Shown one piece after another: positions 1 to 64,000 of a DNA stretch of 64,000 nucleotides. The position numbers and the translations under genes are program-made. Position 1 is the first letter of the stretch; each line of letters begins with the position of its first letter. The notes below the pieces were generated by a model. That model was not told where the DNA came from and did no database searches. It saw only the letters and a list, made by a program, of their open reading frames with translations. This DNA comes from Rhizodiscina lignyota (taxonomy: Eukaryota), in NCBI GenBank assembly GCA_010015805.1, contig ML978139.1, positions 124,001 through 188,000 on the forward strand. The letters run 5' to 3'.

Positions 1-1750
1 ATCATAGCCTACCACCTCCAACCTACATCTCGACTCTCGTACAAGACTGTGCTAAGTTGTATGAGAGACTCTAAGGCGATTGTGGTTGACGTAATCGACG
101 GAATCAGTGATGAGCAGATACAAGACCGACATGCTCCGGGAAGCTTTCGCATGTCGCGAGATTACCACCACTCTCGACGTATATTGCATACAGATGGCTT
201 TCAACGATATCGGAAAGATGGTTGCCAATACACGTCGAACTTGTTCCAGGGACAAATTAGTCTCGCATTCTAGCGCACGCAGCACCTCGGTTCGATGCTG
301 TGCAAAGAGCGATGATGAGTCGTGTAGCAGCTGAGTGCTGGCACCCAAGAAGTGAAATCGCTTTGGTTTCGCCTTTGCCTTAAGCCTCAGTCATCGTGAT
401 TGCGGCCGCTACGAGTCTCAGGTCTTTCAGCCTAAAGGATAGAACCCCTGAAACAATGAGACTCTCGGCAATCAGAGCTGTCTCAACCCGCCGGCAAATA
501 AATGGAATATAAGAGAGAACATTGAGTGCGAAGCAGGAAGTCTCATGATACAGCGTTACTCGATTGGAAGTTTGACGAAATTCGTGGATACGTCTGTGGC
601 AACAACCCCGGGTCCATGTTGGTCATAATCGTGTGGAAAAGCTGGACTCTCTCCAAGCCTTGTGGCAAGTATTCCCTCAATCGCTAGGTTTTCATCGCTT
701 TCGTCGACTTTGTCAAGCTTTCTCGTTTCGAAGCTTCGGAAAATGAAGGGCCAGGGTCGGATCTGTTGGATTCTCCAAAGTACATCTAAATTGCGAGCGA
801 TGTCGGATTACCGAGGGTCGAGATGATCAAAGCAGGGAAGTCTCCGCGTACAGATCGATGCCATTCATGCAGGTTTTCCAATGTAACTCCTGTGGGAATA
901 AAAAACGCCACAAATTCCCAGTTGGGTTGATCGTGATAACGCTTCCAGCAGTCTCATTCCAGTGGAGTTCGATTGGATCCATGGGAGGTACTGGACGCAA
1001 CAATATCAATGTCATAAGCACTGCAGGAGTTGGTCCCGTGGCCATTGTGATATTGGCAGCATACCGAGTTGATTTAGTTTCGTCGTTGGGGATAGTCTTT
1101 CGCCAAGGATTAACCTGAGACTGAATTGAGATGCAGTGTCTCTCCATAGCGCTTCTTCCTCCAGAATTGCATCTTGAGAGGACCCTTCGATGGCTGGACC
1201 TCGAATGTTCTTCCAGTAATCCTGAGCTCTCTATCGGAGTATTCTTTCTGAAAATTACCGCGCCTTTGGAGAACAGTCCGTTGGACTTGGATGGTGGAGC
1301 AAGGGGCCAATGAAAGACATGTCTACTGCGGAAATGAAGCAGCCTGCGAGAACATCTGTAAAAGCCATGAACGGTCATGAAACCCAAGCATACTCGATCC
1401 GCGCTCTTGTTGTTCGGTTGGGGTAGAGACGAACAGACGCAAAGGACAAGGAGCTTTGGTGTGAGGATTCTCGCCAAGACATCTCAGGGCGCCTCCATGC
1501 CTTGATGCCACCACAAACGATCAAAAGGGAAGGCCTGTGCGGAAATCCACAAATCTGTCTTCAACTTCAAGAGAGGCTCGCCTTCTGCGAACCTCCAATG
1601 TGTCCTGTCGTTTTAGTTGTCCGAGGCAATGCTCATATGTTTATGCGAAATTCAAGATGGCTCATGATATATAGAATGGTGAGTGGTAGGATCATATTCC
1701 TAGCCTCTCGACGCCGAGACTCCCGAACGGATTATCTATGCAGCGCATAA
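1..1750 (-). pseudogene. dcl2: Degenerate Dicer-like 2 (DCL2-type) relic: helicase end, dimerisation domain, linker and RNase IIIa; runs off the window edge
   Basis: Manual minus-strand translation across frameshifts and stops gives collinear DCL2-like blocks: SRRREAR (~1715, cf. QRRGRAR), RILTPK..CSSLPQ (~1470), VNPW and MTLILLRPVPPMDPIELHWNE (~1110-950), PFIFRSF..ILATRL (~750-655), LPASHSMFSL/IPFICRRVETALIAESL..LKDLRLVAAAIT (540-395), and RFHFLGAS..SLFAQH (360-295, cf. RLEFLGDS..LFAQH). Confidence 0.8.
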
Positions 1751-1826
1751 CTACAATGCCAGAGAATCGTGCAACCAGATATGGTATGAAACGCCAGACG
1801 CGCTAGGCCGCATGCTGAAGAGAATG

Positions 1827-2893
1827 TTACAGGTTCGTCAGGTAGTCCTCCACTTCCTGCGGACTAAGTTTTCGGAATCTTGGCCCTACCGCACCTTCTA
1901 CGCCCTCATAGCCTAGAAGACGATCTTCTGGTGGCCCAACGATGCCTGTTACCCACGTTAGCAATGCATGTAGAACCAGATATGAGTTGAACATACCTAT
2001 CTCAACCGTCTCCCCGTTCATCTCTCCTTCTATCGTTTCCTTGAGAGTGAGCAGTGCGATGTGAATGGCATCTTCGAGTTCCAGGCCTTCCGTGTAGCGC
2101 TTCTCCAGGAATGTCTTCGCGCTAGTTGCACTCTTCCCGATCGCCGTGGCTTTCCATGGGAAATAGCTTCCACTTGGATCTACCTGGTACAGACTGGGGC
2201 CGCCTTTCAGAATCCCGCCTGTCTTTCCTGACGCTAGTTTCTTCTCAGCTTCTGGCTCATCGACGTCCTTTGCCTCAGCCTCAGGCTCGATGCCATCGTC
2301 CCATCCCGCAATCAGCAGACTAACGCCATATGGCCGAACGCCGCCGGACTGTGTAGCTTCTTGCATGACCCTCGCAACGTCCTGCACTAATATCCTCGTT
2401 GGCGGGTACTCATTGTAGATGCGCTTATAGCCCGTGTGAGAAACTTTCCGTGCCTTGTCGACCAGTATCCGGTAGTCTGGGCCCATGCCTGAATAGACCA
2501 TGCCGATGTTTGGTGTGATGAGGCTGACTTTTGACGAGGATTGCGAATCGATGAGAGGGGAAGACGATTTCTTTTCCGTAGCAAGGACGATGCCATTTGT
2601 CGCTGCAGAAACTGTTAGCCTACAAGGAGATATTCAGCTTAAACGTCAATCATCTTACCCTTTATGCCTAACGACGTGACGCCTTGATTGACTGCGTTCA
2701 GAGCATACTCTGTAGCTAGTGTAAGTTTTCATAACATGTCCAACAAGGCCAGAAGTTCAGGTAAATCTCATACCTATCTGAACCAGCTTTCCACTGCGAC
2801 ATGGTGAGTATGAAGGTCTCATAGAAGGTGATTAAACGAATCAACATACCTGGGAGAGAAAGTCGTGAGGGAGAACGAGTATCTATCTGCCAT
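1827..2893 (-). CDS. PRE8: 20S proteasome subunit alpha-2
   Basis: Spliced N-terminus [28 protein letters not shown], then [17 protein letters not shown] and [11 protein letters not shown]. Four introns, with a 20-nt exon at 2774-2793. Confidence 0.97.
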
Positions 2894-3007
2894 ATTGAGG
2901 GATCACGCAGGAGGTGAGTGATTTTCGGGCGAACTAAAGGTGACGCTGTCCGTGAGAGAAGGGTAGAAGTTTGAGGTTGAGAGTTGCAAGAGCTTGAAGC
3001 GCAGAGA

Positions 3008-3027
3008 AGCTCCATGTTCAGAGCTCC
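3008..3027 (-). promoter_or_regulatory. Two GGAGCT elements upstream of PRE8 (candidate proteasome-regulon sites)
   Basis: AGCTCC on + at 3008-3013 and 3022-3027, 115-135 bp upstream of the PRE8 ATG. I recall GGAGCT as a motif enriched upstream of proteasome genes in filamentous ascomycetes. Confidence 0.45.
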
Positions 3028-3382
3028 AGGCACAGCTCTTGACGCGGCGGGAGCCGCACATTTTGGTCTTGGCGCGATGCATCACGTGATCCGCCTGGAA
3101 CATCGTCGAATTATTTCGCTCATTGTCTTCCCGACTTAAAGAACACCTTTCACATTCGACATTTTCAACAGTGCACACTGCGAGTCTCACAGTTTTTCTA
3201 ATGCGGCCTACTGTATAACACAAGCCGTTAAGCGATGTAAAACGACTTCACGATCTTCAAAGGCGGAACTTCGCCCGACATGAGCTTTAAATCAGAAGGG
3301 TGATTTCTCGTCCTCTATCAAGACTTTGCTATTCGTCACACTTTTCTTATTTAAGGTCTTTTTTTGACTGAATTCGCAAACT

Positions 3383-4422
3383 ATGGATACTCATCAGCGC
3401 AAATCTGCACCTGGGGGATGGGACTGGCCAGATGACATTGGAGAATCTGGCCGACCAGGCCACACATCTTCAGCAGAGCAGAACGGAACTACACAGCCGC
3501 CGGAGCCTACAGGTACCACTAACGACTCAAATCAAAGACGGAAAACGCGTACACATTGGCCTCCACGAACCTGCCGAATATGCTTGGAAACGGTTCAGCC
3601 GACCTTCCACCCTCCTTCTGAGACCTTACCAAGCATGTTTCAAGGCGGTCCTAATGTCACCTACGAATCTGAAGAAGGTCGACTCATCCGCCCTTGCAAA
3701 TGCAAAGGCTCTCAGAGATATGTGCATGACGGCTGTCTCCAGGCCTGGCGGCATGCAGATCCCTCTTACGGTCGCAGAAATTACTGGCAATGTCCAACAT
3801 GCGGTTTTCGTTACAGGCTGGACAGAATGTCCTGGGGTAGAGTCATTAGCAGTACTGGTATGTTGTGGTATTTCCTCATTCATAGGTTTGGGCTGACAGA
3901 AGCTATTTCCAGCGGCCCAAATCATCTTAACCGTGACTGTGCTTGTGTTCGTAATGTTCATTCTAGGGTTCGTGGGAGACTATATCTTGGACCTTTATCT
4001 CGACCCGTGGAATACCATATCTCCTTTCGGCGAGCGTCCTGACTATTCTCTTTACGATAATGATGAACCCTCAACGTGGATCGAACATTTCCTCAAGGGC
4101 TTGGCTTCTCTTGGCCTTCTTAGCTTCTTCAAGCTTTTCTTCTCTCCAACTCGATTTTTCTTCCGTTGGGGAGGGAATTACGGTCGGCAAGGGCGGACCG
4201 GGAGAGATCGATTGGCTGACATCAGCTGGATCATGGTGGTTATCGGCGTGGTTACATTTCTCTGGGTGAGTGTTAATTTGATTTTTATATATGTAAATGT
4301 GAGCTGACCGACTTTAGTCTGTATGGAAAGGGACAAGAGCGCTGAGCAGGCGATATCTGAACAAAGTCGCAGAAAGAGTTCTGGACGTTCAAGGTGACGA
4401 TGATGACGACGATGACGATTAA
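3383..4422 (+). CDS. RING-CH (MARCH-type, C4HC3) membrane E3 ubiquitin ligase
   Basis: CRICLE..PCKCKGSQRYVHDGCLQAW..CPTC, followed after an intron by hydrophobic transmembrane segments. Acidic tail VLDVQGDDDDDDD* ends at 4422. Confidence 0.9.
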
Positions 4423-4955
4423 GCGGAAGCCATGTCGCCAATACCAATCTATTAATTTGATGATCAAGTCCTCCTGCTCTGCTCAAACATCTCGATTGCT
4501 TCAGAATTGCCTGCACTACTTTGAGTTGTCACAGTCTTCTTCAGTGGCGTGCCAATCAGTCAATGTGCAGAGATCAATGGCTCTGTTGACTCTGAAAGAG
4601 CGGCGTATTGCCTAACTCTTCGGCAGTTACAGATGCATATGCTTACGAGGGATAACGTAGCCATTGGCAGGTCCACCATTGGAGACTGACCTCACCTGGG
4701 CAACATAACAATTCCAGCCTTATGAAACTATCTGTAACACAACAATGTCGGTCAATAGTTTCAAAGTCATTGCGAATCCAAATCAAGTCCAGAGATATAA
4801 AAATAAATTCGCCTGGTATCAAAACATATATGAACCTCAGTAGCTTCTAGCGCCCCTCCAACGCCATGCAAATGCAATGTAATGCAAATACTATAAAACA
4901 GCAGACCCGACCAAGGTATATACAGGTCTATGTCCAATGTGTAGTGGCAAGAGCC

Positions 4956-6024
4956 TCATTCCAAGCCTTTCGTCCTGCGGTAAATCTTCTTATGTTGCTC
5001 CAAGAACAGAAAAGTAGCAATGGTATGAGGTCCCAATCGAATGAAGCTCGGCACCCAACCCCTGAACATCCACGTCCAGCCTTCGTTCTTGGTGACTTCT
5101 GTCAGTAGAACAAGGATGTTCTTACTCTCCTTTGCGCTCATCACGCGCGTCTTAATGACATCGACGGGTGAGCAGATTGTTGTCGCGACAAAGCCAGCCA
5201 TGAAAGAGGCGCTGAAGTGAGTTGTGAGATTATCTTTCAGCGTTGTATGTTCAAGCAGGAGCCGTTTGAAGATGTCGTAAGAAGCCAATTGACTCGCCGT
5301 CATTAAGACTGCTCTTATGCTGTTTGGCCACACACCTTTCCACAGGCTTGCCATGCCCTCATCTCGAGCCATCCGCACCAGTCCCTCTACCGCATTCTTA
5401 TAATTCCGCCGTTCCGCGGGGGGTAGAGCGGCGTCGTGCTGCATGCGGACGTTCAGGACATCAGCTGGGTTACCGGCGAGACCGCCCAGGAAACCAGATG
5501 TCGAAGCCATGGCGACGAGGGTTGCAAAGGAAGGCTTTGATCGCGCTGAGGTGAAAACCTCTTTGAGCTCTTCGTAGACTCCGAATCTGGTGGTGCTGTA
5601 GGTCAATTGGCGAAGGAGAGAGGCGGAAAGCTGTAAGCAACATCAAGTCAGCATGGCAAATGATGGCCGAGTTAATGAGAACCTACTCCTCTATATAGAC
5701 CGCGAATTCCATCATTCTGGAAGACGTGCACGAACATCTGCAACATGTTCCGTCGGGGTCCGCCATGGTGCTGGGTTTGAAGTCGGACCTGATAGCATTA
5801 GGCAAAATCGAAGTGGAGTGCTGAGGAAGGATACCTTGACTACAGCGTGTCAGTGGAAGGTCATGCTCTTCAATTGGCGTCAACTCACCTAGATCCAAAG
5901 GATGCGTTACGCAAGCTGCAAAGCAAGAAGCAGAGCCCCCGAACCAGAAGGGATAATGTATGCGCTTCTTTTCTATGCTCTTGTCTTTTGCAACCGCCTT
6001 GACTGGTGCAACTGAAGCCGACAT
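4956..6024 (-). CDS. DIC1: Mitochondrial dicarboxylate carrier (SLC25 family)
   Basis: HYPFWFGGSASCFAACVTHPLDL-VK-VRLQ, GNPADVLNVRMQHD, CSPVDVIKTRVM, GWVPSFIRLGPHT. The spliced model includes a 5-nt exon at 5835-5839. Confidence 0.95.
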
Positions 6025-6276
6025 TGCTCTCCACTCATTGTTACAGCCGCTGAAGGCAGAGAGTAGATAGAAAGGAATACTTATACAGGAGATATAACGA
6101 GCGACTGGACTCAAACGGTTCCTGAAATTGTGGTGGGTCGCTCCGTCATCGCACGGCTTCACAGTCGGGAATACTTCGGTGCGCTGACTCGACAGAGCTT
6201 CGAAGCTCCTGAAAGCTTCTCATCTCACACATAACACGCCGATACCGCAGTTGTGAGCTCTCGAGCAGCTGCAATC

Positions 6277-8035
6277 ATGCCTTCAGCTATTGCGTTGTCG
6301 AATGCATCGAGAATAACACGGAGGCTACGAAACTGCGACGCTTGCCGTCGTTGGATGGTGTATCGGTGCTTTTCACAATTCATAGGTAAGTCGCTATTGT
6401 TTCGTTTATTGCCTTGCCCAATCAGGAATTCCACATATCAAATTCCATCCTTTTTGAAACACATCCAGAATACAAAGCGGATATCCAATCTAGAGTTTTA
6501 TGCACCATAAGCTTTGCATACCAGTCTCTCCAATGTCTCCTCTTTCTCCCGCGAGGCGTGTCCCAAACTTGTAAATCGGCCTTGCAGTCTACGGCTGTGC
6601 AAATTCTTTCTTCTTGAACCAATCTTATCGAATTGGGAACTATCGTTTCAGATCAATCTAACATCATAAACAAGGTCTTCGAGACATTGAAATCGATGGG
6701 AAGAAGTATGCCACCGACGAGTGGACAAATACCCCCAGCTCCATCGTCTCTTCGGTGCCAAGACGACTACACCTTCAGAAGGATCATCCCATCTCAATAA
6801 CGAGGCAGCTCATCGAATCCCGGTTCCCAGGTTACAGGACACACAACACTCTGTTTCCCGTGGTCACTGTTAATCAGAACTTCGACTCGCTGGGATTCCC
6901 GCCGGACCATCCAGGCAGGAACAAAACCGACACTTACTATGTCAACAAGGACACCGTTCTACGGACACATACATCTGCACATCAAGCAGATGTCTTTCGT
7001 GGCAATACAAGTGATGGTTTCCTCATAAGCGCGGACGTGTACCGACGGGACGCTATAGACCGGAGTCACTACCCCGTATTCCATCAGATGGAAGGTGCAC
7101 GCACTTGGGACCGGTCTATTATCCAAGACTCAAAAGAATTGGTTCGAAAGATATGGGATGATGTAGCTCAACTTCCTCAACACGAGCTTAATGTGTCCGA
7201 TCCCAATCCCCCAATCCACCCGGAAAGAAATCCACTTCAATCAAAGCATCATATGGCAGAGGAGGCCGAGGCCATAGCTGCCCATCTCAAGCGTTCACTA
7301 GAGAACGTTGTGGTTGAGATCTTTGCGCAAGCGCAAAAGGCTCAGCAAGCAGCGGGGCAAGAAATATCAGAAGAGCCGTTGCAAGTGAGATGGGTGGAGG
7401 CATATTTTCCATTCACATCACCTTCGTGGGAACTTGAGGTTTTCTGGCAAGGCGACTGGCTTGAAGTACTCGGCTGCGGAGTCGTGAAGCAGGATCTCTT
7501 GATCAACGCAGGAGTCCCCTCACGCGTAGGCTGGGCCTTTGGCATGGGGCTAGAGCGCATCGCGATGCTTCTCTTCTCCGTTCCCGACATTCGTCTCTTC
7601 TGGTCACAGGACCCGCGGTTCTCCTCTCAGTTCACATCTCCATTTCCCCACGACCCATCCTCCACAATTGCAGCGGCAGCGCCTTCATCGTTCTCTATCA
7701 AGCCTTTCACCCCTTTCTCAAAATACCCAGCGGCACCAAGGGACGTTGCTTTCTGGTTGCCGAGCACTTCAAGTTCTGCCGGTGGCCGCCTGCCCACCGC
7801 GAGTAGCGTCCATGAGAACGATGTCATGGAGCTAGTCCGTGAGGTGGCGGGTAGCGACGTTGAGGATGTGCGGCTAGTAGATGAATTCACTCATCCGAAA
7901 ACGGGAAGAAAGAGCTTGTGCTATAGGGTGGTCTATCGCAGTCTAGAGCGAACCCTAACAAATGAGGAAGCCAATGGTCTACATGATAGTATTCGGAAAG
8001 CATTGGTCGAGAAGCTCGGGGTGGAGTTGAGGTGA
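6277..8035 (+). CDS. MSF1: Mitochondrial phenylalanyl-tRNA synthetase
   Basis: Arg-rich presequence exon 6277-6385, intron 6386-6674, then VLRTHTSAHQ, YRRDAIDRSHYPVFHQMEG, YFPFTSPSWELE, GWAFGMGLERIAM and a C-terminal FDX-ACB domain. Confidence 0.96.
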
Positions 8036-11000
8036 TCGCACGGGTTGGCGGAAGGAGGAATGTGGGTGCCGCTTGTGGGGATGATGTGAGACGATTGGGA
8101 GGGCGAGGGAGAGCGTGACGAAAGAGTGCCTGGGCCGGAGGAATGACGACTTCGGAAAAATGTTGATACTTTCGAGCGCATGGGAACCAGTTCCGACGAC
8201 AATGCCCATTTCGAGGACGCGAGAACATGAATGCATCAGACCCAGATCCAGCGATCATCATCCTTCATGGATCATTAGGTTCCTGTAGGTGCACAATAGT
8301 GTATCGCCTCGATTGGGACAGTTACGCCAATACATTCCTCAAGGAGAATTGATGAATTAAATCCTTCAGCGAATCCTTACCATTAGGCTGTAGGGAATTA
8401 AAAAGAGGGAACAATTGACTTTTGGTGTCGGCGAGCTCGGAAAAGCCCTCCTGAAAAGCCCCCTCACCAGCCAGTGTGGACGCCAGAGGTTGGTTGCAAG
8501 TGCGATCGCATGTGCACATGCATTATGGCGCTTGTCGCATAGATCGCGGCATGTAGATGCAGGAGTCAGGAGGCTGGTCCCTGCTCAATTGTGTGTACAA
8601 TATTTGCTTTTCTGTTGCGTCTGTTCCGATCCTGAAAGAGGATTCCGCGGGAAGCTCTCTACTCCTTTCATTGGAGCGCAATTGTTGTACGATATGAAGA
8701 ACGAAAGCACGGAAGAACCCACGCTTTTCACGGAATCCTCAAGTCTCCGAAGTCAAATGCACCTCAACGACTAAATCCTCCCTGCTTAGGATAAACAAAT
8801 TGTGAACTTTATTGCGAGTCAAGGGACGGAGAGGAGAGGCTGATCCACCGTTGCGGAGGAGCCACCAGATGGCTTCAGCTCTCTCTCCGCAACGATATTT
8901 TTGGGAAATTCTCCGCAGCCCCGGCTAGCGACCTACATGACCCCCTTCGCGACATGCGCGCGATTGCTGATCTTTCGCAAGCTGTGTTGCGCTTTGGACT
9001 GTACGTGTATGCGGTGGTTCGCCTACATACTTCTAGCCCACCTGTCATGCCATTCTTGGCTTAAAGCGTTTCGAAACACTCTGCTTCCAGCCTTTATCCG
9101 CTGCCGACGCCTCTGCCGATGCCGCTGCACAGCTCATTCGCCTAATGTTTCAAATGCTAAGACGAATATGGCGTTCAGCTAGCAAGCTCGTCTGCATTCT
9201 GCAAGCCATCCAGCCCCCGCGCTGCAAGTTGTGCAGCAGAGGAGAAGAGGCTTCACTGGTTGCAGTGGTAGAGTCATTACTGACGGTTTCTCTCTCCGAG
9301 GATGTCACCGAGTGGCAAAATAGCTGCCGTTCGACTGAATGGTTCCGAATCGGCAGTTGTCTCTTTCTCATTTACAGCGAAAGAGAATGCATTCTGCTCC
9401 CCATACATACGTTGGACAGCTGGAGAGATTCCATGGGATGATTAAAGCTGGACGATTTTCATGGCTGAACGTCACAAAGTCGAGCGGAAGCCACCAGAGA
9501 TGACGCCAGTCAGCTTGCCGGATCTTCAGAGCAGGGCTTCGATTCACAGACCACAGATAATGGAAACTCCAAATCAAGAGCCTAGGCTTGACGCCGCAAG
9601 AGCCCTGCTTCTCACATTGTGACGAAGAGCACAGGCTCTGATGCGTCTTTACCTTGTAGACATGGCATCGAACGAATTCCGATAGTCACTATTCCATCAC
9701 TTCTTGCCAAAAGATATGTTCCTGTGGCGAGGTGACGCACATGGGATGATGGCAGAACGTGTGAATAGGCTTTCGAGGCATGCAGACAAGCTAAACGGAA
9801 GGTGATTTGCATCTATCCTTACTCTTGGGCAGCCATTCACTTCCCGGATTTGAATATGAGCTAGTGATGGGTGTGCGGAATATAGTGGGAAAGGTGCATT
9901 AGAGTGATGTGATGCTTGCGGCTAACGTAGCTCGAAGGCGGCCAAAGTAGTAACAACTCCTAGTTTGCATTATTAATAATAGTTATCGATTGCGAAACTG
10001 CGGCCTCATGAGGCGGGAGAGGGCGGAAAGCGCTTGATATCAAGCGAGGGGCGATGGCGTCCTCTGGAGCGCACGTCGGTGACGGGCGGTCCTTTCAAGA
10101 CGAGCGCTTTTGTTAGCGAGTACGATACCGCTAACTTGTCATAGCGCCGTTGCCGTTCGAACAAAAAGACAAACCGAACACGGCGTAAGCTCGAGCTGTC
10201 AAAATGACGGCTGGAGATTTTCATGTGGGCCGAAGTCCGGAAAGCACAGGACGGAAGGGGTATTCGCTTGCAGCAGTCTGACAAGCCTCAGACGGCATTG
10301 TTTCAAGCGGAAGTCGCCCGAAAGCACGCACGGTACGCCGTGGAGCAGGCCTGGCTCTACCGTAACTCGGCCTGCTGTATCAAGTTGCGAGTTGCCATTC
10401 TTTGCCAAATGTTGGTTGATCAAGCTTGGAGCTCCAGCGAACTCGGAACATACATTGATTGAGACGTTGGAAAGTGCGGGCCGCAATGCGATGCGGGGGG
10501 AACAGTTCAACGGGTACGGATTTGCAAGCTTGCGGCCCGGAGTCCGAGCGCTACCACTGAATCCCTCAGCCAGAACCCAAGAGGGACGGATGCGGAGGTC
10601 GCTGCTCCTTTAAGGACATCTTCGTCCATCCTCTCCGCTTTTGTGCAGACCTGCTTCGGCTGTGATTGCTCTTGAATATGGAATCCTTGAGGAGTCTCGA
10701 ACCGCAGTAGTGAATGCGCCGGCTTTGACCGACGTTAACCAAGTGATCCAGGACCATAGGAGCCATCAGTTATGATCAACGGGAAGGACTATGAAAATCA
10801 TAATAGAAAATCGTTCCATATAAACGGGGTATATGGTTGGGAATAATAAGCTGGAGGCTTCCCTGTGCCTTGGAAAGCTTCATCACAACCAAGCTCCATC
10901 GTATAGAGTTGGTCGGTGTTCCTACCATCACAATAATGACTCGCCCGACGTTGAGACGGCAGGGCCGATCGTATGAGGGAAATGAGAATGAGCCAGACTA

Positions 11001-12801
11001 ATTATACTTTGCAGAGCAGAGAAGTTCATAACACTGCGTTGAAAGGCGTAGCAATTGGCGAATTTGATATCCTCTCGAACACGATTATCGGGCGGCGGAA
11101 CTCGGAACGCACTTCGTGATCAAACAGGTCCCTTTTGCCGGGTGTCACAAGAGTGATGAAGGAGCCGGATATAATTGATCGTGGGGCAAGAAATTTTGTG
11201 CTTTTGGCTTCAAAATTCAGGCTAACAAAGTGCCATGGTGGGGACCGAGGGTCTGAAGCAAAGCGAGACTCTGAGGCGCGGCCCAGCAGCCAATCCATGA
11301 CAAAAGATCCCTGCAACCATGTGGTTTTTAGTCTCGAAACACTCTGCTAAAGGGACTGCAAGCCTCTTCTGCCCAAGTATCTCTCGATATGATGGTGCTA
11401 GCTGAGGACTTCTCGTCTGAAATTCGGCGTCGGCCGCGGGAACATAATTCAGGTGGCAAAAGTTCTTTTTTTGAAGCTTTGAACATGATGCGAAAGTGCA
11501 GAGCGACCGCAGGCAACGCCTCTCGACCGATGAAACGGCCTACGCCGGGTCAGATGGAGTTGAGAGAAGCTCCTATAACAGTGGCGTCTTATTGCAGCAC
11601 TGGCGTCGTTGATCTGTCTAGGGCCCGTCGCATATTTCCTCGAGCGTATCAGCGTTCGCCAAGATCAAGCTGCACGACCATCGTATACGGAGAAATACCC
11701 CTGATCGGATGCTTGCTCCGCCTTTGCTTGGATAGTCTGACTGCCTTGTTTGAGCTGAGAAAAAGTCGGCTCTGTCATCGCTCAGAGATATGTGCGCCTC
11801 TCTTGCGACGCCCTCTCAATCGAGTCAGTGCGTGTTTCCATAAAAGCTCCGACTGCGGCTAAGCAGAGATACCCGCGCTAGCATGGCGATGGCTGTGATT
11901 GCTTGTTTCTTGTTTCCTCATTGCGAGATATGTTGCCCATCTCTAGAAAACATACAGAACGACAAGCCGTCGATCAAATCACCTCTTTGGTCGGCGACAT
12001 GAAAAAAAGCCGCTGAGTCTCTGGGATATGTAGGCATTGTATAGAGTAGTCACAGGCTCGGGCCGTAAATGCGGATGAGATAGCGTTATTAGTGGACAAT
12101 CCAGTGAATGCTATTAATCCTACACAATTAAGAGCGCGTTGGAGGAGGAGCGAGCATTCAACAGGGCAGGAAGACTTAGCTTTGCAACGTTGTCCGACAA
12201 CCATTAGTTGCGCGTAGTATAGCCCAGGGTTTGCTGCACGAGCGACTCACTCTAGAACTGCATACCCCACCGACGGAACAGGGGTGCTGTCTGAATCACC
12301 GTCAGGACCGCTGTGTTAAGCGAGTGAGAGTCCCTCAAATACCTCGCCCGCGTTTCTGCGTTATTGGTACCTTTCCTCTGCAGGGAGCTACTGCCTCGCC
12401 TTTGTATCAATGATGTGTCTGCAGCGAGCCACACTTTAAAAGCATTTCACGCCCACGAAACAGCCTGTTCGAGCCCTGCAGGGCAAGGTCTGATACACCC
12501 GACCATCCAGTCTCAGCATGTCGTCAGGACTGGCATCTATAACAGCACACTACTATTAAGACTTGCGACCCTGATCCCGACCATGACACACATTGCCAAT
12601 TGCATGCGCCGAGGGGTCGACAGGCTTGTAAACGTTTACTTAATAAAAGACTTTACGTCTACCTCAGACATGGTCAGCCTCACAACCACATCTTTCTTTT
12701 GACATTTGGAGAAGTCCTCCACTGACCTCTGGCAGCCAGTCCCAATTGACTTCTACCGCCTTGGAGACGATTGGGCAGGAGAAGGTCTAACAGACAAAAC
12801 C

Positions 12802-14517
12802 ATGGCTCTGTCTCTTAGCCGTTCAGGGACATCGTTGAGCGACACTGCTGTTTCAAATGGCCACGAGACTCCAACATCGTGGAGAAGAGGAGGCTCGCTC
12901 TCCCGGAGACGAAAAGTTAGCATTACAGAACTTGGGCCTGCTGGAGCGGCAACTGCGATGGCGACAGTGCAAGAAGCTGGCTTCGACTCTCGTAAGTAAA
13001 GTCGTCCCTCTCCCGAATCATATGTGTGCTGATCGGGTTCGTTGAAGCAACCATACCCGGAAGGCCTCCTCTTCGCCAGGTTTCATTCGATACCGATCAA
13101 CAATCTCCGCGGCTGTCAAACCATGAGCGCTCCATAAGTGCGCCGCAGAGTGCGGTGAATCAGTACTCAACTGGAGATTTTACCAACCCTCGAGCTCCTG
13201 TCCCGATTCCTCATCGCAAATATTCCATTGATAGTACACAACGGCCTCATATCGGATCCAAAGATGTACCAAAGACGAAAGGCCAGAATCTGAATGCTTC
13301 AAAATCGTTGTCACCCATCTTCAGTCCAGGTGCCCCTGGGTCCGGGAGGAAGGAGTCTGGTGCCACGCATGCCGTCATTCTCCTTGAAGATGATTTGCCG
13401 CAACCTCTGAAATTGAGCGGCCAAAAGCCTACTGCACACAGAGAAGCAGTTCCCACCGCGCAGAATATTCCCTTAAAAATCGACACAAGCGTCCAGCGCC
13501 AATGTAGTCCCCAAGAGTTCAAGCCCGAGGTTCCTCCAAAGACACCACCCTCCACCCACAAGACTCCCAAGACACCCAAGACGCCATCAAGACCTTGGCC
13601 AATTAAGCACTCAGCGTCCATGGGCAATCTTCGAGCACTTCCTGGACAGGTCTCCGTTCCAGCAGATGCTCTTCGACCGTCCGTTACGTCACCAGAGACA
13701 GCTTCGAATGCTCATTCCAGGAATGCATCCGATACTTCGATCCTTGAACGCGGTCGTCCATTCAAACGTTCCGGAAGCCGAAAGAAAAGCCCAAAGAAAA
13801 GTCCAGTATTGGATGCAGCGAGTCCAAGGTCTGATGATGGCAACTGGAGACTACCAAACGGCCTGCGTCCATGTGAAGCAGTTACAAAGCTTCCAGACTC
13901 GGAAAAGGAAGCTCTCCGAAAACAAGCAACAGGCCAGGCAGAACAGTTCGAAATTCTCGGCGCCCGCAATGTCGCCTCACTTTCAAGAGTATGGCCCTCT
14001 ATGCACTCGTGAGGTAATAGAAGTATTCACTAATGTACGACAGGAACTTCGAGCTCTGGATGAACGATGCGAGTACTTGAGAAGCACACATAAGTCTCTG
14101 CGAGCTGGACGCCTGAAGCTCCACAATCGAATGATTACCTACCTCAAGAGCGAATTGCAATTCTCTAAAGAGAGCTTGCTCAAGCAGGAGGAAGCGCTCA
14201 TCGAGCTGGATAAGTCTATCGACGATTGGATTCTGAAGCTTGAACAGGCTGAGAATCGAAGACTGCGTGTCCGCCAGAAACTCCTTGAGCATATCGCTGC
14301 TACGATGGCACTGAATCCTGTCGCCACGAGTCCTCAGAAAGCGCCTGTTGGACCTTCCACGCCTCCTGGTAGCCCCATCAAGTCTCGGCCACAATCGCCC
14401 TCGGCCCCTGTCAACAGACGCGACGTTGAATCGATCAAGATCTACGCCGACGGACAGGTACTGAGTCTCTTCTCCGATATCGAGCAGGCCGTCACAAAAA
14501 TGTGCGAGGCCTGCTAA
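12802..14517 (+). CDS. Uds1 (up-regulated during septation) domain protein
   Basis: Three exons (introns 12992-13047 and ~13989-14043). DSPTIPGRPP motif, Pro/Ser-rich middle, and coiled coil ELRALDERCEYLRSTHKSLRAGR..RRLRVRQKLLEHIAA. Confidence 0.8.
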
Positions 14518-16582
14518 AATCTGCAAGAGCAGGCACAAGTACCTGATACAGGTATCAGTGCCAAGGATGGAAAACTTGCAATGAAATTGACACATGCGCT
14601 TCCTGTCCATACATTAGCCTCATCGATGTTATGTTTTGCTTTGTTTAGCCGGCATTAATACAGGGCGTCAGAAAATTAGGTGGCTTGGCTCAGCGCCCGT
14701 TATCACTGCTTTTGCTTTGTATTTTGACGGCTTTCACATATTGACGAATTGACGAAGTAACGAGAAACGGCTGGCTGTTTTCTTTCCTTGTAGACTGTGG
14801 CTTTCGCGGAAGCATGTTCCGCTTGACGATCGAGTGTAGCGAAAAGTTAATGTATCATAGCAGGTGGAAGGTGTAATGCATAGACCCTGGCAAATGCAGT
14901 TGTTTCGAACAAGGTCTCAAATCCAGGTGGATATGTCCCATGGATGTTTCCGCCCTTCACTAGAAACCCGAAACTCTTGGCGAGTCGAACGATTCAGAGT
15001 CCACACGTGCAATATGCGATCCTTGTGAAATAAAAGCCATTCCCTGGCCTTAAATCGGAGAATTTGCTGTGTGTGCCTGCAGATGCAGCGGCGATTGCGC
15101 AGTTCTGACAATCCAATTTGGAAAAGAGAAAACTCTCCGACTGCACCCTTGTCTGCGGTAAAAGCGATCACATCCGCGAGGTAGGGGCGGACGAAGGATC
15201 ACTGACAGCTGTGGCGCGCGGCCTGGCGTTCGCGGCTGGAATCACTTCATCTCGAGAGCCTGGGAATGCGATGCCGGTGGAGTGAGACGCAGCCAAATGA
15301 GGATAAAAATGCCCACCTCCGTACACGATTCACGGCTCAACGCCAAAGAGGATGAACGACTCAAGCTGCATAAGCGATGTCTCACCGAAAGACTGAGCCG
15401 TGGAGAGCATTTCTCAGCTGAGGACGGAGGATTACACGAGAACGAAGGTCATCGATGCCATCGAGAAAATCCATCGGCTGCGGGTGATGAGCTGTGGCTG
15501 GATGATATTGTAAGGGGAGCCTGCAATGCCTAGAAGAAACCATGCCAAGCCCTACCAACCGGTAACTTCCGAGGGCAGAATAGACGAGTACGCCCTTATA
15601 CACTTATGTAAGGAAGCAGATCCTCGCCCTCGTTTCCTTTTTGAAGCAAACAGAAGTCTTCCGGATTTCAATCTACCTGATATGTATGGGACACATAATT
15701 CGAATGCACATGCAGTGGGAACTTGTCAGTGATGCAGAACTCTCCCTGTCGTCAATCATTGGCATTGCCAAATATTGAAGAGGATAATCCTTATTACGCC
15801 TTGGTTATGGTTTAGCTTCGCAGTATCACTGTGATTCTCGTGTGTCAAGAGCGCACAAGAAGGGGTGGCAAGGAGTTCTGCACATCAAACGAGTTCAAAA
15901 GAGTGCCCGAGGCGCTCACCCACGCTGCAGCAAAGTTTCGCGGGTTGATACGAGATGGTTGACCGCATGCAGAAAGCATATTTGCTTCTCACAAAAGAAC
16001 TGCGACTAGGAGTGGATGATCCCTCCATATCGTCTATCCACGTACTGTGGCATTTTTGCATTCGCTAACAGGATTCAGATGGCCTAGATGGAAGCAGTAC
16101 AAACTCCGAAAAGGCAACCGTGATACGAAATAACGCAGTTAAATCACCCACACAGCTCACCCATTCATACCCATGTCTCCTCAGTAACCAGCCCCTGGAC
16201 CTGCAATCCACAGCTTGAACATGAACTCTAGGATTTCACAAACCACGGCACGACTTCCCAGATTTTGTCCTCAGCTCCCACTCACGAAGCTTCGTCGTGG
16301 AATGAGTCTGCCATATTCGGAAGATCAGCAGGCCATTCATTGAGGGTAAGCCTAAACCGTGTGTGATCTGTTCCACTGCTTGACCGTTCGGCGCCGGCGT
16401 CGTTGACTCGTTATAAGAACTGGAGACTCGGATACTGGTGTGGAGCATAAATCGACCTCCTATACCATGTGTCCGACTCTCCGCGGTGCACTGATGCTAT
16501 AACACTCCTATTATAGGGACAGGTATATTTGACAGCACTAAGAAGCCGTGTTCTTCTCGAGTAACGGTTGTTTGATTCACAG

Positions 16583-17330
16583 TTAATTCAAAATTGGTAG
16601 TAGATGCGTTTCATCTTGCAGCATCCGAAATATCAGGAGTTTGGCGCACCTCATCTGCACAGCCGTCACCGGTTCCCATCAGTCCTCAGGGGGCGCCTCT
16701 GTTCCATGGACAAGTTCTTCGCCACCCTCCCCCTCTCCAATTTGACTTCGAATATTCGAAGAAGCTGTCTTCGGCAGCGGTTTATAAGATTTGGGATTGA
16801 GTATATTCTAATTCCCCCATGTGTAGTGCTACCGCAAATGAGTAATTCAATGATCCTAACTCCTACATCCGCCAGGAAAGTATTTAGCATAGGGCGAGCT
16901 CTACCTTTGTCCTCTTGGAAATTTTATCCGGCATTCAAACCCACAGTCTCATTCGGACGCACTTCCTCGAGAACTTTGCATGATTTATAGGGCGATCTCT
17001 TGTTCAATAGAATGGCATCAGATCAAATCTTATTATCCTCCTCATAGGTGCATCCTGCGACTTTACAATACCTATACTATGCAGCTGGTTGCTCTGCATA
17101 CCACGAAGATTGTCGTTACTACGTGAACGTCGATCCCACTCCCTCTACTCTCGCGAAAGACAACATCGAAGTATCAAGTTCGACCAAACTTGCTATTTGT
17201 CAGTTGTCGCAGCCAAATGGCACGTCCCGTCATTCCATACTCCAATGCTTTACACAATAGCGACAACGATCGCCTCCTTGAGGTCTCATCGATTGTAGCA
17301 TCTGCGGATGAACAGTTGGAGGTAATCTCC
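16583..17330 (+). pseudogene. Probable decayed HET (heterokaryon incompatibility) domain gene
   Basis: Collinear remnants interrupted by stops and frameshifts: LIQNW**..QHPKYQ, TLPLSNLTSNIRRS..RFGIEYILIPPCVV (cf. LPKTFRDA..RLGIRYLWIDSLCII), LFNRMASDQILLSSS*VH (cf. LFxRAWxLQERLLSPRVLH), DNDRLLEVSSI (cf. SDRLPALSGI). Confidence 0.5.
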
Positions 17331-17748
17331 CCTCCGGTGAGTGTCATGCGCTGTAATTGAAAGGCCCAATAGGATATTCGAGCGGTTGAAGGATGGGTTC
17401 CGGAATCAGATATGGGTGTGCTTCCCCGTTAACTCTCAACGGGTGGCTAGTAAATTGGCGAATGACACCGATATGAATGGGCAGGCTCGTCAGATCACAC
17501 ATTGTGCACAGTCCGCGAACGCTTTTGGCATGTCGCAACAGTTGAATGTGAAGAACTCAGGCAAGTTCTCAACTACAACAGCCCTATTATGCTTTAACAA
17601 ACAAAATGTTATTGATTACACATTAGGCTATTCTAGGGTATGAGAGCGTTAGCATTATCTAAGGGCCATCCAGTCATCGACAAGCTCGTTACAACTTTTC
17701 CAGTAATCCAGCGATATTGATGGAATGTCTGCCAGCTCTCATCCCCCT

Positions 17749-18822
17749 TCATGCCCACAAGTCGTCAGCCTTATCCACACTACCTCGGGTCCAACCGACA
17801 GGACTCCAGCTCCTTCGCCTTGCGAACCTTCTCCACGACAGTCTCCGAGCCGAAATAATGATCGTAAACGCCGCTGCAATCCCCACCATCAGTGCAAAAT
17901 ATCCGTAATGCTTCCCGAGAAGGACAATGGCAGCAGCGTCCCAACCATGCAAACTGCTGGCACCAGCATGCGAGAATAAAGGCGTTGTCACGGCTCCGCG
18001 GAGCATGTGCGGGTCCATATTACCCTCCTGATCCGCTAGAATGTAAATCCTATCTTCCATCGGCACAGGCTGCGTTCTCGCCAATGACCGTGCATAGTTC
18101 ATCCATCGATTCGAAAAGAACATGCATCCCGTGCTCAGCATGTTCTCGACATACGGCATGCCCCACAGCAAATCCCTGCTCTTCACTTTTGCCAAAAGAT
18201 GCTCTAAGAGTCTATGGTCCGGCTTGGCAAGGATGAATGCATTGTTGACACCGGCGGGATACGCACCGGGGGTAAGCCACGGCAAGGTTCGAAGATCATC
18301 CAGAGGCTGCAAGTAGGTGACATCGATATCCAAGTATACGCCGCCAAAATGATGGAGCAGTGCATAGCGCAGGACGTTGACGCGCTGGATGCTCTGCTTG
18401 TACCCCTTGTAGTGCGGGAATATCTCAGGGTAGTGCTGGTTCATAAACGTCGTGGCCATGGCATCGGTCCAAAGGTGATGCGTCCAATTTGGATGAAGGT
18501 CTTGGCAGCTGGCTATCGCGGATTCATATTTAAACAATGAGGACCAATTGCGACCTTCGGTGAGGAAGATGTGATGGAGAATTGGAGGGACATAGTTCTG
18601 TTGCTGATCTCGCTGAGACTGGTCTTCATGAGCGGGTTTCGCATATCGGTATAGTGCCTCAGGATGTCGTTCTAGGTAAGGGTAGAATGTTGAGTACGTT
18701 TCTGCGACTTCTGCCAAGTCACGTAGGTGGTGCCGGAGAAGTACGATGAAGGTAAGAAGTGCGGCTGTAAATAGTGCGACACCATGCCGTAGATGTATGT
18801 TTTGGCCTCGAGGTAAGAGTAT
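17749..18822 (-). CDS. Glycosyltransferase family 32 (SUR1/CSH1-like, DXD); start codon uncertain, possibly pseudogenising
   Basis: VPPILHHIF, HPNWTHHLWTD, IQRVNVLRYALLHHFGGVYLDID, GVNNAFI, STGCMF, with N- and C-terminal hydrophobic helices. The open frame extends upstream past ATA at 18822 to a TGA, with no in-frame ATG before the catalytic domain. Confidence 0.8.
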   Translation of the reverse strand: MLLPRGQNIHLRHGVALFTAALLTFIVLLRHHLRDLAEVAETYSTFYPYLERHPEALYRYAKPAHEDQSQRDQQQNYVPPILHHIFLTEGRNWSSLFKYESAIASCQDLHPNWTHHLWTDAMATTFMNQHYPEIFPHYKGYKQSIQRVNVLRYALLHHFGGVYLDIDVTYLQPLDDLRTLPWLTPGAYPAGVNNAFILAKPDHRLLEHLLAKVKSRDLLWGMPYVENMLSTGCMFFSNRWMNYARSLARTQPVPMEDRIYILADQEGNMDPHMLRGAVTTPLFSHAGASSLHGWDAAAIVLLGKHYGYFALMVGIAAAFTIIISARRLSWRRFARRRSWSPVGWTRGSVDKADDLWA

Positions 18823-19518
18823 GATTCGGAGAATTACTCACTCCCAAGACTAGGAACTTCCTTTCCACTTAGGATACGACAGTTGGTTCGACGGAGAGAC
18901 ATTCTTGTGGATTGAAGCCAAGCAAAAATAAGAACTGATACTTATCACTCCACTTGTCTCCGGAGGCAAGAGCGTAGCTACGCTCGCTACGAATGTCCGC
19001 GACTTCCTCTACTCGCTGGTTTACTCATTCGTTCTGTGCTGTTAGCTATACATATGACGTTAGTGTAACATGCAGTTCATTGGTTGCGATAGTCATGAGT
19101 TCCAAGATTGAGGCTCTCTCGGAACGTAGCGGAAAACACAAATTCCTCACGAGCCACAGCGGGCCGTGCTCATTGGATGTTGGCCCAAGCATCATCAAAA
19201 ACGTGTCTTCACCAGTATGATAAGTGTCCGAGTCAAAAGTGGTTGTTAATTGCATCCTATTGTGGCGGCGGAAAGTGTGTTGGCAGAAAAGTGCCGCCTG
19301 TACAAAGTAAGACAAGCCCAATCGCCTGTGAAGATGTAAATGCCTCAATCAGGTTAGCTTAAGCCTTGTACAACCCGCATTTCGTCACTACTTTTATCCG
19401 AATCAACCAATCGATATCCGGCCCTCGTCACGTCGTGTTTGCTGGACGAAAGAAAAAGTTATGAAGCTTTTCAATATGATTTCGACAACAACAACAACCT
19501 CTCTTTATCGCTATACAA

Positions 19519-20642
19519 ATGGCAACAAATTCAATCAAACTTCTCACTGGCAACAGCCACCCAACACTCGCAAAATTGGTCTCTGATAGGTACTTCTTCC
19601 TATTGCAACGCTAGATGCACCCCTCCACTGACCAACGACCAGACTGGGTATCGAATTGACCAAGATATTGGTTCTGCAATATTCAAATAATGAGACTTCG
19701 GTGACTATTGGAGAGTCTGTGCGCGACGAAGATGGTAGGCAGATAAAGGGCTGTGGATGACTGAGGTAAAGGCTGATCGTGAGTAGTCTTTATCATCCAG
19801 ACCACTGCTCCCGGCGAGATCAACGATGGCCTCATGGAGCTCCTCATTATGATCAATGCGTGCAAGACTGCGTCCGCGCGCCGCATTACCGCCGTCATTC
19901 CCAACTTCCCCTACGCGCGACAAGACAAGAAGGACAAGTCAAGAGCGCCCATAACTGCAAAGTTGATGGCAAACATGCTGCAAACGGCGGGCTGCAACCA
20001 TGTTATTACAATGGACCTGCACGCCAGTCAGATTCAGGGCTTCTTCAATGTACCAGTGGACAACTTGTATGCGGAGCCAAGTACCCTGAGGTGGATCAGG
20101 GAGCATCTCCCCGTACAAGACTGCGTCATTGTTAGCCCGGACGCTGGAGGCGCAAAGAGGGCAACTTCAATTGCCGACGGACTCGATCTTGGGTTCGCCC
20201 TCATTCACAAAGAGCGCGCACGGCCGAACGAAGTCTCTCGCATGGTCCTTGTTGGCGACGTCAAAGACAAGATTGCAATCATCGTGGATGACATGGCCGA
20301 CACTTGTGGTACACTGGTCAAAGCGGCGGATGTTGTGATGCAACACGGCGCGAAAGAAGCACTCGCCATTGTGACTCACGGTATACTGAGCGGCAATGCT
20401 ATCAATGCTCTGAATGGCAGCAAGCTCAAAAAAGTGATTGTGACCAACACCGTACCACATGAAAAGAAGAAGGAAGAATGTCCCAGGTTGGAGACGATTG
20501 ATATCAGCCCGACGGTCAGTATTGCCAGAGCTCAGATAATTGCCAATCGCTGATAAGTTTGCAACAGCTGGCAGAGGCATGTCGTAGAACACACAATGGC
20601 GAGAGCGTCTCCTTCTTGTTCAAGCATGCTCCGGTGGACTGA
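19519..20642 (+). CDS. PRS: Ribose-phosphate pyrophosphokinase (PRPP synthetase, PRS2/4-like)
   Basis: [86 protein letters not shown]. Three introns. Confidence 0.97.
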
Positions 20643-20897
20643 GGTATCTTACATGACATGAAGTTCGTTTTCTTGGCATCATAGCGACCTATAGGGCGTT
20701 CAAGTGGATTTGAAAGGCGCATCGATTAGCGAGTCCACGTCTCAAACGAATTCATTTTTGAGCTGTGTATACAAAGATGAAACGGCCCATGGCCATTTGC
20801 AATGCATTCCGACGCAACACCTCGAAAGTCTGTAGAAACCCATGATGCCATGAAGCATAATGCTGTGCTCCTCAAAAGTCAAACGTTGTAACGGTTT

Positions 20898-21748
20898 TTA
20901 ACCGTGGGACTTCCTCATCGACGACGCCCTGCGCTTCCTGGCCTCATCGTGCTTGGCCTTCTCCTCGCCAATGCGCTTGTGGAGGATTTGAGCATAGTCA
21001 GCCTTACGCGTGTTAGCAGAACCGCTCCATCGTGCACGAGGTATGATTTGACTTACGGCAGCTTCCTTGGCCATTTCCGACCTACGCCTCTTGAGTGCGA
21101 TCCTGTGACGCTTGTGCTGCAGACGCTGAGCAGTGACGAGACGTTGGATCTTGGGCGCCTTGGAGTATTTCTGGGCGCCCTCCTTCTTTGGCTCAACGTC
21201 ACGGCGGATGACGAACTTGCGGACCTGCGAAAACAATTCATCAGACTCGACCCTCATGTAGGACCGGCGAAGATCAATGAGGGGATACCCACATCGTCTC
21301 CCTTGCTGAGATTGAAGAACCTCCTAATCTTTGTAGCACGCTTCGGACCCAGCCTCTTCGGGAGCAGAGTGTCGGTCAGACCCGGGATATCCTGATCGCC
21401 CTGCTTGACAATGCTGAGAGCCAGAACAGCAAGGTCCATGCCCACGATGCAACCGCGCACACTCTTCCTCTTGCGCTCGCCAGTACGTCGAGGTCGGTAG
21501 CAGGAGTGGCCGGCGGAGAGGAGGAGTGAGACACGAGTAGGATGCATGACACCCTGCTTCATCGGGAAGCCCTGCTTGTCGTTGCCGCCGGTGATTCTGA
21601 AGATGTAGCCCTTGAACTCGTCGCCAACGCTGTCGCCAGGAACCTCATGACCCATACGGCGGTCCATGAAGACGCGCAGCTTGCGGTCATCTTCGATTTC
21701 GATCAGCTTCTGCGAGCCATTCGCAGGGTAGGAGATGTTGAGCTTCAT
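20898..21748 (-). CDS. RPS6: 40S ribosomal protein S6 (eS6)
   Basis: [59 protein letters not shown], and the RRASS phosphosite. Two introns. Confidence 0.98.
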
Positions 21749-21887
21749 CTTGACGGCGAATTGTCAAGATTGTCGAAGCTGAGGTGGGTTTGCACGCTGC
21801 GACTGATGTTTTTGCAGACGGGGAGGATCAAAATTCGCTTCGCTCTAGTGCACCCGGAACGGAACAAGTTTTGGACGCGGCATTGTC

Positions 21888-21895
21888 CACGTGAC
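21888..21895 (-). promoter_or_regulatory. GTCACGTG E-box (Cbf1-like bHLH site) upstream of RPS6
   Basis: CACGTGAC on +, about 140 bp upstream of the RPS6 ATG. Confidence 0.35.
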
Positions 21896-22532
21896 CCTGT
21901 ACTCTATTCTATGCCGCTCGGGCCACACCGGCGGCCGCATTCTTATGGTTCGAAGTCATCCACATGTATCCTCGAAACATGCCATCAATTTAGTCGTCTT
22001 TAATATGGAATAACTTTCGGATTATTCCGATATCAAGCGTGCTCTTCTATCTATCGCCATTGAAGCTTTGTTAGAAGTTCTTACTAAACCTGATACCGTG
22101 CCCAATGGACACCCTTGTTCGGAAGCTTGCAGTGTCTCCTTATTAACCACCACACGTACCTGTTCACCGAACAATGAGAACTGCGGCCGGCTTCTCGAAC
22201 CAGACATGCTATGGCCTCGATCATCCGGAAACCAACACCCTCTGACTAATAATTTACTTAACCTCTCCACATGAATGAGCGGCGGAAGGAAGGTACCCCG
22301 GCTTATTCGTCTGTGTTAGAGGCTTTCTTGACGAGTGGTGCAGTGGCAGGCGGGCGTCATGCGGGATGCGGACGGCATTTGAAGATCTCTAATTGTGGCT
22401 TGAACTATCTGAATGCTACTGTAACTTATAATAGCTATGAGTTCTTGCTACAGGCTTAGTCCTTGTGACCTTTTCCACTCTACCTTCCCTTTGAACTGTT
22501 CAATCTCACTCAACTCTCTATTCTCCTCAAAT

Positions 22533-23462
22533 ATGGATCTTTATATCAGTGATATTCTCTACCCTCAACAGCCGGCTCCCCCACGAGTTCGTACCAAGCC
22601 TATGCAGATATTGTGCGTGGGGCCCCCTCGAAGTGGAACCGAATCGCTCGCGACTGCGCTTCGACTTCTTGGGTATGAGGTCTATCATGGGTGGGATTTG
22701 ATCTTTGAACAGCCTTCACGCATACGGCAGTGGACTCTTCTAGCACGGCAAAAATTCTCGGCATCGTCTCCGGTCAAAGGTGACAGCAAAATCACCACGG
22801 CCCAATTCGACGAACTCATGGGACACGCCGAAGCTGTTGTCGACTCGGCCGCGTGGACCTTTGCTGCGGAATTGATTGAAGCGTATCCGGATGCGAAGGT
22901 GATTCTAAACACGAGGCACGATCAGGATGCCTGGCATAGCAGTATACAGAAAGTATTCCTCCCCATATGCAAAAGCTGGCCACTCTGGTTTCTGTCACGT
23001 TTGGATCCTTACCACTTCTGGTTGCGTACGTTCTACGTCCGCTGGACGTGGCCTATGTTATTTCGCTCAGAGGGAGACAATCCTGCAAGTGGCATTGAAA
23101 ATTGTGGGAAGTGGGTCTATCGAGAGCACTGTGCGATGGTGAAGGGCCTGCTAGCCAGCCGGGGAGAGCAGGGCCGGCTATTGGAATGGGACCTTGGTGA
23201 TGGTTGGCAACCGCTTTGTGAATTTTTGGGGAGAGATGTTCCGAATGAATCCTTCCCCCGTACCAACAGTGCAGGCGACTTTGGTGAAAGAGAAAGGAGG
23301 ATCGTAAAGCACTCGATGATGGTGGCCGCGAGAAACGGAGCGATTGTGATTGCCGTAGTGGCACTCATTGTCGCAGGCTTCAGGAACCGACAGAGCAATG
23401 TCATCACCTCAATTGCGGAATCTACAACTCTATGGATTCAAGGTCTATTGAGAAGATCCTGA
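22533..23462 (+). CDS. P-loop sulfotransferase-like protein (fungal Sulfotransfer_4-type family) with C-terminal TM helix
   Basis: Intronless. MQILCVGPPRSGTESLATAL, ELIEAYPDAKVILNTR, DGWQPLCEFLGRDVPNESFPRTN. Confidence 0.85.
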   Translation: MDLYISDILYPQQPAPPRVRTKPMQILCVGPPRSGTESLATALRLLGYEVYHGWDLIFEQPSRIRQWTLLARQKFSASSPVKGDSKITTAQFDELMGHAEAVVDSAAWTFAAELIEAYPDAKVILNTRHDQDAWHSSIQKVFLPICKSWPLWFLSRLDPYHFWLRTFYVRWTWPMLFRSEGDNPASGIENCGKWVYREHCAMVKGLLASRGEQGRLLEWDLGDGWQPLCEFLGRDVPNESFPRTNSAGDFGERERRIVKHSMMVAARNGAIVIAVVALIVAGFRNRQSNVITSIAESTTLWIQGLLRRS

Positions 23463-24038
23463 GCCGTGTACGGAGTACCAGTCCACTATCCATGTGCTAG
23501 AGAGACATGTTCTAATGCGGTGTACTGCTAAAGGGCATGAAGTATTGTAGAAAGCTTGGAAATTCATAAGACCTAAAACAGTCCTGAAATATATGGCAAT
23601 TTTTTTAATATCTACTCTATGGAGCCTCTTGGTCGCGCGATTGGTGTGCCTGAAGGTGAACAACGGCAAGTCCCGAATCACATCCCCAGATTTGCGACGA
23701 TGACCAGGGCACAAGGGGCAATGTGATGCCCATAGCGCAACAACGGCTCTCCCAGCCCTTCAAATTGCTAGACGAGATGAACTGAAGTCTTCCGAAGAAA
23801 TTACTGCCTCTCCTTTCTTCATCTGAAAGCCCGCACTTCTTTCGTACACTCGTTGATTGCTTCTTAGCTTTGTTTGTTTACATTCATACTCTCGACCGCG
23901 CATTCCCTTGGCCTTATCATCACGCTAGCAATCCTGCTCTCCTTTTGATCGCCCCAACGCACGGCAATTGCAATGCATCAGTGAGATGCTCTCCATGATC
24001 TCAAGCTGCCGCGACCGCTTTTCGCTGCGCGAGGAGAA

Positions 24039-27000
24039 ATGGTTCTCACTCCCTCCTCCACGACCCGGATGAATCTCATGAATCCGCACCTGAGTTTACG
24101 GCTCACTCCCTCCTCCGCCGTAAATGCCAATTCACCTTATACGCCAGGGAAGTCCTCTCCGCTGCGGTCACCGGTTAAACCCGCAAGACCAGAGCTCGGA
24201 ATCACGCTCAAGCAGGTTATTGGAGCGACCGCGAACTCGAAGAACGCGTTTGATACCAATGGAGATTGCTTGGCATTCACGGCTGGTGCGGCGGCAGTAA
24301 TTGCAACGTATGATGGGGAGAAAAAGCACGTGGAACAAAGATTCTATCGTGCCCGGCCAACTGCAACTCCGCTGAACCCGACTCCGATCGTTTATGGAGA
24401 CTCTACACCCACACACGCGTCTGACAGTCGGACCCGTACAGCTGCAACATTACGCAGTGCAGGCGTGGGTATTTCACCCTTTGGGACGCCTAATACAGAT
24501 TGGAGTGACAATTCAACGGGCAAATCGTGGAGTGCAAAAGAGAGAGTCAAGGCAGCGACTTGCGTGTCTTTCAGCCCTAGTGGAAAATTTCTAGCCGTAG
24601 GAGAGGTATGCCTTTTACCCACTGCATCGTTTTAGAGTGGAGTCGCTGACGGCAAGACATAGACTGGATACAAACCACGCGTCCTTGTCTTCTCCACAGC
24701 ATCAGACGCGTCAACTGATATACCTTTGACTTCTCTCACCGACCACACTTTCGGCGTTCGATGCGTCGCTTTCAGCCCAGACTCACAGTACCTGGCCAGT
24801 CTGGGTGCCGCTAATGACGGCTTTTTATACATATGGAGAATCAACGATCGAAATGGGGCAGCTACGCTTTTTGCCAGCAATAAGTGTACAAGCAACATCA
24901 CTCAAATCGCATGGATTGGAAACAAGCTGGTAACGATTGGCACGCGTCATGTCAAGGTTTGGCGTGTAGAGGAGTCGAATCCTACAACGCCGGCCCGGCA
25001 AAGCGATGTGCTGCAGGCTTTGACGACTCCAGACCACAAGGCGCTTCTAGGCAGGAACTGTGTCCTTGGAGACCTGCTGGAAGCAACATTCACCACATTC
25101 GTTCCTTTGGGTATTTCGCAAGCTATAGTGTGTTCGGACAAGGGTACGGTGTGCCTTCTGAGCGATGAAGACGGCCATCAGCGCTTCGTCAAGCTAGCAG
25201 ACATGAGCTTCCCCATAACCGCAGCTATATTGATTGAAGGGGATCAGCTATTACTCTCCGGAGGGCAAGGCGAGATTAAACTGCTGAAATTCGACTCCAT
25301 GAAGCCTTCTCCGAGGATCACCAAACAGGTCCTAGATGTGAGCATTGTCGGGGAAGAGAAGAGATCTCTCATTGGGCAACAGATCGTTGCATTCTCACAG
25401 CTACGCAATCTGATCGGAACGCTGGACGTCAATGGTGTAATCCGTTTAGTGGAGGTCACTAATACTGATAACAATCGTACTACGTGGGAGGCGGCCTACA
25501 AACTTCCCGCTCATGGCGGGCCGGTGCTAGGCGTTAGAGCACTAGAATACGGAAACGCCACAGATGCATCCTTTTTCACATGGGCTGGTGATGGTACTGT
25601 TCTCTTCTGGGACTCTGAAGGCCATTGCACCAAGAAACTACAGATTGAAGTGGACCAACTGCCACTGGACGACGGTCTACCCAATGAATTGAAGGTAGCT
25701 AAGCTAGTGGCATCGAAAGGATTGTTGGTCACCGGCGATAAGTATGGCATCATGAGGTAAGCGATTCCCTAAGGTGTATCTGCAATTTCATATTGACGAC
25801 TTCTAGGATACACGACATCACGTCTGGAAAAGACATATCCTCGGTTCGGGCGCATGGTGGCGAGATCACAGACGTTGCAGTCCATGATTCAGAATCTCGA
25901 TATATTGCTACGTCCGGTCGTGATCGAACAGTCCAAGTTTTCACGGAGAGAGGCGACTCATGGGAGCTCCTCCACACGCTTGATGAACACGTGGGCGCTG
26001 TTAATGGTGTCCTCTTCTCTAAAGATGGCGAGAGACTCCTGTCCTGCTCCTCCGATCGAACGATTGTCGTGCGAGAATGTGTATCTCGAGAGCATGCGGG
26101 CGAATCAATGAGCGCATTTCTCATTGCCCGGACTATTACCTTGAAGGCTACCCCGATGGCCATGGTGTTCGACCCACTACAGGACAATACGTTGATCCTG
26201 TCTACAATTGATCGGTTCATGCACAGATATGATGTCCGGAATGGTCGGACTATCAGCGCGTTTAAGACGGGTGATACAGAAGGCGGTGATGCCGTTGTCA
26301 TGTCTTCATTGGTGCCAATCCCCACCTTAATGAACGGCTCCATGGTCGCAGCTTTATCCAGTACGGATAAATCTATTCGTCTGTACGACGAGTCTGGTAC
26401 CCTGCTGTCCAGAGACTGGGGCCACACGGAAGGTGTCACAGATATCGCGCTCATCGACTCGGGTGAGGCCTACTCGGCTGCCGGTACGAGCCAGAACACA
26501 CTTGTAACGGTCGCTCTCGATGGCACAATATTCTCTTGGCGAGTGGACCTTCGTCCGCATAAGCGACAAGAAATGTCTCGCTCATTAGATCTCCTCAACT
26601 CCAGTGGAACACCTAATGGTACACCTACAGCAGAGCGAGATTCTCTCATGAGTCGGCCACCTCTTCGAAGAGTCCTCAGCCAATCTGAACTGGCACGCTT
26701 TCAAAAAGGCGCCGACCTCGATGATACGCCCACCAAGGCTCCAGGGCAGCGGAGCCCACCCAGGATTCGCAAGCGTACGAGCAGGGTGAGCTTAATGCAA
26801 ACGCCAAAGCTCGAAGCCTCCCCTGCAGCAGCTCGAGTATCCAATATTAACTCCCCGCGTCGCAAATCCATCGTAAATCGGTCTCCCTCGCCACCTTCCC
26901 CGCGCTCCCGTGAAACTACGGCATCAAAGGCACGCAGACAGAACATCGACCCGCCGCCTCGCCGTACTTCTCTTTCACGGACGAAATCGATGGGAAATCT

Positions 27001-27496
27001 GCGAGAAGGGCCCATCTCTAATAACCACTCGTTGCTTGCGCGCGACACGGACTCTGTTTGCCGCGCTCTGCGACTGTATCGCAAGAAGCTATCAACGAGC
27101 ACCGAAAACCTATCGCCGGAGATGGTTAGAGAGTTGGAGAAGGAGCTTAGTCTTACCCTGAGGGTACTTGGGGAGAAAGTGGTGAGAAGCAGGCAGCGGC
27201 AGATGCAAAAAGAGAGGGAGAGAGGCGTAGATGAGGAAATGCTTGGAAGAGTGCTCGACCAGTATTCGAATCGCTTGTTCGAGATGCTAGACGAGCGGCT
27301 GGCCGGATTGAGTCTGGGAAAGTCTGCTGCTAGCAGTTCGGGGGCAGAAGATGGAGAAGATGGCGGAGGAGCAATCGGAGGCTTCCAAAGAAATGGGAGC
27401 TTAGAGAAGACGATTGAAGAAGTGCATGAGGATGATGATGGCTCTCATACAGAGGCTGGCGCAAGTAAGGATGGTGCAAGAGCTGGATCGATTTGA
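24039..27496 (+). CDS. WD40-repeat protein, WDR62/MABP1-like
   Basis: Three ORFs joined by introns at ~24606-24662 and ~25757-25806. Many WD repeats (HTFGVRCVAFSPDSQYLASLG, GFLYIW, WGHTEGVTD) and a Ser/Pro/Arg-rich, coiled-coil C-terminus. Confidence 0.88.
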
Positions 27497-28133
27497 TGGC
27501 GTTTTGAGAAAGGTATCGCAGAGAGCGATGGGCTCCATTGCTAAAAGTTGCGTTTTCTATTATAGGTGGAGTCATTTTTTCGAACTTCGATTATACCCCA
27601 GCGGCTGCAATACTTGCTGCTCGTATTTGGATAGGGATTTGATAGGGACTGGAATCGGCGTATGACGGCATTCAATCCACGCAATACATTTATTTCCCGG
27701 CCTTTGCTCGCATGGTTCCACTGTCATGTCCCCGTGTCGGGGATTCTGTTTCAAACAATTTGCAGAACTCTTCGTCGGCTGAGCCCGTCAACCGCATCCA
27801 GAAGCTTGCCTATTTCAAAGTATCAGGAGCTCCTCAACTGATGCGCCGGCCGGAAACACTCGGGGGCAGATGCGGCTCAGAGGAATAGCTGGGGCATCCG
27901 ACTCGCGCTTAGGCACGACCTCGGATACCTACATTTGTCCAGCCCAGTCGAGTCTCGCCCCAAGAACCAGGGTCAAGGGGAGTCCTTTTCCACGAGGAGG
28001 AATGCAGCACTACGTCGTGCTCGCAGAATAGCCGCCAACCACTACTGTAGGAACGTATCATTCGTATCCCGACCGATATTTCAGGTAGTAGCACAACCGC
28101 TCACCCAAGCAACGGCATCCTCCCGATCAAGAC

Positions 28134-28147
28134 TCCGGTCCGATGGA
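28134..28147. promoter_or_regulatory. FacB/Cat8 (CSRE)-type acetate-induction site in the acetyl-CoA synthetase promoter
   Basis: TCCGGTCCGATGGA fits TCC-N8-GGA. The reverse strand contains TCCATCGGACCG, one mismatch from the CSRE consensus YCCRTTNRNCCG. CreA-type SYGGRG hexamers flank it at 27889, 28230, 28331, 28394 and 28654. Confidence 0.55.
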
Positions 28148-28795
28148 TGCGGTTACGTAGCGCATACACGAAAAAGATCCTAGAGTCTCCCAATCTCGAT
28201 CCAAGAGACAGATGGGGAACTGAACTGTGGCGGAGAAGCCCTGGGATCATGTGGATGCACACCTCTGGTCCATTGACGCAAATCGCCGTACATTTTGGTC
28301 GACTGTCCAATGGTGGCGAGCTTCAGGGCGCCGGGGGAGAGTGCTCCAGGCTTGGTCGGACGACAGGAAACGTCACTCGCTGCTCGGCACAGTGCGGGGA
28401 GAGCTCGACATGCAAAGAACTGGATGCGCCCATGCGGCGCGCCGCTCAGATATTACCGTTGGTCCTGTCTGCGGATCGGTTTGTGACCATTAGCCCACGA
28501 GATATACATAAGCTGCGTCTTTTCTCGCGCGACGACACCCGCTCCTCAATTCCTCTCGTCTCTACCTGCTGTGCCTCTCAAGTGCATCGAGTCTCGTGTA
28601 CTCCGTAGCTTCGCGCATTGACCCTTGCAGGACCCCTCCATAAATACGCCATCGCGGAGCTGCCCCACATCCACAACACCTGACGCCGCGAATTTATTCG
28701 CGCCGCGGAATTGCACATCTCTTACCTTCAGTGTTTGGAGAGGGGAAACACCTAACACGAATTGAAAGCACATCAAGAAGAAAACACGTGCCGCC

Positions 28796-31306
28796 ATGTC
28801 TGAAGGCGATACTCAGCCGCCGAAGCAACCAGTGGTCACTGAGGCACACGAGGTCGACACATTCCACGGTAAGTCCTACGCCCTTCCGCGTCAATTGAGC
28901 ATGAAGACGGGACAGACTGCTGACTTGGACCACAGTTCCTAAGGCTTTCTTCAAGTAAGTCCATATCCACTCGTTTCCATTGAGAAGAACTTCGATCCTA
29001 CCAATATCCAGACTCCTGCCTCCGGGCGAAAGGAATGCCTGGGTAAATAGTAAGATGTGGTCACTAACACGCACCACCGCAGAAAACACCCAAGCAAGAC
29101 CCATATAAAAGATCTCGACGAGTACAAGAAGCTCTACAAGGAATCCATCGAGTCGCCTGATACCTTCTGGGCCGCACGCGCGCGCGAACTGCTCTCATGG
29201 GACCGCGACTTCCAAACCGTACGGAGCGGTGGCTTTGAGAATGGTGACAGCGCATGGTTTCTCGAGGGCCGCCTGAATGCGAGCTACAACTGCGTCGACC
29301 GCCATGCCTTTAAGAACCCTGACAAGCCTGCCATTATCTACGAGGCCGATGAGTACGATGGGGGCCGCACCATCTCGTACTCCGAGCTGCTGCGCGAAGT
29401 GAGCCAGCTCAGTTATGTGTTGAAAGAGATGGGCGTCAAGAAGGGCGATACCGTTGCGCTGTACCTGCCTATGATTCCGGAGGCTGTTGTTGCATTCCTT
29501 GCGTGCACGCGTATCGGTGCAATGCACTCTGTCGTCTTCGCCGGCTTCTCGTCCGACTCGCTGCGCGACAGGATCATCGATGCGAAGAGCAAGGTCGTGA
29601 TCACCACCGATGAGGGCAAGCGTGGAGGAAAGGTCATCGGCACAAAGAAGATTGTCGACGAGGCGCTCAAGCAGTGCCCCGATGTCACGGGCTGTCTCGT
29701 GTACAAGCGCACCGGCAGCGAGGTGCCGTGGACTAAGGACCGCGATCTCTGGTGGCACGAGGAGACTGAGAAGTACCCGAACTACATTGCACCTGAGCCC
29801 ATGAATTCTGAGGACCCGCTCTTCTTGCTGTACACATCTGGAAGCACTGGTAAGCCGAAGGGCGTCATGCACACGACTGCAGGCTACCTCCTCGGCGCTG
29901 CGATGACTGGCAAGTATGTCTTCGACATCCAGGACAACGACATCTTCTTCTGCGGCGGCGACGTGGGCTGGATCACTGGGCACACATACGTTGTCTACTC
30001 ACCTCTTCTACTGGGCGTTGCCACGGTTGTGTTCGAAGGTACACCTGCGTATCCCAACTTCAGCAGATATTGGGACGTCGTGGATAAGCACAATGTCAGC
30101 CAGTTCTATGTCGCTCCCACTGCGCTCAGGCTGCTTAAGCGTGCGGGTGATCAGCATGTCAAGCATAAGATGGAAAGCCTGAGAGTTTTGGGTAGTGTGG
30201 GAGAGCCGATTGCTGCGGAGGTGTGGAAGTGGTATTTTGAAGTTGTCGGCAAGGAGGAAGCTCACATCGTTGACGTAAGTCTTCCATGTTTCTGCCACCC
30301 CGATCATGTTTCATCCGTTGCAAAATCCATATATCTCTAATATTGTACAGACGTACTGGCAAACTGAAACCGGCTCCCACGTCATCACTCCCCTCGGTGG
30401 TATCACGCCTACCAAGCCTGGCTCCGCCTCTCTCCCCTTCTTCGGCATCGAGCCGGCCATCATCGACCCCGTCAGCGGCGAGGAGATCCACGGTAATGAT
30501 GTCGAGGGCGTTCTCGCGTTCAAGAAGCCATGGCCCAGCATGGCTCGCACAGTCTGGGGCGCACACAAGCGCTATATGGACACCTATCTCAACGTCTATA
30601 AGGGCTACTACTTCACGGGAGATGGCGCAGGACGCGATCATGAAGGCTACTACTGGATCCGCGGTCGTGTCGATGATGTAGTCAACGTCTCAGGCCATCG
30701 TCTGTCTACTGCTGAGATCGAGGCTGCGCTCATCGAGCACCATGCCGTTGCAGAGGCTGCGGTTGTTGGTATCAACGATGAGCTGACTGGGCAGGCGGTG
30801 AATGCGTTCGTGAGCTTGAAGGAGGGCAACGAGCACAACGACCAGATCAAGAAGGACTTGATCCTTCAGGTGAGGAAGAGCATTGGTCCATTTGCTGCGC
30901 CAAAGGCGGTGTTCACGGTCGAGGATCTGCCGAAGACAAGGAGTGGAAAGATCATGAGGAGGATCTTGAGAAAGGTGCTTGCGGGTGAGGAGGATCAATT
31001 GGGAGACACGAGTACGGTATGTGCCACTGTCATAATTCCGTCCTTGCTTTCGATTTGGTCTTGGCGCTTGCGTGGTTGGGGCCGAACGATGTGTAATCAG
31101 GCACATTGCGATCGTCCGCAATCGAGCAGTTCTTGGCTCACATTCATTTGTGGATATCAAAAGTGGCTCAGCAAGCGGGGAAAGCGAGGACAATATTTAA
31201 ATTTTCTGCTTTGGGGGTATTTGCTGACAGGTACATTTCTTGACAGCTCTCCGACCCGTCTGTCGTCGACAAGATCATCCAGACGGTCCACGCCGCGCGG
31301 AAATAA
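28796..31306 (+). CDS. facA: Acetyl-CoA synthetase
   Basis: [52 protein letters not shown]. Four introns, a 19-nt exon at 28936-28954, last intron 31017-31246. Confidence 0.98.
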
Positions 31307-32643
31307 GAATAGAGGCGCGGTGACGAGCTAGTTGGGCCAGTGTGAGCGATTGGAAAAGAGAAGGAAGAGACATGAGAGTTTTCTCTAGCGGCGGTGCAAC
31401 GCGATGAATTGGAACCGAGGCTGGAGTGCTATGGGCATGGACCGTCGATTGCAAATAATGGTTGCAAAAACAATTTTCCATGACATTTCTCGAATTTCAT
31501 CAATTTCCGTCGTCCTTGTCAACTAGTAGGTGTCCGATATGCTCCATAGTTTCGAAGGTGGATATCTCGCTTCAAAAGATTCGTCTGATTCGTCGACCGG
31601 CACAAAACTGCCTAGAAAGTACGGAAACACTTTGCAAGTGGCACGCCCTCGAGGTTGTGTTAGTGTGTAACGCTTGAGGGCGATCAGCACTTACACTCCG
31701 AGGTAAGTGAGACTATCTCTAAAAGCACAGTTAGACGCTCTTCGGAGCGTACTAAACATTAGCGAACCATTGAAAGCCTTGTACATGTTATTGATTACAG
31801 AGCCTCCACACTATTGCTGCTCAGCGTCTTGACAGCTGCGTCAAACCTTTTTGTCACCCTCGACTCTTCGCGACGCCCCAAGCCTTGACGGGCCGTGGTT
31901 CTTGGGCGTTTCCTCTGCCCAGAGTTCTGGTCGTGTGCTCGATGCGCGACTTGCAGAGTTCCAGATCTCGTGACGGGCGTAGACGGACGGGGATACGGCA
32001 TCAATAGTTTTGGATGGGTCATCCTTCTATGTATTGCCGGTTTGGTGGCTAGCCTGTTTGGCGGTTGGAGACACAGCAGTTTGAGGTTGGGCACCCTGTC
32101 ATTGTCAAGCACTAATGACCGTTATTTGTGTGACATGCCTTCAACGGTGAAGAATCGTGCGAAAAGCTGTGCAAAGCTCAAGATCAATGAACGGTTTATT
32201 ATCATCGCGACAACTCCACGTTGCCGAGCTGTTAGTGTGCTTGGCCTAAAAAAAGACGCGCGGCGCTGAACGGCAGGGGCTAAGAGGCCGTTGCTGCGCT
32301 GCGCTGCGCCCGCTCCTTCTCCGCCGCTGCAGAGGCTGGTCAGGCATTGCATACGAGTCGCGGATGATACGCAACACTCGAACATCCGAACACCAGCCCG
32401 CCCATCCATCGCTCACCTCCACATCTCCACCTATTCGCTCACTCACTTATCACTTCGACCCTCTCGCTCAACGGTCCGCGGGGCTACCTTCATCCTAAAC
32501 TCTTCGCCTCCTTAATATTTCATCGCGCAGACATGTCATTCGCTTCGCAGCTCTACTAAATCAGAAAAGCCCCCCTACCAGCCCACCTCCACCCTCACGA
32601 GACCGGCTTGGATTTCCGAGCCGGTCACCCTCACATACTCAAA

Positions 32644-35159
32644 ATGATACCCTCAATACGAGCGTCATTACAACTCCTCCTCGTCCTCCTCATATCCACT
32701 CTCGCCACAGCACATTCCGTCGCCCGCAATCCTCTCACCCGCCTCGCCACTGTCCGTAATCCGACGATCCAAACTCAGAATTATCGAGTAAATGCTCTGT
32801 CCACATTCGACCTCACATTCGACGCATTCGACACGCGAATACGCCTCTCCCTCGAGCCTAACCACGATGTCATCGCCCCGGGGGCGCGAGTTTCGTATTT
32901 GGGCCCTGATGGAGAGGTTGAGCGCGAAGAGGAGATTCAGAGGCTAGATCATAAGGTTTTTAAGGGAACGGCTTGGAGAAAGGACAGTGCGGACATGTGG
33001 CAGCTTGTAGGCTGGGCCCGTGTATTCGTGAGAAGAGATGGCGTCAATCCACTGTTCGAAGGCGCCTTCAGCATCAACCATAATCATCATCACATCCAGA
33101 TGAGCAGCAGTTACATTTCCACAAAGAATACGCTAGATCCGGAGCTGGATTGGAGCAGTGCGGAAGATGAATTCCTGGTTGTGTGGCGGGATAGCGACAT
33201 CAGCAAGTTGAACGTGCACTCAGAATTGAAAAGAGACTTGGAAGACAGGCTGGCATGTGGCAGCGACAAGTTGGAATTCAATATGGGCGAGCAGAATCCG
33301 CTGTATGTTGGCAGCATGATGAAACGCGAGGACAGCAGCGTTTGGAACGCGCCGATTGGAAATATGTTCAGCAAGAGGCAAATAGACAGCACACCTGGCT
33401 CAGGCAATTCTGCAGGCGTGAATCTTGCAAGCACGATTGGGAATCCTGCAGGTTGCCCCACAACCAGGAAAGTTGCGCTCGTCGGAGTCGCGACAGACTG
33501 CACGTATACCGGCACCTTCAACAGCACCCAGACCACGCGCGAGCATGTCATCACCCAGATGAACACCGCGAGCAACTTATACGAGCACACATTCAATATT
33601 TCGCTCGGTCTGCAGAATTTGACGATCAGCCCATCGAATTGCCCCGGCAGTCCGCAGCAGGCGTCTCCTTGGAACCAACCGTGCAGCGACAATGTCAATA
33701 TACAGGATCGATTGAACCTGTTTAGCGCATGGAGGGGTACGAAAGATGATGATAATAGCCATTGGACGCTGTTGACGAATTGCAATTCTGGCTCTGCTGT
33801 TGGATTAGCCTGGCTGGGTATGGCGTGCGTTAATACGGCGCAGACTTCGAACAGTAGCTCCGGCACGGAGACCTCGAGCGGCGCGAACGTTGTAGCGAAG
33901 ACACCTGAAGAGTGGCAAGTCATTGCACACGAGACAGGTCACACTTTTGGTGCTGTTCACGATTGTACCTCGCAGACCTGCTCCGACGGCACCGTCACCG
34001 CGCAGCAATGCTGTCCCCTTAGCGCTAAAACCTGCGATGCCGGAGAAAAATACATCATGAACCCGTCTACTGCCGAAGGTATTACCACCTTCTCACCCTG
34101 CACTCTCGGTAACATCTGTGCCGCTATGGGCCGCAACAGCGTCAACACACAGTGCTTCAAGGACAACAAAGGCGTCACCACAATCTCTGGACAGCAATGC
34201 GGCAATGGCATTGTCGAAGAAGGCGAAGAGTGCGATTGCGGCGGCACAGAAGGGTGTGGCGATAACGCGTGCTGCGATCCGACGACGTGCAAGTTCAAGT
34301 CCGGTGCTGTGTGCGACGACTCAAACGAGGATTGCTGCCGTTCTTGCCAGTTCGCGTCCGCTGGAACTGTCTGCCGTCCTAGCACTGGTGACTGCGATCC
34401 CCAGGAGACTTGCCCTGGAAACTCACCGACTTGTCCCTCCGACATCACCTCTCCGAATGGCCAGAGCTGTGGAAATGGCCTCACGTGTGCGAGCGGCCAG
34501 TGCACCAGCAGAGACCAGCAGTGCAAGACCGTCATGGGCAGCTACACAAGCGGAAACGATACTTATGCATGCGATAGCTACACGTGCAGTCTCAGCTGTG
34601 CGAGTCCAGAATTTGGACAGGGAGTGTGTTACGGGCTTCAGCAGAACTTCCTAGATGGAACGACGTGTGGCGGTGGAGGCACTTGCAAGAATGTGAGTGT
34701 TCCTTCATCATTAATGATTTTTACCCTATAACATACTGACATATATCGTCACAGGGTCAATGCAAAGGCTCCAATGTAGGCAAAGAGATCAAATCCTGGA
34801 TTGACGACCACAAACCCCTCGTCATTGGGATTTGTGCCGGCGTCGGCGGCCTCATCCTCCTCGCGATCCTCAGTTGCTGTTGGTCGAGTTATCGAAGAAG
34901 ACAGCGGCGCAGAGCGCTCGCACGCAACAAGGTTGTCTCAGGCAGCAGCTGGGTCGGCCCTCCCCCTCAAGGCATGAGAGGTAGCCGCAGTCAGATGCAG
35001 ATGCAGCCGCCGCCGCCATGGGCGCAGCAATTACCCCCACCATATAATCAGAGCAGAGGCAGTGTCATGAGCGGTGCCAATGGAGCACCCCGTGGGGGAG
35101 GATGGAATGGACCGCCCCCGCCGGCTTTCCAGAGGACTCAGAGCGTGAGATATGCATAG
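32644..35159 (+). CDS. Fungal ADAM (disintegrin and metalloprotease), ADM-B-like
   Basis: Signal peptide, prodomain with KR sites, HETGHTFGAVHD zinc motif, Met-turn YIMNP, disintegrin CGNGIVEEGEECDCG, Cys-rich region, TM helix and Pro-rich tail. One intron at ~34693-34754. Confidence 0.95.
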
Positions 35160-35661
35160 ATTCGCACCAGATCCTGAAAGAATTTTGTAGATGGGAAATA
35201 TTCTTGTACGTCATTTGACTTGATGATGTTGACGATACGCTCCTTGCATTGGGTGGGAGGAATCGGCGTTTAATATTGGGTCATTTGAGCTTGGATAGCA
35301 TCAAGGAAGCCGATCATATGTATGGTGCTCTAAGGTAAAGAGCAGCGGGACTGATCGATTGTAAATAGTTAGATGGAATCAATGTGTACAGGTGGCGACC
35401 ATCAACGGGACTTCATGTGCGAATTGATGTACTTTTGTTGACTTGCCCACCAGGGCCACGCGTGACCTCTGAGGGGGGGGGGCCGGGGCGGGAGCTATGA
35501 AGCTTTGACCATGAACGTCACAATCTAGAAGAACGAGGCACGACTGCTTCAATGCTGGCCTCATAATCTCTACTCGAAATGCGATTCACTCTTAGATACC
35601 GCCTTGCTTCTATACCCAGTGCAGAACGATAGCATGAAGCAGTGTCAGAAGCTTTGCCATC

Positions 35662-38600
35662 ATGTTATCCGCATTCACAGCTCGTCCTATCGTCGAGCTC
35701 AAGCAGCGCGACAAGTCGAAGATTGAGTCCATCTTGGCCTATGGTATCTACGATGCATATTCAATCTACAATATAGTAATTCTAACATTCATTAAGGTGA
35801 TCGAGTCTTCGTAGGCCTCAATACCGGGTCCCTCCGCATCTACCGCGTCAACGAGACGCCAGAGGACGACTTGAACCACCAGCGCGATGCCTCCACTGCC
35901 ACTGCCACTGCCACAGCCACAGACGGTAGCGAAGCAAACGGCAACGATGTACAAGCCAAACCACCGCCCAAACCCCGCCTCGTAGACCTCCTCCGCGAAG
36001 AAGAGAAGTTTGCCAAACGCGGCGTTCAGCAGCTCGCCATCATCAAGGAAGCGAATCTCCTCCTCTCTCTGTCAGACGGCTATGTGAGCTTGCACGATGT
36101 ACAGTCCTACGCACTGCAATCACGGCTCGAGAAGACGAAAGGCGCGAGCGTCTTCGCGGTGACGAGTAATATCGTCAAAGATGCACAAACAGGCATCCCG
36201 AGCATCGTGAGCAGGCTTGCTGTCGCGGTCAAGCGGAAAATCATACTGTGGAAGTGGGCGGACATGGAGATGGTGGAGGAAGGGGAGGGTGAGGGTAAGG
36301 GCGAGATTAGCCTCCCTGCGAGCGTGAAAAGCTTGACGTGGGCGAGTGCGACGAAGGTGCTCGCAGGCATGGATCCGGGCTTCGTGCTCGTGGATGTGGA
36401 CTCGGGTAGCATCACGGATATCAACAAACCAGGCAGCAATATCGGGGCTGTCGATGCGGGCGTCAGGTTCGGCGCGATTAATAGCAGTGGCATGAGCTAT
36501 ATGGGCATGGGAGGCTGGGTGCCGAAGCCGATGGCCACGAAGCTAGCGGAGGGCGAGATGCTGCTCGCCAAAGACGTCAATACGTTGTTCATAGATGCGG
36601 ACGATGGCAAGGCGAGGGATAAGCGGCAGATTCCTTGGGCGCAGGCTCCGGAGACGGTGGGATATTCGTATCCTTACTTGCTTGCGCTGCAGCCGGCGGC
36701 GAAGGGCGCTCTCGAAGTGCGGAACCCGGATACGTTGAGTTTGCTACAGACGATTGCGTTGCCGAATGCGGGCGTGCTGCATGTGCCCCAGCCGAATATC
36801 AGTCTAGCCCATGCGGCGAAGGGGTTCTTAGTCGCTAGTGAGAGGGTTGTTTGGCGCATGGCGGCGCTGGACTACGACTCGCAGATCGAAGAACTCATCG
36901 GTAAAGAGCGATTCGATGAGGCGATCAGCCTGTTAGGAATGCTGGAAGACACTCTGCTCAAAGACAAGGAGGGAAAATTGAGAGAGGTCAGGATTCTGAA
37001 GGCGCACGCGCTATTTGAAGCGAGGAGGTATAGGCAAGCCTTTGAATACTTCTCTGAGGCGAAGGCGCCACCAGAGAGAGTCATAAGCCTGTATCCCAGG
37101 AGTATTGCCGGGGATCTGGCACCCGAAGAGAGCGTGAAGGATGAAGAGAGTGTGGCTGGTGAAGAAGATGGTTCTGCTGAGGCGAGCAAGGCGATGCTTG
37201 GTACGACACCGAGTTCGACAGTTGGCAAGTCACTCCTGGGCTTGGGCCGAAGTGGACATTCGAGAGCAGACTCGGATACATCGTCAATCAGATCGGGGAA
37301 GGGCGGTTCTGCCTTTGACAGCTCGCCTAGCAAGTCGAAAGAGAGCGTTACTGGCAGAGGGATGGAAGGGAAGGATTTCGCCGTTGCTGTCAACGAGCTC
37401 TGCCGTTTCCTCGTTCAGATCCACGGGCAGCTGCTCAAGGTCCTGAACCCGGATGGCTCACTGAAAGAAGACACTCCTCATAACAAGGAAAATAGCACGA
37501 TCTATCCACTCATCATGCACTTGCTGAACAGCTCCAGCGACTCCGACGACTGGACCCAGCAGCTAAAAGATGTGGCAACCCTCGTCGACACCACTTTGTT
37601 CAAAGCGTACATGCTGGTCAACCCTGGCCTTGCAGGCTCGCTCTTCCGTCTTTCCAATTTCTGTGATCCAGCAGTAGTCACAGAGAAGCTCTATGAATCG
37701 TCCCGCTACACCGACCTCATCGACTTTCTGCAAGGCAAGAAACTGCACCGCGAAGCGCTAACCTTACTTGCTAAATTCGGCAAGTGTGAAGAGATGAAGG
37801 AGGAAGAGGTCATGCCCCAACTGAGAGGGCCACGGCGAACCGTGCAGTATCTGCAAATGCTACCTCCAGAGATGATTGATGTGATTCTCGAGTTTACGGA
37901 ATGGCCTGTGAGAGCAGACCGGGGAATGGGCATGGAGGTTTTCATCGCGGACACCGAGAATGCGGAGACACTGCCGCGACATAAGGTGCTTGACTTCTTG
38001 GCATCTATTGACGACGATCTCGCCGTCAGGTATCTGGAGCACATCATCGATGAGCTGGACGACATGACTGCGGCGTTCCATCAACGGTTGGTGGAGCTAT
38101 ACCTCAAGACTGTTAAGGACAAGGAGTCAGGGGAAGAGAAGAAGAAGGCGGAGTTGAGAGACAAGCTATTAAGCTTCTTACAGAAAAGTGGGGAGTATAA
38201 TAAGTGGAGGATATTCCAGATGCTACCAGCCGATGACCCAGACTTTTACGAGGCGAGAGCGGTGGTGTTGAGTAAGATGGGACAGCATAAGCAGGCACTG
38301 AGTATTTATGTGTTTCAATTGCGTGATTACGAGAAGGCTGAAGAGTACGTCGTTCCCCGTCAATTGTTCTAAACGGGAAGATTCGCTAACAGGGAACAGC
38401 TATTGTAATCGCATCTACCTTGCTGAATCAACCTCGAATACTCAGCAAGAGTCTGAAGATAGCGCGCCGTCAATCTATCATACGCTGCTCACGCTCTACC
38501 TCACACCACCTGCGCCTTATTCGTCTGACAAATCGCTACAAGTTCCTCTTCTTACTGCTGCACTATCACTTTTATCACATCATGGACCACGTTTGCCAGC

Positions 38601-38946
38601 ATCCCAGACCCTCTCATTACTTCCGGAAAACCTGCCGTTAGAGAAGCTCTACCGCTACTTCGAAGCCCGCCTTCGAGCAGCAACCACAGCCGCCAACGAA
38701 GAACGCATTGTCGCGCGACTGAGAGGCGTCGAGCGTGCCCGAGTTGATGGAGCCCTTGTGAAGGAGAAGGGGAGAAGAGCGCTTATTGGAGAAGAACGGG
38801 TGTGCGGTGTGTGTGGGAAGAGGTTTGGCGGCGCTGCAATCAGGGTTATGCCGAGGAAAGCCGGGACCATCAGCGATGGGAATGAGGTTGTCCATTATGG
38901 GTGTTTTGGGAAGGGAGAGGCGAGGAGGACGAGCTTGTGGTCGTGA
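35662..38946 (+). CDS. VPS39: HOPS subunit Vam6/Vps39
   Basis: MLSAFTARPIVELKQRDKSKIESILAYGDR, CNH domain, VDTTLFKAYM..SLFRLSNFCDP, CHCR-like repeat and C-terminal CGVCGKRFG..HYGC. Introns at 35744-35796 and ~38345-38399. Confidence 0.95.
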
Positions 38947-39917
38947 TTGGATGGGAGGAGATGTGATTTTGATACCCCAGAGTTAAAATAGACATGAAGC
39001 GTTATTAATGCTTACATTTGGTCTTCTATATTAGCACTACCTTCGGTGGAAACGCCTTGTGACTGGAGAAAATATCTTGCGGTGCAGTTCTATTTCAAGG
39101 ACTGTCGCATATCTTCCATGATGAAGTGATGGAAAGTGAGTTATTGATAAATTTAGTCTAGGTAAAGGCTTGACAATTGTGGGTTCCTCTCAAAATAAGA
39201 AACATCGCCCCAGATCTCCGCTATGCATATCCGCAGTGCATTTCTGCATCTCCCTGGATCTTGACTAGTACACCTTTCCATACATTGACTGTTGATAGCT
39301 CCACAATATCTATCTAGAATTGTGAATTATGAATAGAGTTATGGCTAAGCCCTGGAACCTCAAGCGAGTCTACCAATAGATTTCAGAGCATAAGACCAGG
39401 AAACGGTGTGGGTCAGTAAGACGGGCCCGCTGATCGGTGCTCGGAGGTGCCTTTGAACATGCAACTGCTCACAGCCCATTTTGCGCACCCACAGCTGCCG
39501 AGAGGTACAAGTAAGGGTCTCTGCAGATATTGAAAATTCCATCGCTAAAGAGGGAGGCAAGATTCAAATAACAAAAGGCTTGAGAATACTTGGTGCGTCA
39601 AATATCCCGAATGCTAATCGCCTTCTTCTTCTCTTATTCTGTAGAACATCGAGGAGTATCACCGGATCATTGAGATAATAAAAGCTTCGATCCTCGAGGT
39701 TGTTTGGTTTAGTTTATTATGAATTTGGCTCGTCTGAGGGTAAGTTCCGATCACCGCTATGTTGGCTCAGTTATCTCAGATAAACATTGCTCGGAGATGT
39801 TCGACCGCCTTCAGATCCGGAACTCAATGTGCAAACACGAAGCGCATATGGAGCATTCAGAAAGAGCTATAGCTTCGAAACAAGGGACGAATTGCATGAG
39901 ATTTGAATGTAACCTTT

Positions 39918-39953
39918 GATTGGGTATTCCGAAAGATTGGGTATTCCGAAAGA
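39918..39953. repeat. Perfect 17-bp tandem duplication (GATTGGGTATTCCGAAA x2)
   Basis: Direct inspection of the sequence. Confidence 0.9.
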
Positions 39954-40079
39954 CTGTCTCTACCTGTACCCCGAACGACACGAACGCCCGACCTGACCCA
40001 AACGTGACAGAAGCGTTACGCATATAAACCGCAGTCGTCGATGCATCTGCCAGGAGAATCCATTGTGATACAGTGCGCC

Positions 40080-40592
40080 TTACAGCAAAAGAGCTGCACC
40101 TGCTAAAGCGCCCGCCGCTGCAACGCCAGCAGCCTTCAGGACTGGGAGTGCGGTCGGAGCAGCTGGGCCCGAGAGATCTTTGGTGTAAATACTGAGCTCC
40201 TCAGCATGTAGCGACGTGTAGTACTGCTGAACCGAAGTCGGCAGCTTAGTCCACCAGGTCGGCGTTGATTCGGCGGTGGCAAGGCTGGATAAGACGCCGA
40301 TGTCGACATTGGTAGCAGTGAGCTCCTCGAATTCAGACTTGGGTACTGCCGTCGAGAGCGCAGAAAGGAAGGCGCTATACTCGGGTTGCGCCGTTACGGA
40401 TGTCGCCCAGGTGGACAGATCGGATAACAGCCTTCCCTCAACGCTGGTGAACTTGGCCTCGTCGGTGAAAGTCGTCGAGATGATAGTAGGAGAGGGGAAT
40501 GGGATCCCAGCATTGCCGGAGTTGGAAGCAGAATCGCTGGATTGGGCGGCGACAAAGGCCGAAAGAGCAGCGATGGCAAAGACACACTTCAT
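40080..40592 (-). CDS. Secreted Ser/Thr/Ala-rich, probably GPI-anchored surface protein
   Basis: Signal peptide MKCVFAIAALSAFVAA, TPTWWTKLPTSVQQYY motif, hydrophobic C-terminus AAGVAAAGALAGAALLL. Confidence 0.88.
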   Translation of the reverse strand: MKCVFAIAALSAFVAAQSSDSASNSGNAGIPFPSPTIISTTFTDEAKFTSVEGRLLSDLSTWATSVTAQPEYSAFLSALSTAVPKSEFEELTATNVDIGVLSSLATAESTPTWWTKLPTSVQQYYTSLHAEELSIYTKDLSGPAAPTALPVLKAAGVAAAGALAGAALLL

Positions 40593-42278
40593 TTTGGCGA
40601 GTGTGGGAGATGAAAGACTTCGTCAATGTTTTAGACAATCTTTGAAGGGAGTTGAAATTTCAGGGTTGATCACCTGAAACGGAAGACTGTCTGTTGACTG
40701 AAAAGATACTTCACGACATAACGTTCTCATCGGAGGCTTATATGCAACCTTGCGGCCACACCGAACCCAATATGAAAAGAAAAAACATGAGCTGAAAGGC
40801 TAGAAGCTCCAAAAGTACCGCAGATCCTCCCAAGGCGTAATTTCACGGCCTGCCACTTTGCTTTGACAGTCACGGGCTTAGGACTTAGTTCCTTGTTAGA
40901 ATAGGACGAAGGCGGAATGGCGCCGGTGAAGCTTCCTGGTACCGACTGCTTCAGCCTCGCTGTTGCTGGCGCTGAATACGGGCACGAGTGGACAACCTCA
41001 CGATAGTGCCGTTTCACAAGCTCGATTGTTGGACTTTTTGGGAGTCGGAGGGTTCTCGGCTTCCAAACAACTGTATGGGAGGCCAATAAAACGCCTTGAG
41101 GCCTGTGAAGGTGGCTGAAAGCAGGGAGTGCGGTGGAGGCACAGGAGGCACAGCGGAGCGAAAATTACGCTTGACAAACCCAAGACCCGAAGGATCGCAG
41201 AGAGATGAGGCTGAGCGCCGCTGCGGCATAAACCGAATCACGTGGGTGTTCTCAAAGCTCGAAAGGCGCCGATTATTTAGGGGCCAAAAATGGATCATCA
41301 AGTTCAAACAACGTCATTTCACTTTCTAAAGGGTGAATCTGCCATGAACAATGCCCGAAACATTCAACGCCAGCGGCTTGGTTGTCAGGGCTTCTGTGAT
41401 TGCCAAAACGCAGCTCGGCCACGGTTCGAGCAGAATCTACTTCTTGAGCTTGGCGAAGTCATAGGATCAATTTCACAGCAATACGCGCACGAGTCTCGGT
41501 CCTGATACGTGGCTGTGTCACTGATTGATACCTTGAATGACCTGGTTCGATACTTAATTCCCCTTTCGGATTCCGCATGCAAACGAACGACTTGTCTCGG
41601 ATTTTAAGGAAGATTAACATTGAACCTATGCAGGCGAGATGCTGCAGCGACCAAGCTTTGGCTACGATGATACTCTTGCCTTGTTTTGACATGCCGTGAG
41701 ATATAAACATCCATTCAAGAGACTTTCGACTTGGACAGCCCATGACGATCATCAACGACAACAGTAAGCTCAATGATCGATATCGTTCAGCCTTGTCCTA
41801 AGAATTTCGATCGTTGCCGATGTTTCCGGAGTAACCCGAGAAAGGCCCTTGGCTCAAGTCTGCCTGACTTCGTGATTCAGCCGCACAGTTATATTTTTCC
41901 GTGTTATATGATCTGCGACCGTACTGCTTTCCGGGTCAACGTAGTGGCTGTAAGATTTGAAGAATGTCAATTTCATTTGAAAGTATATGCTCCTAGGTTC
42001 TGGAATCGCCGGGCATCGATTTTGGCTGTAGTTGTTGAGGGGAGAGCTCGAGGCTCCGCAGTTCTTGAACATTTCCCCGTTGCTGTGGAGTCGCCCACAG
42101 CACTATTGGATAACCTTTCTATGCTCTTGAGGTTTGAGGGAATTGGGTGATGTGTCAGATCTCCATTTACGATCGATCGTTCTGTCATGACCTTCACTAT
42201 CAGCTCGCTCTGATGAGACCAGTTCGCTCATCGAAGTGTGCCGACACACACACACGTAGCATTGACTTGCAAGGGCAA

Positions 42279-42797
42279 TCACGGAGTGTACTTCGCTCTC
42301 AGCGCCGCTGCCTCCTTGTTGATATGCATCACATATTCGCGCACAGTCGGCCTAACAAGCTCCTTAGTGCAAGTTTCTTTCTGAGGACAAGAAACACAGT
42401 GGTTGTAGAGGGTAAAATGCATCTCCATCCAGTGCTTCTTGAATCCGTCTTTCGTCTTTGGCGTAGTCCAGGTTTGATGAGGAAGGCGTGCGCTGATCAG
42501 ACTGTGCCGTAGTTCCACAGATCGGGGGAGCTCGGCGCGCACTTGCCGGCACGTGAGTCGTAGTGCGTTCATTGTGTCGTACGTTGTTCGGAAGATATTG
42601 ATTGCGGAGGACCATTCGTCACAGTGGCTCATTTTGGATAAAGCTGGGAATTCGGAAAGGATTGCGAAATCATATATCTGTTGCCGGAGTTCGAGAGGGA
42701 GCGTGAGGAATTTGTACAACGCTACTCAACGTTAGTAAACATTACATTGACACAGGAGCATATATGATGGCATACATTGCTTAGTAGTATCTGCCAT
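42279..42797 (-). CDS. Small F-box-like hypothetical protein
   Basis: Exon MADTTKQ, a GTATGC..CTAAC..TAG intron, then LYKFLTLPLELRQQIYDFAI..ALRLTCRQVRAE. Confidence 0.65.
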
Positions 42798-43611
42798 TGT
42801 AGGAGTGGCGTGCGGTGGGCCGCTGTTTGGTGCGGGTTGTGAGGTTGCTATGGTAGATATTGAAAAAGCGATTGTGGAAATCAAAAAGGCAATGCATAGC
42901 GGCCGCTGTCCGCTTAATATGGCCATTGGAGCCGTAAGAACCTTAAATTAAGAATGAAAGTCCTTGCATGTTGTGATCTCACCAGGCAAATTCACCCCGG
43001 ATGCTGAGGTAATACCAAGTAAGGATGATGACTATACATGTTAAACGGTACATGTATTTCCATGACAAGCGGCTACAAACTTTTGGAAGATTGCCGAGGG
43101 AAGGAGATAATCTTGAAATATCAAAGCTGCGTGATAGATTATTTGTTACTTAATTTGATTGCAATTATTAGAAGATGCGTGTATTATCGCTTCGAGGCAA
43201 GCTAAGCTAGTCAGAGAGTAGCAGGCTGTCGCAGCCATCAAACAGGAGTGAAGATAGTTTTGGGAGAGCCAGCGTTTTGAGAGTGTCGGTAGGGAACTCG
43301 AAAGCCGGGTCAAATCCTCTCGTTTGCATTCTTCATATTCTGACCAGCCTGTCCTGGTGGTCTAATCCTCTTAACTCCGGAGCGCTACGTAGAGCTTATC
43401 GTCTTAGCACTGCAATGTATCATGTCAGAATCATGTGCCTCGTAGGTACTAGGCATACATACGCGAAGCAGTCTATCATGACTTCCAGCATGTAGGGATG
43501 CCTTGACGCAGAATACGGATTGGAGAAGAGCCCAACTCCTGTCTTCGGAGGCAAACTTTACCGCCTTTTTCGCAACAGTCATCAAACAAATGCTGGTTCT
43601 TGGTTGACCTT

Positions 43612-44257
43612 TCAAAGCAGCTTCAAGTGTCCGGTGACTTTATCGACCATGCTCTTCGGTGCCGGACCGACACCCAGAACCGTTGCACTCCCACTTGCAA
43701 TTTGCGTCCTTCCAGCATCGTGTATGATTTGTGCGCAGATCCCCAAGCTCAATGCCTGCGCCTGCAATAATTCCAGCTCTTCTTCACTCTTGACTTGTAA
43801 GGCAACTTTCGCCTGACCGTATTTCTCCCAGCGCTTCAGTATTTCGGACTGTGGATCGCGTCGAAGGAAGTGTTTGTAACACGCGAGTGTTGCGTGTGAG
43901 GCCTGCGCAGCTATTTTGCCTACGAAAACACGTTAGATTCAAGTAACTTACTCCTGAATAAGGAAGGGAGCGCCGCGTACCTTTGGTCATGCCTAGATCT
44001 GTTCGCACGACGAGTACAAGTTTACACTCCTCATTATTGCCAGAGAATTCACTAAGCTCACTCTTCTCCTCTTCCTCTTCCTCGTCCTCAGAGGAGTCGT
44101 CGGGATGTGGCACAGGTCCAGCTCCAGCATGCTTGTTTGTAACTGGTCCCAAAGTCGAGAATTGTCCTATGAAATAGCCAAAGAGGCCAGCAATGATGGC
44201 AGAAGCGACCGCGATAGCTGCAGCAGATGGCGGGGGACGATCCTGGGGAAGCGCCAT
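43612..44257 (-). CDS. PTH2: Peptidyl-tRNA hydrolase 2 with N-terminal membrane anchor
   Basis: EECKLVLVVRTDLGMTKG-KIAAQASHA, IIHDAGRTQIASGSATVLGVGP, VTGHLKLL*. One intron. Confidence 0.96.
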
Positions 44258-44678
44258 GTTCTCCACAAATTCTGAGTTGGCTGTGGTGAAGCGAGAGAGT
44301 TCACATCAAACCAATCCTGGCAGTGCGCGCAATATTTATTGAAGTTTTGAGCTTGGACCATATATGTGGCTGTCTGTGAATCGAGCCCCACGTGGCGGTG
44401 CTGGTAGCTGGCATACACTACGAACGGGCTAGCATTTCGACGTAATATCCCACAGCGCAACGCTTGAACAACTGCAGTCACTCTCTCGTTTCGTCATTCT
44501 TCTTTCATCCAAGGAGCCAATGTTGAACAGATTTGGCCCAGAAAGCAACGTTATGAGGTCCATTAAAGTCCAACTGCATCCATACTATGTAAAATACTTG
44601 CATATTAACAGATGCGCCTCTTACGATTTCATAGCTATGCCATGTAACGCCAAACCATGTTACATGTGGCAAGCGCAT

Positions 44679-45733
44679 TTAAATCATCTTCTTAATGCCT
44701 GTGCCCCGTAGTTTCTCGAAATGAAACATCTTGATAAACTGGGTTTCCTGGAATACAATTAGCGCTGAAGTACCACGGGCTTCGATAGAGCTTACGAGAA
44801 CGGCCTTGGGAAGGAAGCTCGACGCAAACCATATCAATGAAGCGGAAGATCCTTCCCAGACGTATCTGCTTCGCCCTCCGAAGCTCAGCAGATTCAGAAG
44901 CCAGGAGAATGCGCCCTTTGCTAGGATTCTGTCGACTGTCCTCCTCGCATATGTCTCGTTATCAATGCCGACGGTTTGAGCATGCGTAAGGCGACCCTTG
45001 TATTCTTCCGCAATTGGAGAATAATATGAGCCTTCTGGGAGGGTACGATCCACACGCGCAAGGTTCGATTTGACTCCCCCTGTGGCTATAACTACGACCC
45101 GGACTCCGAACTGGGATAGTTCGACGCGAAGTGTATCGGAATAAGCGTGTAGGGCGGCTTTGGAAGCGTTGTAGACTGACGAGAAGGCGTATGGCCTGCG
45201 CAATTGAAAATTGTCAGCATCGTAATACGCAGTATACTGAGCAGATTGGGCGACTGACATGACTCCTGCTAAGCTGCCGATCTGGACGATCGTTCCTTTC
45301 GCTTCGATGAGAAGAGGCGAAAACTCTTTGCACATTCGCATCACAGAGAAGACGTTAGCTTCAAACGTGTCGCGAACCTCTGCCATGTCGACATCTAGCG
45401 CCGGCATTGTGTAGTTTCTACCCGCATTGTTCACTAGTATGTCGAGCTTTCCCTCATTTCGCTTGGAGACTTCATCTCTCAGCGCAATGATGCTGCCTGG
45501 GTCTGTCAATTCGAGTGACAATGTCTCGATGCCGAGGTCTGCGAGCTCTGATATTTTGGCGGTGGTACGGGCGGTCGCGAAGACGCGGAAGCCTCGAGAG
45601 TGAAATTGTCGTGCGAGCGCATTTCCGATTCCTCCCGGAGAGCAACTGCAGAGAATGTTAAGTCTGAAGTGCTAGGAATTGTCGGTGATTCTCACCCTGT
45701 AATCAAGACAGTCTGCTGTTTCTGGGAGGGCAT
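44679..45733 (-). CDS. AYR1: 1-acyl-dihydroxyacetone-phosphate reductase-like short-chain dehydrogenase
   Basis: VLITGCSPGGIG, FRVFATAR, GKLDILVNNAG, catalytic YNASK. Three introns. Confidence 0.88.
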
Positions 45734-46080
45734 GCCGAATATAGTATGTAAGCTTTTGAGGTTCCGGGATGAGCGATCTTGCCGAGACTCGGGATTGACG
45801 GGATGTAGAAGCGAACTCTTTGCGAAGAAGAAGAATTTCTCGGATACGATATCACATCACAAAACAGCTACCAAAGAGGGTTTCTTATAATGGATAGCGT
45901 AATGTGCCTTGCATTAATTAACGCCGAATAGGCTATCAGTTTAAAGCTTCAAGGGGAAATGGAATTATACACACAGTCTTGGCGTTTTCAACACTCTCAA
46001 ATGGTAACACTAACCATAAATAGTCAAGTGACTTCCTGAACAAGGGTACCAGCATCTTCTTACGCCTCCTTTTGCAAGGT

Positions 46081-46849
46081 TGACTCATTGTAGACGCGTC
46101 AAGCTTAACCTGAACATGGGCTACACTTGTTGAAAACAGAAGCTGCTAGAGATTCAACCGGATTACACACAAAACTTGAGGATTATGGTCCATTATCAGT
46201 CCCCATTTTGCACGCTGACTCGGCCGTAGAACGAAAGAGTGAACGGAGTACCGGACTTCGGTTCAACGGTTGCTCCGGGGAGTCCTTCCAGGTGGCAGTC
46301 GGTGCTGAAGATGCTCCACAGAGCAATTGGAATCTTAGGCTTCGTGAGGGCTCCTTCCAAATGGATACTAATCATGAATTAGGATATCGATGGTGAAGAG
46401 TCGAGTATATGTAATGTGGAACAAATGTACTCTCAGAAGCTCTCCACCTCCTAGAGCACGTTGTACCGAGGTAGCTCCGATGTCGGGCGAAATTTTAGAG
46501 TGCACGCGAGCGGTCTGCCATGTTAATTTTTCAACAGCTTCATGAATACTGTATACACCAGAAAAAGAGTGGGGTTCAGCTTAGCCTTTACTCGAATTAT
46601 GTTAATTCGACTTGCAAAGTTCAATTGACTTAGTTTCTTTTGTTAGACCCTGTTGGTCAGCCATTTGAGGACACTCAATTTTCAGGGTCGATACAGTCAC
46701 AAACTCGTAGACCATTGACCACAGCCATTAGAAGCGTCAAGATCCCTCACAGAACTATCGCTACCGTAGTCGCGGGGCCACGGACGAGTACACAATTAGA
46801 CAGATCTCTGATAATCTCGGCATTCACGAAGTTTCCCCGTTGTGACTCA
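46081..46849. promoter_or_regulatory. Gcn4/CpcA sites (TGACTCA) upstream of LYS2
   Basis: Perfect TGACTCA at 46081-46087 and 46843-46849; the second is ~100 bp before the ATG. Consistent with cross-pathway control of lysine biosynthesis. Confidence 0.65.
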
Positions 46850-46945
46850 AGTCTCCTGACATCTCTCATCACCATTTTTCATCTCGAACAAAAACGTACC
46901 TCATTAGTCTATAATCCGAGACCATCAAAACTGCACTAAATCGAT

Positions 46946-49900
46946 ATGGCCATCACAAATGGTGTTCCAACACTTCCAGATCCGACCTCCGATCTGTACT
47001 GGTCCGATTTTCGCGGTACTATCCAGCAATTCTTCGCTGCAAATGCCGAAAAGCATCCAGAGAAGCCATGTGTCATCGAGACAGGCCTTAGAGATGGCAC
47101 TGGCAAACGCAGTTTCAATTACCGCCAGATACATGAGGGCAGCAACGTCGTAGCGCAACATCTTACAGCCAACGGCATCCGGAGAGGCGAGGTCGTCATG
47201 ATCTTCGCTCATCGTGGCGTCGATCTGGTTGTTGGCATTATGGGCGTTCTGAAGAGCGGCGCTGCCTTCTCAGTATTGGATCCTGCTTACCCTGCAGACA
47301 GACAGAAGATCTATCTAGAAGTAGCAACTCCGAGAGCTCTGATTACCATCAAGAAAGCTACAGACGACGTTGGACCTATCTCTCCTCTAGTTCGAGAGTT
47401 CTTGGACACTACCAGGGTCAACAATGAGCCACTGCTGAGAACGGAAATTCCAGCCCTCCAATTGCTCGACGACGGGAATCTTCTCGGTGGCAATTTTGAC
47501 GGAAAAGACTGCCTCGAAGGTGCAAGGACATTGAAAGAAAAGATGCCCGACGTTGTACTTGGTCCTGATTCCACACCAACGCTGTCGTTCACGTCAGGCA
47601 GCGAAGGCAAGCCCAAGGGGGTGCTGGGACGTCATTATTCGCTGTGCAAATACTTTCCATGGATGAGCGAAGCCTTTAATCTCGGCCCCGATGATCGTTT
47701 TACAATGCTTTCAGGCATTGCACATGGTAAGGTGCCTAGAGTGAGACAATGCGTCTTCAGCTAGCTAATATATGATTACAGATCCCATCCAGCGTGACAT
47801 ATTCACTCCGCTCTTTCTGGGAGCCTGCCTCCTTGTGCCGTCAATCGAGGATATTCAACATGAGCTACTTGCGGAATGGATGCGCAAGTACCAGGCCACA
47901 GTCACACATCTCACACCTGCCATGGGCCAAATTCTCGTCGGTAAGTTATCGGGGCGTATCCCATTACCATTTGAGATATTAGTCTTACAATCGGGTAGGT
48001 GGCGCAACCGCCAAATTTCCAAGTCTGCATCACGCCTTTTTCGTAGGCGATTTACTCATCAAGCGAGACTGCAGAAAGCTTCAGGAGCTGGCAGAGAATG
48101 TGAGAATAGTTAACATGTATGGTAAGTTTGAAACTCAGGGCAACGATGCCCTCGCTCGCGCTGATCTGCCGGATAGGTACGACTGAGACCCAAAGAGCGG
48201 TTAGCTACTACGAGGTTCCTAGCCGAGCTGAGAACCCAGATTTCTTAAACGGGTTGGGCGACGTCATACCTGCTGGAAAAGGCATGCAGCATGTGCAGCT
48301 TTTGATTGTCGACCGTGACAACATCCAGCGACAATGTGGCGTTGGCGAGAGCGGCGAGATTTACGTCCGAGCTGGAGGTCTTGCTGAAGGGTATCTGGGC
48401 CTGCCAGAACTTAACAAACAGAAATTTGTGCAGAATTGGTTCGTCTCAAATGATACGTGGGTACAGAAAGAAGAGAAGCTCTTTGGCGGCAAGAGACCGA
48501 TCTGGGCACAGGATACCGCAACATGGAAGGGCCCGCGTGACCGGCTTTACCGGAGTGGCGACCTTGGTCGTTACATGCCAGATGGCAATGTTGAAGTCAC
48601 AGGCCGTGTCGACAACCAAGTCAAGATTCGTGGCTTCCGCATTGAGCTTGGTGAGATTGATTCACATCTGTCCCAGCATCCACTTGTGAGAGAAAACATC
48701 ACCATGCTGAAGCGCGACAAATTCGAGGAGCATACTTTAGTGTCGTACTTTGTGCCCGAGATGTCGAGATGGAATCTCTGGCTCAAGGAAACTCACGGCA
48801 AAGAAGATCTCTCCGAAGAAGTGGACATGGTCAGTATGCTGAAGCGATTCCGGCTATTGAGAGATGACATCCGAGCGCACCTCAAGACAAAACTTCCGGA
48901 GTATGCGGTCCCGAGCGTACTTGTTCCACTTAGTCGTTTCCCGCTCAATCCAAACGGTAAGGTCGACAGACCCAAATTACCTTTCCCAGAACCTTGGGAG
49001 CTTTCAGCTGGTGCGCGTAGGCCATCTGAGATAGGCGGAATCTGGACCGAGACTGAAAAGGCTGTTGCACAGATTTGGACCGGCTTGTTGAAGGGCAAGG
49101 AAGTGTCTCAAACGGATTCATTCTTCGACATTGGCGGTCACAGTATTCTGGCGCAGCAAATGTTGCTCGAAGTCCGGAGACGATGGCAGGGCGTGGATGT
49201 ACCTTTGAGAGTACTCTTCAAACACCCAACGGTCCGCGGCTTCGCTCTCGAAATCAATCGTGCACTTGATCCAATTGGCCTTCAGTATGACGAGGAACAA
49301 GATAGCGGCACGTCAGATGAGGACTATGCGGCTGACGCTGCGGAACTTGCGCAGAAACTCCCGCCGACCTTCAAGCCTGCAGATCGACTGACAGGAGAGA
49401 AGGCGACAGTGCTGCTGACAGGAGCAACTGGCTTTTTGGGCTCGTATCTCCTGAGGGATCTAATGAGTCGCAAGGAGGTCAGTAAGGTCATCACACTGGT
49501 GAGGGCGAAAGATACAGCTGCGGCAAAGAAGCGAGTGGTCCTCACCTGTAGCGGATATGGAATATGGAATGAAGAGTGGGAATCGAGGATTGAGTGTATT
49601 ACCGGTGATCTGGCCCAGCCCAAATTAGGAGTAGGAGATGCGGGATGGCAGAGATTGGCATCTGAGGTATCGCTTGTCATCCACAATGGTGCTCGAGGTG
49701 AGACTTTCGTTCATGCAAAGATCTTCTTGACATCGAAGTAGCTCTTTCTCACCTTTCTTAGTCCATTGGGTTGTGCCATATTCAACACTGCGCAAGTCCA
49801 ACGTCTTGAGCACATACGAGGCAATATCACTCTGTGCAATCGGAGTGCCGAAGCGCTTTGTCTTTGTCAGTTCGACCAGTGCACTTGACAACGAGCACTA

Positions 49901-50771
49901 TGTCCAACTCTCCGAAGACAGCATCAAGACCGGTGGTAATGGCGTTCCCGAATCAGATGATCTCTCTGGATCTCGTAAGGGTCTGGCAACAGGATATGGA
50001 CAGTCCAAGTGGGCAAGCGAATACGTGACCAGGAAAGCTGGTGAGAGGGGCCTGCAGGGTTGCATTGTGAGACCTGGTTATGTGACTGGAGATCCGATTT
50101 CCGGTGCAACGAACGAAGACGATTTCCTAGTCCGCTTGCTCAAGGCCTGCGTACAACTCGGCGCTTATCCTGACATTACCAACACAGTCAATATGGTCCC
50201 GGTCACGCATGTGGCTCGACTCGTGGCTGCTTGCGCGTTCAACCCACCAGTCCAACCCCTCGGAGTTGCACAAGTGACGAGTCACCCCCGAATGCATATG
50301 ACTGAGTTCGTTGGGTGCTTGGCATCATTCGGCTACGATGTGAGAGAGGTATCATACGAGGAATGGTGCGAAAAGGTCAGAGCCTTTGTGGCTGATCCGA
50401 AGAAAGAAGAGTTTGCGCTGTAAGTACACGTTTTCCCTTGCTCGTTTCGGAGTATCCGCTTATGCGCTCTTAGCATGCCATTGCTTCACCATGTTACAGC
50501 GGATCTTCCCGCAGATAGCAAAGCGCCAGAGCTCGATGACAGAAACGCTGCCGCCGCCCTAAAGGAAGACGCGAAGTTGACAGGGGAAGATCTAAGCGCT
50601 GGTGCAGCTGTCACACCCAATACTGTTGGGGTCTATGCTGCGTTCCTCGTGGCATTGGGTATCATGCCGCCGCCAACCGGATCTGGGCCGCAGAATCTCC
50701 CAAAGATCGATCTCGGAAAAGCCCAAAAGGAGGCGCTTGCGCAGATCGGCGGAAGAACAGGGACAGCTTAG
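46946..50771 (+). CDS. LYS2: L-2-aminoadipate reductase (A-T-R architecture)
   Basis: [51 protein letters not shown], Ppant site FFDIGGHS, reductase TGATGFLG and GYGQSKW. Five introns. Confidence 0.97.
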
Positions 50772-50776
50772 TCCAG

Positions 50777-51675
50777 TCAGTACTGATCCAGGATAGAGAT
50801 CAAGGATAGTAATTGTACATGCAATGTATGATAGCTGGCGCTTGACCTTAGGAAAGTTCGATAAGCTGCACAGCTTAGGGGACTTCCACAGAGGAAACCC
50901 TCCTCTTTATCGGGCACGTCGGAGTCTAAGTTTATGTCGGTTTCCGCTTGACTTATAATGATCTTGACGGCATCAGCCTGACCGTAGAAAGCTGCTAGTC
51001 CTAACGGAGTCTCTCTAGTTGATGCCACTTGATCGGTATAAATTTTTGGATCACTAGGAGCAAATTGAGCAGGTGAATGTTTCCGGTCATCGATGCGACG
51101 TGTAGTAAACTGTGCCCTTCATTGTCACAAAGAGCAGCGATGCAGTTAACCAACAGTATCTGATGCCTTGGTTCTTCCCATCCTAAGGAATCTGAATTGC
51201 ATAACCAGGTTGATAAATTAACTAAACAGAAACAGCAGAGTTGAACATGGAATTACAGATTTCGTAGGCGATGAATTGGCCTGTCTACGTTCGAACTAGA
51301 CCCAACCTCATCGTCTCTGTTGGACATAGGCACAGTCCTGAAGGCAGCCGGTAAAGATGCGAAATAAGTCTCGTCGTTGCTATGGCTTGCAAGTCTGGAC
51401 AGTGGGGTGATAAAGGGCTGCGATGCCGCGCAACCACCACCGCTGCTAGCTTTACGCGTCTCGTTTGCGGAACAAGGAAGTTGTTCGTCTTCACACCGAG
51501 TGCATTTCTTCCCAGGCCATTGCCGCGATGTCGGTTCGCACTGTCGTAAGTTATTCTCAGTGTTCAGGAACTTTCCCCAGGCACCGCTCACCCGTTTCTT
51601 GTCCCTCCTGCAGTAGAAGCACTTGCTATAGTTCAGCTTGCGTTTCTTTTTGGCCCGTAAGGCTGATTCATCCAT
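50777..51675 (-). pseudogene. Zn(II)2Cys6-like plus ankyrin-repeat gene, frameshifted and truncated
   Basis: KCFYCRRDKKR-[intron]-CEP..KCTRCEDEQLPC, then ankyrin-like EGHSLLHVASMTGN, a frameshift near 51030-51050, and ETPLGLAAFYGQ and SPLSCAAY. The frame ends 6 bp from the LYS2 stop codon. Confidence 0.65.
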
Positions 51676-51859
51676 ATCCTCGAACCAAGAATACGTGATA
51701 CTCTGTGGTCTTCGAATTACGGAGGTAGGAAACGTTCATTGAAAAGGAAACGAAGACATCTTCTTTGACATGCAGGGGTATCCGCTGGATTGCTTCGCCG
51801 ACTCACGCACTATTCGCACATCGTCTTATAGGACCTTTGCTGAGCAGCTGAACGTGGGT

Positions 51860-52009
51860 ACACATGCAAACCCGCCAATGATGATGCCTTGCGGTCATGT
51901 TATTCTCTAGGAGAGTCTAGCGAACGCCAGTAAGGGGGCGAGATTCAAGTGCCCATACTGCCCGAGCGAGAGCTATCCAAGAGATGCCCGGAAAGTGTTC
52001 TTGGCCTGA
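51860..52009 (+). pseudogene. RMD5: Isolated copy of the C-terminal RING of Rmd5/Gid2 with an internal stop
   Basis: Translates THANPPMMMPCGHVIL*ESLANASKGARFKCPYCPSESYPRDARKVFLA*, matching the NPPMM.PCGHV..RFKCPYCP end of Rmd5/RMND5. TAG at 51908-51910; no upstream gene body. Confidence 0.85.
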
Positions 52010-52671
52010 TCTCAAGCTCAGCTTTCTCAGCCATCCGCTTTGGACAGATGTAAAATTTTGCGGAGCATTCTTCAAGCCAAAACTTCTTGAACAGGTTCAG
52101 TAGATGGCTTTTCACTAGCAGGCATCTGAACCGACGCGGGCTCCTTGTGTCCTCCAATGATCGATCACTCAGCTCGTGGGTGTAGTGCGATGTAAGGTTC
52201 CGAAGCAATGCTTTTATTGGGGTGCAACTTGTATCACTGTACAGTACTTGGAGCGAAGTGTATCACGTGTATATAGCAAATCACCATAGTCCAGGCCGAT
52301 TGCGCAGCGAATCTCATGCGGGAATATGCTGAGTGGGTCGAGGCCACGAAGGGCTGCAGGCCATTTGTATGCCTGGATGGCGCTCATATGCACGACGCCG
52401 ACAAAATTACGAGCCGCATCCGAATTGCAGCCTCGCCCTGAACGGCCCAGTGTGCAAAGTTCCATACGAGGGAGACATTCAGATCAAAATTAAGCCAATG
52501 ATGAATGTAAGGCTGCATGTTTCAGTCAATCGCTTTTTTCAAGGCGGTTTTGATCCGCTCAGGTGGATTTTCTATATATTATTTGTCTCCGCTGCCTGCA
52601 AGCACTCTGCGACACATCTGCTTTCCTGATATCCCCATTCTTCTCGGATATCCCTCTCTTCTCGCTTCATC

Positions 52672-53106
52672 ATGAAACTATCGTCCGATACTTTAGTGGC
52701 TCTCATTCTCGGTGTTCCAGCCCTCATTACCCAAGTCCTGGGTACGTGGTTGACTTTTCTTGCCTGGCGGGAGGCTCGCCGTCTTCGGCGTCACCAGAGA
52801 GGTAGGAACATAGCCTAAATTATGATCCTGTCATTCCACTGATGCTTAGAGCGTAGCTATCGACTCGGAGAGGATAGATTTCGAGGCGCTATGCCACGAA
52901 CATCCTCCTCGCGATCTGGACGTGTCGTCGAAGCCATCAGGTTCATCCTCCACTCTACGACCTCGTCCTGGTTCAACTTCGACACCCTCGCTATGCCATC
53001 CACCATACCGTCTTACAACCCATCACTGCAGATGAAGATGCTGAACTCGTCCGACATGGTACTAACGTCTGGTGGTCATGCTGTCTCCCAAGCTGACTTA
53101 AGATAG
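52672..53106 (+). CDS. Hypothetical small single-pass membrane protein (3' end uncertain)
   Basis: MKLSSDTLVALILGVPALITQVLGTWLTFLAWREARRLRRHQR is a hydrophobic helix plus basic stop-transfer, followed by a GTAGG donor at 52802. The frame of the downstream exon is ambiguous. Confidence 0.35.
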
Positions 53107-53856
53107 GCAGTCTCAGTGCCGACAACGGGCCAAATACCCCATCGCCAATGCTTGCATAGCAATGACCCAGAACAACCTATGTTGCCGTATTGTACGAACC
53201 GGAAAATCCTTGGCAAGACAACTTCGATGGCCTCTGCCACGGTCTCAGAGAGTGGGGACGACACGGGGAATACTAAAGAAGCTGATCCAGGTAGAGAGTC
53301 CTTTGAGTGTGCAAGGCAGGACTAATAGTAAAAGTATATGAAGTACGAAGATGGAAAGTGTGATGAGCTCAGTGATAGACGGACCCTAAATGGAATGAAA
53401 CAACAGCTGTCGATCATACTTACCAAGTGCCAAACCGAAGCCTGTGCATTCAAGCTCTGTGTAACAAAAGGTTGTCAGAGAGGAGGTCGGCCGAGGCCAA
53501 GGACTGAAGCTATATGTATGCTTATTAACATTTACCTGTTCGGCTTACATACTGCGGAGCCCAGGCTGCTGACCATCACGTGACAAGCCATACCTCATCT
53601 CGCAAAGTCATGAAGAGTATGTAAGCTTGAACGCGTCCATGCTATGAATGGCAAACGCGTTTCCACTTCTCAGGTCATTCAAATGGGAGCCGCATGCGGC
53701 GGCCGTCGGTAAGGCGGATGGCTTCGAACAAACATCGGTCGAAGTGTGGAACCGTGGAAGTATAAATCGACTGCGATGTACGTCCAAGTGACGACTGCGG
53801 GTTTCAATATCGTCTCTTTGTATTAGAAATTCCTCGTTGCATATTTATCGGAAACC

Positions 53857-54746
53857 ATGGGATATGGTACGCTTCGGACGTCCCAAACAGGCGCGGTGCT
53901 TCGCGCTGTCCTTGATGCGAACGACATCAATGTCATCACGTGGCAATTGATGATGGACCTGAATGAGCTTCTGGATAAGCTGGCGAACGATGAGACGGTG
54001 AAGATTGTCGTTTTCGAGAGTGCGGTCAAAGACTTCTTCTCCGCGCATTTAGATCTTCGACCGGATGCCGGTACGTCTTGAACGCGTTATGTCCTGAGTT
54101 AATGATTAGCGATCCCAAATGGCTGAGACCAATCGTAGAGTCCAAGATGCCGCCGATGCATCCCGACTACCCGAATCTCATCTACTTCATGGGTCTGATG
54201 CAGAAGTTGTCGACGGTGCCAGTGGTAACGATCGCTTTGGTAGAAGGCCGCGCTCGGGCAGGAGGTCTTGATTTTATGATGGCTTGCGACATGCGCTTTG
54301 GCGTGAAAGATCGTGCAATCGTAGCACCCATTGAGGCTAGAGTCAGTCTAATGTCTGCAAGTATCCCGGCATTCATCAACCACATGGGTCTTGGTCGCGC
54401 GTCAGAGTGGTTCTACAGTGGCCACGACATGGACGCCGAGGCTGCGGAGAAGTATGGGATCCTGAACAGGAGCTTTGCGACGTCCAAGGAGGCGAAGGAT
54501 TATGTCGATGGGTACTGTGCGACGGTTGGAAAGCTGCCCCGCCACAACCTGCGGGAGATGAAGCAGTATGTCGCCAAGAGGATGTATCCATTGGGCAGCA
54601 TGGAAGAGATCAACAATCGTTTCGTCAGCCTGCTGCAGAGCGAAGAGACGGCCAAACTGATCCCTAAGCTTATGGAGCTGGCGCCATCAGGCTATGGCGA
54701 GGAGGAGCTTAACTTGAGCGAAGTGCTGATGAAAGCGCACGAATGA
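53857..54746 (+). CDS. Enoyl-CoA hydratase/isomerase (crotonase superfamily) protein
   Basis: VKIVVFESAVKDFFSAHLDL, TIALVEGRARAGGLDFMMACDMRFG, MDAEAAEKYGILNR. An intron at 54071-54138 restores the frame. TATAAA at ~53761. Confidence 0.88.
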
Positions 54747-55601
54747 GTCGGGCGTGATGCTGTGGGAGCAAGGTGTCTTGAGTTACCACGAACTCATGAA
54801 GGTTCATCGGAAAGAATGAGAGTGCCGTTGATCAGATACCCCTCATATCGTCGTAGCTGAAAGAGTACTTCCTGCACGTGGTCAGATTTTGCGCAGTGAT
54901 CTCGCAGACTCCACCGAAGATCTCTCCACAGATGCGCGTGTGGGCGCGGTTCCAGAACATGCAAAACGGCCGCATCGTCGATCCAAACAAGAGGAGAACA
55001 CGTCGCGTCCTCGCAACATTGCTGCTGCTGCTTGTTCGCACGACGACACAGAGCATCGAGCGTCATCTCGCGACCAGCTGCTGATAAAGTGGCCGGTCGC
55101 ACTCCGGGCGCGTTCCCACCTGTGAGAGGAGGGCACAATGGCCGGAGCTCACCCCGGCGGACGGTCTGGGCCATCCACCAAAAAGCTGCAGCGGGTAAAT
55201 GCAGGCGGGCCTGCCCTCCAATGGCGGACGCGAATTTTGCTTGCGCCACCATCAGTTTGCGATGCTAGCCATATGGGCAATTCCCGATGCTACCACATCT
55301 CGATTTCTTTTCAAGGCGACGACATTGCGCCTCCTCGAGCGGGCGTGATCGGCGCGCTGCGTGGGTGCTCGTCACAGTGATTAGAGTGATTGAGCACGTG
55401 TGTCTCCCTCCGCCTGGCGTCCGTCTGGCTAGTCTACCATACGGCGTTTGTCTTAACTCGTCTTAACTCGTCGCGCTGCAGTTTTCTCACACCACTAAGC
55501 GCACACTGCGGATCAGCAGCACGTGCGAACGTTTATAGCACGCTCGACACCGGCCACTCCGCAACAGTGGATTGACAACCGCAAGACGACAATTCTAAAG
55601 T

Positions 55602-57107
55602 ATGGGCGACCTTCAGGTTCCATCGTCCGACAGCTCGAGCAGTCCGAGCTCCACTCAACTCGGCTCGACAGCGGCCACCACGCCGGTCAGAGTCGCCTCC
55701 TTGCCGGTAGTGCTCTCGAGCCTTGCGCTGCCTCCAAAACAACACGCGAACCCCACTTTCAGCAGCCTCCCAGACGAACTTGTCGATCAAATTTTCTCGT
55801 ATGTCGAAGCGCCGCCGCACGATGATGGGACGCCGTCTCTCAAGTCTCAACCCGACTTCTGGTCGCTTTGCTTGGTGAATAAGCAATGCCAGAGAGCAGC
55901 AACTCCCTACCTCTACGCCTGCTTCGAGCACGAGCTCTACAAGGACCCGCAACACCTCCACCTCTTCCTGCGCAACATCATCCACGATGCCAAACTCGCG
56001 AGTTACGTGCAGTACATCTCGCTCAAGGACCAAGAATCGTGCGGCCTCTTCCAGAACATGCGCATGTGGCGTGAATGGGCCTCGACATTCTACCGACCAG
56101 CGCTCGCGGACGAAGATCGCCAGCTGTTCCTTGAGGCGGCACGCGACCTGCAGCTTCAGCGCGTCGATGCGCTCGACACCATCGCTGAGAAGGAGGAAGC
56201 TCAGGCAGCACTGCTATTGAGCCGCACAACCGACGTGACGCAGTTACGCATGACGATTCCGAACCTTGGCAAGAACCGGCTGCTGCTGGAGATTCTGAAG
56301 GAGACGACGGACCGCGGGACGGCGCTGCAGAAGCTGAGCAAGTTTACAGGGATATACTATAACTTTGACGGCGATATCGACGGAGGCTTCGAGCTCAAGC
56401 CGATTTCGAGCCTATTTCGCCTCCCGGCAATCCAGAGGATCAATGGCGTCGCATGCCTAGAGCCCGAGGATGATGCGTTCAAGGGTTTTGATTGCCCAGA
56501 AGGAACGAGCACGGTGAGGGAAATCGATTTCCGACGGAGCTCGGTTTGTCCAAAGGCGATGAGCTTGATGGTTGGAGCGTGCCGGGCATTGAGGAGCTTC
56601 TACTGCGACTGGGGAGGCCACACGGTCGGTTGGAGCGAAATCAACTTTCCAACTGTTGGAGCGGCGCTGAGGAAGCAAGAGAAGAGCCTGGAGAGCCTGA
56701 CGCTCGATGTGCGGAAGCACTATGACGTATGGCCGGAGAACGAGGATGTCTTGATACCTCCGCTGGGATCCTTTGTCGGCTTTGAACGACTGAGGTACAT
56801 CGAGGCGCCTGCCGCCGCATTAATAGGCTGGGATGAGGGACATGTTGATGGATTCCCATTGCTGCACGAGATCCTGCCGTTTTCGATCGAGAAACTGGTT
56901 ATCAATCAGTGGTCACCCGGCATCATCGAGCATCTGGAGAAGATGGCGGAGCTGTGTGCAGCAATGTTCCCGCTCCTGAAGGAGATGGCGCTTCATAGCG
57001 CGCCCCACGATGCTGACGAGAGGAAGATGCAAGAGTTGTATGACAAGAACGGAGCGGAGGTGAGGATACGCTTCAAAGACGGTGAGGAGGTGGATCACTT
57101 TGCATGA
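55602..57107 (+). CDS. F-box-like protein with LRR/RNI-like C-terminal region
   Basis: Intronless 501-aa ORF. FSSLPDELVDQIFSYV, SLCLVNKQCQRAATPYLY, SLESLTLD, LGSFVGFERLRYI. Confidence 0.82.
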   Translation: MGDLQVPSSDSSSSPSSTQLGSTAATTPVRVASLPVVLSSLALPPKQHANPTFSSLPDELVDQIFSYVEAPPHDDGTPSLKSQPDFWSLCLVNKQCQRAATPYLYACFEHELYKDPQHLHLFLRNIIHDAKLASYVQYISLKDQESCGLFQNMRMWREWASTFYRPALADEDRQLFLEAARDLQLQRVDALDTIAEKEEAQAALLLSRTTDVTQLRMTIPNLGKNRLLLEILKETTDRGTALQKLSKFTGIYYNFDGDIDGGFELKPISSLFRLPAIQRINGVACLEPEDDAFKGFDCPEGTSTVREIDFRRSSVCPKAMSLMVGACRALRSFYCDWGGHTVGWSEINFPTVGAALRKQEKSLESLTLDVRKHYDVWPENEDVLIPPLGSFVGFERLRYIEAPAAALIGWDEGHVDGFPLLHEILPFSIEKLVINQWSPGIIEHLEKMAELCAAMFPLLKEMALHSAPHDADERKMQELYDKNGAEVRIRFKDGEEVDHFA

Positions 57108-58234
57108 TAAGTCGATGACGGCACCACTGGCAACTACTAGGATCAGTTTGTAATCTGGCCTCGAGCCTCTTCTTTGGTTTCTCTTGCTTTCTAGCTTGCT
57201 GTCGTGCGCTTTAAGCGCCATGCCCAAGCTGCGTTGTGGTGGCAGGGAGGATGTCACGAAAAGAAGAAATATAAATTTGAATTTGTCGGCGTCGATCTCC
57301 CGCATGGCTTGAGCTTCCGATAGGGCCAGGGCGATGACGACTTGTGCCTTGTATTTGTGCTGATGGTGAGATTCAGATTACCGAACTTGATTCCATTGTT
57401 TGCGACGCAAGGAGCGCAGTGCGAAGAATGCTATTATGGCAGGAGGAGGCAGTCTCCTGCTCCTTGCATTGCGGGCATCCAGACACCCTCAGGCTGACTC
57501 GTGGGGTTCGGGTATGTACACATGCAGGGGCACTCGCAGCGCAAAGAGCGTTTCGGCCGGCGTGCAATTGGCCGCGCTTGTGGGAAGTGCCCAATAGGCC
57601 AGCGCGACCTCCTTGCCTATAGCCTTGGTATATTATTCCGCGCATGTGTGAGCGCATCTGGCAGGAGGCGCACTGCGATTGCCAATACTGTACGGAGTAA
57701 TGCCAAATACACGGACGGCAGGCGCAGGTCATTTCCAGATGCACGCCAGGCGCGCCTTCCTCTTCCTGTGGCGCCGCGGCGGCATTGGCCAATGGCACGC
57801 GGGCCTGGCGCGGCAGTGTGGCTTGATCGCCGCTAAGGCATGTCCCTTGCACGCCATGCCTGCGCGCCCAAGCTTGCCCGCAACTTCCCCTGCTCCCCTT
57901 TTTCGAAAGAGTCTCATCTTGATCTGCGACGTCCACCTCTGCTCTGCATCTTCTTTGCTTTGCTCCCACACCAGCACCACGCGGCCCTCTGCTATTTGCT
58001 CGTCGCCCGCTCCTGCCGCTAGCCTTGCCCGTAGCCGCCCGCCCGCCCACCAATTCCCACGCCGTCGACACGCGACGACGCGTTTGCGCTGCGCAACGGC
58101 GCGAACACTAAGGCGGCAGACAGTTCAGGACAAGCCGTCAGCGCGCCCAATTTCCGGACTTCTGACAACATGCGACGGGTCAGCTTTTCTTCAGCCTAAT
58201 CTTACCTTTCTCCTGACCATTCGGACCGTGAGAG

Positions 58235-61200
58235 ATGGACTTCGTCGGCCACCCTCCCAGCCTGAGGTCGGCCAAAGGCAAAGGGCCAGTGCGCTCCCTC
58301 GACACGCTGGCGCCGAGTAACAATCCCACCACCTTCTTCGACGATGCCACGCCAATTGAGCGGGCAAACGACGATTCTTTCATAGGCCATGCTGCACGAG
58401 ACTCGCACGACCTTTCGCTCAGGCTCGAGGGAAATCGCAACTCCGTCGTCGACCACATGCTGCTGAGTTTGGATTCCATGCCGAATGGAAGCTCATCCTT
58501 CCCGGTCCCTGCCCCTGCCCTATTCACTCACTATATTGGAGACATCGACACACAAATAGGAATCTCTCATAATCTTGGGCCGGGCCGTCGCCGAGGCCAT
58601 ACTCACACGGAGTCACGATCCTCCGACTACGACATCGACGCCCACGATATTTATAACACCTTCTCTGGCGTCCACCGCGGCAAACGATCAGACGAGATAA
58701 CGTACCTACCACGACAGTCGACACGCGACGGCTCTCGCGCCGGAGGCTACGAATACGCAACTTCAGACGCGGCACGAGACTCGTACAATGGGAACAGATA
58801 TGGGCACGTGCGTGGTTGGGGACGAAAAGGCAGCAAGGGCAGCATGACAAGCATAGACGTCATGGGCCAAGAAACTTCCTTACCTATGAGCTCTAGAGGC
58901 TTGGGAAGTCGTGCTGCAAGTTTCGACCAGTCGCAGCGTCATTTGCTTGACCAACGAGCCGATGCAAGTTCCATGATGGCGAGGGGGCGTCCTGTTCCTG
59001 GAGATTATTGGCAACATGCTTCTGCTCCAGAGCCACATGTTCCAGCTGGCCCACGGAGTCGACCTCAACAGGCGCCTGCGTCGACACCCATGCATCCTCC
59101 TCTGCCTGCCTACGAAGCTGATGTCTACAAACCCAAGCGGAAGAGCAGCATCAAATCTGCAACAAGCAGACTTAGTCGCAAAGGTCGGCCGGAGACGGCA
59201 GACATATCGCGAAACAGCCACGTTCAAGACGCCTGGGGCGTGCCTTCCGAACCACTCGATCCACTAGCGGCACCGAGCCCAAGTGCTGGGTACCGTAAAA
59301 CTATGACTACTCCCGCACAATCTAATCAAAATCAGACTAAAGAGCGTCCTGGTTTTTTCCGTCGCGTCTTTGGATCAAAATCGAGTGCTCCTGCGCCACA
59401 ACCTGAGCACGAGCGATCACAAAGACCACCAACACAGGCGAGACAACGAAACTCTGCGCCGAGTCACCCGTCCGATTTCAGTAGTGATCGGGATCGGCCA
59501 AAGACGCAGCCCAGCCCGCAATCTTCATCGCAGCATATTGCTGCTCAGATGAAGTCACAGGGAAAGGTTGCAGCGACACCGGATGTTCCTCCCGTCCCAG
59601 TCGAACATCAGTCTCAGACCCAGACACTCAACAAAAAGCCGTCTTCTTTCTTTAGGCGGCGGAAGAAGAGCATTTCGGAGAGGGAGGGTAGTAGACCGCC
59701 TATCACTATTCTCCAGCAACACCCGAAGTTGACGAATCTCCAAGCTGGTGCGGATGTCCCACCCGCGCAGCAAAGTCCCAGTATAAGCTCACTTAGGAAA
59801 GTTATGAATCCGTTCCTCTCAGACGCGCAGCTCGAACGCCAGAATCCAGACGAGCGGTATTACGACAGCCGAGAATCGCAACCGCTAAGCCCTACAAACG
59901 GCGATCCATCGTATAGCTATACTCAGGGTGACCCGCATGGCCAAGAGCCGCAAGCGCAAGAAACCCAAGTCAATTCCTTCTCGCCTGGCTACACACCGCA
60001 CAAAGATGCAACTATCCGTTCTGTACCACCAGGATCGCCGCTTGTAAACGAGCATCCTGCTACATCATGGGGAGAATCTACAAGTAATACTAATCATGAA
60101 GGTACGCTCGACGGTACAAAAGTCCGAGGGAAGCTGCGCAAGAGCCGTCCTCCAACTGCAAAGGCGCAGGAGGAGAGTTTCCTTCAGGACAGCAGTGGCA
60201 ACGAGGAGAGGAACAGCGGCAAATTGAGCCCAACTTCTGCAAATTTTGGCGCGAATGCAGCTCAGGACACGAGGCAGCGGCCGCAGACAAGTCCTGCAAT
60301 GCCCTTCGCGTCAGATGGAGCAGGGAAGGAGAATGTCTCCCCTGGCTTATCAGCTGCACAACCTGGTACTCTGAGGAAATCTCCCAGCGAAAACGTAATG
60401 TTTGGAGATGGAAAGAAGATGCTTAGCCCAATCACCGACTACTCGATGAATTCGGAGTCAGTACGGGGACGAAGCCCCTCGCCACGGCCGCAGTCCGAGG
60501 CTCACGAGGACGACTGGTTGGTCCGGACAGCTAACAACCGCTCACAGTCGAGACTCAAGACGCAGGCTTCAAGGTCAAGTAATAGAGTTTGGATCGAGGA
60601 TGACAGCGATGCAGAGAAGAAAACCACCTCCGCTGCTGTCTCACCACTATCACTACCAATCGAAGGAGTTAGAAGGACATCTAGCAAGGCCTCTGACATC
60701 AGTCCTTTGGAGACTATTAGTCCCACCAGCACGACAGATGTGTTCCAGTCCGCAACCTCACTGCCCATTGTCCAAGTCGAGGGCGATAAAGTCGCCGAGA
60801 CAGCTGCAGACGCTGATCACCATCGCAACGAGTCTGGCCAATCAATATTCGACCCACTCACCAAGATGACTGCTGCAGAAAGCGTTGCGATCGATACGGA
60901 GTTCCCACAACTCGAAGACCGCGAGAGAGCGGCCAAGATCTTTGCGGGCGACGAGAGCTTCGTCAAGAAGGGTCGCGCTGCGGGCTGGCTGGGCGAGACG
61001 AGCTTCGTGAGCGCGCGCACGAGAAAGGCGTACATGGAGCTGTTTGACTGGCAGGGCTCGAGCATCTTGAACGCGTTCCGGGAGCTGTGTACGAGATTGG
61101 TGCTCAGGGCGGAGAGCCAGCAATTGGATCGGATCATCGATGCGTTCAGCCAGCGGTGGACTGCGTGCAATGTGAACCATGGGTTCAGGGGTACTGGTGA

Positions 61201-63120
61201 GCCTTCAATGCTTTCTTTCATTCCGTTTGCAATTAAAAGCTGAGCTGACTCTAACCATCTTCAGACGTTGTTCACACCATCACTTACTCAATTCTCATGC
61301 TCAACACCGATCTTCATGTCGCAAACCAGAACATGTCTCGCAGTGAATTCTGCCGGAATACCCTCCCGACTATTCGGCGCATCGCTGATGAAACCTCACC
61401 GGACGGGCCACGCCTGTCTCTCGAAACTAAGCGCCCAAAGAACCGCCTATCCATCCTTCCCCCAGGTCTTGATTCCTCAGACACTCCAAGCGACAACTGC
61501 GACGTGCTGGTAAACAAACCCAACGATGGCAGCACGAAGCCGTGGGAGTCGCAAGTGGAGACTGTCCTACGTGAGTTCTACAACTCAATCCGCCAAACAC
61601 CATTGCCGCTGCACGGCGCGCTGGACCCGCAGAGGAACCTGTCCACCGCTAGCGGCGGTAATAACCTCACCGTTGTGAATAGCAGCACTCTCCGTCGCTC
61701 CCCAAGTGTCCTCTCCAAGACACCTTCAGAAACAATCAGTTACCGAGGCCGACCCTCCGAAATGCGAAGCGCCACCTCCCGCTGGCCTATCGGTAACAAA
61801 GCTCGCTCAAGGCCAAGACTCTATCCAATGACGACCAACACAGTCGGCAGCTCAAGAACAAGCCTAGATGACCAAAGTGTTTGGAGCCCTGCTGCGAGCA
61901 GTACGTGGAGTAAGTACAGCTTCGGCAAGGCACAAACACAGAGTAGCAGTTGGGTTGCCTCTTTTGGTGCAGGGAGCGTGAGCGTCGAGAGCTTGGGCTC
62001 CGGCTTTGCAGGCGAGGGATATAGCCAGAGTATTGGGTTCGCAAATGCGCTGAGCCAGGCGATTACTCGGGAAGAGCATGTCGCTCGCGACGGCGAGGGC
62101 GAGGAAGAATTTGGACGAGTCAGACCGCTGCTTGAGGACGAGACGTTGGAGCTACACGGTGCACCTTGGGCAAAGGAAGGCTTGGTGGTGTGGAAGCACG
62201 ACCTCGCGGAAAGGGGTAAGAAGGCCAAGGATCGCCAGTGGAAGGAATGCTTCGCGGTCGTTGAAAAGGGATATCTTCGCCTTTTCAGCTTCCATCAAAA
62301 TTCAAAGACTCAGCGGAACAAGAAGAACCGCCAACAAGCGACCATCAATGCAGGAGGTGCGGTTGGTGGTGGGAACTGGCTAGAGGATGCGGAGAGCATG
62401 GGCTGCTTCCTCCTCAGGCAGACGCTCGCAAGTAATCTACCGCCGCCAGGATACAGCGACCAGCGGCCGCACGTGTGGGCGCTCACCTTCCCCAACGGCG
62501 CATTACATTTCTTCCACGTCGGCACCGACGATATTGGCCAGGAGTTTGCTAGAACGGCCAACTACTGGAGCGCGCGCCTCAGCAAGGAACCCCTGGTTGG
62601 TGGCATCAGCAACATCGAGTACGGCTGGAGCGACAACATCCTCAACATGGCGCTTGTCAACAAGCAGGACTCTAGGCCCGGCAGTGAAGGAAGACCTGGG
62701 TCTGCGACCGCATTACCTCGCGTGAGCGTGCAAGGCAGTCTGCGCGGGAGCATGGACAGCGCTGCTGCTTCTACTTCCGTCGTGAAGGCGCGTCTACCCG
62801 GCGACAAAGCGACACTCATCGACTGGACACCGCCAGTGCAAAGCATGATGGCGAGCCAGCTGATGGAGGTGGACCAGATGAAGGCGCTGACGAACTACGT
62901 GCGCGCACTCGAGGACGAGCTGCTCGCGCACAACGAACTGCGCAAGGCGATCAGCCTGGCGTACAGCCCGCGCCACCCCAACATGCACACGGCGAAGAAG
63001 AACTGGGAGGGCAAGAGCTCGTACCTGCTCAAGGAGATTGTGAAGTACAAGACGTATGTGAATAGTCTGACCGAGGCGGAGGCCCTCAAGGAGAAGATAT
63101 ACGCGGAGCGCACGGAGTAG
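58235..63120 (+). CDS. SYT1: Sec7-domain ARF-GEF with PH domain, Syt1-like
   Basis: Long disordered N-terminus. Sec7 motifs AESQQLDRIIDAFSQRW and MLNTDLH are joined by intron 61197-61264. PH region WAKEGL..LLRQTLAS..TANYWSARLSKEPL. Confidence 0.88.
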
Positions 63121-63692
63121 TAACACTCACACTAACACTAACTTCAAAAACGGGAGACGAGATGTACGAGAAGGCTTGAATATCAGTTTATGAAATGACA
63201 TATTGGTTCGTAATTTTGACTTGCAGTGCACATTGATGAATCGGCACGTGAACATGCAGAGGTTGGCTGAAGGTGGATGAGTGGACTCATGTTGTGATCG
63301 CATGCATTCTTTGCGCACAGGGGAGTCGTGTCTTCGAGGAAATGGAAGTCGACGCCTTCTCAGGTGAAAGAAGCAGAAAGTCAACTATGGCAAGTGTTTC
63401 TATTGCAGAGGGGACAAGCGCGTGAGTTGAACATTCTTCCGTTCTCTGGGTATGTTTTTCACCTGCCGTTGCAACTTCACAACCGTGTTTGCCCGCAACA
63501 CCGTTGGTGAAGGGAGAGACATGTGACTAAAGAGAGCAACAACAACTGAAAACTGAGAAAATTGATTCCGATTCCATGTTAATGCAGAAAAGCAATCTAC
63601 CCGTGGAGTATTGAGCTAGCAAAGCAATCACGCCTAACAATAACATCCCGCCATCCAGCAATCTTCATCACTCGTGTAAAACCATTCCATTC

Positions 63693-64000
63693 TCATTTCC
63701 CGACCCTCCCACTCCTGACCTTTTGCCTCTGCTTCGGCACTCCCAGTCCCCTCCTCTGCATACGCGCACCCTGCATACCCCGTCCCCTACCCCTCGGACT
63801 GTGTCCGCCTCTGCCTGACCCGCCATTTGCTCTGCCACCTCTGCCACCTCGTGGAGTGCGCGGACTAGTGTGGTTCGACTTTCTCGCGTGTGCAATCTCT
63901 TGTTCGTCGAGCTCCATGTCATCGTCGTCATCATTCTTGCCCTTCTGCGGCCGATTCGTGAACTTCAGCTTCCCTCTCTGCCCGCGCTTTGCGGAGTCCC
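63693..64000 (-). CDS. RRP12: 3' end of an Rrp12-like ribosome biogenesis protein (partial)
   Basis: DSAKRGQRGKLKFTNR..DDDDDMELDE followed by an RGG-rich tail and RRGLG. The frame is open to the window edge. Confidence 0.65.
   Translation of the reverse strand, partial: DSAKRGQRGKLKFTNRPQKGKNDDDDDMELDEQEIAHARKSNHTSPRTPRGGRGGRANGGSGRGGHSPRGRGRGMQGARMQRRGLGVPKQRQKVRSGRVGK

What the first reader, a model, noticed from the sequence alone, without database searches (positions are those of the whole stretch)
1..1750. Fossil Dicer-like 2 gene: possible loss of the main quelling/antiviral Dicer
Seen: at least six minus-strand peptide blocks in the order expected for fungal DCL2, separated by stops and frameshifts. 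The RNase IIIa signature (R-L-E-F-L-G-D) reads RFHFLGA at 360-340, so both acidic residues are gone. PRE8 ends at 1827, leaving no room for most of the N-terminal helicase. Known: DCL2 is the principal siRNA-producing and antiviral Dicer in Neurospora, Cryphonectria and Magnaporthe. Inference: this lineage lost dcl2 long ago and may be partly or wholly RNAi-deficient, which would affect tolerance of mycoviruses and transposons.
Basis: partly seen in the sequence, partly recalled or inferred. Interest (0 to 1): 0.8.

Follow-up and report, generated by a model that had tools for sequence, protein, structure and literature searches.

The report
Decayed Dicer-like 2 gene relic
Just downstream of an intact proteasome gene, this wood-dwelling fungus carries the broken, heavily deleted remains of its Dicer-like 2 gene, so at least this arm of its RNA-silencing defence has been lost.

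Summary
The minus strand of window 85-1270 holds a collinear but shattered remnant of a fungal Dicer-like 2 (DCL2) gene. A read-through of one frame found only Dicer-like proteins in 1.84 billion sequences (5 of 5 hits). A frameshift-aware alignment to a 102-sequence DCL2 consensus scores 158 and 107; 40 shuffles averaged 41.7, maximum 62. RFHFLGA lies exactly at 360-340, where the RNase IIIa signature belongs.

Lesions: about 12 frameshifts, one in-frame stop, no detectable helicase region (consensus 1-635), and a clean internal deletion of consensus 990-1253 at window 289/288.

The window matches Rhizodiscina lignyota. Three Pleosporales gene models fuse the orthologous proteasome gene to DCL2, so the relic sits at the ancestral locus. 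An independent contig at about 160x depth is identical.

An intact dcl2 elsewhere is not excluded. DCL1, Argonaute and RdRP could not be searched, so wider RNAi loss is untested. This is a new, unpublished example of a known kind of event.

The parts
1827..2633 (-). The stop codon is at 1827-1829. A canonical GT..AG intron lies at about 1947-1998.
   Evidence: Pfam PF00227 matches at E 1.7e-47. The ORF is 86-88% identical to the N-terminal 259-279 aa of three fused proteasome+DCL2 gene models. The 17-aa insert relative to the orthologue marks the intron.
1271..1826 (-). Spacer with no detectable DCL2 similarity. About 635 consensus residues (DEAD/ResIII, Helicase_C and the start of Dicer_dimer) would have to lie here, and 556 nt cannot hold them.
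   Evidence: The profile search finds nothing significant here. The only candidate, 1536-1386, scores 38, within the shuffle range of 41.7 +/- 6.6.
289..1270 (-). DCL2 relic, segment 1, matching consensus 636-989. It covers the end of the Dicer dimerisation domain, the middle (platform/PAZ-like) region including a trace of the PKRxDFLH motif at about 651-630, the pre-RNase IIIa helix, and the start of RNase IIIa.
   Evidence: The frameshift-aware alignment scores 158, with 318 codons aligned, 88 identical, 9 frameshifts and 1 in-frame stop. Forty shuffles gave mean 41.7, sd 6.6, maximum 62, and the plus strand scores 44. hmmsearch blocks reach E 4.2e-7 and 1.4e-3. Collinear tblastn HSPs to P0004 have a summed E of 1.45e-8.
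340..360 (-). Degenerate RNase IIIa signature RFHFLGA (consensus RLEFLGD). The conserved E is now H and the conserved D is now A.
   Evidence: Shown by direct translation and by alignment to consensus 968-980 and 962-989. Only 1 of the 5 columns that are at least 90% conserved in this block is kept.
288..289 (-). Deletion junction. Consensus position 989 (early RNase IIIa) abuts 1254 (late RNase IIIb), so about 264 residues are lost with no spare bases between the two sides.
   Evidence: The two best local alignments end at 289 and begin at 288, and both are in frame 0 across the junction.
85..288 (-). DCL2 relic, segment 2, matching consensus 1254-1326. This is the C-terminal part of RNase IIIb, with core [25 protein letters not shown] at 220-116.
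   Evidence: The core block scores E 1.3e-9 in hmmsearch against the whole window. The frameshift-aware score is 107, with 69 codons aligned, 32 identical and 3 frameshifts. Nine of the 11 columns that are at least 90% conserved are kept. tblastn to P0005 aa 1279-1363 gives E 4.5e-7.
1..84 (-). Presumed continuation of the relic towards the dsRNA-binding tail. It runs off the window.
   Evidence: This is an inference. About 100 consensus residues remain after position 1326, and only 84 nt are left. No significant match was found here.

Best explanation
Window 1-1270 (minus strand) is a unitary pseudogene. It is the in-place, non-functional remnant of the ancestral Dicer-like 2 gene of Rhizodiscina lignyota, lying directly downstream of the proteasome alpha-subunit gene on the same strand.

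Shown:
- Collinear DCL2 similarity from the end of the Dicer dimerisation domain to the end of RNase IIIb.
- About a dozen frameshifts and one in-frame stop.
- Replacement of two conserved acidic residues in the RNase IIIa signature.
- A clean deletion of about 264 residues joining early RNase IIIa to late RNase IIIb.
- No detectable helicase region.

Inferred:
- The gene was inactivated after the Rhizodiscina lineage split from the Aulographum lineage, which keeps an intact gene. It has since drifted neutrally.
- It makes no Dicer protein. Any dsRNA processing in this fungus must therefore rely on another enzyme, most likely a DCL1-type Dicer, if one is present.
For: 1. Specificity. A phmmer search with the frame-2 read-through against 1.84 billion proteins gave 5 hits at E <= 0.001, and all 5 are Dicer-like. 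Two of them carry the source name 'Dicer-like protein 2', and all 5 carry Ribonuclease_3 and Dicer_dimer domains.

2. Collinearity and significance. tblastn HSPs are collinear. Three profile blocks reach E 1.3e-9 to 1.4e-3, in the right order, on one strand, and nowhere else in the 64 kb. The frameshift-aware scores are 158 and 107, against shuffles of 41.7 +/- 6.6 with maximum 62 (n = 40) and a plus-strand score of 44.

3. Locus. Three of the 120 listed relatives of the Aulographum hederae DCL2 are gene models that fuse a proteasome alpha subunit to DCL2. Their proteasome part is 86-88% identical to the window's ORF right up to its last residues, and the DCL2 part follows directly. That is the same order and strand as in the window.

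4. Non-function. Three frame changes leave no room for introns. RFHFLGA replaces RLEFLGD. No Pfam domain is detectable in any of the ORFs tested in the region.

5. Decay. In a tree of 197 columns the relic has the longest terminal branch of 103 tips, 1.31 against a median of 0.245 and a maximum of 1.17 for the others.

6. Not an assembly error. A Logan contig of run X1 at a word depth of about 160 matches 1-2700 with 0 differences.
Against: - The residual blocks are not extremely diverged. Identity to the consensus is 19-58%, at or just below the minimum seen in intact genes, and 19 of the 26 columns that are at least 90% conserved are kept. These blocks were found because they are still similar, so this cannot date the loss. 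It leaves open a younger inactivation than 'long ago'.
- Run X1 may be the very data from which the window was assembled, so the check is not independent of the strain.
- The frameshift count depends on my own scoring scheme (frameshift penalty 10) and may be too high.
- The synteny evidence comes from three Pleosporales gene models only. The locus in the closest sequenced relative, Aulographum hederae, could not be inspected.
- No expression data exist for this stretch.
Confidence: 0.88

Rival explanations
1. The relic is a decayed partial duplicate or leftover, while an intact, functional dcl2 copy survives elsewhere in the Rhizodiscina lignyota genome. In that case no DCL2 function has been lost.
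For: The whole genome could not be searched. The absence of a Rhizodiscina protein concerns only the 120 best of 547 hits. By eye, several other Dothideomycetes present, such as Glonium stellatum and Patellaria atrata, are missing from that list too. The absence is therefore weak evidence.
Against: The relic occupies the ancestral position directly after the proteasome gene. An intact copy elsewhere would need an earlier duplication or relocation. Dothideomycete DCL2 clusters mostly stand for one contig each, which gives no sign of frequent duplication.
Confidence: 0.08
2. The region still encodes a short, highly diverged RNase III-like protein or regulatory RNA, read through unusual splicing. 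On this view it is a remodelled gene and not a dead one.
For: The deletion at 289/288 keeps frame 0 across the junction and joins an RNase IIIa start to an RNase IIIb end. The D and E of SDIVES are retained. A 218-aa open frame exists at 827-1483.
Against: About 12 frameshifts and one stop lie along the only homologous path, and three frame changes have no room for an intron. The signature's acidic residues are lost. No ORF tested in the region matches any Pfam family. Only about 41 codons separate the signature from SDIVES, which is too short for an RNase III domain.
Confidence: 0.02
3. The frameshifts and stops are sequencing or assembly errors in an otherwise intact gene, or the similarity is due to chance.
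For: Only one run holds the stretch, and it may be the source of the assembly.
Against: An independent contig at a word depth of about 160 is identical over 2700 bases. Errors cannot remove about 900 codons. Chance is excluded.
Confidence: 0.01

Closest known systems
Intact fungal Dicer-like 2 (DCL2) of Dothideomycetes, for example the Aulographum hederae protein KAF1988783.1 (P0005, 1445 aa) and the proteins named 'Dicer-like protein 2'
   Same: The domain order is the same from Dicer_dimer to RNase IIIb. So are several motifs: NPW after the dimerisation domain, LPAxxSxF, IPxIxxRxExxLIAE, the xFLGx signature and SDIVES..AIY..SxG..xxCExF. The genomic position after the proteasome alpha gene also matches.
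   Different: The relic has no helicase half and has lost consensus 990-1253. It carries about 12 frameshifts, and the catalytic E and D of the IIIa signature are replaced. No open reading frame and no Pfam-detectable domain remain.
Truncated RNA-silencing genes of Aspergillus nidulans (Hammond et al. 2008, Eukaryot Cell 7:339). I saw this only as a reference entry, plus the review's statement that A. nidulans has one Dicer and one Argonaute (PMC7763443, passages). Details are recalled.
   Same: It is a filamentous ascomycete in which one of the two ancestral Dicer paralogues is no longer intact, leaving a reduced RNAi gene set.
   Different: As I recall, not from any call, the truncated A. 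nidulans Dicer is the DCL1/MSUD-type paralogue and is still transcribed, while the DCL2-type DclB is the working antiviral enzyme. Here the DCL2-type gene is the one destroyed, and it is far more decayed.
Single-Dicer genome of Zymoseptoria tritici (Kettles et al. 2019, PMC6620828, passages read)
   Same: It is another Dothideomycete with only one recognisable DCL gene and truncated Argonaute paralogues. This shows that loss of a Dicer paralogue happens in this class.
   Different: The passages I read do not mention a relic of the lost Dicer at a conserved locus. I did not determine which paralogue Z. tritici keeps.
Whole-pathway RNAi loss in Cryptococcus deuterogattii, Ustilago maydis and Saccharomyces cerevisiae (PMC4778953, abstract in the listing; PMC7763443, section 8 passages)
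   Same: RNAi components have been lost in evolution, sometimes leaving pseudogenes.
   Different: Those lineages lost Dicer, Argonaute and RdRP together. Here only the loss of DCL2 is shown.

Membership tests
Fungal Dicer-like 2 (as the gene of origin) | Significant, collinear similarity to DCL2 proteins, stronger than to any other family | tested here: met
   All 5 of 5 library hits are Dicer-like, and 2 of them are named DCL2 by their source. Collinear blocks were found. In the tree the relic nests among Dothideomycete DCL2 sequences, as sister to P0192 with support 0.875.
Fungal Dicer-like 2 (as the gene of origin) | Conserved position directly downstream of the proteasome alpha-subunit gene, on the same strand | tested here: met
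   Three fused proteasome+DCL2 gene models come from three Pleosporales families. The locus was not inspected at the DNA level in any relative.
Functional Dicer / DCL2 enzyme | N-terminal DExD/H helicase (DEAD/ResIII plus Helicase_C) | tested here: not met
   There is no match to consensus 1-635 anywhere in the 64-kb window. Only 556 nt lie between the relic and the proteasome stop codon.
Functional Dicer / DCL2 enzyme | Dicer dimerisation domain (PF03368) | tested here: inconclusive
   Only the last part (from consensus 636) aligns, across two frameshifts. Pfam finds no match in the ORFs.
Functional Dicer / DCL2 enzyme | RNase IIIa domain with its signature E and D | tested here: not met
   RFHFLGA stands in place of RLEFLGD. 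The domain is cut off after about 28 residues by the deletion at 289/288.
Functional Dicer / DCL2 enzyme | Complete RNase IIIb domain | tested here: not met
   Only consensus 1254-1326 remains. The D and E of SDIVES are kept, but the IIIb signature region is deleted.
Functional Dicer / DCL2 enzyme | Uninterrupted reading frame, allowing for introns | tested here: not met
   Twelve frame changes and one stop lie on the best path. Three of the changes leave 16 nt or less between blocks, or the blocks overlap.
RNAi-deficient fungus (whole-pathway loss) | Absence of all Dicers, Argonautes and RdRPs from the genome | not testable with these tools
None of the 25 large ORFs of the window tested (of 34 listed) carries an RNAi domain, which says nothing about the rest of the genome.

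The most novel reading that the evidence does not exclude
The dcl2 relic is the visible tip of a wider collapse. On this reading Rhizodiscina lignyota, and perhaps the family Rhizodiscinaceae, has lost the whole quelling/antiviral siRNA arm: the QDE-2-type Argonaute and the QDE-1-type RdRP as well as DCL2. It would then be a rare naturally RNAi-impaired filamentous Pezizomycotina, with a datable pseudogene trail. That would allow a test of whether mycovirus load or transposon content rose after the loss.
Probability: 0.12. Interest if true: 0.55.

Novelty: new member of a known kind. Interest (0 to 1): 0.33.

Why it matters
DCL2 is the Dicer tied to antiviral defence in Cryphonectria parasitica and to retrotransposon silencing in Magnaporthe. 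With DCL1 it serves quelling in Neurospora (review PMC7763443, Table 2, passages).

A natural DCL2 knockout that still shows its relic at the ancestral locus proves loss, as opposed to an annotation gap. It also gives a lineage in which to ask how a filamentous ascomycete copes without this enzyme.

The event itself, loss of one Dicer paralogue, has precedents in Zymoseptoria tritici and Aspergillus nidulans, so it is an addition and not a surprise. My searches found no paper that mentions Rhizodiscina together with Dicer, and none of the 16 listed papers (of 17 found) that mention Rhizodiscina concerns RNA silencing. Supplementary tables of large surveys were not searchable.

A practical by-product is that three public Pleosporales gene models wrongly fuse the proteasome gene to DCL2.

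Tried and rejected
- Pfam on 10 raw ORFs of 1-1830 found no Dicer-related family at E <= 1; nine had no match and 747-1118(+) had only weak zinc-finger-type matches below their cut-offs.
- phmmer of the ORFs 52-390 and 380-622 against PDB sequences found no Dicer. The only hit was a prohibitin at E 0.3.
- The search for homologous proteins with the frame-0 read-through, residues 342-610, option 'longer', found nothing at E <= 10.
- A search of the window's own genome is not possible, because none is held.
- Four look-ups in the scan's earlier findings returned nothing.
- No RNA holder is listed for the stretch. I draw no inference about expression from this.
- A candidate Dicer_dimer trace at 1536-1386 (GIKAWRRPEMSW...) scores 38, inside the shuffle range, and clashes with the better assignment at 1270-1141. 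I rejected it.
- hmmsearch offered a second reading of KPKRFHFLGA as the upstream PKRxDFLH motif (score -0.7). I rejected it because it would break collinearity, and because a better PKRxDFLH trace lies at about 651-630.
- I considered that the parent gene was a helicase-less Dicer, because the best hits P0004 (852 aa) and the P0007 cluster (798-874 aa, 15 members) lack the helicase. These proteins start inside the Dicer_dimer domain and come from metagenome or Logan gene calls. They are more likely last-exon ORF calls, and the point is unresolved.
- The absence of a Rhizodiscina protein among the 120 listed hits is too weak to count as evidence of absence.
- My first literature search used too loose a setting and returned only unrelated Dicer papers.
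- Composition shows no AT-rich, RIP-like signature in 1-1830. GC is 0.486 there against 0.516 for the window.

Full report
**What is there**

The window is fungal. The ORF at 1827-2633 (minus) is a proteasome alpha-type subunit (Pfam PF00227, E 1.7e-47). Its stop codon is at 1827-1829.

Downstream on the same strand, the three reading frames of 1-1826 are full of stops. They nevertheless contain recognisable Dicer motifs. None of the raw ORFs matches a Pfam family or a PDB Dicer sequence, so the similarity is faint at the level of single ORFs.

**Is it more than chance?**

I translated each minus frame with stops read as X. I sent the frame-2 read-through to an exhaustive phmmer search of 1.84 billion representative proteins. 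Five proteins scored E <= 0.001 (best 2.3e-5), and all five are Dicer-like:
- P0006, named 'Dicer-like protein 2' (Vezdaea aestivalis).
- P0008, named 'Dicer-like protein 2' (Puttea exsequens).
- P0005, from Aulographum hederae.
- Two shorter unnamed proteins, P0004 and P0007 (names).

All five carry Ribonuclease_3 and Dicer_dimer domains. The three long ones also carry DEAD and Helicase_C.

tblastn of the five proteins against the whole 64-kb window puts every significant HSP on the minus strand of 86-1309, in protein order. The summed E for P0004 is 1.45e-8, and P0005 gives 4.5e-7.

A profile built from 102 DCL2 proteins was run against all 2386 six-frame pieces of the window. It finds three significant pieces:

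| Window | Profile positions | E-value |
|---|---|---|
| 220-116 | 1278-1312 | 1.3e-9 |
| 1141-920 | 679-753 | 4.2e-7 |
| 514-386 | 915-957 | 1.4e-3 |

Nothing else in the window scores better than E 4.9. A smaller 7-protein profile gave the same picture.

I then wrote a frameshift-aware local aligner (BLOSUM62, gap 11/1, frameshift 10, stop -6) and aligned the profile consensus to the minus strand of 1-1826. The best score is 158. The plus strand scores 44. Forty shuffles of the region give 41.7 +/- 6.6 with a maximum of 62. After masking the first path, the second-best alignment scores 107. The third scores 38, which is noise.

**Anatomy **

Segment 1 aligns consensus 636-989 to window 1270-289. 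It has 318 aligned codons, 88 identical, nine frameshifts and one in-frame stop. In order, it holds:
- The end of the Dicer dimerisation domain.
- The NPW motif region (SQVNPWRK).
- The LHWNET block.
- EFVAFFIP..LHEW.
- A trace of the PKRxDFLH motif (ERVQLFHT, about 651-630).
- IMRLPASHSMFSLI.
- IPFICRRVETALIAESL...LRLVAAAITMTEA.
- KRFHFLGASTQLLHDSSSLFAQH.

The last item is the RNase IIIa signature region. The conserved E is now H and the conserved D is now A.

Segment 2 aligns consensus 1254-1326 to window 288-85. It has 69 codons, 32 identical and three frameshifts. Its core is [30 protein letters not shown], which is the C-terminal part of RNase IIIb.

The two segments abut at 289/288 with no spare base, and frame 0 runs across the junction. 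About 264 consensus residues, from early RNase IIIa to late RNase IIIb, were therefore removed by one clean deletion.

About 100 consensus residues (the dsRNA-binding tail) remain after position 1326, and only 84 nt are left. The relic therefore runs off the window's left edge.

Upstream, 1271-1826 has no detectable DCL2 similarity. It cannot hold the about 635 residues of helicase and early dimerisation domain.

Three frame changes (920/923, 505/514, 386/369) leave 16 nt or less between blocks, or the blocks overlap. They cannot be introns.

**Whose genome, and is this the ancestral locus?**

The 858-aa Vps39-like ORF at 35796-38372 is 100% identical to a protein that NCBI names from Rhizodiscina lignyota. 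This species belongs to Dothideomycetes, order Aulographales.

I used the DCL2 of Aulographum hederae, in the same order, as a query. It returned 547 hits at E <= 1e-20, of which the best 120 are listed. Many of them are named 'Dicer-like protein 2'.

Three of the 120 also carry proteasome domains:
- P0206, Plenodomus tracheiphilus.
- P0207, Stagonosporopsis vannaccii.
- P0258, Stemphylium lycopersici.

Pfam places the proteasome domains at the N-terminus and the Dicer domains behind them. Their first 259-279 residues are 86-88% identical to the window's proteasome ORF. In two of the three that match runs up to the final residues (...EVEDYLTN), and the DCL2 sequence follows at once.

These are gene-model fusions of two tandem, same-strand neighbours. 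They show that proteasome gene followed by dcl2 is a conserved arrangement in at least three Pleosporales families. The relic occupies exactly that place, so it is the decayed resident gene and not a stray fragment.

**Is it real DNA?**

Only one public run holds the stretch. Its Logan contig, at a word depth of about 160, covers 1-2700 with no substitution, insertion or deletion. The run may be the source of the assembly. This excludes consensus or assembly errors but not strain-specific lesions.

**How decayed is it?**

In the six blocks the relic is 19-58% identical to the consensus. That is at or below the minimum of the 102 intact proteins, whose medians are 39-77%. The relic keeps 19 of the 26 columns that are at least 90% conserved. 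The blocks were found because they are still similar, so this overstates preservation.

In a FastTree of the 197 shared columns the relic has the longest terminal branch of 103 tips: 1.31 against a median of 0.245 and a maximum of 1.17 for the others. It nests among Dothideomycete DCL2 sequences.

Aulographum keeps a full-length gene with all domains. I infer that the loss happened on the Rhizodiscina side of that split. I cannot date it.

There is no RIP-like drop in GC.

**What remains open**

No Rhizodiscina protein is among the 120 listed DCL2 relatives. However, the list stops at 879 bits, and by eye it also lacks several other Dothideomycetes that appear. This is only weak evidence against an intact second copy.

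Of the 34 ORFs of 200 aa or more in the window, I scanned 25, and none carries an RNAi domain. That says nothing about the rest of the genome.

No RNA run is listed for the stretch, so expression is unknown.

**Comparison with what is known**

Loss of one Dicer paralogue in Pezizomycotina has precedents:
- Zymoseptoria tritici has a single DCL and truncated Argonaute paralogues (PMC6620828, passages).
- Aspergillus nidulans has one Dicer and one Argonaute (review PMC7763443, passages). The primary paper on its truncated silencing genes (Hammond 2008) I saw only as a reference entry, and its details are recalled.
- Whole-pathway losses are known in Saccharomyces cerevisiae, Ustilago maydis and Cryptococcus deuterogattii (PMC7763443, section 8 passages; PMC4778953, abstract in the listing).

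No paper in the library mentions Rhizodiscina together with Dicer. The 16 listed papers (of 17 found) that mention Rhizodiscina concern taxonomy, secondary metabolism and surveys. The genome paper itself (PMC7082219) has no occurrence of RNAi, Dicer or silencing in its main text. Supplementary tables of large surveys were not searched.

**Verdict**

It is a new, unpublished instance of a known kind of event. Its wider meaning depends on a whole-genome census of RNAi genes that I could not run.

Noticed in passing
P0206, P0207, P0258 (proteins): Three public Pleosporales gene models (Plenodomus tracheiphilus, Stagonosporopsis vannaccii, Stemphylium lycopersici) fuse the proteasome alpha-subunit gene to DCL2 in one 1620-1649-aa protein. 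These are almost certainly annotation errors caused by the tight tandem arrangement. They skip the first 36-95 residues of DCL2.
   Followed up: yes
P0004 and the P0007 cluster (P0007, P0009-P0022): A set of 798-874-aa DCL2-like proteins from metagenome and Logan contigs lacks the helicase half and starts inside the Dicer dimerisation domain (Pfam profile positions 16-21). They may be last-exon ORF calls on fungal contigs, or real helicase-less Dicers. They were the best matches to the relic's 5' part.
   Followed up: partly
window 1947-1998 (minus strand): The long ORF of the proteasome gene reads through a 51-52-nt intron with GTATGT...CTAAC...AG signals. This shows up as a 17-aa insert relative to the orthologue.
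   Followed up: partly
window 46940-50423 (plus strand): Three adjacent ORFs carry AMP-binding, PP-binding and NAD_binding_4 domains. This is the layout of an NRPS-like carboxylic-acid reductase. A short-chain dehydrogenase lies at 44679-45671 and an enoyl-CoA hydratase-like ORF at 53994-54746, so this may be a small secondary-metabolite cluster.
   Followed up: no
window 32560-34731 (plus strand): A single 723-aa ORF encodes an ADAM-like metalloprotease with Reprolysin and Disintegrin domains.
   Followed up: no
window 289/288: The 264-residue internal deletion keeps reading frame 0 across the junction and joins the start of RNase IIIa to the end of RNase IIIb. This may reflect a deletion between the two homologous RNase III domains while the gene was still open, or it may be coincidence.
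   Followed up: partly
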